DNA from: Escherichia coli
GTDB lineage: Bacteria; Pseudomonadota; Gammaproteobacteria; Enterobacterales; Enterobacteriaceae
Length of the DNA: 64,000 nucleotides
NCBI RefSeq assembly: GCF_002854065.1
Contig: NZ_CP024147.1
Strand: one strand, 5' to 3'
The notes below the pieces were generated by a model. That model did no database searches. It saw only the letters and a program-made list of their open reading frames with translations, and had not been told where the DNA came from. Shown one piece after another: positions 1-64,000 of this stretch. Each line of letters opens with the position of its first letter. Positions within the stretch are counted from its first letter, which is position 1. Position numbers and translations under genes: made by a program.

Positions 1-695
1 ATCAGGGATTTTATTTCGCTGTTTTTCCAAGCGTCGGTGGTCGCCAGTTCGAAGCTGATAATATCGATCAGATGGAAGCGGTTGGGCGTTATTTAGGGCG
101 TATGCACCAGACGGGGCGCAAACAGCTTTTTATCCATCGCCCGACCATCGGTCTGAATGAATATCTCATTGAGCCACGCAAGCTGTTTGAGGACGCTACA
201 CTGATACCTTCCGGGTTGAAAGCGGCATTCCTGAAAGCGACAGATGAGCTGATCGCCGCCGTTACAGCACACTGGCGGGAAGATTTCACCGTTCTGCGGC
301 TACATGGAGACTGCCACGCCGGGAATATTCTCTGGCGCGATGGTCCAATGTTTGTTGATCTGGATGATGCACGTAATGGTCCAGCTATTCAGGATTTGTG
401 GATGTTGCTCAATGGCGATAAAGCCGAGCAGCGGATGCAACTGGAAACTATTATTGAAGCTTATGAAGAATTTAGCGAGTTCGACACCGCTGAAATCGGA
501 CTGATTGAACCTTTACGCGCCATGCGTTTGGTTTATTATCTTGCCTGGCTAATGCGGCGTTGGGCTGATCCCGCGTTCCCGAAAAATTTCCCGTGGTTAA
601 CCGGGGAAGATTACTGGCTACGACAGACGGCGACTTTTATAGAACAGGCAAAAGTTCTACAAGAACCCCCTTTGCAATTAACACCTATGTATTAA
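1..695 (+). CDS. srkA: Stress-response Ser/Thr kinase SrkA (YihE/RdoA), 5' end outside window
   Basis: ORF 72-695 translation matches YihE C-terminal region; frame is open to window start; lies immediately upstream of dsbA as in E. coli. Confidence 0.9.
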   Translation, partial: QGFYFAVFPSVGGRQFEADNIDQMEAVGRYLGRMHQTGRKQLFIHRPTIGLNEYLIEPRKLFEDATLIPSGLKAAFLKATDELIAAVTAHWREDFTVLRLHGDCHAGNILWRDGPMFVDLDDARNGPAIQDLWMLLNGDKAEQRMQLETIIEAYEEFSEFDTAEIGLIEPLRAMRLVYYLAWLMRRWADPAFPKNFPWLTGEDYWLRQTATFIEQAKVLQEPPLQLTPMY

Positions 696-711
696 TCGGA
701 GAGAGTAGATC

Positions 712-1338
712 ATGAAAAAGATTTGGCTGGCGCTGGCTGGTTTAGTTTTAGCGTTTAGCGCATCGGCGGCGCAGTATGAAGATGGTAAACAGTACACTAC
801 CCTGGAAAAACCGGTAGCTGGCGCGCCGCAAGTGCTGGAGTTTTTCTCTTTCTTCTGCCCGCACTGCTATCAGTTTGAAGAAGTTCTGCATATTTCTGAT
901 AATGTGAAGAAAAAACTGCCGGAAGGCGTGAAGATGACTAAATACCACGTCAACTTCATGGGTGGTGACCTGGGCAAAGATCTGACTCAGGCATGGGCTG
1001 TGGCGATGGCGCTGGGCGTGGAAGACAAAGTGACTGTTCCGCTGTTTGAAGGCGTACAGAAAACCCAGACCATTCGTTCTGCTTCTGATATCCGCGATGT
1101 ATTTATCAACGCAGGTATTAAAGGTGAAGAGTACGACGCGGCGTGGAACAGCTTCGTGGTGAAATCTCTGGTCGCTCAGCAGGAAAAAGCTGCAGCTGAC
1201 GTGCAATTGCGTGGTGTTCCGGCGATGTTTGTTAACGGTAAATATCAGCTGAATCCGCAGGGTATGGATACCAGCAATATGGATGTTTTTGTTCAGCAGT
1301 ATGCTGATACAGTGAAATATCTGTCCGAGAAAAAATAA
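712..1338 (+). CDS. dsbA: Periplasmic thiol:disulfide oxidoreductase DsbA
   Basis: 208-aa ORF with signal peptide and FCPHC active site; RBS GGAGAG upstream. Confidence 0.97.
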
Positions 1339-1356
1339 TTCAATGTAAATTACATA

Positions 1357-1388
1357 AAGCCCGTGAATATTCACGGGCTTTTTTTATT
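1357..1388 (+). terminator. Rho-independent terminator of dsbA
   Basis: GC hairpin aaagcccgtgaatattcacgggcttt followed by T-run. Confidence 0.8.
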
Positions 1389-1451
1389 ATTTAATAGGTG
1401 ATGCTGCCAACTTACTGATTTAGTGTATGATGGTGTTTTTGAGGTGCTCCA

Positions 1452-1727
1452 GTGGCTTCTGTTTCTATCAGCTGTCCCTCCTGTTCAGCTACTGACGGGG
1501 TGGTGCGTAACGGCAAAAGCACTGCCGGACATCAGCGCTATCTCTGCTCTCACTGCCGTAAAACATGGCAACTGCAGTTCACTTACACCGCTTCTCAACC
1601 CGGTACGCACCAGAAAATCATTGATATGGCCATGAATGGCGTTGGATGCCGGGCAACCGCCCGCATTATGGGCGTTGGCCTCAACACGATTTTCCGCCAT
1701 TTAAAAAACTCAGGCCGCAGTCGGTAA
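1452..1727 (+). CDS. insA: IS1 InsA (transposition repressor)
   Basis: 91-aa [19 protein letters not shown]... zinc-finger/HTH typical of InsA. Confidence 0.95.
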
Positions 1728-2149
1728 CCTCGCGCATACAGCCGGGCAGTGACGTCATCGTCTGCGCGGAAATGGACGAACAGTGGGGATACGTCGGGGC
1801 TAAATCGCGCCAGCGCTGGCTGTTTTACGCGTATGACAGGCTCCGGAAGACGGTTGTTGCGCACGTATTCGGTGAACGCACTATGGCGACGCTGGGGCGT
1901 CTTATGAGCCTGCTGTCACCCTTTGACGTGGTGATATGGATGACGGATGGCTGGCCGCTGTATGAATCCCGCCTGAAGGGAAAGCTGCACGTAATCAGCA
2001 AGCGATATACGCAGCGAATTGAGCGGCATAACCTGAATCTGAGGCAGCACCTGGCACGGCTGGGACGGAAGTCGCTGTCGTTCTCAAAATCGGTGGAGCT
2101 GCATGACAAAGTCATCGGGCATTATCTGAACATAAAACACTATCAATAA
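1646..2149 (+). CDS. insB: IS1 InsB (transposase catalytic part, expressed as InsAB' by -1 frameshift)
   Basis: 167-aa ORF in -1 frame relative to insA, overlapping its 3' end. Confidence 0.93.
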
Positions 2150-2164
2150 GTTGGAGTCATTACC

Positions 2165-2665
2165 GAGTTTTTCTCTTTCTTCTGCCCACACTGCTATCAG
2201 TTTGAAGAAGTTCTGCATATTTCTGATAATGTGAAGAAAAAACTGCCGGAAGGCGTGAAGATGACTAAATACCACGTCAACTTCATGGGTGGTGACCTGG
2301 GCAAAGATCTGACTCAGGCATGGGCTGTGGCGATGGCGCTGGGCGTGGAAGACAAAGTGACTGTTCCGCTGTTTGAAGGCGTACAGAAAACCCAGACCAT
2401 TCGTTCTGCTTCTGATATCCGCGATGTATTTATCAACGCAGGTATTAAAGGTGAAGAGTACGACGCGGCGTGGAACAGCTTCGTGGTGAAATCTCTGGTC
2501 GCTCAGCAGGAAAAAGCTGCAGCTGACGTGCAATTGCGTGGTGTTCCGGCGATGTTTGTTAACGGTAAATATCAGCTGAATCCGCAGGGTATGGATACCA
2601 GCAATATGGATGTTTTTGTTCAGCAGTATGCTGATACAGTGAAATATCTGTCCGAGAAAAAATAA
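2165..2665 (+). pseudogene. dsbA: Partial duplicate of dsbA (3' 501 nt, lacks start codon and signal peptide)
   Basis: Near-identical to window 838-1338 (one synonymous difference ccg/cca in CPHC codons); begins abruptly at IS1 right end. Confidence 0.9.
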
Positions 2666-2683
2666 TTCAATGTAAATTACATA

Positions 2684-2715
2684 AAGCCCGTGAATATTCA
2701 CGGGCTTTTTTTATT
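2684..2715 (+). terminator. Duplicated copy of dsbA terminator
   Basis: Same hairpin plus T-run as 1357-1388. Confidence 0.75.
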
Positions 2716-2819
2716 ATTTAATAAATATAAATACATTCTGATAATGCATCCTGCCGCTGGACATTATTTCAGCATAAGTGGATATTCAAAGTTTTGCTGT
2801 TTTATCAGGGAATATTTAT

Positions 2820-4250
2820 ATGATACGTAAGTCAGCTACAGGTGTTATTGTTGCGTTAGCCGTAATCTGGGGTGGTGGCACATGGTACACAGGTACGCAA
2901 ATTCAGCCTGGTGTCGAAAAATTTATTAAAGATTTTAACGATGCTAAAAAGAAAGGTGAACATGCCTACGATATGACGTTAAGTTATCAAAATTTTGACA
3001 AAGGCTTTTTTAATTCCCGTTTTCAAATGCAAATGACATTCGATAACGGTGCACCTGATCTCAATATCAAGCCAGGCCAGAAAGTTGTATTTGATGTGGA
3101 TGTTGAGCACGGTCCGTTGCCCATCACAATGTTAATGCATGGTAATGTCATCCCAGCACTGGCAGCGGCAAAAGTGAACTTAGTGAATAATGAACTGACA
3201 CAACCGCTATTTATCGCCGCGAAAAATAAATCGCCCGTGGAAGCGACATTGCGATTCGCGTTTGGTGGCTCATTCTCCACGACATTAGATGTTGCCCCTG
3301 CAGAGTATGGAAAATTCTCTTTTGGTGAAGGCCAGTTTACTTTTAATGGTGATGGTAGTTCATTGTCTAACCTGGATATTGAAGGCAAAGTCGAAGATAT
3401 TGTTCTGCAATTTTCACCAATGAACAAAGTAACGGCAAAAAGTTTTACCATTGATTCTCTGGCGCGATTAGAAGAAAAGAAATTTCCGGTTGGTGAAAGC
3501 GAGTCGAAATTTAATCAGATTAACATTATCAATCACGGGGAAGACGTTGCCCAAATCGATGCTTTCGTTGCAAAAACCAGGCTGGATCGCGTTAAAGACA
3601 AAGATTATATCAATGTCAATCTGACCTACGAACTTGATAAGTTAACAAAAGGGAATCAGCAACTCGGTAGTGGTGAGTGGTCATTGATTGCTGAATCTAT
3701 TGATCCCTCAGCAGTGCGCCAATTTATCATCCAGTATAACATTGCGATGCAGAAGCAGCTTGCTGCACACCCTGAATTAGCAAACGATGAAGTTGCTCTG
3801 CAAGAAGTGAATGCTGCATTGTTCAAAGAGTATTTACCGTTATTACAACAAAGTGAGCCGACCATTAAACAACCGGTAAGATGGAAGAACGCACTCGGCG
3901 AACTAAATGCCAATCTGGATATCAGTATTGCCGACCCAGCCAAATCTTCATCATCCACAAACAAAGATATCAAATCGCTCAATTTTGATGTGAAGTTACC
4001 GCTTAATGTCGTCACAGAAACCGCAAAACAGCTTAATTTATCTGAAGGAATGGATGCGGAAAAAGCGCAAAAGCAGGCTGATAAACAAATCAGCGGGATG
4101 ATGACATTAGGTCAGATGTTTCAGTTAATCACGATTGACAACAATACCGCCTCGCTGCAGCTGCGTTATACACCGGGTAAAGTTGTTTTTAACGGACAGG
4201 AGATGAGCGAAGAAGAATTTATGTCTCGTGCCGGACGTTTTGTTCATTAA
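2820..4250 (+). CDS. yihF: DUF945-family protein YihF
   Basis: Long ORF downstream of dsbA, N-terminal hydrophobic segment; start chosen at MIRKSATGV; position matches E. coli yihF. Confidence 0.85.
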   Translation: MIRKSATGVIVALAVIWGGGTWYTGTQIQPGVEKFIKDFNDAKKKGEHAYDMTLSYQNFDKGFFNSRFQMQMTFDNGAPDLNIKPGQKVVFDVDVEHGPLPITMLMHGNVIPALAAAKVNLVNNELTQPLFIAAKNKSPVEATLRFAFGGSFSTTLDVAPAEYGKFSFGEGQFTFNGDGSSLSNLDIEGKVEDIVLQFSPMNKVTAKSFTIDSLARLEEKKFPVGESESKFNQINIINHGEDVAQIDAFVAKTRLDRVKDKDYINVNLTYELDKLTKGNQQLGSGEWSLIAESIDPSAVRQFIIQYNIAMQKQLAAHPELANDEVALQEVNAALFKEYLPLLQQSEPTIKQPVRWKNALGELNANLDISIADPAKSSSSTNKDIKSLNFDVKLPLNVVTETAKQLNLSEGMDAEKAQKQADKQISGMMTLGQMFQLITIDNNTASLQLRYTPGKVVFNGQEMSEEEFMSRAGRFVH

Positions 4251-4290
4251 AATACTCACTCGCCTCTGCTCATTCAGAGGCGAGCAAAAT

Positions 4291-5223
4291 TTACTTGTCC
4301 TGCCGCTGTGATGACATCAACGACGTCAGAAGTCGGTCTTTTTCCTGCCACAATGAGTTCAGCCATTGCTGAAAATGGCGCTTAAAGCTTTTGTCATTGA
4401 TGTAGTCGCCATGTAACTCATCGGCAATAGGCTGTAAATCCACATGTACGACAATCCGCGTCAGTTTACCGCTTAACATATCGAAGAACGGCTGACGGTT
4501 ATTGTCCGGATAACACAACGTAACATTAAGCAGTTTATCGAATTGTTTACCCAGTACATTTAGCGCCATCGCAATGCCTGCCGCCTTTGGTGGCAACAAG
4601 TTTTGGAAAGTGGAGTGGGTTTGCTGATGTTTTTCTTGCGTGAAACGGGAGCCTTCAACGAAATTGACAATGGTGGTGGGATGCAGGCGAAACTTTTCAC
4701 AAGAACGCCGAGTGGTTTCAACATCTTTACCACGTCGCTCCGGATGACGTAATAAATAAGCGCGGGAATAACGCTTCATAAACGGCATATCCAGCGCCCA
4801 GCACGCCAGGCCAAGAAATGGCACCCAGGCCAGCTGTTGCTTGAGGAAATATTTATTCATCGGAATGTGCTTACGAAACAGCACGCACAGTACGACAATA
4901 TCTGCCCAACTACGGTGGTTACAAATAAGCAGATACCAGTTCTTCTTACTTAACCCTTCCAGCCCGTGAACTTCCCATTGCAGGTGTGGGTTCAGATGCA
5001 GTAATACCGCCAGACCTTCACACCAGCAATACATCATAAAATCACAAAAACGCGAAACCTTTCGCCAAATGACTGGCACAGGTAGCAATAGTTTTACAAT
5101 CCCGGCAATGATGATCGGGACGGAGCAAAAAATAGTGACCAAAATGGTCAATACGATACTCAGCAAAAGGGTTATCGCAGCGAGTATTCTCGTCATAATG
5201 AATTTATTCAAAAGGTTAGCCAT
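4291..5223 (-). CDS. yihG: Putative acyltransferase YihG (PlsC-like)
   Basis: ORF with N-terminal TM segments and NHRSWADIV acyltransferase motif; start chosen at MANLLNKF. Confidence 0.85.
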
Positions 5224-5586
5224 AGACAGTGCGCTAAAGAAGCGCAAGGCGCAGATTTTAGCAGAAAACGACCCAAATAACGGATGATCCTTAAGGAGAA
5301 AAATAATTCATATCTATCCACATTAGAAAAAATCCCATTATCTCAATTATTAGGGATGGCTTTATTTTTAACTGCATGAAAAACAAAGACAAACATCATG
5401 CTGTAAAAAGCATGATAATAAATTAAAAGCGATGTAAATAATTTATGCACAAAGTTATCCACATGACGATTTGCGAGCGATCCAGAAGATCTACAAAAGA
5501 TTTTCACGAAAAGCGGTGAAAAACTCATGTTTTTATCCTGTCTGTGGCATCCTTTACCCATAATCTGATAAACAGGCACGGACATT

Positions 5587-8373
5587 ATGGTTCAGATCCC
5601 CCAAAATCCACTTATCCTTGTAGATGGTTCATCTTATCTTTATCGCGCATATCACGCGTTTCCTCCGCTGACTAACAGCGCAGGCGAGCCGACCGGTGCG
5701 ATGTATGGTGTCCTCAACATGCTGCGCAGTCTGATCATGCAATATAAACCGACGCATGCAGCGGTGGTCTTTGACGCCAAGGGAAAAACCTTTCGTGATG
5801 AACTGTTTGAACATTACAAATCACATCGCCCGCCAATGCCGGACGATCTGCGTGCACAAATCGAACCCTTGCACGCGATGGTTAAAGCGATGGGACTGCC
5901 GCTGCTGGCGGTTTCTGGCGTAGAAGCGGACGACGTTATCGGTACTCTGGCGCGCGAAGCCGAAAAAGCCGGGCGTCCGGTGCTGATCAGCACTGGCGAT
6001 AAAGATATGGCGCAGCTGGTGACGCCAAATATTACGCTTATCAATACCATGACGAATACCATCCTCGGACCGGAAGAGGTGGTGAATAAGTACGGCGTGC
6101 CGCCAGAACTGATCATCGATTTCCTGGCGCTGATGGGTGACTCCTCTGATAACATTCCTGGCGTACCGGGCGTCGGTGAAAAAACCGCGCAGGCATTGCT
6201 GCAAGGTCTTGGCGGGCTGGATACGCTGTATGCCGAGCCAGAAAAAATTGCTGGGTTGAGCTTCCGTGGCGCGAAAACAATGGCAGCGAAGCTCGAGCAA
6301 AACAAAGAAGTTGCTTATCTCTCATACCAGCTGGCGACGATTAAAACCGACGTTGAACTGGAGCTGACCTGTGAACAACTGGAAGTGCAGCAACCGGCAG
6401 CGGAAGAGTTGTTGGGGCTGTTCAAAAAGTATGAGTTCAAACGCTGGACTGCTGATGTCGAAGCGGGCAAATGGTTACAGGCCAAAGGGGCAAAACCCGC
6501 CGCGAAGCCACAGGAAACCAGTGTTGCAGACGAAGCACCAGAAGTGACGGCAACGGTGATTTCTTATGACAACTACGTCACCATCCTTGATGAAGAAACA
6601 CTGAAAGCGTGGATTGCGAAGCTGGAAAAAGCGCCGGTATTTGCATTTGATACCGAAACCGACAGCCTTGATAACATCTCTGCTAACCTGGTCGGGCTTT
6701 CTTTTGCTATCGAGCCAGGCGTAGCGGCATATATTCCGGTTGCTCATGATTATCTTGATGCGCCCGATCAAATCTCTCGCGAGCGTGCACTCGAGTTGCT
6801 AAAACCGCTGCTGGAAGATGAAAAGGCGCTGAAGGTCGGGCAAAACCTGAAATACGATCGCGGTATTCTGGCGAATTACGGCATTGAGCTGCGTGGGATT
6901 GCGTTTGATACCATGCTGGAGTCCTACATTCTCAATAGCGTTGCTGGCCGTCACGATATGGACAGCCTCGCAGAACGTTGGTTGAAGCACAAAACCATCA
7001 CTTTTGAAGAGATTGCGGGTAAAGGCAAAAATCAACTGACCTTTAACCAGATTGCCCTCGAAGAGGCCGGACGTTACGCCGCCGAAGATGCAGATGTCAC
7101 CTTGCAGTTGCATCTGAAAATGTGGCCGGATCTGCAAAAACACAAAGGGCCGTTGAACGTCTTCGAGAATATCGAAATGCCGCTGGTGCCGGTGCTTTCA
7201 CGCATTGAACGTAACGGTGTGAAGATCGATCCGAAAGTGCTGCACAATCATTCTGAAGAGCTTACCTTGCGTCTGGCTGAGCTGGAAAAGAAAGCGCATG
7301 AAATTGCAGGTGAGGAATTTAACCTTTCTTCCACCAAGCAGTTACAAACCATTCTGTTTGAAAAACAGGGCATTAAACCGCTGAAGAAAACGCCGGGTGG
7401 CGCGCCGTCAACGTCGGAAGAGGTACTGGAAGAACTGGCGCTGGACTATCCGTTGCCAAAAGTGATTCTGGAGTATCGTGGTCTGGCGAAGCTGAAATCG
7501 ACCTACACCGACAAGCTGCCGCTGATGATCAACCCGAAAACCGGGCGTGTGCATACCTCTTATCACCAGGCAGTAACTGCAACGGGACGTTTATCGTCAA
7601 CCGATCCTAACCTGCAAAACATTCCGGTACGTAACGAAGAAGGTCGCCGTATCCGCCAGGCGTTTATTGCGCCAGAGGATTATGTGATTGTCTCAGCGGA
7701 CTACTCGCAGATTGAACTGCGCATTATGGCGCATCTCTCGCGTGACAAAGGCTTGCTGACCGCATTCGCGGAAGGAAAAGATATCCACCGGGCAACGGCG
7801 GCAGAAGTGTTTGGTTTGCCACTGGAAACCGTCACCAGCGAGCAACGCCGTAGCGCGAAAGCGATCAACTTTGGTCTGATTTATGGCATGAGTGCTTTCG
7901 GTCTGGCGCGGCAATTGAACATTCCACGTAAAGAAGCGCAGAAGTACATGGACCTTTACTTCGAACGCTACCCTGGCGTGCTGGAGTATATGGAACGCAC
8001 CCGTGCTCAGGCGAAAGAGCAGGGCTACGTTGAAACGCTGGACGGACGCCGTCTGTATCTGCCGGATATCAAATCCAGCAATGGTGCTCGTCGTGCAGCG
8101 GCTGAACGTGCAGCCATTAACGCGCCAATGCAGGGAACCGCCGCCGACATTATCAAACGGGCGATGATTGCCGTTGATGCGTGGTTACAGGCTGAGCAAC
8201 CGCGTGTACGTATGATCATGCAGGTACACGATGAACTGGTATTTGAAGTCCATAAAGATGATGTCGATGCCGTCGCGAAGCAGATTCATCAACTGATGGA
8301 AAACTGTACCCGTCTGGATGTGCCGTTGCTGGTGGAAGTGGGGAGTGGCGAAAACTGGGATCAGGCGCACTAA
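5587..8373 (+). CDS. polA: DNA polymerase I
   Basis: 928-aa ORF with 5'-3' exonuclease, 3'-5' exonuclease and polymerase motifs; DnaA-box-like ttatccaca in upstream region. Confidence 0.98.
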
Positions 8374-8520
8374 GATTCGCCTGAACATGCCCTTTTTTCG
8401 TAAGTAAGCAACATAAGCTGTCACGTTTTGTGATGGCTATTAGAAATTCCTATGCAACAACTGAAAAAAAATTACAAAAAGTGCTTTCTGAACTGAACAA
8501 AAAAGAGTAAAGTTAGTCGC

Positions 8521-8629
8521 GTAGGGTACAGAGGTAAGATGTTCTATCTTTCAGACCTTTTACTTCACGTAATCGGATTTGGCTGAATATTTTAGCCGCC
8601 CCAGTCAGTAATGACTGGGGCGTTTTTTA
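8521..8629 (+). ncRNA. spf: Spot 42 small RNA
   Basis: Sequence gtagggtacagaggtaagatgttctatctttcagacc...gccccagtcagtaatgactggggcgtttttta matches Spot 42 including its terminator. Confidence 0.93.
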
Positions 8630-8650
8630 TTGGGCGAAAGAAAAAATCCG

Positions 8651-8740
8651 CAATGCCTGATGCGCCATGTTTATCAGGCCAACGGTAGAATTGTAATCTA
8701 TTGAATTTACGGGCCGGATACGCCACATCCGGCACAAGCA
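8651..8740. repeat. REP (repetitive extragenic palindromic) elements
   Basis: gcctgatgcgc...cttatcaggcc and gccggata...catccggc palindromic units. Confidence 0.8.
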
Positions 8741-8754
8741 TTAAGGCAAGAAAA

Positions 8755-9387
8755 TTATTCGCCGTCCTGCGTTTCTTCTACAGGCTGCATCTCGCTAAAC
8801 CAGGTATCCAGTTTCTGCCGCAGCTTGTCCACGCCTTGTTTCTTCAGCGAAGAAAACGTTTCAACCTGCACATCACCGTTAAACGCCAGCACCGCTTCAC
8901 GCACCATATTCAATTGCGCTTTACGTGCGCTACTTGCCAGTTTGTCCGCTTTGGTCAGCAGTACCAACACGGCGATATTGCTGTCTACCGCCCACTCAAT
9001 CATCTGCTGATCCAAATCTTTCAGCGGATGGCGAATATCCATTAGCACTACCAGACCTTGTAGGCTCTGACGTTTTTCGAGGTACTCGCCGAGCGCGCGC
9101 TGCCATTTGCGCTTCATCTCTTCCGGGACTTCCGCATAACCGTACCCAGGCAAGTCAACCAGACGCTTGCCGTCAGCCACTTCAAACAGGTTGATAAGCT
9201 GGGTGCGTCCTGGGGTTTTTGAGGTACGAGCCAGGCTTTTCTGGTTAGTCAGCGTGTTCAGCGCGCTGGATTTACCTGCGTTGGAACGGCCTGCAAAAGC
9301 CACTTCAATTCCGGTATCGGAAGGTAGGTGGCGAATATCAGGCGCACTCATCACAAAATGCGTCTGTTGATAATTCAAATTAGTCAA
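8755..9387 (-). CDS. engB: Ribosome biogenesis GTPase EngB (YihA)
   Basis: 210-aa ORF with [10 protein letters not shown]-loop and G-domain motifs. Confidence 0.95.
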
Positions 9388-9657
9388 AGCGGTCGTCTCC
9401 GTCAGTCAAAGCTTTGTGGCGATTATACCTGAACCATAATAAAAGGCGGATTTTTCGGCGTGAGCGTTGTAAGTAAAAGCCATACGCTTTGTGAGACATT
9501 GCCGATAGTCTTTATGCGAAATAGCAGAGAAAATTCTGCGATGCATGTCAAATAAGCTATATAAATCAGTGAATTGCTTTTATATAAAACTCTGAAAATG
9601 TGCAAATACTGATGGCGGTTGATTGTTTGTTTAAAGCAAAGGCGTAAAGTAACACCC

Positions 9658-9900
9658 ATAGAGCGAGGACGCTAACAGGAACAATGACTCAGGATGAGGG
9701 TCAGGAGCGCCAGGAGGCGAAGACAGAGGATTGTCAGGAAGACAAACGTCCGGAGACGTAATTAAACGGAAATGGAATCAACACGGATTGTTCCGGCTAA
9801 TGGAAAAACAGGGTGTGTTGGCGGCCTGCAAGGATTGTAAGACCCGTTAAGGGTTATGAGTCAGGAAAAAAGGCGACAGAGTAATCTGTCGCCTTTTTTC
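9658..9900 (+). ncRNA. csrC: CsrC small RNA (CsrA-sequestering)
   Basis: About 245 nt with many GGA/AGGA motifs, ending in hairpin aaggcgacagagtaatctgtcgcc plus T-run; located between engB and yihI. Confidence 0.85.
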
Positions 9901-9968
9901 TTTGCTTGCTTTCTGTTAGATTCCGCCGCAAATCTATACTGAATAAAACGGCTAAAAGACGAACCATT

Positions 9969-10475
9969 ATGAAACCATCTTCACCATCACGCAGCAAAGG
10001 TCATGCAAAAGCGCGTCGCAAAACGCGCGAAGAGCTGAATCAGGAAGCTCGTGACCGCAAGCGTCAGAAAAAACGTCGTGGTCATGCGCCGGGCAGCCGC
10101 GCAGCGGGCGGTAACACCACGTCAGGCAGCAAAGGCCAGAACGCACCAAAAGATCCACGTATTGGCAGTAAAACCCCTATTCCATTGGGCGTGACTGAAA
10201 AAGTCACCAAACAGCACAAACCGAAGAGTGAGAAACCTATGCTTTCACCGCAGGCGGAGTTGGAATTACTGGAAACGGATGAGCGTCTGGATGCGCTGCT
10301 GGAACGTCTGGAAGCAGGCGAAACCCTGAGTGCCGAAGAGCAATCCTGGGTGGATGCTAAACTGGATCGTATTGATGAGTTGATGCAGAAACTCGGCCTC
10401 TCTTATGACGATGACGAAGAAGAGGAAGAAGACGAGAAGCAAGAAGACATGATGCGTCTGCTGCGGGGCAACTAA
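9969..10475 (+). CDS. yihI: Der GTPase-activating protein YihI
   Basis: Basic N-terminus [18 protein letters not shown], acidic C-terminus. Confidence 0.92.
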
Positions 10476-10663
10476 CGGATTGCCGCCGTGGGCCTTCCCG
10501 TTCTGCTGATAACCCTTCCGGTTATATGTTATCTGGTGTGGTTATTCGTTAAACTACAGCGGTTGTCGCGGCGACAAAAGTGGCTGCGCAACCGGCTGAT
10601 GACCCGAAACGGGCATCCGCCGGTACGCCGTAGCCGCCAGAGACGCCATCGGAAGGAGTGAGC

Positions 10664-12037
10664 ATGTCTGTACAGCAAATCGACTGGGATCTGGCCCTGA
10701 TCCAGAAATATAACTATTCCGGGCCACGATACACCTCGTACCCGACCGCGCTGGAGTTTTCAGAAGACTTCGGCGAACAGGCGTTTTTACAAGCCGTGGC
10801 GCGCTATCCTGAGCGTCCATTATCTCTCTACGTACATATCCCGTTCTGCCATAAGCTTTGTTACTTCTGCGGTTGCAATAAGATTGTTACTCGCCAGCAG
10901 CACAAGGCCGATCAGTATCTGGACGCGCTGGAGCAAGAAATCGTCCATCGTGCACCGCTGTTCGCCGGGCGTCACGTCAGCCAGCTGCACTGGGGCGGTG
11001 GAACGCCGACGTATCTGAATAAAGCGCAAATCAGCCGCCTGATGAAGCTGCTGCGCGAAAACTTCCAGTTCAATGCCGATGCGGAGATTTCGATCGAAGT
11101 CGATCCGCGGGAAATCGAACTGGATGTACTCGATCATTTACGCGCCGAAGGCTTTAATCGCCTGAGCATGGGCGTGCAGGACTTCAACAAAGAAGTGCAA
11201 CGTCTGGTTAACCGCGAGCAGGATGAAGAGTTCATCTTTGCACTGCTTAACCATGCGCGTGAGATTGGTTTTACCTCCACCAACATCGACCTGATTTACG
11301 GCCTGCCGAAACAGACGACGGAGAGTTTCGCCTTTACCCTGAAACGTGTGGCGGAGCTGAACCCCGATCGTCTGAGTGTCTTTAACTACGCGCATCTGCC
11401 GACCATTTTTGCTGCTCAGCGCAAAATCAAAGATGCTGACCTGCCGAGTCCGCAGCAAAAACTCGATATCCTGCAGGAAACCATCGCCTTCCTGACGCAA
11501 TCGGGCTATCAGTTTATCGGTATGGATCACTTTGCCCGTCCGGATGACGAGCTGGCAGTGGCCCAGCGTGAAGGCGTGCTGCATCGTAACTTCCAGGGCT
11601 ACACCACTCAGGGCGATACCGATCTGCTGGGGATGGGCGTTTCCGCTATCAGCATGATTGGCGACTGCTACGCGCAGAACCAGAAAGAGTTGAAGCAGTA
11701 CTATCAGCAAGTGGATGAACAAGGCAATGCGCTGTGGCGTGGTATTGCGCTAACGCGTGATGACTGTATTCGCCGCGATGTGATTAAGTCGCTCATCTGC
11801 AACTTCCGTCTGGATTACGCCCCTATTGAGAAACAGTGGGATTTGCACTTCGCTGATTACTTTGCGGAAGATCTCAAGCTGCTCGCCCCGTTAGCAAAAG
11901 ATGGGCTGGTGGATGTGGATGAGAAGGGAATACAGGTTACGGCGAAAGGTCGCTTGCTGATCCGCAACATTTGCATGTGCTTTGATACCTATCTGCGCCA
12001 GAAAGCGCGGATGCAGCAGTTCTCTCGGGTGATTTAA
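10664..12037 (+). CDS. hemN: Oxygen-independent coproporphyrinogen III oxidase (radical SAM)
   Basis: 457-aa ORF with CxxxCxxC radical-SAM motif (CHKLCYFCGC). Confidence 0.96.
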   Translation: MSVQQIDWDLALIQKYNYSGPRYTSYPTALEFSEDFGEQAFLQAVARYPERPLSLYVHIPFCHKLCYFCGCNKIVTRQQHKADQYLDALEQEIVHRAPLFAGRHVSQLHWGGGTPTYLNKAQISRLMKLLRENFQFNADAEISIEVDPREIELDVLDHLRAEGFNRLSMGVQDFNKEVQRLVNREQDEEFIFALLNHAREIGFTSTNIDLIYGLPKQTTESFAFTLKRVAELNPDRLSVFNYAHLPTIFAAQRKIKDADLPSPQQKLDILQETIAFLTQSGYQFIGMDHFARPDDELAVAQREGVLHRNFQGYTTQGDTDLLGMGVSAISMIGDCYAQNQKELKQYYQQVDEQGNALWRGIALTRDDCIRRDVIKSLICNFRLDYAPIEKQWDLHFADYFAEDLKLLAPLAKDGLVDVDEKGIQVTAKGRLLIRNICMCFDTYLRQKARMQQFSRVI

Positions 12038-12102
12038 ATAGTGAATGGCGCTTCGTTTACAAAGTAGAAAACGAAAGCGCCATCAATGTGCTGAGAACAA
12101 GA

Positions 12103-12200
12103 TTGCCTGATGCGCTACGCTTATCAGGCCTACAAAACCTGTTGAAAATATTGCTTTTGTAGACCGGATAAGGCGTTCACGCCGCATCCGGCATGAACAA
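12103..12200. repeat. REP elements
   Basis: Palindromic gcctgatgcgctacgcttatcaggcc / gccggataaggcg...catccggc units. Confidence 0.8.
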
Positions 12201-12226
12201 AGAGCACTTCATCAGCAATCTGAAAC

Positions 12227-12337
12227 TCAACTAAACAGCCCAATCATCGCGGCACACAGCACGGCAGCAACGGCAGTTTGCGGTGTGTGGCTGTCAACTG
12301 CGCCACTCGATACCAGATTAATTATTGATTCCAGCAT
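12227..12337 (-). CDS. yshB: Small membrane protein YshB (36 aa)
   Basis: Reverse-strand translation MLESIINLVSSGAVDSHTPQTAVAAVLCAAMIGLFS. Confidence 0.7.
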   Translation of the reverse strand: MLESIINLVSSGAVDSHTPQTAVAAVLCAAMIGLFS

Positions 12338-12448
12338 AATGACTCTCCCCGTTTTCCGGGCAAGATCATACTGAACTTATCGGAACAGTAAAGCGCAAAA
12401 TACCAGCAATTTGCGCTCAATAATCAATCTTTACACACAAGCCGTGAA

Positions 12449-13858
12449 TCACTCCATCCCTAACTCTTTTAACTTACGCGTCAGAGTGTTGCGGCCCCAG
12501 CCGAGTAGCCGCGCCGCTTCCTGTTTATGCCCCTGCGTATGTCGCAACGCGGTCGTCAGTAACGTCCGCTCCAGCTCTGGCTGCGCTTCGGAAAGCAGAT
12601 TTTGATGACCGGAACGTAGCGCCCGATCTGCCCACTGTGCTAACAGCGTTGCCCAACTGTCCGGTTGCATTTGCGAAGTACTCTCCGCAACCGTTGATTC
12701 AAACAGTTCACCGGGCAAATCCTGAATCAACACTTCCTGCCCGGCGGCCATCACTGTTAGCCAGCGACAGGTGTTTTCCAGCTGGCGTACGTTACCCGGC
12801 CACGCCAGACGCGTCAGAGCAGCTTCGGTTTCCGGATGCAGCAACTTCGCTTCTACGCCCAGTTCGTGCGCAGCAACCTGTAAAAAATGGCGTGCCAGGC
12901 GGGGAATATCTTCCCGACGCTCACGCAGTGGCGGCAGATGAACGCGGATAACGTTCAGGCGGTGGAACAGATCCTCACGGAACTTACCTTCCTGCACCCG
13001 CTGTTCGAGATTCTGGTGAGTGGCAGCGATAATCCGCACATCCACTTTCACCGGCGCATAGCCGCCAACGCGGTAAAACTGACCGTCTGCCAGCACGCGC
13101 AGCAAACGCGTCTGCACATCCAGCGGCATATCGCCAATTTCATCGAGAAATAATGTACCGCCATCAGCCTGTTCAAAACGCCCCTGACGAATGGTATTCG
13201 CGCCGGTAAACGCGCCTTTCTCGTGACCAAACAGTTCTGATTCGATCAAATCTTTTGGGATAGCTGCCATATTCAGCGCGATAAACGGCGCTTTGGCTCG
13301 CGGACTGTGGCGATGCAGGGCATGAGCGACCAGTTCTTTACCGGTACCGGATTCGCCGTTAATCAGCACGCTAATAGAAGAACGCGAAAGCCGACCGATA
13401 ATACGGAACACGTCCTGCATGGCTGGCGCTTCGCCGATGATATCGGTCGTTGGGCCGTTAAGCTGAACATTACGCGGCTGCTGCTGTTCCTGGTAATGAC
13501 TGATGGCGCGCTCAACCAGCGCCACGGCTTCGTCGATATCAAACGGTTTGGGCAGATAATCGAACGCCCCTTGTTGATAGGCGCTGACGGCAGCATCCAG
13601 ATCGGAATGTGCGGTCATAATGATGACCGGAAGCATCGGATGGCGCTGTTTAATCTGCTTGAGCAGCGCCAGCCCGTCCATTCCCGGCATACGGATATCT
13701 GAAAGCAGCACATCCGGCGTTTTGCTCGCCAGCGCCTCCAGTACCTCCGCGCCGTTCTCAAATGTCGTACAGGTTAAACCCGCTCCAGCGAGCGCACGTT
13801 CAAGCACCCAACGGATGGAACTATCGTCATCGACTACCCAGACTATCCCTCGTTGCAT
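12449..13858 (-). CDS. glnG: Nitrogen regulation response regulator NtrC (sigma-54 activator)
   Basis: Receiver domain, AAA+ sigma-54 interaction domain (GESGTGKE) and C-terminal HTH; start at [12 protein letters not shown]. Confidence 0.96.
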
Positions 13859-13869
13859 AAACGTCACCT

Positions 13870-14919
13870 TTATTTCCTGATAGGCAGGTAAACCGAGAAC
13901 TCGGTATGCCCTGGCCAACTGGTAAATTCAATTTTGCCTGAATGCTGATCAATCAAATTACGAGCGATGGATAAGCCAAGCCCGGTGCCACCTTCGCGGC
14001 CGCTGACCATCGGGTAAAACAGCGTATCCTGCAAATGAGGCGGAATGCCTGGCCCGTTATCTTCCACATCAATCCGCGCCGCCAGCCGGTAGCGCTCGCC
14101 GTGTAAGGTCAGTTGAAACGCGGTGCGGGTACGCAGAATGATTTCACCACCCTCCGGCCCCAGCGCCTGTAGCGCATTGCGCACAATATTCAGCAAGACC
14201 TGTTCAATTTGATCCGGGTCGTGCGCCAGTTCCGGCAGGCTGGGATCGTAATCACGAATCAACCGCACGTTGTCCGGCAGTTCCATCGACACCAGCGTTA
14301 CCACGCGTTCAGCTACTTTGTGAATACTTTCGGTCACGCGCGTACCGGGCAGCTGCGGCCCCAACAGACGGTCGACCAGATTTCGCAGCCGGTCCGCCTG
14401 TTCGATAATCACTTTGGTATATTCCAGTAGTGACGGGTCAGGTAATGCTTTGCTGAGTAGCTGCGCCGCGCCACGTAAACCGCCAAGCGGATTTTTAATC
14501 TCATGTGCCAGGCCGCGCACTAAATCACGGGCAGCAACCTGCTGGGCGTGCTGTAGCTGTTCCTGACTTAAGCGGCGCTGGTTATCCATCGGCGCCATCT
14601 CCAGCAGGATCATGCCGTCCGGCATACGCTGGGCCGTCACAGAAAGGATATGCGAGCGACCGTCGATCACCAGCGTCACTTCGTTATCGGTAAAACCTTG
14701 CCCCGCCTCCAGACTTTCTTGCATCAGCTCAATATTTAATGAGAAGTAGCTCAACAGTTCCGGTAACGGCGTACCAAACAATTTGCGGGAGCTTTGGGCG
14801 AGCAGTTGTTGCGCGGCGGGGTTGGCGTAATGGATCGCCAGGTTGTCATCGATTAACAAAATACTGTTAATCAGCGAGTTGAGGATCTGCCCAGCATCGG
14901 GCTGCGTGCCTGTTGCCAT
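13870..14919 (-). CDS. glnL: Nitrogen regulation sensor kinase NtrB
   Basis: 349-aa histidine kinase with H-box LAHEIKNPL. Confidence 0.96.
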
Positions 14920-15092
14920 AAAGCAGTCTCCTGAACAGGTTGCACCATTTTAGTGCATTATAGCTTTTTACGGATAAAAAGCGCGAAGCATCAGAGAATT
15001 GACGGAGAAAAAAGCCCATGCAGAGATGGGCTGAAAGTTTCCACGGCAACTAAATCCCGGCGTTGTTGCGCCGGGTAGTACAACTTCAACTA

Positions 15093-16502
15093 TTAGACGC
15101 TGTAGTACAGCTCAAACTCTACCGGATGCGGAGTCATACGCACGCGGTCATCTTCTTCGCGACGCAGAGCGATGTACGCATCGATCGCTTCATCCGTGAA
15201 CACGCCACCGGCTTTCAGGAACTCGCGGTCCAGATCCAGCTCGTTCAGTGCTTCTTCCAGAGAGCCTGCAACTTGTGGGATCTCTTTCGCTTCTTCTGGC
15301 GGCAGGTCATACAGGTTTTTGTCCATGGCTTCGCCCGGATGGATCTTGTTCTTGATGCCATCAAGACCGGCCATCAGCAGGGCAGCAAAGCACAGGTACG
15401 GGTTAGCCGCCGGGTCCGGGAAACGCACTTCGATACGACGCGCTTTCGGAGAAGAAACCACCGGAATACGGATAGACGCAGAACGGTTGCGTGCAGAGTA
15501 AGCCAGCATTACCGGTGCTTCGTAGCCCGGGACCAGACGCTTATAAGAGTTGGTGGTCGGGTTTGCCAGGGCGTTAATCGCTTTAGCGTGTTTGATTACG
15601 CCGCCAATGTAGTACAGCGCCTGCTCAGACAGACCTGCGTATTTGTCGCCTGCGAACAGGTTAACGCCGTTTTTAGACAGAGACATGTGGCAGTGCATAC
15701 CGGAGCCGTTATCACCGAACATCGGTTTTGGCATAAAGGTCGCGGTTTTACCGAAGCGGTGCGCTACGTTGTGCACAACATATTTGTAGATCTGAATTTC
15801 GTCAGCTTTTTTGGTCATGGTATTGAAGCGGGTAGCCACTTCGTTCTGACCAGCAGTCGCTACTTCGTGGTGATGGGCTTCAACCACCAGACCCATCTGT
15901 TCCATCACCAGACACATTTCAGAACGAATATCCTGAGCAGAGTCTACCGGCGGAACCGGGAAGTAACCGCCTTTCACTGCCGGACGGTGACCTTTGTTAC
16001 CACCTTCATATTGGGTGGAGGAGTTCCATGCGCCTTCGATATCGTCGATAGCAACATGAGAACCGGAGATAGATGATCCGAAACGGATGTCATCGAACAG
16101 GAAGAATTCAGGTTCTGGCCCGAACAGTACGGTGTCGGCAATGCCAGTAGAACGCAGGTAATCTTCAGCGCGCTTCGCGATGGAGCGCGGGTCACGGTCA
16201 TAGCCTTGCAGGGTGCCAGGTTCAAGGATGTCGCAACGGATAATCAGGGTGGAGTCGGCGAAGAACGGGTCAATCACTGCGGTGGATGCGTCTGGCATCA
16301 GCACCATGTCGGATTCGTTAATGCCTTTCCAGCCGCCAATCGAGGAGCCGTCAAACATTTTGCCTTCTTCGAAGAATTCAGCATTCACCTGATGAGCAGG
16401 GATAGTGACGTGCTGTTCTTTACCTTTGGTATCGGTGAAGCGCAAATCAACAAACTTCACTTCGTGCTCGTTCAGCATCGTCAGTACGTGTTCAGCGGAC
16501 AT
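15093..16502 (-). CDS. glnA: Glutamine synthetase
   Basis: 469-aa [28 protein letters not shown]-terminus and adenylylation-site region. Confidence 0.98.
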
Positions 16503-16582
16503 ACTTTAACTCTCCTGGATTGGTCATTGTCGTCGTGGTAACGAAATCTGCAATTATTTTGGCCGTGTCGCCGTAAAAAAGA

Positions 16583-16604
16583 TAAAGCGAAAACTGTGCC
16601 AACT
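16583..16604 (-). promoter_or_regulatory. glnAp2 sigma-54 promoter (-24 GG / -12 GC)
   Basis: Reverse strand reads TTGGCACAGTTTTCGCTTTATC, a sigma-54 -24/-12 consensus. Confidence 0.8.
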
Positions 16605-16654
16605 TTTAAATTGCCCCTAAAAGGCGTTATCATGCTTAACATCGTGCAAAAGGG

Positions 16655-16725
16655 CTGCACCATGATGTGAATGTTGCACCAATATAGTGCTTCAATGGAA
16701 ACATTAAGCACCATATTGGTGCAAT
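16655..16725. promoter_or_regulatory. NtrC enhancer sites upstream of glnA
   Basis: Repeated TGCACC-N-GGTGCA-like dyads (tgcaccatgatg, tgcaccaatatagtgc, agcaccatattggtgca). Confidence 0.75.
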
Positions 16726-16874
16726 GACCTTTGGATAACCCTTTTTATGCTCCGTGAAAGCGATCACAAAGGGACTCTGCAATACTTGTTTGCGGAGGAT
16801 GTTTGTGATCCTGTTTTGTAGTGCGATTAATCCGTGTACAATAACGCGCTATTTCTAATGCCTGAGGCAAAGTT

Positions 16875-18698
16875 GTGATCGAAAAATTGCGTAATATCGC
16901 CATCATCGCGCACGTAGACCATGGTAAAACCACCCTGGTAGACAAGCTGCTCCAACAATCCGGTACGTTCGACTCTCGTGCCGAAACCCAAGAGCGCGTG
17001 ATGGACTCCAACGATTTGGAGAAAGAGCGTGGGATTACCATCCTCGCGAAAAACACCGCTATCAAATGGAATGATTACCGTATCAACATCGTTGATACCC
17101 CGGGGCACGCCGACTTCGGTGGTGAAGTTGAACGTGTAATGTCCATGGTAGACTCAGTGCTGCTGGTGGTTGACGCATTTGACGGCCCGATGCCGCAAAC
17201 GCGCTTCGTAACCAAAAAAGCGTTTGCTTACGGCCTGAAGCCGATTGTTGTTATCAACAAAGTTGACCGCCCTGGCGCGCGTCCTGATTGGGTTGTGGAT
17301 CAGGTATTCGATCTGTTCGTTAACCTCGACGCGACCGACGAGCAGCTGGACTTCCCGATCGTTTACGCTTCTGCGCTGAACGGTATCGCGGGTCTGGACC
17401 ACGAAGATATGGCGGAAGACATGACCCCGCTGTATCAGGCGATTGTTGACCACGTTCCTGCGCCGGACGTTGACCTTGACGGTCCGTTCCAGATGCAGAT
17501 TTCTCAGCTCGATTACAACAGCTATGTTGGCGTTATCGGCATTGGCCGCATCAAGCGCGGTAAAGTGAAGCCGAACCAGCAGGTTACTATCATCGATAGC
17601 GAAGGCAAAACCCGCAACGCGAAAGTCGGTAAAGTGCTGGGCCACCTCGGTCTGGAACGTATCGAAACCGATCTGGCGGAAGCTGGCGATATCGTAGCGA
17701 TCACGGGCCTGGGCGAACTGAATATTTCTGATACCGTTTGCGACACGCAAAATGTGGAAGCGCTGCCGGCACTCTCCGTTGATGAGCCGACCGTTTCTAT
17801 GTTCTTCTGCGTTAACACCTCGCCGTTCTGCGGTAAAGAAGGTAAGTTCGTAACGTCTCGTCAGATCCTGGATCGTCTGAACAAAGAACTGGTACACAAC
17901 GTTGCGCTGCGCGTAGAAGAAACCGAAGACGCCGATGCGTTCCGCGTTTCTGGTCGTGGCGAACTGCACCTGTCTGTTCTTATCGAAAACATGCGTCGTG
18001 AAGGTTTTGAACTGGCGGTATCCCGTCCGAAAGTAATCTTCCGTGAAATCGACGGTCGTAAACAAGAGCCTTACGAAAACGTGACGCTGGACGTTGAAGA
18101 ACAGCATCAGGGTTCTGTAATGCAGGCGCTGGGCGAACGTAAAGGCGACCTGAAAAACATGAATCCAGACGGTAAAGGCCGCGTACGTCTCGACTACGTG
18201 ATCCCAAGCCGTGGTCTGATTGGCTTCCGTTCTGAGTTCATGACCATGACTTCCGGTACTGGTCTGCTGTACTCCACCTTCAGCCACTACGACGACGTAC
18301 GTCCGGGTGAAGTGGGTCAGCGTCAGAACGGTGTACTGATCTCTAACGGTCAGGGTAAAGCGGTAGCGTTCGCGCTGTTCGGTCTGCAGGATCGCGGTAA
18401 GCTGTTCCTCGGTCACGGTGCAGAAGTTTACGAAGGTCAGATTATCGGTATTCATAGCCGCTCTAACGACCTGACTGTAAACTGCCTGACCGGTAAGAAA
18501 CTGACCAACATGCGTGCTTCCGGTACTGACGAAGCCGTTGTTCTGGTTCCGCCTATCCGCATGACTCTGGAACAAGCTCTGGAGTTCATCGATGATGACG
18601 AACTGGTAGAAGTGACTCCGACCTCTATCCGTATTCGTAAACGTCACCTGACGGAAAACGATCGTCGTCGCGCCAACCGCGCACCGAAAGACGATTAA
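16875..18698 (+). CDS. typA: Ribosome-associated translational GTPase BipA/TypA
   Basis: 607-aa ORF with [10 protein letters not shown]1 motif, EF-G-like domains; GTG start. Confidence 0.97.
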
Positions 18699-18715
18699 TT
18701 TCGTTTTTTAGTCAT

Positions 18716-18748
18716 AAAAAACCTGCCAGCGATGGCAGGTTTTTTTTT
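18716..18748 (+). terminator. Rho-independent terminator of typA
   Basis: Hairpin acctgccagcgatggcaggt followed by T9. Confidence 0.8.
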
Positions 18749-18914
18749 GCCTGTCGTGAGCGCACACCAATGCGAGTATCTCCCTTATAAGTCTGTGGTT
18801 ACGTCAATAGAGAGCTTTGTCACAATTATCTGCAAAGTCATACGCCGTTAATTGCTTTCTTTTTTGGCGTAAGCGTAAGATGCTTCATCTGGTTTAAACC
18901 AAAAGGATTAAACA

Positions 18915-19550
18915 ATGGCGGAGAATCAATCCACCGTAGAAAATGCAAAAGAGAAACTGGATCGGTGGTTGAAAGATGGCATCACCACGCCGGGTGGAAA
19001 ACTCCCTTCAGAAAGAGAGCTGGGAGAACTGCTGGGCATTAAACGTATGACGCTGCGCCAGGCGTTGTTGAACCTCGAGGCAGAATCCAAAATCTTCCGT
19101 AAGGATCGTAAGGGGTGGTTCGTGACCCAGCCGCGATTTAATTACAGTCCGGAGCTGTCGGCGAGCTTTCAGCGGGCCGCAATTGAGCAAGGGCGAGAGC
19201 CTTCCTGGGGGTTTACCGAGAAAAACCGTACCAGCGATATTCCCGAGACGCTCGCGCCACTGATTGCAGTGACGCCATCAACTGAACTCTATCGCATCAC
19301 CGGCTGGGGGGCGCTGGAAGGACATAAAGTTTTCTATCACGAAACATATATTAATCCTGAAGTTGCTCCGGGCTTTATTGAACAACTTGAAAACCACTCA
19401 TTTTCTGCAGTCTGGGAAAAGTGCTACCAAAAAGAGACGGTAGTAAAAAAATTGATTTTCAAACCCGTCAGAATGCCGGGCGATATCAGCAAGTATCTTG
19501 GCGGTTCTGCGGGTATGCCAGCGATATTAATTGAAAAGCATCGCGCCGAC
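18915..19550 (+). pseudogene. yihL: yihL (GntR/UTRA-type regulator), 3'-truncated by IS1
   Basis: ORF reads through into IS1 left end (last 8 codons GDAANLLI are IS1-encoded). Confidence 0.8.
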
Positions 19551-19605
19551 GGTGATGCTGCCAACTTACTGATTTAGTGTATGATGGTGTCTTTGAGGTG
19601 CTCCA

Positions 19606-19881
19606 GTGGCTTCTGTTTCTATCAGCTGTCCCTCCTGTTCAGCTACTGACGGGGTGGTGCGTAACGGCAAAAGCACTGCCGGACATCAGCGCTATCTCTG
19701 CTCTCACTGCCGTAAAACATGGCAACTGCAGTTCACTTACACCGCTTCTCAACCCGGTACGCACCAGAAAATCATTGATATGGCCATGAATGGCGTTGGA
19801 TGCCGGGCAACCGCCCGCATTATGGGCGTTGGCCTCAACACGATTTTCCGCCATTTAAAAAACTCAGGCCGCAGTCGGTAA
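19606..19881 (+). CDS. insA: IS1 InsA
   Basis: Identical 91-aa product. Confidence 0.95.
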
Positions 19882-20303
19882 CCTCGCGCATACAGCCGGG
19901 CAGTGACGTCATCGTCTGCGCGGAAATGGACGAACAGTGGGGATACGTCGGGGCTAAATCGCGCCAGCGCTGGCTGTTTTACGCGTATGACAGGCTCCGG
20001 AAGACGGTTGTTGCGCACGTATTCGGTGAACGCACTATGGCGACGCTGGGGCGTCTTATGAGCCTGCTGTCACCCTTTGACGTGGTGATATGGATGACGG
20101 ATGGCTGGCCGCTGTATGAATCCCGCCTGAAGGGAAAGCTGCACGTAATCAGCAAGCGATATACGCAGCGAATTGAGCGGCATAACCTGAATCTGAGGCA
20201 GCACCTGGCACGGCTGGGACGGAAGTCGCTGTCGTTCTCAAAATCGGTGGAGCTGCATGACAAAGTCATCGGGCATTATCTGAACATAAAACACTATCAA
20301 TAA
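19800..20303 (+). CDS. insB: IS1 InsB
   Basis: Identical 167-aa product. Confidence 0.93.
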
Positions 20304-20318
20304 GTTGGAGTCATTACC

Positions 20319-21306
20319 GCCGGGGTATTGGGGCATCCTCTTTGTCTGGGCGCTATTTGGCGTTACTTGCGACATGATGAACTGGCCGGTCTTACTCAAG
20401 TCGGTAAGTCGATTGGGCAATAGCGAACAACAAGGTCGGTTGTTTGGCTTCTTCGAAACAGGGCGTGGCATTGTCGATACCGTGGTGGCATTTTCTGCGT
20501 TGGCAGTATTTACCTGGTTTGGCAGTGGCTTATTGGGTTTTAAAGCAGGCATCTGGTTCTATTCCCTTATTGTGATTGCCGTAGGCATTATTATTTTCTT
20601 TGTCCTGAATGACAAAGAAGAGGCACCGTCCGTTGAGGTGAAAAAAGAAGACGGAGCATCGCAAAACACCAGTATGACCTCGGTGCTGAAAGACAAAACT
20701 ATCTGGCTTATCGCTTTCAACGTCTTCTTCGTTTACGCGGTTTACTGTGGCCTGACATTCTTCATTCCATTCCTGAAAAACATCTATCTATTGCCCGTTG
20801 CGCTGGTGGGGGCTTACGGCATCATTAACCAATACTGTCTGAAAATGATTGGTGGACCGATTGGTGGCATGATTTCAGATAAGATCCTGAAATCGCCGAG
20901 TAAATATCTATGCTACACCTTTATCATCAGTACCGCTGCGCTCGTACTGTTGATTATGCTGCCGCACGAAAGTATGCCGGTCTATTTAGGGATGGCATGT
21001 ACGCTGGGCTTTGGCGCGATAGTCTTTACACAGCGAGCCGTATTTTTTGCACCTATCGGCGAAGCAAAAATTGCTGAAAATAAAACAGGCGCGGTGATGG
21101 CGTTGGGTAGCTTTATTGGTTACGCCCCGGCGATGTTCTGCTTTAGTCTGTATGGCTACATTCTGGATTTAAATCCGGGGATTATTGGCTACAAAATCGT
21201 GTTTGGCATTATGGCCTGCTTCGCATTCTGTGGTGCGGTGGTTTCCGTAATGCTGGTTAAGCGTATTAGCCAACGTAAGAAAGAGATGCTGGCGGCTGAA
21301 GCTTAA
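20319..21306 (+). pseudogene. yihN: MFS transporter YihN, 5'-truncated (C-terminal ~330 codons only)
   Basis: Multi-TM ORF begins directly at IS1 right end with no native start; matches C-terminal part of yihN. Confidence 0.75.
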
Positions 21307-21427
21307 TTAATGGCCGGATGTGCTTAATCCGGCCAAAAAAAATCCGCTGAATCCCCAGCGGATTTTTCGAAGTTTCAATTTCAGGATACTTCTTGCTCGG
21401 CAACTACCAGTTCAACATTCTCTTCAC

Positions 21428-21790
21428 TTAACAACTGGCAGAAAGAATTGGGAGGCGGGGCATCAGTAAAAAAAGCCCTGACATTCCGTGCATTGCCAAC
21501 GCTACCGCGCCGTGAAAAACATCGCCTGCTCCAGTCGTATCAACCACATTGACAGAAAATGCATCCTGTTGACACAAATGATCATCTTTAATCCACAATG
21601 AATCTTCAGAACCCAGCGTGACATACACTTTACCCGCAGTTTGTGTCGTTGCCTGGTACAAACCTTCTTCAGGTGACTGCAGGCCAGTCATGCGTTTCCG
21701 CCCTGGCGTTGAGAACACGGCGTGATCAGTAAGCGCGACAAGTGGATAAATATCCTGCGGTGTCATATCGTCGCTGGTTATCGAAACTCG
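21428..21790 (-). pseudogene. Remnant of pfkB-family sugar kinase (yihV-like sulfofructose kinase)
   Basis: Reverse-strand ORF contains VDTTGAGDVFHGA pfkB signature but lacks N-terminal half and has a non-native C-terminus. Confidence 0.55.
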
Positions 21791-21955
21791 TTGGCAATTT
21801 ACACCTGAATCTTAACCATTCATCTATTGCGAAAAAGCCAGTGAAATTACTCTGCTTTTTCGCAATCAGCATCACAAGATTACCCTTATTGCCACATAGC
21901 CAAACCCATCCTTTCCCGCTACAGTTAATTTCTTGTGGCGCGAAAGGAGGCAAAA

Positions 21956-22555
21956 ATGCTCTATATCTTTGATTTAGGTAATGTGATTGTCGATATCGAC
22001 TTTAACCGTGTGCTGGGAGCCTGGAGCGATTTAACGCGTATTCCGCTGGCTACGCTTAAGAAGAGTTTTCATATGGGGGAGGCGTTTCATCAGCATGAGC
22101 GCGGGGAAATTAGCGACGAAGCGTTCGCAGAGGCGCTGTGTCATGAGATGGCTCTACCGCTAAGCTACGAGCAGTTCTCTCACGGCTGGCAGGCGGTGTT
22201 TGTTGCGCTGCGCCCGGAAGTGATCGCCATCATGCATAAACTGCGTGAGCAGGGGCATCGCGTGGTGGTGCTTTCCAATACCAACCGCCTGCATACCACC
22301 TTCTGGCCGGAAGAATACCCGGAAATTCGTGATGCTGCTGACCATATCTATCTGTCGCAAGATCTGGGGATGCGCAAACCTGAAGCACGAATTTACCAGC
22401 ATGTTTTGCAGGCAGAAGGTTTTTCACCCAGCGATACGGTCTTTTTCGACGATAACGCCGATAATATAGAAGGAGCTAATCATCTAGGCATTACCAGTAT
22501 TCTGGTGAAAGATAAAACCACCATCCCGGACTATTTCGCGAAGGTGTTATGCTAA
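21956..22555 (+). CDS. yihX: HAD-family sugar phosphatase YihX
   Basis: N-terminus [15 protein letters not shown] with HAD motif I. Confidence 0.93.
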
Positions 22556-23421
22556 AAACCATTCAGGACAAAGCCAGGCACCGTACCCGTCCGCTATGGG
22601 CCTGGCTGAAACTACTCTGGCAACGCATTGATGAGGACAATATGACAACCCTGGCAGGTAACCTTGCCTATGTGTCGTTGCTCTCATTAGTGCCGCTGGT
22701 TGCCGTTGTTTTTGCGCTTTTCGCCGCTTTTCCCATGTTTTCCGACGTCAGCATTCAGTTGCGTCACTTTATTTTTGCCAACTTTCTGCCTGCTACTGGC
22801 GATGTTATTCAGCGGTATATCGAACAATTTGTTGCCAATTCCAACAAGATGACCGCCGTTGGCGCGTGCGGGCTGATCGTCACCGCGTTATTGTTGATGT
22901 ACTCCATCGATAGCGCGTTGAATACCATCTGGCGCAGTAAACGAGCGCGACCAAAAATTTACTCGTTTGCCGTGTACTGGATGATTTTAACGCTGGGGCC
23001 GCTGCTGGCAGGGGCCAGTCTGGCGATCAGTTCCTATTTGCTCTCCCTACGCTGGGCGAGCGATCTCAATACTGTCATCGACAACGTGCTGCGTATTTTT
23101 CCGCTGCTGTTGTCGTGGATCTCCTTCTGGTTGCTGTACAGCATTGTTCCAACCATCCGCGTACCTAACCGCGACGCGATTGTCGGCGCGTTTGTCGCAG
23201 CACTCCTGTTCGAAGCAGGAAAGAAAGGTTTCGCGCTTTATATCACCATGTTCCCGTCATATCAGCTCATTTACGGCGTGCTGGCGGTGATCCCCATTCT
23301 CTTTGTTTGGGTCTACTGGACATGGTGTATCGTCTTGCTTGGCGCGGAAATTACTGTCACTCTCGGGGAATACCGCAAACTAAAACAAGCTGCTGAACAA
23401 GAAGAAGACGACGAACCATGA
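22549..23421 (+). CDS. yihY: YihY/BrkB-family inner membrane protein
   Basis: 290-aa multi-TM ORF overlapping yihX stop. Confidence 0.9.
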
Positions 23422-23855
23422 TTGCATTAATTCAACGCGTAACCCGTGCCAGCGTCACCGTGGAGGGAAAAGTGACGGGCGAAATTGGTGCGGGACTTTT
23501 GGTGTTATTGGGTGTCGAAAAGGATGACGACGAACAGAAAGCAAACCGTCTGTGCGAGCGTGTGCTCGGCTACCGCATCTTTAGCGATGCCGAAGGCAAG
23601 ATGAATCTCAACGTGCAACAGGCGGGCGGCAGTGTGCTGGTGGTTTCCCAGTTTACCCTCGCCGCAGATACCGAACGGGGGATGCGCCCAAGTTTCTCCA
23701 AAGGCGCATCACCGGATCGCGCAGAGGCGTTATATGACTATTTCGTCGAACGCTGCCGTCAGCAAGAGATGAACACGCAAACAGGACGCTTCGCTGCGGA
23801 TATGCAGGTATCGCTGGTCAATGATGGCCCCGTGACATTCTGGTTGCAGGTATGA
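23418..23855 (+). CDS. dtd: D-aminoacyl-tRNA deacylase
   Basis: 145-aa [20 protein letters not shown]..., SQFTL motif. Confidence 0.96.
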
Positions 23856-35450: not shown

Positions 35451-36506
35451 ATGAAAAGGAATTTATTATCTTCCGCTATTATAGTCGCCATCATGGCCCT
35501 CGGTCTGACGGGTTGTGATGATAAAAAAGCCGAAACAGAAACGCCCCCGCCTGCCAATAGTCAACCTGCCGCACCAGCTCCTGAAGCGAAACCTACTGAA
35601 GCTCCCGTTGCAAAAGCAGATGCTAAACCTGAAACACCTGCGCAACCGGTGGTCGATGAACAAGCGGTTTTCGACGAAAAAATGGATGTCTATATCAAGT
35701 GCTACAACAAGTTACAGATCCCTGTACAGAACAGTCTGGCGCGTTATGCTGACTGGCTGAAAGATTTTAAACAGGGGCCAACGGGTAAAGAGAGCCTTGT
35801 TTATGGCATCTACGGCATTAGTGAATCCAATCTCTCTGAGTGTCAAAAAGGAATAAAAAGAGTCGTGGCGTTAACGCCTGCGCTGCAACCTATTGATGGC
35901 GTGGCGGTGAGTTATATTGATGCTGCCGTGGCGTTGGGTAATACCATTAACGAAATGGATAAATATTACACCCAGGAAAATTATAAAGACGATGCGTTTG
36001 CGAAAGGGAAAACGCTGCACCAGACATTCTTAAAAAATCTGGAAGCCTTTGAACCTGTAGCAGAATCTTATCATGCGGCGATTCAGGAAATTAATGATAA
36101 GCGCCAGCTTGCGGAACTGAAAAATATTGAAGAAAGAGAAGGGAAAACATTCCACTACTACTCTCTGGCAGTCATGATTTCAGCGAAACAAATTAATAAC
36201 CTGATATCGCAAGAGAAGTTTGATGTTGATGCGGCAATGAAGAAAGTCTCTGAACTGGAAACGCTGGTAGCGCAGGCCAAAGAAGCGGATAAAGGCGGTA
36301 TGAATTTCTCGTTCATTAATTCGGCAGACCAGTATCAACTCGAGACTAAAAAATATGTTCGCCGCGTCAGAGATAAAGTCCCGTACTCTGACTGGGATAA
36401 AGAGCATCTTCAGGATGCAAACACAAGCTGGATGGTCGAAGACTCATTTCCACGAGCGTTACGCGAGTACAACGAAATGGTTGATGACTATAATAGCCTG
36501 CGTTAA
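35451..36506 (+). CDS. yiiG: Lipoprotein YiiG (DUF3829)
   Basis: 351-aa ORF with lipobox LTGC. Confidence 0.9.
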   Translation: MKRNLLSSAIIVAIMALGLTGCDDKKAETETPPPANSQPAAPAPEAKPTEAPVAKADAKPETPAQPVVDEQAVFDEKMDVYIKCYNKLQIPVQNSLARYADWLKDFKQGPTGKESLVYGIYGISESNLSECQKGIKRVVALTPALQPIDGVAVSYIDAAVALGNTINEMDKYYTQENYKDDAFAKGKTLHQTFLKNLEAFEPVAESYHAAIQEINDKRQLAELKNIEEREGKTFHYYSLAVMISAKQINNLISQEKFDVDAAMKKVSELETLVAQAKEADKGGMNFSFINSADQYQLETKKYVRRVRDKVPYSDWDKEHLQDANTSWMVEDSFPRALREYNEMVDDYNSLR

Positions 36507-36556
36507 ACGTTTTTGATGATAAATGCAGTGTCGGATGCGGCGCATCCGACACAGTT

Positions 36557-36993
36557 CACCCCTTGTGAAGTAACTCCATAAATGCCTCATATCCTGTTAA
36601 CCCGGCAATAACTTCTGCCGGATGCTGACACAATACGCTTGCCAGATAGCTGAATATTTTTAGCTCATGACGCGCATCGGCGGCGGCGCAGGCGATCAAA
36701 ACATGGTTAATGACTTCGTTATTCACCTCAACTGATTGGGCGAGGGTAATAAAAAATCCACGAAAACGTCGCTCCTGTTCGCTCCAGCAATGTGGGATGG
36801 CGAGGCGATTAACAATCAGGTTTTCACCTTCGCCTTCGCGGGCGATGATCCGTTGCGCTTCATCGGCGGTAATATGGTGTTGTGCGACTAATTGCGCACA
36901 AATTTGCCGGGTAATATGTTGCCAGCTTTCACCGCGTACATTCGAATAATGAAAACTTCCGGGGGCAGAGAAAAAACGCTCCGGTTGCTGGCG
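36557..36993 (-). pseudogene. frvR: frvR C-terminal fragment (PTS EIIA-like domain), 5' part removed by IS1
   Basis: Reverse-strand translation ...LIACAAADARHELKIFSYLASVLCQHPAEVIAGLTGYEAFMELLHKG*; interrupted by IS1 at 36994. Confidence 0.7.
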
Positions 36994-37008
36994 GGTAATG
37001 ACTCCAAC

Positions 37009-37512
37009 TTATTGATAGTGTTTTATGTTCAGATAATGCCCGATGACTTTGTCATGCAGCTCCACCGATTTTGAGAACGACAGCGACTTCCGTCCCAGCC
37101 GTGCCAGGTGCTGCCTCAGATTCAGGTTATGCCGCTCAATTCGCTGCGTATATCGCTTGCTGATTACGTGCAGCTTTCCCTTCAGGCGGGATTCATACAG
37201 CGGCCAGCCATCCGTCATCCATATCACCACGTCAAAGGGTGACAGCAGGCTCATAAGACGCCCCAGCGTCGCCATAGTGCGTTCACCGAATACGTGCGCA
37301 ACAACCGTCTTCCGGAGCCTGTCATACGCGTAAAACAGCCAGCGCTGGCGCGATTTAGCCCCGACGTATCCCCACTGTTCGTCCATTTCCGCGCAGACGA
37401 TGACGTCACTGCCCGGCTGTATGCGCGAGGTTACCGACTGCGGCCTGAGTTTTTTAAATGGCGGAAAATCGTGTTGAGGCCAACGCCCATAATGCGGGCG
37501 GTTGCCCGGCAT
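37009..37512 (-). CDS. insB: IS1 InsB
   Basis: Identical 167-aa product on minus strand. Confidence 0.93.
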
Positions 37513-37706
37513 CCAACGCCATTCATGGCCATATCAATGATTTTCTGGTGCGTACCGGGTTGAGAAGCGGTGTAAGTGAACTGCAGTTGCCATGTTTTAC
37601 GGCAGTGAGAGCAGAGATAGCGCTGATGTCCGGCAGTGCTTTTGCCGTTACGCACCACCCCGTCAGTAGCTGAACAGGAGGGACAGCTGATAGAAACAGA
37701 AGCCAC
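37431..37706 (-). CDS. insA: IS1 InsA
   Basis: Identical 91-aa product on minus strand. Confidence 0.95.
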
Positions 37707-37761
37707 TGGAGCACCTCAAAAACACCATCATACACTAAATCAGTAAGTTGGCAGCATCACC

Positions 37762-39063
37762 ATACGTCCCGAGGTAAATATTAAAGTTCTCCATATCCAT
37801 CACATTAGCGAACTGATAAGACGCATGAATGGTGTGAATGGTGTACGTCCCTTCATCATCAATCCAGCAGTCGTTATCACAAACTACACCGCTGAATTCA
37901 TCAATCTTATTGTGCGCGTAGATATAACCGAGCTCGAAACGTTTCCACAGCGCGTTAATCCCGGCAGTGAAATCTTTCTCATTATTAGCATCTAAATAGG
38001 CGGTATTAAGATTAACCACAATGCCATTGTCCGGATCCGTTTTCAGGCCGTTCCAGGTCATGCTCATACCATAGCCGGTACGATCGGACTGATCGACAAA
38101 ATTACCCTTGCTATCGGTATAACCATAAGCATTATTTACCACGTTCGCTTCCATCGCTGCGGAAACGGTGAATTCTTCCGTCGGCGACCAGGCAATTACT
38201 GGGCGCAGATAAGCAACATTTTTCTGCTGCTCCATATCGCGTCCATGATAATTACCGTCATTATATAAAGATGTTCCGTCTTCAAGTAACGTATTTAATT
38301 CAAAATACCAGTTATCGAGTTGTTTGCTGACGAGGAAATTACCGCCAGCGTTAGAGCGCCCGCGGCCCTCTTTCATCATATAGATATAACCGCTGCCATC
38401 GTCATAAAGATCGTTCGCAGTATTACCGGAATGTTCAACAAAGGTATCCTGATTCAGCGGGAACATATCGTAGGCTTCAAAACGGCCTACTTTGACCTTC
38501 CAGTCGTTTTCTTTGCCAAAGAAGAATACCGCATCATCGATATTTACTGAACCGTGCATATCACCCAGCGGTTGTGCGGAGAACCCGGCGAAATAACCGT
38601 TGTCCATCTTTCGCATACCGTCAAAACCTAACAGAATACGACCATTGAGATTCCACTGTTCATTAGTGGGATCGCTATTCACATCAGCGTTGGTCATTGC
38701 CAGCAGGCCATGATTACTTTCCGCATCCATATTAAATTCTACGTCGCCGTAGATTTTTAAATCGCCATAACCTGAAAGCAAAAGATTAGGTGAGGTGGCA
38801 TTTTTCTTTGCAGATTCCGTCGTTGCCTGTCCATTTACCGGCGTATTGCCCTGAGCGGCCTTAATTTCGCGGATCTCAGCGGCTTGTTGTGTCTGCAGCT
38901 GTTTAACCTGGCTCTCTGCTTTTGCTGCCCGCATTTCTGCCGCTTCCAGGCGTTCTTCCAGCAATGCCATGCGTTGTTCCAGCGTTAAATGCTGTGTTTT
39001 TGCCATACCGGTACTACATGCCAATAATAAACCGATGGCTAAAGATAATGTCGATTTTTTCAT
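37762..39063 (-). pseudogene. LamB/ScrY-family carbohydrate porin with N-terminal coiled-coil extension, 3'-truncated by IS1
   Basis: Signal peptide MKKSTLSLAIGLLLA, coiled-coil LEQRMALLEERLEAAEMRAAKAESQVKQLQ, then aromatic-rich beta-barrel-like sequence; ORF runs into IS1 (terminal GDAANLLI is IS1-encoded). Confidence 0.6.
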
Positions 39064-39540
39064 TATTTACGTTCCCTGAAATAAAGGAGGCCCTACGCTT
39101 TCCAAAAGGAATACGTATATAGAGAAATATAAAGTGTGCACTTTCGAATTTTTAATCCAACTTCAGCAGGCCGATGGATAGTATCCCGCCGCATAATATG
39201 AGTAAATCCGCTGATTTCCTGGAACGTGAGGAATATAACAATAGTGCCGTTTTTAACTAAATATCGTAAAAAATATTAGATATGATTCACGCTGACTCAT
39301 AAGCCACAAATATAAATAATGTTTAGACAAATTATCTGAGACATTTAAACATTCACAAAATCATTAAAGAATGATTTTTTATTCACAAGATTTATTTTAC
39401 CTACTAATATGTGCCTTACGCCGCAAAATTTATCCTTCACTCTGCTTTATATTGTCACGACTTCACGACATATCCGCGCTCATCACAAACCCGCCCCGCT
39501 ATTACAATTAACGTAAATATTTTTTCATGGAGTCCGATTA

Positions 39541-39694
39541 ATGGCAGCTCTTACTGCAAGCTGTATTGACCTGAATATTCAGGGCAATGGCACTTATTCC
39601 ATTCTGAAACAGTTAGCGACAATGGCGTTACAAAACGGTTTTATCACCGACTCACACCAGTTCCTGCAAACCCTGCTGCTGCGCGAAAAAATGC
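39541..39694 (+). pseudogene. frvA: frvA 5' fragment (PTS fructose-like EIIA), truncated by IS1 and on opposite strand from frvR fragment
   Basis: Translation MAALTASCIDLNIQGNGTYSILKQLATMALQNGFITDSHQFLQTLLLREKM then IS1. Confidence 0.75.
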
Positions 39695-39749
39695 GGTGAT
39701 GCTGCCAACTTACTGATTTAGTGTATGATGGTGTTTTTGAGGTGCTCCA

Positions 39750-40025
39750 GTGGCTTCTGTTTCTATCAGCTGTCCCTCCTGTTCAGCTACTGACGGGGTG
39801 GTGCGTAACGGCAAAAGCACTGCCGGACATCAGCGCTATCTCTGCTCTCACTGCCGTAAAACATGGCAACTGCAGTTCACTTACACCGCTTCTCAACCCG
39901 GTACGCACCAGAAAATCATTGATATGGCCATGAATGGCGTTGGATGCCGGGCAACCGCCCGCATTATGGGCGTTGGCCTCAACACGATTTTCCGCCATTT
40001 AAAAAACTCAGGCCGCAGTCGGTAA
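39750..40025 (+). CDS. insA: IS1 InsA
   Basis: Identical 91-aa product. Confidence 0.95.
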
Positions 40026-40447
40026 CCTCGCGCATACAGCCGGGCAGTGACGTCATCGTCTGCGCGGAAATGGACGAACAGTGGGGATACGTCGGGGCTA
40101 AATCGCGCCAGCGCTGGCTGTTTTACGCGTATGACAGGCTCCGGAAGACGGTTGTTGCGCACGTATTCGGTGAACGCACTATGGCGACGCTGGGGCGTCT
40201 TATGAGCCTGCTGTCACCCTTTGACGTGGTGATATGGATGACGGATGGCTGGCCGCTGTATGAATCCCGCCTGAAGGGAAAGCTGCACGTAATCAGCAAG
40301 CGATATACGCAGCGAATTGAGCGGCATAACCTGAATCTGAGGCAGCACCTGGCACGGCTGGGACGGAAGTCGCTGTCGTTCTCAAAATCGGTGGAGCTGC
40401 ATGACAAAGTCATCGGGCATTATCTGAACATAAAACACTATCAATAA
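39944..40447 (+). CDS. insB: IS1 InsB
   Basis: Identical 167-aa product. Confidence 0.93.
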
Positions 40448-40604
40448 GTTGGAGTCATTACCGGGACGTATTACTCCATTCTGGATAGCGACGGCGATAA
40501 AAAACACGGTGATGATACTGATGACCGTTACGGCGCACGCGTTCGCTTTAAATACTTCTTCTGATGAAGGCGCGGTGCTGGATATTTTCCGGCACCGCAA
40601 CTCA

Positions 40605-40919
40605 TTAAGGCAGGTAAAACACTTCTTGCAGCTCGCTACTCACCGGGCTGTTATCCGGGTTAGCTGGCATAACGTCGGTCATATATTTCCACCAACGTTG
40701 GCAGATTTCAGTGCTGGCTACCGCATTCCACCGTTCTTCAGATTCAATCTCTACCATGGCAAACAGCAGATTACGCGCTTTGTCGAGGTAAATGGCGTAG
40801 TTATGCGCACCGTGAGATTTCAACACTGCTTCCAGTTCCGGCCAGATGGGGTTATGCCGACGCTGATACTCTTCGTGGGCGTCGGGGTTAACCTGCATGA
40901 CAAAGGCTTTGCGGATCAT
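40605..40919 (-). CDS. rhaM: L-rhamnose mutarotase
   Basis: 104-aa [33 protein letters not shown]. Confidence 0.95.
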
Positions 40920-40928
40920 GTTTGCTCC

Positions 40929-41753
40929 TTACAGCGCCAGCGCACTGGCTAGTGGTGTAACGCCGAAGCGCTTGCCGAGCGCTATCAACTCTTCACGGCT
41001 GATGGTCTGTTTCATGCCGCCCATCGAATAAATCTTCACTAATACTTGTGCTGATTTTTCTGCGGTGTCGATTAAACCGAATGTTTCATCCAGCGTCGGT
41101 CCGGAACCGAACACACCGTGGAAGGGCCACAACACCAGCGAATGTTTCTGCATCTCTTGTGCGGTCGCCTGGCCGATTTCGTCCGTGCCGGGCACCATCC
41201 ACGGCAGAATGCCAACGCCATCCGGGAATACCACCAGACACTCGGTGCTGCCTTCCCACAGTTGGCGAGTAAAGACCGCGGTGTCGTTTTCCAGTACATA
41301 GGTGAGGGCGATCAGGTTGGTGGCGTGGCAGTGCATGATCACCCGATCTTTACCGTTGGTGGCTTTAATGCGCTCGCAGTGGGAGAGAAAGTGAGCCGGA
41401 AGTTCAGAAGTTGGAACGGCTTCGTTGGTTAACCCCCAGAGAATATGGTAGCCCGCGCCGTCGCTGTCGACTTTTACGACGCCTAAGTTAGCTGCAGGAT
41501 CAAGCTGGACGTTACGGAAGAATTTGCCGGAGCCGGTGACAATAAACGGCGTATTTGCCAGTAAAGGCATGGGCTGGCTGAGCGGAATATAGCGCGGTTG
41601 TGGGTGGAAGTTGTCGTGATAAAGCGCGATATCGGCGTCATCCAGGCGCAGCGTCAGGTTGCCGCCGTTGCGCTCGTCCCAGCCTTTCAGCCAGGCATCG
41701 GTGGTGGCTTTGATCATTCCCTGGACAAACCAGGACTGGGTAATGTTTTGCAT
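40929..41753 (-). CDS. rhaD: Rhamnulose-1-phosphate aldolase
   Basis: Start chosen at [32 protein letters not shown] (274 aa). Confidence 0.95.
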
Positions 41754-41789
41754 GTTCTGTGTTCCTGTAAATTCGGTGTTGTCGGATGC

Positions 41790-42195
41790 ACGACCCGTAG
41801 GCCGGATAAGGCGCTCGTGCCGCATCCGGCAATCAATGCCTGATGCGACGCTGTCGCGTCTTATCAGGCCTACAACTATTGCCGACCTGTAGGCCGGATA
41901 AGGCACTTGTGCCGCATCCGGCAATCAATGCCTGATGCGACGCTGTTGCGTCTTATCAGGCCTACAACTGTTGCCGACCTGTAGGCCGGATAAGGCACTT
42001 GTGCCGCATCCGGCAATCAATGCCTGATGCGACGCTGTCGCGTCTTATCAGGCCTACAACTATTGCCGACCTGTAGGCCGGATAAGGCACTTGTGCCGCA
42101 TCCGGCAATCAATGCCTGATGCGATGTCGCGTCTTATCAGGCCTACAACTGTTGCCGACCTGTAGGCCGGATAAGGCACTTGTGCCGCATCCGGC
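41790..42195. repeat. BIME/REP tandem array in rhaD-rhaA intergenic region
   Basis: About 4.5 tandem units containing gtaggccggataaggcacttgtgccgcatccggc and gcctgatgcgacgctgtcgcgtcttatcaggcc palindromes. Confidence 0.9.
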
Positions 42196-42200
42196 AGTGT

Positions 42201-45213
<3,013 letters not shown>

Positions 45214-46050
45214 ATGACCGTATTACATAGTGTGGATTTTTTTCCGTCTGGTAACGCGTCCGTGGCGATAGAACCCCGGCTCCCGCAGGCGGATTTTCCT
45301 GAACATCATCATGATTTTCATGAAATTGTGATTGTCGAACATGGCACGGGTATTCATGTGTTTAATGGGCAGCCCTATACCATCACCGGTGGCACGGTCT
45401 GTTTTGTGCGCGACCATGATCGGCATCTGTATGAACATACCGATAATCTGTGTCTGACCAATGTGCTATATCGCTCGCCGGATCGATTTCAGTTTCTCGC
45501 CGGGCTGAATCAGTTGCTGCCACAAGAGCTGGATGGGCAGTATCCGTCTCACTGGCGCGTTAACCACAGCGTATTGCAGCAGGTGCGACAGCTGGTTGCA
45601 CAGATGGAACAGCAGGAAGGGGAAAATGATTTACCCTCGACCGCCAGTCGCGAGATCTTGTTTATGCAATTACTGCTCTTGCTGCGTAAAAGCAGTTTGC
45701 AGGAGAACCTGGAAAACAGCGCATCACGTCTCAACTTGCTTCTGGCCTGGCTGGAGGACCATTTTGCCGATGAGGTGAATTGGGATGCCGTGGCGGATCA
45801 ATTTTCTCTTTCGCTGCGTACGCTACATCGGCAGCTTAAGCAGCAAACGGGACTGACGCCTCAGCGTTACCTGAACCGCCTGCGACTGATGAAGGCTCGA
45901 CATCTGCTACGTCACAGCGAGGCCAGCGTTACTGACATCGCCTATCATTGCGGATTCAGCGACAGTAACCACTTTTCAACGCTTTTTCGCCGAGAGTTTA
46001 ACTGGTCACCGCGTGATATTCGTCAGGGACGGGATGGCTTTCTGCAATAA
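45214..46050 (+). CDS. rhaS: AraC-family activator RhaS
   Basis: 278-aa ORF with cupin N-domain and C-terminal AraC HTH. Confidence 0.96.
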
Positions 46051-46123
46051 CGCGAATCTTCTCAACGTATTTGTACGCCATATTGCGAATAATCAACTTC
46101 GTTCTCTGGCCGAGGTAGCCACG

Positions 46124-46972
46124 GTGGCGCATCAGTTAAAACTTCTCAAAGATGATTTTTTTGCCAGCGACCAGCAGGCAGTCGCTGTGGCTGACCGTTA
46201 TCCGCAAGATGTCTTTGCTGAACATACACATGATTTTTGTGAGCTGGTGATTGTCTGGCGCGGTAATGGTCTGCATGTACTCAACGATCGCCCTTATCGC
46301 ATTACCCGTGGCGATCTCTTTTACATTCATGCTGACGATAAACACTCCTACGCTTCCGTTAACGATCTGGTTTTGCAGAATATTATTTATTGCCCGGAGC
46401 GGCTGAAGCTGAATCTTGACTGGCAGGGGGCGATTCCGGGATTTAGCGCCAGCGCAGGGCAACCACACTGGCGCTTAGGTAGCATGGGGATGGCACAGGC
46501 GCGGCAGGTTATCGGTCAGCTTGAGCATGAAAGTAGTCAGCATGTGCCGTTTGCTAACGAAATGGCAGAGTTGCTGTTCGGGCAGTTGGTGATGTTGCTG
46601 AATCGCCATCGTTACACCAGTGATTCGTTGCCGCCAACATCCAGCGAAACGTTGCTGGATAAGCTGATTACCCGGTTGGCGGCTAGCCTGAAAAGTCCCT
46701 TTGCGCTGGATAAATTTTGTGATGAGGCATCGTGCAGTGAGCGCGTTTTGCGTCAGCAATTTCGCCAGCAGACTGGAATGACCATCAATCAATATCTGCG
46801 GCAGGTCAGAGTGTGTCATGCGCAATATCTTCTCCAGCATAGCCGCCTGTTAATCAGTGATATTTCGACCGAATGTGGCTTTGAAGATAGTAACTATTTT
46901 TCGGTGGTGTTTACCCGGGAAACCGGGATGACGCCCAGCCAGTGGCGCCATCTCAATTCGCAGAAAGATTAA
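46124..46972 (+). CDS. rhaR: AraC-family activator RhaR
   Basis: In-frame GTG start giving (M)[17 protein letters not shown]; overlaps rhaS 3' region in long ORF 46013-46972. Confidence 0.88.
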
Positions 46973-48003
46973 TTCGCCATGCCGATGCCGACGATGTTAG
47001 CGGCGACAATAATCACCACACAACCGAGGCTCAACACCGTTACCGGACGGCGTCCTGCATTGTTCCACTCTTTCAGCTCCAGCCCGACGATACCGCCGCA
47101 CAATACATAGAAACTCATATGCAGCATCCAACTGATGTAGTCATACTGCGCCGGAATGCGGGCGTGGCCCCAGGCATAGAAAAAGAATTGCAGATACCAC
47201 ATCAACCCGCCCAGTGCCGAGAGTAACACATTGTGAATGATCAGCGATTTTGCCAGCGAGAAGTCGGATTTTAGCGACAAATCCTTCACTTTTGCCAGAC
47301 GAATAAAACAGAAACCGAGGTTAATGATCGCGCCGCCGCCCATGATGACAACATAGCTTGGCAGAGCGACATACAGTGGATCGACGCCTAGTGCGGCAGC
47401 GGCTTCATGCATCGGTTTTGCGGCGTTCATCGCAAAGGACATCCCGGCAGAGAAAATGCCGCACATCACCGCCAGCACCAGTCCTTTTTTCAGATTGAAC
47501 TCTTCGGCTTTAATGCCCATCTTGCGCTCTTTCAACTGCCCGGCTCGAGTTACAATCCCTACGCCAATCAGCGCCACCAGAACGCCGAGCAACGTCATGC
47601 GTCCGCCTTCGGTGCTAATCAACACATCGAAATTGCCGTTGATAATTGGCGTCATCAGCGTACCGACAATCAACGTAATGCCAATGGCGATGCCAATTCC
47701 CATCGACATGCCGAGATAACGCATGGTCAGGCCGTAGTTGATATTACCGATCCCCCACATAGCGCCGAACAGAAAAACAGGCAGCAGCGTAGAGAGACTA
47801 AACGAGCTGTAATACGCCCAGAAATTCGGTAGTAACAGGGCGCTGATGGCCCACGGCAGAATAATCCACGAAACAATCCCACCGACTGACCACATGGTTT
47901 CCCATGACCATTTTTTTACTTTTTTGAACGGAGCGTAAAAACAGGCTGCACTGGCCGCGCCGATCAAATGCCAAAATATCCCCATCGTAATCGCGTTACT
48001 CAT
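46969..48003 (-). CDS. rhaT: L-rhamnose-proton symporter
   Basis: 344-aa 10-TM ORF. Confidence 0.95.
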
Positions 48004-48287
48004 CTTCTTATCCTCATCATTTTTCGTCGCGTCACATCTCCGACGAGATGAGTGTAAAAATCGTGCTGTCGATTAACCTTTCGCCTGTTGCCGCCGTTGT
48101 CGATTTACTGGCAATCACGGCATTAAGTGGGTGATTTGCTTCACATCTCGGGCATTTTCCTGCAAAACCATACCCTTACGAAAAGTACGGCATTGATAAT
48201 CATTTTCAATATCATTTAATTAACTATAATGAACCAACTGCTTACGCGGCATTAACAATCGGCCGCCCGACAATACTGGAGATGAAT

Positions 48288-48908
48288 ATGAGCTATACCC
48301 TGCCATCCCTGCCGTATGCTTACGATGCCCTGGAACCGCACTTCGATAAGCAGACCATGGAAATCCACCACACCAAACACCATCAGACCTACGTCAACAA
48401 CGCCAACGCGGCGTTGGAAAGCCTGCCAGAATTTGCCAACCTGCCGGTTGAAGAGCTGATCACCAAACTGGACCAGCTGCCAGCAGACAAGAAAACCGTA
48501 CTGCGCAACAACGCTGGCGGTCACGCTAACCACAGCCTGTTCTGGAAAGGTCTGAAAAAAGGCACCACCCTGCAGGGTGACCTGAAAGCGGCTATCGAAC
48601 GTGACTTCGGCTCCGTTGATAACTTCAAAGCAGAATTTGAAAAAGCGGCAGCTTCCCGCTTTGGTTCCGGCTGGGCATGGCTGGTGCTGAAAGGCGATAA
48701 ACTGGCGGTGGTTTCTACTGCTAACCAGGACTCCCCGCTGATGGGTGAAGCTATTTCTGGCGCTTCCGGCTTCCCGATTCTGGGCCTGGATGTGTGGGAA
48801 CATGCTTACTACCTGAAATTCCAGAACCGCCGTCCGGACTACATCAAAGAGTTCTGGAACGTGGTGAACTGGGACGAAGCAGCGGCACGTTTCGCGGCGA
48901 AAAAATAA
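48288..48908 (+). CDS. sodA: Manganese superoxide dismutase
   Basis: [32 protein letters not shown] with Mn/Fe-SOD metal ligands. Confidence 0.98.
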
Positions 48909-49167
48909 TCATTTGCCGTCTGCTGCAATGAGGCGTTTACGCCGCATATCAGCTTAAAAAATGAACCATCGCCAATGGCGGTGGTTTTTTTGTGATCAAT
49001 TTCAAAATAAAAACAATGATCCTATAAAAATAAAACAGTGTTTCAATTGATGTGGTTTTGATCACTTTTATTGATTAAATGAATGTCTATCTTCGTTTCC
49101 ATCAACACTGATGCTCCATTGAGGAATTACGCATCAGCCCTTAAAAATATGCCGACAGGTGATGGAA

Positions 49168-50151
49168 ATGCAGATAAAACGCTCGATTGAGAAAATCCCG
49201 GGGGGGATGATGCTCGTCCCGCTATTCCTTGGCGCACTGTGCCACACCTTCTCGCCGGGGGCGGGGAAATATTTTGGATCATTCACCAACGGGATGATTA
49301 CCGGTACGGTGCCCATTCTGGCGGTGTGGTTTTTTTGCATGGGGGCGTCAATAAAATTAAGCGCGACGGGAACGGTACTGCGTAAATCCGGTACGCTGGT
49401 GGTAACTAAAATTGCCGTCGCGTGGGTGGTTGCGGCAATTGCCTCGCGCATTATTCCGGAACATGGTGTTGAAGTTGGATTCTTTGCCGGACTTTCAACG
49501 CTGGCGCTGGTGGCGGCGATGGATATGACCAACGGCGGACTTTACGCTTCCATCATGCAGCAGTACGGCACAAAAGAAGAAGCTGGGGCATTTGTGTTGA
49601 TGTCGTTGGAGTCCGGGCCGCTCATGACGATGATTATTCTGGGCACTGCCGGGATTGCCTCGTTTGAACCGCATGTTTTCGTCGGCGCAGTATTACCGTT
49701 CCTGGTGGGCTTTGCCCTTGGGAACCTTGACCCTGAATTACGAGAATTTTTCAGCAAAGCGGTGCAGACGCTGATTCCATTCTTTGCCTTCGCACTAGGC
49801 AATACCATTGATTTGACTGTAATTGCCCAGACAGGTTTGCTGGGGATCCTGTTGGGTGTGGCAGTAATTATCGTGACCGGTATTCCGTTGATTATCGCCG
49901 ATAAATTGATTGGCGGTGGCGATGGCACTGCCGGAATTGCCGCTTCCAGTTCCGCAGGGGCCGCGGTAGCGACACCTGTGCTGATTGCAGAAATGGTGCC
50001 TGCGTTTAAACCGATGGCTCCGGCAGCAACTTCGCTGGTAGCGACGGCAGTCATTGTGACTTCGATTCTGGTGCCAATTCTTACCTCTATCTGGTCACGT
50101 AAAGTCAAAGCCAGAGCGGCGAAAATCGAAATTTTAGGTACGGTGAAATAA
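49168..50151 (+). CDS. kdgT: 2-keto-3-deoxygluconate permease
   Basis: 327-aa membrane [26 protein letters not shown]. Confidence 0.93.
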
Positions 50152-50299
50152 ACCTGCTTCCTTAATCCCCACCGCCGGATGAACTAACGTTCGTCCGGTT
50201 TGCTATTGAGTTCCTGCCTGGATACTTACCGCGAAAACAGCACGCCTGACATAAAATAAATATGGTCTAATGGGGAAATTTCTCGTGGAGAGGGAACAG

Positions 50300-50974
50300 A
50301 TGCGATATCCGGTTGATGTATACACAGGCAAGATTCAGGCTTATCCCGAAGGCAAACCCAGCGCAATTGCCAAAATCCAGGTTGATGGTGAGTTGATGCT
50401 GACGGAGCTGGGGCTGGAAGGTGACGAGCAGGCGGAGAAAAAGGTTCACGGCGGGCCAGACAGAGCGCTGTGTCATTATCCTCGTGAGCACTATCTCTAC
50501 TGGGCGCGGGAATTTCCGGAACAGGCGGAGTTGTTTGTTGCGCCTGCGTTTGGTGAAAATCTCTCAACCGACGGTCTGACGGAAAGTAATGTTTATATGG
50601 GCGATATTTTCCGCTGGGGAGAGGCATTAATTCAGGTCAGCCAGCCGCGCTCGCCTTGCTATAAACTCAATTACCATTTTGATATCAGCGATATAGCGCA
50701 GTTGATGCAAAACACGGGTAAAGTGGGCTGGCTATATAGCGTGATAGCGCCGGGGAAAGTGTCTGCGGACGCACCGCTGGAGCTGGTTTCCCGTGTCAGC
50801 GATGTGACCGTGCAGGAGGCTGCCGCCATCGCATGGCATATGCCGTTTGATGACGATCAGTATCACTGTTTACTCTCCGCCGCCGGGTTATCGAAAAGCT
50901 GGACGCGAACGATGCAAAAGCGCCGACTGAGCGGCAAGATCGAAGATTTTTCCCGCCGGTTGTGGGGAAAATAA
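50300..50974 (+). CDS. yiiM: MOSC-domain protein YiiM
   Basis: Start at MRYPVDVYTGKIQAYPEGK (224 aa). Confidence 0.9.
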   Translation: MRYPVDVYTGKIQAYPEGKPSAIAKIQVDGELMLTELGLEGDEQAEKKVHGGPDRALCHYPREHYLYWAREFPEQAELFVAPAFGENLSTDGLTESNVYMGDIFRWGEALIQVSQPRSPCYKLNYHFDISDIAQLMQNTGKVGWLYSVIAPGKVSADAPLELVSRVSDVTVQEAAAIAWHMPFDDDQYHCLLSAAGLSKSWTRTMQKRRLSGKIEDFSRRLWGK

Positions 50975-50979
50975 CCCCC

Positions 50980-51065
50980 GGAGTGTAGGCCTGATAAGAC
51001 GCTATCAGCGTCGCATCAGGCATCCTGCTCAAATGCCGGATGCGGCGTAAACGCCTTATCCTGCC
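50980..51065. repeat. REP elements
   Basis: gcctgataagacgc...gcgtcgcatcaggc and gccggatgcggcg palindromes. Confidence 0.8.
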
Positions 51066-51079
51066 TACAAATGCGGAGT

Positions 51080-52453
51080 TTAACTCCGCTTATACAGCGG
51101 CAACCAAATCACCAGCCGTAAACCGCCCAGCGGGCTGTCTTCTGCCTTCACCCAGCCACGATGCTGCTGAATGGCGGTTTCAACAATCGCCAGCCCCAAA
51201 CCTGTACCGCCAGATTCACGATCGCGTGCTTCATCGGTCCGATAGAACGGACGGAAAATCTGTTCGCGATCTTCCGGGCTAACGCCAGGACCATCGTCGT
51301 CCACCGTAATGGTGATACCGTCTTTATCTACCGCAAAGCCCACTTCAATCTTCGTATGGGAATAACGCAGAGCATTACGAACAATGTTTTCCAGCGCACT
51401 TTCCAGGGCGTTCGGATTGCCGTACAGCGGCCACGGCCCAGGCGGGAAGTTAACTGTCAACGACTTGCCCATTTGCTCGGCTTCGAACGCCGCGTTATCC
51501 AGCACTTCGCCCCACAACTGGTTGGCTTTGATGGTCTCGCTTACCAGCGCGTTTTTTTGCTGATTACGTGACATCACCAACAGGTCGTTAATCATGCTGT
51601 CTAGACGTTGCGCTTCGGTTTCAATACGCTCCAGTTCTTTGCTTTCACCGCTACGACGGCGCAGTAACGCCGTACCCAGTTGCAGACGCGTCAGTGGCGT
51701 GCGCAGCTCGTGAGAGATATCAGAAAGCAGACGCTGCTGGGAGGTCATCATACGCTCCAGCGCGGTGACCATCTGGTTAAAACTGGCACCTGCGGCAAGG
51801 AATTCCTGTGGCCCCGCTTCCAGTTCCGGGTGCTGGCGTAAGTTTCCCTGGGCAACTTCATCGGCAGCGTTTTTCAGCTTACGCGCCGGTTTTGCCAGAC
51901 TCCAGGCCAACCACAACAGCAGCGGCGTACTGACCAACATGGTGACAATCAGCAGTAATAGCGGGCGGTCAAACAGTAAGTTAATGAAATCGGATTGAGA
52001 ACTGCTGGCCGGACGAATCAGATAAAGTTGGTAATTATCTTCGCCATCACGCACGGAGAACGGACCGACCAGTTCCACGCGGCCATACTTTTTCTTCTGC
52101 GGATGATCGGCGTTATCGGCCTGACCAATAAAGTTACGAATGATCTGCATTTCGCTGCGTTCAGCGCCGATCACGCGGCCTTCGGTGGTCACTAATAACA
52201 AACGCTGTCCTGGCGGTGCCCACTTATCAATCGCCCGGAACAGACGCCGCCACCACATTAAATCGTTGGGCGGATCGTTCGCCAGCTCCGCTTCAACATG
52301 CTGCTCAATCATCAGACCCTGACGCTGTTCGCTATCCAGAAGCTCGGTCATCTGGCGTGAATCGAGCTTGGGTAACATCAAAACCAACATCAACACCAGC
52401 GCCAGCGTCAGCCAGAAGATGGCGAAGATGCGCGCGGTTAAGCTGCCTATCAT
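51080..52453 (-). CDS. cpxA: Envelope stress sensor histidine kinase CpxA
   Basis: 457-aa ORF with two TM segments, HAMP and HisKA/HATPase domains. Confidence 0.97.
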   Translation of the reverse strand: MIGSLTARIFAIFWLTLALVLMLVLMLPKLDSRQMTELLDSEQRQGLMIEQHVEAELANDPPNDLMWWRRLFRAIDKWAPPGQRLLLVTTEGRVIGAERSEMQIIRNFIGQADNADHPQKKKYGRVELVGPFSVRDGEDNYQLYLIRPASSSQSDFINLLFDRPLLLLIVTMLVSTPLLLWLAWSLAKPARKLKNAADEVAQGNLRQHPELEAGPQEFLAAGASFNQMVTALERMMTSQQRLLSDISHELRTPLTRLQLGTALLRRRSGESKELERIETEAQRLDSMINDLLVMSRNQQKNALVSETIKANQLWGEVLDNAAFEAEQMGKSLTVNFPPGPWPLYGNPNALESALENIVRNALRYSHTKIEVGFAVDKDGITITVDDDGPGVSPEDREQIFRPFYRTDEARDRESGGTGLGLAIVETAIQQHRGWVKAEDSPLGGLRLVIWLPLYKRS

Positions 52454-53148
52454 GAAGCAGAAACCATCAGGTAGCCGCGACCACGCAAAGTTTTAAACCA
52501 CGGGTGACCATCTTTACGATCCGGCAGTTTACGACGCAGGTTGGAAATGTGCATATCGATAGCGCGGTCGAAAGGCGTCAGGCGTTTGCCCAGCACTTCC
52601 TGGCTTAAATGTTCACGGGAAACCACCTGACCCAGATGCTGTGCCAGCAAATAGAGCAGGGTAAACTCAGTACCGGTTAACTCCAGCGTTTGCCCGTCGA
52701 AGCTGGCTTCCTGACGGCCTGGATTCAGCACTAAGGCATCAACTTCCAGTGTCGGTGAACCGTTGTCGTTGTTTTGCTGTTGCTCGCTCCAGTGCGAACG
52801 GCGCAGGATCGCGCGAATACGTGCCACCAGCTCACGATCATTAAACGGTTTCGGGAGATAGTCATCTGCGCCCAGCTCAAGGCCGAGAACGCGATCAAGT
52901 TCACTGCCGCGCGCCGTCAACATAATGACAGGCGTCTGGTGTGTCTGGCGAAGTGCTTTTAATGTGTCGATACCATTTTTCTTCGGCATCATTACGTCAA
53001 GCAAAAGTAAATCAATGCTGTCGTCCAGAAGATCAAGCGCCTGTTCCCCATCGTGGGCAACAATCACGTTGAAGCCTTCCATCTCGAGCAGCTCCTTTAA
53101 TAGGGAAGTCAGCTCTCGGTCATCATCAACTAACAGGATTTTATTCAT
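52450..53148 (-). CDS. cpxR: Envelope stress response regulator CpxR (OmpR family)
   Basis: 232-aa ORF, overlaps cpxA start by 4 nt. Confidence 0.97.
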   Translation of the reverse strand: MNKILLVDDDRELTSLLKELLEMEGFNVIVAHDGEQALDLLDDSIDLLLLDVMMPKKNGIDTLKALRQTHQTPVIMLTARGSELDRVLGLELGADDYLPKPFNDRELVARIRAILRRSHWSEQQQNNDNGSPTLEVDALVLNPGRQEASFDGQTLELTGTEFTLLYLLAQHLGQVVSREHLSQEVLGKRLTPFDRAIDMHISNLRRKLPDRKDGHPWFKTLRGRGYLMVSAS

Positions 53149-53202
53149 TGTTTAAATACCTCCGAGGCAGAAATTACGTCATCAGACGTCGCTAATCCAT
53201 GA

Positions 53203-53218
53203 CTTTACGTTGTTTTAC
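53203..53218. promoter_or_regulatory. CpxR box (GTAAA-N5-GTAAA) in cpxR-cpxP divergent promoter
   Basis: Plus strand ctttacgttgttttac is the reverse complement of GTAAAacaacGTAAAg. Confidence 0.75.
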
Positions 53219-53297
53219 ACCCCCTGACGCATGTTTGCAGCCTGAATCGTAAACTCTCTATCGTTGAATCGCGACAGAAAGATTTTGGGAGCAAATG

Positions 53298-53798
53298 ATG
53301 CGCATAGTTACCGCTGCCGTCATGGCCTCAACGCTGGCAGTCAGTTCATTAAGCCACGCTGCTGAAGTCGGTTCAGGCGATAACTGGCATCCGGGTGAAG
53401 AACTTACGCAGCGCAGTACGCAGAGCCATATGTTCGACGGCATAAGTTTAACCGAACATCAGCGTCAGCAGATGCGAGATCTTATGCAACAGGCCCGGCA
53501 CGAACAGCCTCCTGTTAATGTTAGCGAACTGGAGACAATGCATCGCCTTGTCACCGCAGAAAATTTTGATGAAAACGCTGTGCGCGCACAGGCAGAAAAA
53601 ATGGCGAATGAGCAAATTGCTCGTCAGGTTGAGATGGCAAAAGTCCGCAACCAAATGTATCGCCTGTTAACGCCGGAGCAGCAAGCGGTTTTAAACGAGA
53701 AACATCAACAACGAATGGAGCAGTTGCGTGACGTGACGCAATGGCAAAAAAGTTCATCGTTGAAGCTATTGAGTAGTAGCAACTCACGTTCCCAGTAG
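53298..53798 (+). CDS. cpxP: Periplasmic Cpx pathway inhibitor/adaptor CpxP
   Basis: 166-aa [27 protein letters not shown] with LTxxQ motifs. Confidence 0.96.
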
Positions 53799-53807
53799 TA
53801 AACCCTG

Positions 53808-53868
53808 TTTTCCTTGCCATAGACACCATCCCTGTCTTCCCCCACATGATGTGGGGGTTTTTTTTATC
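53808..53868 (+). ncRNA. cpxQ: Probable CpxQ sRNA (3'-UTR-derived from cpxP mRNA)
   Basis: About 60 nt immediately after cpxP stop ending in strong terminator cccccacatgatgtggggg plus T-run. Confidence 0.6.
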
Positions 53869-53946
53869 CTCAATTTGCCTGCTGCTTAATGCATTGCAGA
53901 TGATTTGCTTCCGTTATACTAGCGTCAGTTGATAGCGGGAGTATTT

Positions 53947-54849
53947 ATGAATCAATCTTATGGACGGCTGGTCAGTCGGGCGGCGATTGCTGCGACGGCG
54001 ATGGCTTCGCTGCTATTGCTGATTAAAATTTTTGCATGGTGGTATACCGGGTCGGTGAGTATTCTCGCCGCGCTGGTGGATTCGCTGGTGGATATCGGCG
54101 CGTCGTTGACGAATTTACTGGTGGTGCGATATTCCCTGCAACCTGCCGACGATAATCACTCGTTTGGTCACGGTAAAGCTGAGTCCCTCGCGGCGCTGGC
54201 GCAAAGTATGTTTATCTCCGGTTCGGCACTATTCCTGTTTTTGACGGGTATTCAACATCTGATATCTCCAACACCGATGACAGATCCAGGCGTCGGGGTT
54301 ATCGTGACAATTGTGGCGCTAATTTGTACGATTATCCTTGTCTCGTTTCAGCGTTGGGTGGTGCGCCGGACGCAAAGCCAGGCGGTGCGGGCTGATATGC
54401 TACATTACCAGTCTGATGTTATGATGAACGGCGCAATTCTGCTCGCGCTGGGGTTGTCCTGGTACGGCTGGCATCGCGCCGATGCTCTGTTTGCATTGGG
54501 AATCGGCATCTATATTTTATATAGCGCGTTACGCATGGGATATGAGGCGGTACAGTCATTACTGGATCGCGCATTACCTGATGAGGAACGGCAAGAAATT
54601 ATTGATATCGTGACTTCCTGGCCGGGTGTTAGCGGCGCTCACGATCTTCGCACGCGGCAGTCAGGGCCGACCCGCTTTATTCAGATTCATTTGGAAATGG
54701 AAGACTCTCTGCCTTTGGTTCAGGCACATATGGTGGCGGATCAGGTAGAGCAGGCTATTTTACGGCGTTTTCCGGGATCGGATGTGATTATCCATCAGGA
54801 CCCCTGTTCCGTCGTACCCAGGGAGGGTAAACGGTCTATGCTTTCATAA
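53947..54849 (+). CDS. fieF: Cation diffusion facilitator Fe/Zn efflux transporter FieF
   Basis: Start at [23 protein letters not shown] (300 aa). Confidence 0.94.
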
Positions 54850-55029
54850 TCAGTATAAAAGAGAGCCAGACCCGCATTTTGTGTATAAAATACCGCCATT
54901 TGGCCTGACCTGAATCAATTCAGCAGGAAGTGATTGTTATACTATTTGCACATTCGTTGGATCACTTCGATGTGCAAGAAGACTTCCGGCAACAGATTTC
55001 ATTTTGCATTCCAAAGTTCAGAGGTAGTC

Positions 55030-55992
55030 ATGATTAAGAAAATCGGTGTGTTGACAAGCGGCGGTGATGCGCCAGGCATGAACGCCGCAATTCGCGGGGT
55101 TGTTCGTTCTGCGCTGACAGAAGGTCTGGAAGTAATGGGCATTTATGACGGCTATCTGGGTCTGTATGAAGACCGTATGGTACAGCTAGACCGTTACAGC
55201 GTTTCTGACATGATCAACCGTGGCGGTACGTTCCTCGGTTCTGCGCGTTTCCCGGAATTCCGCGACGAGAACATCCGCGCCGTGGCTATCGAAAACCTGA
55301 AAAAACGTGGGATCGATGCGCTGGTGGTTATCGGCGGTGACGGTTCCTACATGGGTGCAATGCGTCTGACCGAAATGGGCTTCCCGTGCATCGGCCTGCC
55401 GGGTACTATCGACAACGACATCAAAGGCACTGACTACACTATCGGTTTCTTCACTGCGCTGAGCACCGTTGTAGAAGCGATCGACCGTCTGCGTGACACC
55501 TCTTCTTCTCACCAGCGTATTTCCGTGGTGGAAGTGATGGGCCGTTATTGTGGCGATCTGACGCTGGCTGCGGCTATTGCCGGTGGCTGTGAATTCGTTG
55601 TGGTTCCGGAAGTTGAATTCAGCCGTGAAGACCTGGTAAACGAAATCAAAGCGGGTATCGCGAAAGGTAAAAAACACGCGATCGTGGCGATTACCGAACA
55701 TATGTGTGATGTTGACGAACTGGCGCATTTCATCGAGAAAGAAACCGGTCGTGAAACCCGCGCAACTGTGCTGGGCCACATCCAGCGCGGTGGTTCTCCG
55801 GTGCCTTACGACCGTATTCTGGCTTCCCGTATGGGCGCTTACGCTATCGATCTGCTGCTGGCAGGTTACGGCGGTCGTTGCGTAGGTATCCAGAACGAAC
55901 AGCTGGTTCACCACGACATCATCGACGCTATCGAAAACATGAAGCGTCCGTTCAAAGGCGACTGGCTGGATTGCGCGAAAAAACTGTATTAA
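55030..55992 (+). CDS. pfkA: 6-phosphofructokinase I
   Basis: [25 protein letters not shown]; 320 aa. Confidence 0.98.
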
Positions 55993-56047
55993 TGATTTCG
56001 GAAAAAGGCAGATTCCTTTAGCCTGAAACCGATGACAGAAGCAAAAA

Positions 56048-56150
56048 TGCCTGATTCGCTTCGCTTATCAGGCCTACGTGAATTCTGCAATTTATTGAAT
56101 TTACAAACTTTTGTAGGCCGGATAAGGCGTTCGCGCCGCATCCGGCATTG
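56048..56150. repeat. REP elements
   Basis: gcctgattcgcttcgcttatcaggcc and gccggataaggcgttcgcgccgcatccggc palindromes. Confidence 0.8.
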
Positions 56151-56310
56151 ATAAAGCGCACTTTGTCAGCAATATGAGGCGGATTTCTTCCGCCTTTTTA
56201 ACCCCCAACATATACCCGCAAGTTATAGCCAATCTTTTTTTATTCTTTAATGTTTGGTTAACCTTCTGGCACGCTTTGCTCATCACAACACAACATAAGA
56301 GAGTCGGGCG

Positions 56311-57300
56311 ATGAACAAGTGGGGCGTAGGGTTAACATTTTTGCTGGCGACAACCAGCGTTATGGCAAAGGATATTCAGCTTCTTAACGTTTCATATGAT
56401 CCAACGCGCGAATTGTACGAACAGTACAACAAGGCATTCAGCGCCCACTGGAAACAGCAAACTGGTGATAACGTGGTGATTCGTCAGTCACACGGTGGTT
56501 CAGGTAAACAAGCGACGTCGGTAATCAACGGTATTGAAGCTGATGTTGTCACGCTGGCTCTGGCCTATGACGTGGACGCAATTGCGGAACGCGGGCGGAT
56601 TGATAAAGAGTGGATCAAACGTCTGCCGGATAACTCCGCACCGTACACTTCCACCATTGTTTTCCTGGTGCGTAAGGGCAATCCGAAGCAGATCCATGAC
56701 TGGAACGATCTGATTAAACCGGGTGTTTCAGTGATCACGCCTAATCCGAAAAGCTCTGGTGGCGCGCGCTGGAATTACCTGGCTGCCTGGGGCTACGCGC
56801 TGCATCACAACAACAACGATCAGGCAAAAGCACAGGATTTTGTTCGGGCACTGTATAAAAACGTCGAAGTTCTGGATTCTGGCGCGCGTGGCTCCACTAA
56901 CACTTTTGTCGAGCGCGGAATTGGCGATGTACTGATTGCCTGGGAAAACGAAGCTCTGCTGGCAGCGAATGAACTGGGGAAAGATAAATTCGAAATCGTC
57001 ACGCCGAGTGAGTCTATCCTCGCAGAGCCAACCGTGTCGGTGGTCGATAAAGTGGTCGAGAAAAAAGGTACTAAAGAGGTGGCGGAAGCCTACCTGAAAT
57101 ATCTCTACTCGCCAGAAGGTCAGGAAATTGCCGCGAAAAACTACTACCGTCCGCGCGACGCTGAGGTGGCGAAAAAGTACGAAAATGCGTTTCCAAAGCT
57201 GAAGTTATTCACCATTGATGAAGAGTTCGGCGGCTGGACGAAAGCGCAAAAAGAGCATTTTGCTAACGGCGGTACGTTCGATCAGATCAGCAAACGCTGA
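56311..57300 (+). CDS. sbp: Periplasmic sulfate-binding protein
   Basis: 329-aa ORF with signal peptide. Confidence 0.95.
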
Positions 57301-57406
57301 TTTCTCCAGGATAATTATCAAACCCGGTGGTTTCTCGCGACCGGGTTTTTTATTTGTCACGATTTTGCGTTACCCTTGCATCTCTTTGAGGTACAGGGAA
57401 AAAAAG

Positions 57407-58162
57407 ATGAAAAAAGCGGGTCTTCTTTTTTTGGTGATGATAGTTATCGCCGTTGTGGCTGCCGGTATTGGTTACTGGAAATTAACCGGTGAAGAGTCGG
57501 TTACATTACGTAAGATTGTCCTTGAGGAATGTTTGCCCAATCAGCAGCAAAATCAAAATCCTTCGCCATGTGCGGAAGTCAAACCCAATGCCGGATACGT
57601 GGTTTTAAAAGATCTTAATGGCCCACTGCAATATCTGTTGATGCCAACGTATCGTATTAACGGTACTGAAAGTCCTTTGTTGACCGATCCTTCAACGCCG
57701 AACTTCTTTTGGTTGGCCTGGCAGGCGCGTGATTTTATGAGCAAAAAATACGGCCAGCCGGTTCCCGATCGCGCGGTTTCTTTGGCGATCAACTCCCGCA
57801 CCGGGCGTACGCAAAACCATTTTCATATTCATATCTCTTGTATTCGTCCTGATGTGCGCGAACAACTGGATAACAATCTGGCGAACATCAGCAGCCGCTG
57901 GTTGCCACTGCCAGGTGGTTTGCGCGGGCATGAATACCTGGCGCGTCGGGTAACGGAAAGCGAACTGGTACAACGCAGCCCATTTATGATGCTGGCAGAA
58001 GAAGTACCTGAGGCGCGGGAACATATGGGAAGCTACGGGCTGGCGATGGTACGGCAGAGTGATAACTCATTTGTATTGCTGGCGACACAACGAAATCTAC
58101 TGACGCTTAACCGTGCTTCAGCCGAGGAAATTCAGGATCATCAGTGTGAGATTTTGCGTTAA
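57407..58162 (+). CDS. cdh: CDP-diacylglycerol pyrophosphatase
   Basis: Start at [23 protein letters not shown]-like HFHIH motif. Confidence 0.93.
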
Positions 58163-58216
58163 GGCGAAGAGTTAAGGAAAGTAAGTGCCGGATATGAAAT
58201 CCGGCACCTGTCAGAC

Positions 58217-58984
58217 TTAAGCCTGTTTAGCCGCTTCTGCAGCTTTAACGATTACTGCGAAGGCGTCAGCTTTCAGAGAAGCACCACCAACCAGCGCGCC
58301 GTCGATATCCGGCTGAGCAAACAGTTCTGCAGCGTTAGACGCGTTTACAGAGCCGCCGTACTGAATGATCACTTGTTCAGCGATGTTAGCGTCAACTTTA
58401 GCGATGTGGTCACGGATGAATTTGTGAACAGCCTGTGCCTGAGCCGGAGTTGCAGATTTGCCAGTACCGATTGCCCATACAGGTTCGTAAGCGATAACCG
58501 CACCTTCGAATGCCGCAGCACCCTGAGTTTTCAGTACCGCGTCGATCTGACGTGCGCAAACTTCTTCAGTTTTGCCCGCTTCGTTTTCAGCTTCGGTTTC
58601 ACCGATGCACAGAACCGGAGTCAGACCCTGCTCTTTCAGCACCGCGAATTTTTTCGCGATCAGTTCGTCAGACTCTTTGTGGTAAGTACGACGTTCAGAG
58701 TGGCCGATGATGATGTACTGTGCGCCGATGTCTTTCAGCATAGCAGCAGAGGTTTCACCGGTGAATGCGCCGGACAGGTTCAGGTCCACGTTTTGCGCAC
58801 CCAGCATGATGTGGCTGCCTTCAGCTTCACGCTTCGCCATATCGATGTACATTTCCGGTGGTGCGATTGCAACCGCACAGCCAGCAACACCTGCCAGCTC
58901 TTTACGCAGGTTAGAAACCAGCTCGTGAACCATGTGGCGGCTGCCGTTCAGTTTCCAGTTACCCATCACTAAAGGATGTCGCAT
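58217..58984 (-). CDS. tpiA: Triosephosphate isomerase
   Basis: 255-aa [18 protein letters not shown]; catalytic GHSERR. Confidence 0.98.
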
Positions 58985-59091
58985 TTTAATTCTCCACGCT
59001 TATAAGCGAATAAAGGAAGATGGCCGCCCCGCAGGGCAGCAGGTCTGTGAAACAGTATAGAGATTCATCGGCACAAAGGCTTTGCTTTTTG

Positions 59092-59691
59092 TCATTTATT
59101 CAAACCTTCAAGCGATTCAGATAGCGCCAGCTTAATCGGTTCAACAGCGAAGGTCAGCCCCTTTTCGCCGTTGTCCGCGACAACATAACGCAGTGCACCT
59201 TCTGTCTCGGTGTAATAACGTTTGTTTTTCCCCGCCGTTAGTAGCGACTGCAGTTTTTTCTGGCTTTGTGTTTTGGTCATTAATGGGGTGAGTGTGCGGA
59301 TCACCGCTGCCATATATTCCTGAGCTTTCGCTTTCGCGGCTTTTTGCTCTGGCCCCTGGATGGGTAGCCAGGTCATTTGAATGCTTTTGATTTTTAAGGT
59401 ACCGCGCTCCAGCGCTGTAGAAGCATACAAGTTCTCGTTAATTTTACTTGCAGCACGAGTGAGATTGGCTTTGTCGGGACTGCTGTCGATGGCACGAAAT
59501 TCGTTCAGTGGCAGGCTGGGATTCTGGCTGTTAAAGTCTTCTCGAAACTGGCTGATGGAGAGATCGAAAGTAGGGGCTCCAGCCAGCAGATAAGGCGCGG
59601 TCGTTGCCGTATCTGGTGTTTGTGCATGCGCCGTTGTTGTAACGGTTAATGCAGAACATAAGAGAAAAAACAGCGTACACCCTGGCTTCAT
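59092..59691 (-). CDS. yiiQ: DUF1454 periplasmic protein YiiQ
   Basis: 199-aa ORF with signal peptide. Confidence 0.88.
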   Translation of the reverse strand: MKPGCTLFFLLCSALTVTTTAHAQTPDTATTAPYLLAGAPTFDLSISQFREDFNSQNPSLPLNEFRAIDSSPDKANLTRAASKINENLYASTALERGTLKIKSIQMTWLPIQGPEQKAAKAKAQEYMAAVIRTLTPLMTKTQSQKKLQSLLTAGKNKRYYTETEGALRYVVADNGEKGLTFAVEPIKLALSESLEGLNK

Positions 59692-59791
59692 TGACAGTAC
59701 CTTTTGTTATGACTGGCTCCGATTAAAACGATATCTGTCGCCCTTGTCAAAAGGGTAGAATCCTGGAAAAGACAACCATCAAGGAACTTAC

Positions 59792-60232
59792 ATGACCATA
59801 CAGCAATGGTTATTCTCATTTAAAGGGCGTATTGGACGCCGTGATTTCTGGATTTGGATAGGCCTGTGGTTCGCAGGCATGCTGGTGCTTTTCTCACTGG
59901 CGGGTAAAAATTTACTCGATATTCAGACCGCGGCGTTTTGCCTTGTGTGCTTGCTCTGGCCAACAGCGGCAGTAACCGTTAAGCGCTTGCATGATCGCGG
60001 GCGTTCCGGCGCATGGGCATTTCTGATGATTGTGGCGTGGATGCTACTGGCGGGTAACTGGGCGATTTTACCGGGTGTCTGGCAATGGGCGGTAGGGCGT
60101 TTTGTCCCGACGTTGATTCTGGTGATGATGCTTATCGATCTTGGTGCGTTTGTTGGCACACAAGGCGAAAATAAATATGGTAAAGATACTCAGGATGTGA
60201 AGTATAAAGCCGACAATAAATCAAGTAATTAA
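59792..60232 (+). CDS. yiiR: DUF805 inner membrane protein YiiR
   Basis: 146-aa multi-TM ORF. Confidence 0.88.
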   Translation: MTIQQWLFSFKGRIGRRDFWIWIGLWFAGMLVLFSLAGKNLLDIQTAAFCLVCLLWPTAAVTVKRLHDRGRSGAWAFLMIVAWMLLAGNWAILPGVWQWAVGRFVPTLILVMMLIDLGAFVGTQGENKYGKDTQDVKYKADNKSSN

Positions 60233-60444
60233 CCTTTAATATATCTCTTACTGCTATTTTTTTTCCGGGATTGTTATTTCCACGATGCAAATGACAATGC
60301 CCGGAAAATCCTTCTGAACTCTTCACCTTAAGCAATATCAAAAAAAATGGTAATCCATAAGATCATTACTTGTTTGTTCTTCCCTTAACGGCGCATTATT
60401 CTTAAGTCGTAATCGACAGAGAGGCGAATATACAGAGGTGCCCT

Positions 60445-60744
60445 ATGAAAGATGTCGTAGATAAATGCAGTACTAAAGGATGTGCGATTGATATCGGTAC
60501 GGTGATTGATAACGACAACTGTACCAGTAAGTTTTCGCGCTTTTTTGCCACCCGCGAAGAAGCAGAGTCCTTTATGACCAAACTGAAAGAGCTTGCCGCC
60601 GCTGCATCCTCTGCAGATGAAGGGGCCAGCGTGGCCTATAAGATTAAGGATCTGGAGGGGCAAGTTGAGCTTGATGCGGCCTTCACCTTCTCATGCCAGG
60701 CCGAGATGATTATTTTTGAGTTATCACTGCGTTCGTTAGCTTGA
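60445..60744 (+). CDS. yiiS: UPF0381 protein YiiS
   Basis: 99-aa ORF. Confidence 0.85.
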
Positions 60745-60770
60745 TGGAGTTGCTTTAGAAGGAGTTAAAC

Positions 60771-61199
60771 ATGGCTTATAAACACATTGGCGTGGCAATT
60801 TCCGGGAATGAAGAAGATGCCTTACTGGTGAATAAAGCCCTGGAGCTCGCCAGACATAATGACGCTCACCTGACGTTAATTCATATTGATGATGGCTTAA
60901 GCGAGTTGTATCCGGGTATCTACTTCCCTGCAACAGAAGATATTCTTCAATTGTTGAAGAATAAGTCGGATAACAAGCTGTATAAACTGACGAAAAATAT
61001 TCAATGGCCGAAGACAAAACTGCGTATTGAACGCGGAGAAATGCCGGAAACACTGCTGGAAATTATGCAAAAAGAGCAGTGCGACCTCCTTGTCTGTGGT
61101 CATCACCACTCATTTATCAACCGTTTGATGCCGGCATATCGCGGGATGATCAATAAGTTGAGTGCGGATTTGCTCATCGTGCCGTTTATCGATAAGTAA
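60771..61199 (+). CDS. uspD: Universal stress protein D
   Basis: 142-aa UspA-family ORF. Confidence 0.93.
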
Positions 61200-61203
61200 C
61201 CGC

Positions 61204-61950
61204 TTACCAGTAATGCTCCGCTGTCATATGGCCCGGTCGGCGACGTAAATGTTTCGTCATCTGCCGGGTCTCTTTCAGCAACTGTTGGGTATCGCGCACC
61301 ATCTGTGGATTGCCGCACAGCATCACATGGCTGGTTTCTTTATTCATCGGCAGGCCAATCGCGCTTTCCAGTTCACCACTTTCAATTAATGCCGGTATCC
61401 GTCCGGTGAGCGACCCCGCTGCCGTTTCCCGACTGACCACCGTCTGAATGCGCAGTTTTCCTTCGTAGCGTTTTTCCAGTTCTTGCATCAGTGGCAAATA
61501 GCTTAAGTCGGCGGCATAACGTGCGGCGTGCACCAGGACCAGATTTTTGAAGCGATCTAAATCTTTGCCTAGTTGTAGAATCGATAAATAAGGGCCAATC
61601 GCTGTACCGGTTGCCAGCATCCATAGCGTTTCGCAATCTGGCACTTCATCCAGAACAAAGAAGCCAGCTGCTTCGCTAACCACCTGCACTTCATCTCCTG
61701 GTTTCAGTGCCGCCAATCGTGGGCTTAATTTGCCATCGGGGACGGTGACCAGGTAAAACTCCAGATCGGGATTATCGGGCGAGTTAACATAGGAGTAGGC
61801 GCGCTGGACGCGTTCGCCGTCGATTTCAAGGCCAAGCTTGGTAAATTGCCCGGCGGTAAACGGATGCACAGGGGCGTGAACGGTGAGACTAAACAGGGCG
61901 TCGGTCCAGTTCTGCACTTTAGTGACTTTGCCTGTTACCCAATCAGCCAT
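61204..61950 (-). CDS. fpr: Ferredoxin/flavodoxin-NADP+ reductase
   Basis: 248-aa ORF MADWVTGKVTKVQNWTDALFSLTVHAP. Confidence 0.96.
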   Translation of the reverse strand: MADWVTGKVTKVQNWTDALFSLTVHAPVHPFTAGQFTKLGLEIDGERVQRAYSYVNSPDNPDLEFYLVTVPDGKLSPRLAALKPGDEVQVVSEAAGFFVLDEVPDCETLWMLATGTAIGPYLSILQLGKDLDRFKNLVLVHAARYAADLSYLPLMQELEKRYEGKLRIQTVVSRETAAGSLTGRIPALIESGELESAIGLPMNKETSHVMLCGNPQMVRDTQQLLKETRQMTKHLRRRPGHMTAEHYW

Positions 61951-62046
61951 GTTTTTCTCCTGTTTTGATTGACTTGCCTTATCTTCGTTCTCCGAACAAA
62001 AAAATTCCAGTCCCGAAGGACTGGAAGGCTCAATCGATCAAATCAA

Positions 62047-63057
62047 TCAGAGGATGTGCACCTGCATTTCCGGGTCTTTGCGATCCAGATAGTGGATAGA
62101 CTGAATGCGGCGAATGGTGCGTGATTTGCCGCGGATCAGCAGCGTTTCGGTAGTCGCGATATTGCCTTTGCGGCTAATGCCTTCCAGCAGATCGCCTTTG
62201 GTAATACCGGTGGCAGAGAAGATGACGTTATCGCTGCGCGCCATATCGCCCAGACGCAATACTTTACCGGCTTCGATGCCCATCGCTTTGCAGCGTGCCA
62301 GCTCCTGCTCGCCAATGCGACGATTCTCTTCATTGTCGCCTTTGACGTCATGACGCGCCAGCAGACGACCGTTCATGTCGCCATCTAATGCGCGGATCAC
62401 CGCCGCAGAAACCACGCCTTCCGGCGCGCCACCAATTCCGTACAGCACGTCAACTTCGCTGTCTGGCATACAGGTGAGAATTGAGGCCGCAACGTCGCCA
62501 TCCGGAATAGCAAATACGCGTACGCCGAGTTGCTGCATTTCAGCGATAACGGCATCGTGGCGTGGTTTAGCCAGAATCGTTACCGTCAGTTCGCTCAACG
62601 GTTTGCCGAGCGCCGCCGCTACATTGCGCAGGTTATCCGCCAGCGGCAGGTTCAGATCAATGGTGCCTTTGGCTCCCGGCCCGACAATCAGCTTCTCCAT
62701 ATACATATCCGGCGCATTGAGGAAGCAGCCTTTATCGCCTACTGCCAGCACCGCCAGCGCGTTAGCCTGACCCATCGCCGTCATGCGCGTGCCTTCAATC
62801 GGATCAACAGCAATATCTACCGCGTCGCCGCGACCAGTACCGACTTTTTCACCAATGTAGAGCATCGGTGCTTCGTCGATTTCACCTTCACCAATGACGA
62901 TGGTGCCGTCAATGTTGACCTGGTTGAGCATAATACGCATGGCGTTTACCGCCGCGCCGTCCGCGGTGTTTTTATCGCCGCGTCCTAACCATTTGTAGCC
63001 AGCCAGCGCCGCAGATTCGGTGACGCGGGAAAATTCGATGGCAAGTTCTCGTCTCAT
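62047..63057 (-). CDS. glpX: Fructose-1,6-bisphosphatase class II
   Basis: 336-aa ORF MRRELAIEFSRVTESAALAGYKWLGRGDKN. Confidence 0.97.
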   Translation of the reverse strand: MRRELAIEFSRVTESAALAGYKWLGRGDKNTADGAAVNAMRIMLNQVNIDGTIVIGEGEIDEAPMLYIGEKVGTGRGDAVDIAVDPIEGTRMTAMGQANALAVLAVGDKGCFLNAPDMYMEKLIVGPGAKGTIDLNLPLADNLRNVAAALGKPLSELTVTILAKPRHDAVIAEMQQLGVRVFAIPDGDVAASILTCMPDSEVDVLYGIGGAPEGVVSAAVIRALDGDMNGRLLARHDVKGDNEENRRIGEQELARCKAMGIEAGKVLRLGDMARSDNVIFSATGITKGDLLEGISRKGNIATTETLLIRGKSRTIRRIQSIHYLDRKDPEMQVHIL

Positions 63058-63157
63058 AGCAAACTCTAAGCAGTAAGGAATGGCGCGAAGTGTAGCACAG
63101 GGGAAGGGTGGGATTATTGATGTGTGCGGGGTTGCCCCCGCACGGTTTCAGAGTCTG

Positions 63158-63270
63158 CGTGATGCCGGATGCGGCGTGAACGCCTTATCCCGCCTACACA
63201 AAATGGCATTGGCTCGTAGGCCTGATAAGACGCGTAAGCGTCGCATCAGGCGATCAGCATCAGGCAATCG
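63158..63270. repeat. REP elements
   Basis: gccggatgcggcgtgaacgccttatcc and gcctgataagacgcg...cgcatcaggc palindromes. Confidence 0.8.
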
Positions 63271-63286
63271 ATTCAGGTGCCTGACA

Positions 63287-64000
<714 letters not shown>

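Follow-up and report, generated by a model that had tools for sequence, protein, structure and literature searches.

The window (the whole 64,000-nucleotide stretch of E. coli DNA analysed here) carries the L-rhamnose genes rhaB, rhaA and rhaD on its minus strand, and most of the spacer between the rhaA stop codon (42201-42203) and the rhaD start (41753, minus strand) is occupied by a tandem array of REP palindromes. This spacer, 41754-42200, spans 447 bp and is composed of a unique 43-nt segment, nine palindromes and the four bases gtgt. The genes were assigned with NCBIfam models, and the rhaD call is further supported by the RefSeq annotation of a record identical to the window. The features of the locus, in order of position, are as follows.

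40929..41753, minus strand: rhaD, rhamnulose-1-phosphate aldolase (NCBIfam NF002963, 474.5 bits; N-terminus MQNITQSW), downstream of the array in the rhaBAD transcript
41754..41796, minus strand: rhaD leader, unique 43 nt, left unpaired by the predicted fold of the mRNA; its Shine-Dalgarno sequence, AGGAA, precedes the ATG by 8 nt
41797..42196, no strand assigned: the whole BIME-2-type array of nine REPs, orthologue of EcoCyc REP299a-i of K-12
41797..41831, plus strand (GTAG foot on the plus strand): y REP 1, with loop GGCGCTCGTGCC, unlike the other four y REPs; RNA hairpin of -19.5 kcal/mol
41837..41873, minus strand (GTAG foot on the minus strand): z2 REP 1, the long 36-37-nt z form; hairpin of -21.9 kcal/mol
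41889..41923, plus strand: y REP 2; hairpin of -20.0 kcal/mol
41929..41965, minus strand: z2 REP 2, with loop variant GCTGTTGCG; hairpin of -21.1 kcal/mol
41981..42015, plus strand: y REP 3, from REP regular expression, sequence and fold
42021..42057, minus strand: z2 REP 3, from REP regular expression, sequence and fold
42073..42107, plus strand: y REP 4, from REP regular expression, sequence and fold
42113..42146, minus strand: z2 REP 4, whose inner stem has lost 3 bp; hairpin weakened to -13 kcal/mol
42162..42196, plus strand: y REP 5, the constant REP, which none of the alleles examined lacks
42201..43460, minus strand: rhaA, L-rhamnose isomerase (NCBIfam TIGR01748, 829.4 bits; C-terminus ...ILSRRG*), upstream of the array in the transcript
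43457-44926, minus strand: rhaB (NCBIfam equivalog model)

Open reading frames that overlap the array, for example 41598-41843 on the plus strand or the one at 40929-41924 extended to a TTG start, were dismissed as products of mechanical ORF listing.

Structure of the repeat array

A sequence-only reading of this DNA had proposed a tandem BIME/REP array in the rhaD-rhaA spacer, built from about 4.5 copies of a unit of about 90 bp that comprises two REP-type palindromes. Tandem Repeats Finder, decomposition into REPs and the gene models bear out this description. At 41791-42196, Tandem Repeats Finder reported one tandem array with a period of 92, 4.4 copies, 96% matches, 0% indels and a score of 749, confirming the periodicity expected at 41.7-42.3 kb; a separate repeat search returned start-to-start distances of 92, 92 and 89, the shortest interval being due to the loss of 3 bp from the fourth z REP (GCGACGCTGTCGCG to GCGATGTCGCG). 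Within 41797-42196, nine palindromes follow one another in alternating orientation, iY-Z-iY-Z-iY-Z-iY-Z-iY, which can be written as y-(z2-y)x4. These were detected with a variable-length regular expression, which found 20 REPs in the whole 64-kb window; a fixed-length REP pattern gave no match in the window, and a default-seed repeat search reported no inverted repeats in the array because the REP stems are imperfect, folding being the approach that revealed them. REPs are extragenic imperfect palindromes of 30-40 nt that carry a conserved GTAG at their foot. All nine elements match GCC[G/T]GATGCG...TTATC[C/A]GGCCTAC with 0 mismatches, each folds to between -13 and -22 kcal/mol, and all are extragenic, falling after the rhaA stop codon and before the start of rhaD.

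The five y REPs are of the GCCGGATG type and alternate strictly with four long z REPs of the GCCTGATG type, which have a long GACGCTGTCGCGTC centre and can also be described as the GCCTGATGCGACGC...GCGTC type. Tail-to-tail neighbours are joined by the 5-nt linker ATCAA and head-to-head neighbours by a linker of 15 nt. Differences among the copies at a few positions (ctat/ctgt and cgctc/acttg), pointed out at the outset, are real and correspond to an A/G alternation in the linker and to a loop variant in the first y REP: the head-to-head linker variants aactAttg and aactGttg alternate in the order A,G,A,G, and the loop reads GGCGCTCGTGCC in the first y REP vs GGCACTTGTGCC in the other four. Judged from the repeat sequences, the A,G,A,G order fits a putative duplication of a 184-bp double unit. 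The 3-bp deletion in z2 REP 4 is a strain-specific allele (identity to the query reaches >=99% in only 4 of 5,435 records) and is the sole strain-specific feature of the array.

The periodicity of the array lies far beyond chance, as the units are near-identical and the predicted fold of the spacer RNA as a whole reaches -236.5 kcal/mol, or z = -11 relative to 100 shuffles. Repeats of this kind are nonetheless prone to be collapsed or mis-expanded during assembly, and it is pertinent that a 400-bp array exceeds the length of short reads and that a short-read assembly of a cryptic-clade Escherichia breaks there. For the array described here such an artefact is extremely improbable: the same nine-REP array recurs in finished K-12 genomes produced by many laboratories, the copies are distinguished by unit-specific differences, and the 1.2 kb that was queried (41400-42600) is 100% identical to the chromosome-level record of E. 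coli strain 100416 (NZ_CM128593.1; human stool, The Gambia).

Class of the element and its proposed ligands

There is nothing new about the array, which is already annotated in K-12 as REP299a-i and classed as BIME-2. Under this EcoCyc name it has been described as 'located within an operon (rhaBAD)', as the only one of eight highlighted REP regions inside an operon, as lying <=15 nt from its upstream gene, as consisting in K-12 of RAYT-associated REPINs predicted by RAREFAN, and as showing raised exonuclease-protected coverage under SDS and copper stress (bioRxiv 10.1101/2024.07.17.603846). The K-12 RefSeq feature table shows no REP features at the locus.

The BIME classes are distinguished by their REPs, linkers and copy number. 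BIME-1 elements pair y with z1, are single-copy and have a long L linker, frequently with an IHF site, while BIME-2 elements pair y with z2, form multiple tandem copies with a short S linker and differ in copy number from strain to strain (Ton-Hoang 2012, PMC3333891). By its sequence, the rha array is of the BIME-2 type, as it is composed of y and long-z REPs with short linkers and without an L linker: the y and z2 REPs alternate in inverted orientation, with the z half aligning to the Z2 half of the Rfam model RF02564; the linkers measure 5 nt and 15 nt; and the tandem copies, 4.4 units here, vary in number between strains. The label z2 as we use it rests on the labelling of Qian et al. 2015, who designated the near-identical long z of REP325 as Z2, and on the table of Sutormin et al. 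2019, since usage of z1 and z2 is inconsistent; Messing 2012 and Nunvar 2010, for example, name identical yafM-flanking z REPs differently. The K-12 yaaX-yaaA element has a long z together with an L linker.

Two DNA-binding proteins had been proposed as ligands of such arrays, gyrase and IHF. Gyrase binding is supported at the K-12 counterpart of the locus by the cleavage sites compiled by Sutormin et al. 2019, whose Table DS3 lists 'BIMEs2 3543085-3543486, 401 bp, rhaA>-rhaD>' with four sites in the presence of ciprofloxacin, two with rifampicin + ciprofloxacin, one with microcin B17 and 0 with oxolinic acid; across the genome, cleavage sites are over-represented in BIME-2 elements, mainly within y REPs (PMC6379681). 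IHF binding, on the other hand, does not hold for this class, as the documented IHF site belongs to the BIME-1 L linker, which is absent from the tandemly repeated rha array. L-type linkers were recovered as positive controls in the same window (28503-28537 and 56078-56112), and ATTCAATnnATTG-bearing L linkers, also present in K-12 yaaX-yaaA, look quite unlike the linkers of the rha array. The sole IHF-like strings in the array are copies of AATCAATGCCTGA, which occurs once per unit and lies one mismatch from WATCARNNNNTTR; these could be taken to mark an IHF-binding BIME (RIP/RIB, a BIME-1-type element), but one-mismatch matches number 148 in the 64-kb window, or 2.3 per kb, which is the background frequency, and BIME-1 elements are single-copy (Ton-Hoang 2012). 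We consequently assign this possibility a negligible probability.

A further candidate identity comes from Rfam, in which RF02564 (naRNA4) gives four matches above the gathering score of 59.5, at 64.1-76.6 bits, all on the strand antisense to rhaBAD.

41800-41870, plus strand: naRNA4 match
41892-41962, plus strand: naRNA4 match
41984-42054, plus strand: naRNA4 match
42076-42143, plus strand: naRNA4 match

The Y-l-Z2 repeats of REP325 yield naRNAs, and many REPs are transcribed (Qian et al. 2015), which raises the prospect that the rha units are naRNA4-type small RNA genes whose products are nucleoid-associated and bind HU as those of REP325 do. However, the antisense orientation of the matching strand is not accompanied by any promoter-like site on that strand between 40800 and 43000; the rhaBAD-sense strand scores only 50.1-53.5 bits on RF02564, below threshold; the tail-to-tail linker, at 5 nt, is shorter than the roughly 13 nt of the model (by 6 nt in the alignment); and some 40-45% of the E. 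coli genomes sampled are without the array. RF02564 is in effect a model of the y-z2 BIME-2 unit, so that any such unit will match it, and the four matches reflect the content of the model rather than sRNA genes. A naRNA4-type function is accordingly very unlikely at this locus, and the four 'naRNA4' sRNA genes antisense to rhaBAD that automated Rfam annotation would produce are not for use at face value.

Copy number in E. coli and related species

To survey the spacer in the species at large, we used a population set of 5,426 complete E. coli genomes, from which two evenly spaced samples (39 and 59 genomes) were drawn and the number of units, n, deduced from match spans, and we read twelve alleles base by base. 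A 51-nt linker query proved unsuitable for counting copies, giving 88-90% matches at other loci too, so match spans were used instead. Among the alleles read and the spans sampled, spacer length equals 82 + 92n bp, with n = 0, 1, 2, 3, 4 or 6, as represented by the following strains.

n=0, 1 REP: strains 789 and AVS0282
n=1, 3 REPs: EDL933
n=2, 5 REPs: Ecol_542
n=3, 7 REPs: J6
n=4, 9 REPs: K-12 and the window under study
n=6, 13 REPs: 23CRST025

K-12 thus has the same nine-REP array as the window, and other strains differ. In the sample of 59, taken in even steps down the ranking, n=0 was found in 16 genomes, n=0 with an insertion in 11, n=1 in 10, n=2 in eight, n=3 in one, n=4 in 12 and n=6 in one; proportions were similar in the earlier sample of 39. 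The insertion defines a third allele class, in which n=0 is combined with an unrelated palindromic sequence of 159 bp (L009), and which accounts for 787 of the 5,426 genomes. A second flank haplotype carries 10 extra bases beside rhaD, and its spans of 846, 938, 1030, 1122 and 1214 bp correspond to n = 0 to 4. Because n varies widely on both flank haplotypes (spans of 836-1388 on one and 846-1214 on the other), gains and losses of units must have been recurrent. The rhaD leader is conserved among the alleles examined, except on the +10-bp haplotype (L005, L006) and in alleles with the 159-bp insertion.

Roughly 40-45% of the sampled E. coli genomes possess a single y REP only, with or without the 159-bp insertion. 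The absence of the array from so many genomes indicates that its variable part is dispensable, and this part may be without selected function. One could therefore regard the whole as a selfish or neutral repeat, a REPIN/BIME cluster kept by RAYT activity or recombination, whose effects on rhaBAD are incidental. Several observations favour this view, including the frequency of n=0 alleles just described, the repeated changes of copy number on both flank haplotypes, the insertion of an IS3-family element into a z2 loop of a cryptic-clade array, and the modelling of BIMEs in the literature as non-autonomous elements. Against it, gyrase is documented to cleave the K-12 array (PMC6379681), and the stop-proximal y REP keeps its position in all alleles and from one Escherichia clade to another, which suggests constraint on that element at least: the gtgt and the y REP adjoining the rhaA stop are kept in all 12 of the E. 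coli alleles and at a cryptic-clade Escherichia locus (L019). We judge the neutral reading somewhat less probable than an even chance as an account of the whole array; for the variable part it is compatible with the explanation we prefer, and there constitutes a serious and non-exclusive alternative.

The initial description of the copy number as hypervariable, and useful for strain typing, was overstated. The locus is polymorphic between lineages, with 0-6 units, and over clonal time scales is not hypervariable: all K-12 derivatives sampled (MG1655, HB101, MC4100, MC1061, RP437 and DTU-1) have a 1204-bp span with n=4, and all O157:H7 isolates sampled have spans of 927-928 bp with n=1. Such constancy within the sampled clones is not that of a VNTR typing locus, and our literature search found no paper that uses the rhaA-rhaD spacer for typing. 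By virtue of its 92-bp steps (n = 0-6), the spacer is a simple lineage marker, and it is a likely breakpoint in short-read assemblies.

Beyond E. coli, a cross-species scan with a y-ATCAA-z2 junction query, covering one genome per species, returned matches in only three groups: Escherichia albertii, two cryptic-clade Escherichia species and two Citrobacter species. In Escherichia sp. MOD1-EC7003, an array follows rhaB-rhaA; after the rhaA stop come gtgt and a y REP, and behind these at least 13 REPs. Most units of this array have aacagttggtgaccc as their head-to-head linker and a few have minor variants of it, as compared with aactattgccgacct at the same locus in E. coli. In a further Escherichia species, at a locus other than this one (L017), some units have the ATCAA linker and others ACAAC, and the head-to-head linker is atacgtttcggtttc. 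As linkers differ by locus and lineage, the units are homogenised within each, as expected for local amplification; homogenisation of BIME units within a locus has been described by Ton-Hoang et al. 2012 (PMC3333891). The MOD1-EC7003 assembly breaks inside the array: an IS3-family element has inserted into one of the z2 loops, and two contigs stop at its end. Within the IS3 family, IS1397 targets the loops of REPs.

Proposed roles in rhaBAD expression and likeness to known systems

Neither strand of the spacer has a sigma-70-like promoter or an intrinsic-terminator-like site (0 terminator-like sites were found vs 1.9 expected), and the notion of an intrinsic terminator or an internal rhaD promoter within the spacer was rejected on these grounds. 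Having no promoter or terminator of its own, the array is most simply viewed as an internal part of the rhaBAD message. In RNA of the rhaBAD sense, individual REPs fold at -19.5 to -21.9 kcal/mol, or at -13 kcal/mol for the z2 that carries the deletion, and a z2-y pair can alternatively form one hairpin of -46.8 kcal/mol. The first REP stem starts 5 nt after the rhaA UAA on the mRNA, and the last ~50 nt of the spacer RNA, which include the rhaD Shine-Dalgarno sequence, are unpaired in the minimum-free-energy structure.

An untranslated gap of 447 bp inside an operon presents an opportunity for Rho, and Rho- or structure-dependent termination within the array could in principle attenuate transcription and partly uncouple rhaD from rhaBA. 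We consider this unlikely, since the spacer lacks intrinsic-terminator-like sites, the array is almost fully base-paired and would be a poor loading site for Rho, and rhaD is needed for growth on rhamnose, yet the spacer offers it no separate promoter-like site.

Our preferred interpretation is that of an E. coli REP/BIME-2 array whose origin, RNA-level roles and DNA-level role can be outlined as follows, and to which, taken together, we assign a probability of about 0.9. The array would be a non-coding, non-autonomous repeat that originated from a single y REP just after the rhaA stop and has grown and shrunk in whole 92-bp (z2 + y) units. Gain and loss of units might be driven by unequal recombination or slippage between units, or by RAYT/TnpA-REP, which cleaves and recombines BIMEs in vitro (PMC3333891); no RAYT gene (yafM/tnpA-REP) lies within the 64-kb window. 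Once transcribed within the rhaBAD mRNA, the REPs would form hairpins of about -20 kcal/mol, adjacent inverted REPs being able to pair into longer ones. If they behave as the REPs of malE-malF and elsewhere do, the hairpins should block 3'-to-5' exonucleases and so favour rhaBA over rhaD, stabilisation of mRNA being a general property of REPs. The stop-proximal REP may additionally stall ribosomes and damp translation of rhaA, as predicted by the 15-nt rule of Liang et al. 2015 for REP-mediated damping of upstream-gene translation, in the form given by PMC12306157; with its first stem only 5 nt after the rhaA stop, the array falls within the range of this rule. A stabilised rhaBA message, damped translation of rhaA and lowered rhaD should therefore be the effects to expect of the array, on the analogy with other REPs. 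At the DNA level, published REP biology suggests that the array acts as a transcription-independent gyrase site, not as an IHF site.

A bolder proposal is that the number of (z2 + y) units acts as a lineage-specific dial, setting the ratio of RhaB/RhaA to RhaD through mRNA decay or attenuation, or else local supercoiling at rha, and that gains and losses of units have been selected. We regard this as speculative and rather improbable. In a variant of the same idea the array might be stress-responsive, as hinted by the raised exonuclease-protected coverage of REP299 under SDS and copper.

As a discovery the array matters little, being already contained in genome-wide gyrase and 'mobilome' data sets. 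What the E. coli population does offer is a natural allele series of 1 to 13 REPs in one operon, which could serve as a ready-made test of REP number vs polar expression.

The closest known counterpart of the array is REP299a-i of K-12, with which it shares its locus, the nine REPs arranged as y-(z2-y)x4, the linkers and the A,G,A,G alternation, the 1.2-kb region being 96.8% identical overall. The two differ in spacer length (450 bp in K-12 vs 447 bp here, owing to the 3-bp deletion in the fourth z2), in the loop of the last y REP (ACTTG here vs GCTCGCG in K-12) and in a few further substitutions. REP325/naRNA4, the yjdM-yjdN BIME-2 of K-12, likewise consists of tandem y + long-z (Z2) units, although it occupies a different locus and the strand of the rha array that matches naRNA4 is antisense to the operon. 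The BIME-1 elements (RIP/RIB) have inverted y and z REP palindromes in common with the rha array, but occur in single copy with a 35-36-nt L linker containing ATTCAATnnATTG, whereas the rha array is tandem and without an L linker; two BIME-1 examples in the window, at 28469-28566 and 56049-56146, have a 35-nt L-type linker with ATTCAATnnATTG and a short 29-nt z, neither of which is found in the rha array. Finally, the REPs of malE-malF, reportedly identified as an mRNA stabiliser by Newbury et al. in 1987, resemble the rha array in placing REP hairpins between two genes of one operon, 3' of the more highly expressed segment, and differ from it in number, with two or three REPs in malE-malF and nine in the rha array.

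REP pairs elsewhere in the window and the assignment of BIME classes

Beyond the array in the rhaA-rhaD spacer, the window carries the following REP elements:

28469-28566, BIME-1-like REP pair
56049-56146, BIME-1-like REP pair
50985-51068, single pair of a long-form z and a y REP
12105-12192, further REP site
63164-63251, further REP site
8655-8683, further REP site

Both BIME-1-like pairs combine a 35-nt L-type linker containing ATTCAATnnATTG with the short, 29-nt form of z, and the second is overlapped by a match to the Rfam family ES036/CssrF (56070-56111). The 50985-51068 pair, whose tail-to-tail linker is 13 nt long, and not the rha array, gives the window's highest score against the naRNA4 model (RF02564; 78.6 bits, minus strand). 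In K-12, the yaaX-yaaA element (5555-5675; L011), which is classed as BIME-1 in the table of Sutormin (PMC6379681), joins an L linker to the long z form, so that z length alone is insufficient to distinguish BIME-1 from BIME-2. Published usage also varies, as the z REPs flanking yafM are termed z1 in some papers and z2 in others (Messing 2012, Nunvar 2010).

Variant alleles and arrays in other Escherichia genomes

In the n=1 allele of E. coli strain 38 (L013:455-630), the first REP is a hybrid in which a z2-type centre (gtaggccggataagacgcgacagcgtcgcatccggca) lies inside y-type outer stems, a composition suggesting that y and z2 units have recombined or that one type has been converted by the other. 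In Escherichia sp. MOD1-EC7003, the rhaA-proximal array comprises at least 13 REPs on one contig (L019:8950-9710) and a second contig (L020:1-1033) carries 20 further REPs built on the same unit. Both contigs stop at the end of an IS3-family element that interrupts the loop of a z2 REP, so that these counts may fall short of the full array. Escherichia sp. E1V33 also has ~12 y and z2 REPs in tandem at a non-rha locus (L017:1811-2511). The tail-to-tail linker of this array is ATCAA in some units and ACAAC in others, and its head-to-head linker, atacgtttcggtttc, is peculiar to that locus, which shows that REP-array linkers are locus-specific.

In E. coli HUSEC2011 (L009:474-632), a 159-bp, MITE-like, GC-rich element occupies the rhaD-proximal spacer in place of part of the rhaD leader, and the REP array of this allele is of the n=0 form. 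The element has long terminal inverted repeats, with a predicted fold of -103 kcal/mol (z-score -8.3), and corresponds to no Rfam family. The insertion allele, absent from the window, is found in 787 of 5,426 E. coli genomes, and a terminal stretch of ~57 nt matches 1-6 further places in 4,460 genomes.

Other features of the window and the frvA-rhaM interval

Elsewhere in the window, Rfam matches at gathering score are:

8511-8629, Spot 42
9658-9911, CsrC
16686-16793, ES222
18683-18751, STnc370
33631-33689, minus strand, SECIS_3 element

These five are common E. coli features and bear no relation to the rha array. Between frvA and rhaM lie two additional features:

39077-39774, IS1A copy
39830-40564, truncated carbohydrate-porin pseudogene

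Whereas this strain carries both in that interval, K-12 has only a 300-bp gap between frvA and rhaM.

Follow-up and report, generated by a model that had tools for sequence, protein, structure and literature searches.

We found that the cpxR–cpxP–cpxQ region of this Escherichia coli DNA is, with a probability that we put at roughly 95%, the canonical output module of the Cpx envelope-stress response. The window, by which we mean the whole stretch of 64,000 nucleotides analysed here, carries a copy of the cpxP promoter and of the small RNA CpxQ that is virtually identical to the K-12 reference. Both are textbook elements. The region departs in nothing from the known system, and what it contains is already known and not new. 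By analogy with the virtually identical K-12 sequence, from which the literature on each step comes, CpxR binding, RNase E cleavage, Hfq association and target repression would be expected here as well. The value of the assignment lies in the annotation: purifying selection still acts on a Cpx module, on its protein arm and on its RNA arm, in a decaying, Shigella-like genome rich in IS1.

The locus has the same layout as in E. coli K-12 MG1655. The gene for the sensor histidine kinase, cpxA (51080–52453, reverse strand, 457 aa), is an intact open reading frame collinear with K-12 b3911, and it is joined by an equally intact cpxR (52450–53148, reverse strand, 232 aa), the response regulator gene that is b3912 in K-12. 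A control region of 149 bp (53149–53297), 100% identical to that of K-12, separates cpxR from the divergent cpxP (53298–53798, forward strand). The cpxP coding sequence is identical to K-12 b4484 and specifies a periplasmic protein of 166 aa of the LTXXQ family, which matches Pfam PF07813 with E = 8e-22. Its start is at 53298 by the K-12 annotation, whereas the list of open reading frames places it one ATG earlier, at 53295; the last base of the TAG stop codon is 53798. A spacer of 148 bp follows, and then fieF and pfkA. The whole segment from cpxA through cpxR, cpxP, cpxQ and fieF to pfkA (5001 bp) is collinear with MG1655 positions 4103500–4108500 without indels and with 40 mismatches; the intergenic region and cpxP are free of them, and the 58-nt cpxQ has one. 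The 16 nucleotide differences in cpxA lead to one amino-acid change (S315G), the four in cpxR are all synonymous, and cpxP has none; this pattern points to purifying selection on the cpx genes. Judged by their sequence, cpxA, cpxR and cpxP are intact in a decayed neighbourhood.

The decay around the locus, which had been suggested from the sequence, was confirmed. Four copies of IS1, recognised by their InsA/InsB reading frames, lie at approximately 1430–2200 and at 19584–20350, 36990–37760 and 39730–40500. Compared with K-12, the window has lost a segment of approximately 12 kb in the sulfoquinovose cluster (from ompL to csqR) as well as part of yihM/yihN. The frv operon is gone too, and in its place stands a gene for a RafY-type porin (37735–39063, reverse strand) with IS1 on both sides. 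IS1 copies truncate yihL and yihN and adjoin a partial duplication of dsbA (712–1338 and 2231–2665). The junction between yihL and IS1 was found in only two complete genomes labelled 'E. coli', each of which has at least 40 places matching the IS1-containing query. The yihL product cut short by IS1 is also present in NCBI assemblies, GCA_900449015.1 among them, and the genome looks like that of Shigella or enteroinvasive E. coli. Two further observations concern this neighbourhood. At the start of the window (72–1338), with IS1 directly downstream of dsbA, stand dsbA, a member of the Cpx regulon, and a partial srkA (yihE), which PMC9600279 (Table 1) places among the genes regulated by CpxR. 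Between fabY and yiiE the window has 2 kb that K-12 lacks, and this insertion holds a reading frame of 615 aa (25218–27065, forward strand) that had no match in Pfam, NCBIfam or the PDB sequences. This frame contains a CX5R-like motif, CKSAKDRT, reminiscent of phosphatase active sites; 1061 of the 5426 complete E. coli genomes have it with a coverage of at least 80%, annotated as 'hypothetical protein'.

Such surroundings allow a reading in which the elements are intact in sequence and the circuit is nevertheless non-functional in an IS-ridden lineage, either because a partner outside the window has been lost (the target mRNAs, NlpE, and features of Hfq or RNase E are candidates) or because CpxA S315G alters signalling. 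Four IS1 copies and several deletions within 64 kb, together with the one CpxA substitution, would be in keeping with it. However, the substitution pattern in cpxA and cpxR bears the signature of purifying selection, and hfq and rne are essential or near-essential housekeeping genes, which we also counted against a lost partner. We therefore regard a silent circuit as improbable. The sequence-only reading had called the circuit preserved, which is true of the parts that the window holds (cpxA, cpxR, cpxP and CpxQ); Hfq, RNase E and the target mRNAs lie elsewhere.

In a canonical Cpx output module, the control region would be read by phosphorylated CpxR, for which the consensus is given as 5'-GTAAA(N5)GTAAA-3' (De Wulf et al. 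2002, as cited in PMC8831704 and PMC9600279). The first CpxR box, GTAAAACAACGTAAA, occupies 53204–53218 on the reverse strand and matches this pattern exactly. It is the single exact occurrence in 64 kb, where 0.10 would be expected by chance, and for the 149-bp intergenic region alone the chance expectation is only about 2e-4. Sites with one mismatch are no commoner than chance (5 in the 64-kb window against 3.5 expected), so it is the exact site alone that stands out. The second box, GCAAACATGCGTCAG, lies at 53224–53238, again on the reverse strand, and this exact 15-mer is unique in the window. Both 15-mers are identical to the known CpxR sites 'cpxR/cpxP1' (box 1) and 'cpxR/cpxP2' (box 2) of PMC9600279 Table S1. 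The exact box and its orientation had been noticed correctly, albeit with a span one base too long (53203–53218); the second published site was missed. By its sequence, the GTAAA-N5-GTAAA at 53204–53218 is the published recognition site for phosphorylated CpxR (CpxR-P) in the divergent promoter.

We then compared this control region with its counterparts in the 99 other Enterobacterales species for which it was readable. In all 99, cpxR is divergent from cpxP, and in all 99 an exact GTAAA-N5-GTAAA is found in the same orientation, 52–55 nt from the cpxR ATG (55 in the window). Its half-sites are constant and its spacer occurs in six variants. In an alignment of 90 distinct intergenic regions, conservation is concentrated in the two CpxR sites, including the half-sites of box 2, in a hexamer TAAACT, and in the two ribosome-binding sites.

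The hexamer TAAACT (53250–53255, forward strand) is the probable −10 element of cpxP. A simple scan of 53100–53960 for a full sigma-70 promoter found none, which fits an activator-dependent promoter; the −10 element was for that reason assigned from its conservation in the 90-sequence alignment. If TAAACT is the −10, transcription of cpxP is predicted to start near 53262, in keeping with a native start that has been stated to be no more than 44 bp away from the cpxP ATG (PMC4817254). With that placement, site 2 would lie over the −35 position and site 1 approximately 50 nt upstream.

Downstream of cpxP, the 3' UTR is, on sequence comparison, CpxQ. The small RNA, UUUUCCUUGCCAUAGACACCAUCCCUGUCUUCCCCCACAUGAUGUGGGGGUUUUUUUU, spans 53808–53865 on the forward strand (58 nt), and these positions map onto the K-12 ncRNA cpxQ b4716 (4106330–4106387). 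CpxQ of E. coli and Salmonella has reportedly been described, by Chao and Vogel in 2016 and by Grabowicz et al. in 2016 (PMC4817254), as an Hfq-dependent small RNA from the cpxP 3' UTR. The window copy starts 9 nt past the cpxP stop codon and agrees with b4716 at 57 of 58 positions. The proposal that the 3' UTR stands at the position of CpxQ was thus correct, and so was the strong terminator seen at its end; the distance from the stop codon to the terminator end is 67 nt, not 60 nt. Likewise, the stretch put forward for alignment (53799–53868) does contain the 57/58 match, but it extends 9 nt beyond CpxQ on the 5' side and 3 nt on the 3' side. We looked for divergence in the seed and found none: the seed part is the same as in K-12 and in at least 120 other species. 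Both elements are intact, as had been claimed for them, with the intergenic region and the cpxP coding sequence identical to K-12 and CpxQ differing at the one position.

The predicted fold of CpxQ (−17.4 kcal/mol, z = −2.7) consists of two hairpins and a free 5' end. A single-stranded 5' seed of 13 nt (53808–53820) is followed by hairpin 1, with 5 bp (53821–53837), by a terminator hairpin of 8 bp, six of them GC pairs (53839–53857), and by a U8 tail that is eight T in the DNA (53858–53865). Seed and hairpin 1 are unchanged from K-12, and since the seed is unchanged, pairing with K-12-like targets would be expected. The sole difference from K-12 is at 53849 in the terminator loop, where the window has A and K-12 has C. 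The allele in the window is the more frequent one, both in E. coli and in other genera. Of 5426 E. coli records, 4107 match the 70 nt from 53799 to 53868 at 100% identity, and 1317, K-12 derivatives included, differ by approximately one base. Across genera the commonest terminator loop is TGA (UGA in the RNA).

The processing context, CCCUG↓UUUU (53803–53811, forward strand; the arrow marks the cut), is identical to that of K-12, and the cut between 53807 and 53808 was placed from the annotated 5' end of K-12 cpxQ. Across 82 distinct orthologues UUUU hardly varies, if at all, and CCCUG is frequent. The context fits the RNase E consensus RN↓WUU (PMC5222698) loosely. RNase E, together with Hfq, has been reported to process CpxQ out of the cpxP mRNA (PMC9438474, PMC4817254, PMC6755755, PMC10250213), and the 58-nt species is seen on Northern blots of E. 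coli (PMC6755755). CpxQ pairs through its 5' end with nhaB and cfa, and skp is repressed too (PMC6755755, PMC10250213, PMC9438474, PMC4817254).

One candidate feature of the precursor was discarded. In the fold of 53740–53865, AUGGCAA (53741–53747) pairs with UUGCCAU (53814–53820) and would sequester the seed. As a conserved feature this was rejected: in 115 distinct orthologues, complementarity to the seed in the upstream 117 nt was observed 23 times against 30 ± 5 in shuffled sequences. The pairing in the window is probably fortuitous.

Conservation of CpxQ was surveyed with one genome per species, using the pattern CCTTGCCA-N8/9-TCCCTGTCTNCCCC. The pattern comprises 21 nt taken from CpxQ and matched exactly, so that those 21 positions are conserved by construction, and the survey covers only species that have kept CpxQ with these positions unchanged. 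At least 120 species have the CpxQ core, among them members of Escherichia, Salmonella, Citrobacter, Klebsiella, Enterobacter, Pantoea, Erwinia, Serratia, Rahnella, Hafnia, Edwardsiella and others. All 116 loci with enough flanking sequence have a CpxP homologue (41–98% amino-acid identity) encoded upstream in the same orientation. Among the matches listed, CpxQ starts 5–57 nt past the cpxP stop codon, with a mode of 9 nt, as in the window. In 82 distinct sequences, those positions of nucleotides 1–35 that are free of the pattern either do not vary or reach at least 90% conservation, while the last 150 nt of the cpxP coding sequence show 61–97% identity to the window (median 70%). Hairpin 1 is invariant across the orthologues, and covariation therefore argues neither for nor against it. 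The terminator, by contrast, occurs in 35 stem and loop variants, and because each of them keeps 6–9 pairs, the changes in the stem are compensatory.

This pattern bears on the suggestion that the sequence 3' of cpxP is a mere intrinsic terminator without a regulatory role. A terminator-like hairpin is indeed present, and two of the three Rfam matches on the region are weak and of a generic, terminator-like kind. A plain terminator, however, needs a hairpin and a U tract alone, yet the 31 nt upstream (53808–53838) do not vary from genus to genus, whereas the terminator stem drifts by compensatory changes and the coding end falls to 61–70% identity. The K-12 counterpart, here counted as identical, moreover yields a stable 58-nt regulator (PMC6755755, PMC10250213). 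We give this suggestion almost no weight and retain CpxQ as the identity of the cpxP 3' UTR.

The 3' part of CpxQ is also a widely used attachment site for phages of the P2 type. A 45-bp core (53824–53868) that the chromosome has in common with a P2-like attP forms the attB, and the site is unoccupied in the window. The core consists of the 3' 42 nt of CpxQ (nucleotides 17–58) and the next 3 nt. Identical 45 bp adjoin the integrase gene in a circular P2-like element of 32 kb and are found again at the prophage junction of a lysogen. The interval between cpxP and fieF is a listed site of a P2-type prophage in E. coli W (PMC3032704), and a second copy of the core, which marks a prophage at cpxP–fieF, is present in approximately 12% of complete E. 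coli genomes. Since the 3' 42 nt of CpxQ belong to the att core, most of the small RNA in lysogens, including the C-rich second pairing region and the terminator, would be supplied by the phage copy. The use of the 3' part as an attachment site matters for judging the conservation of the small RNA and for engineering the locus. An unlikely extension is that cycles of integration and excision move CpxQ alleles, such as the A/C at 53849, between strains and genera; if true, allele transfer would explain in part why the terminator CCCCCACAUGAUGUGGGGG is the most frequent one in genera that are only distantly related. The idea concerns the locus in general and not the window, where the site is empty.

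That attachment-site use, in place of selection on the small RNA, produced the extreme conservation is highly improbable: the 45-bp core is the same in phage attP and chromosome, its second copy is as frequent as stated above, and an integrase homologue lies directly downstream of cpxQ in 7 of 91 other Enterobacterales species, but the 16 nt of CpxQ outside the core (53808–53823) are equally invariant, and 69 of the 91 species have fieF and no integrase downstream. Phages typically take conserved RNA genes as att sites, so the conservation is likelier to be the cause of att use than its consequence. Selection on CpxQ itself thus remains our reading of the conserved 3' UTR.

No Rfam family matched the plus strand at the cpxP 3' UTR. 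The RF02628 model (Hrs1, Hfq-regulated sRNA 1 of Erwinia amylovora) matched 53793–53865 on the strand opposite cpxP with 44.5 bits, below its gathering score of 56.4. In the Erwinia and Pantoea loci tested (L029, L032, L084, L017), the model also matched antisense to cpxP, and there above the threshold. In Erwinia amylovora, hrs1 was placed between cpxP and fieF, co-oriented with both and with a Rho-independent terminator (PMC4070566 Table 1). By its position, orientation and terminator, Hrs1 is the Erwinia orthologue of CpxQ. Because the model matches the antisense strand while the source paper has hrs1 co-oriented with its neighbours, RF02628 appears to have been built on the reverse complement of CpxQ. 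It is tuned to Erwinia and Pantoea and misses E. coli and Salmonella at the gathering score; Rfam offers no usable model for CpxQ. In the PGAP-annotated E. coli genomes listed, cpxQ has no annotation ('none' under the match), which fits the sole covering Rfam model being antisense and tuned to Erwinia and Pantoea.

Taken as a working module, the region would operate in the following way. Phosphorylated CpxR would bind the two tandem sites at 53204–53218 and 53224–53238, the promoter-proximal one of which would overlap the would-be −35 position. Bound CpxR would then activate the weak cpxP promoter with its probable −10 TAAACT and would feed back on the divergent cpxRA. The monocistronic cpxP mRNA is predicted to stop at the intrinsic terminator (53839–53865). 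RNase E together with Hfq would cut this mRNA at 53807/53808, 9 nt past the stop codon, and the cleavage would leave a stable 58-nt CpxQ with a 5'-monophosphate. The single-stranded 5' end of CpxQ and the conserved C-rich stretch that follows it would pair with the nhaB, skp and cfa mRNAs, leading to their repression.

We compared the two arms of the module with known systems. In the control region, both 15-mers, their orientation and their spacing are the same as in the published K-12 sites cpxR/cpxP1 and cpxR/cpxP2, and no difference was detected. The small RNA has the same locus (the cpxP 3' UTR, upstream of fieF), the same length of 58 nt and the same 5' end context as K-12 cpxQ b4716 and Salmonella CpxQ; from b4716 it differs by the one terminator-loop base at 53849 (A vs. 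C). With SroC, SdhX, GlnZ and NarS, CpxQ shares its biogenesis, in which RNase E frees a terminator-bearing mRNA 3' end by cutting close to the stop codon and Hfq binds the product (PMC9438474, PMC5222698). These four RNAs nevertheless come from other parental genes and have other sequences and regulons, and they are analogues of CpxQ and not its relatives.
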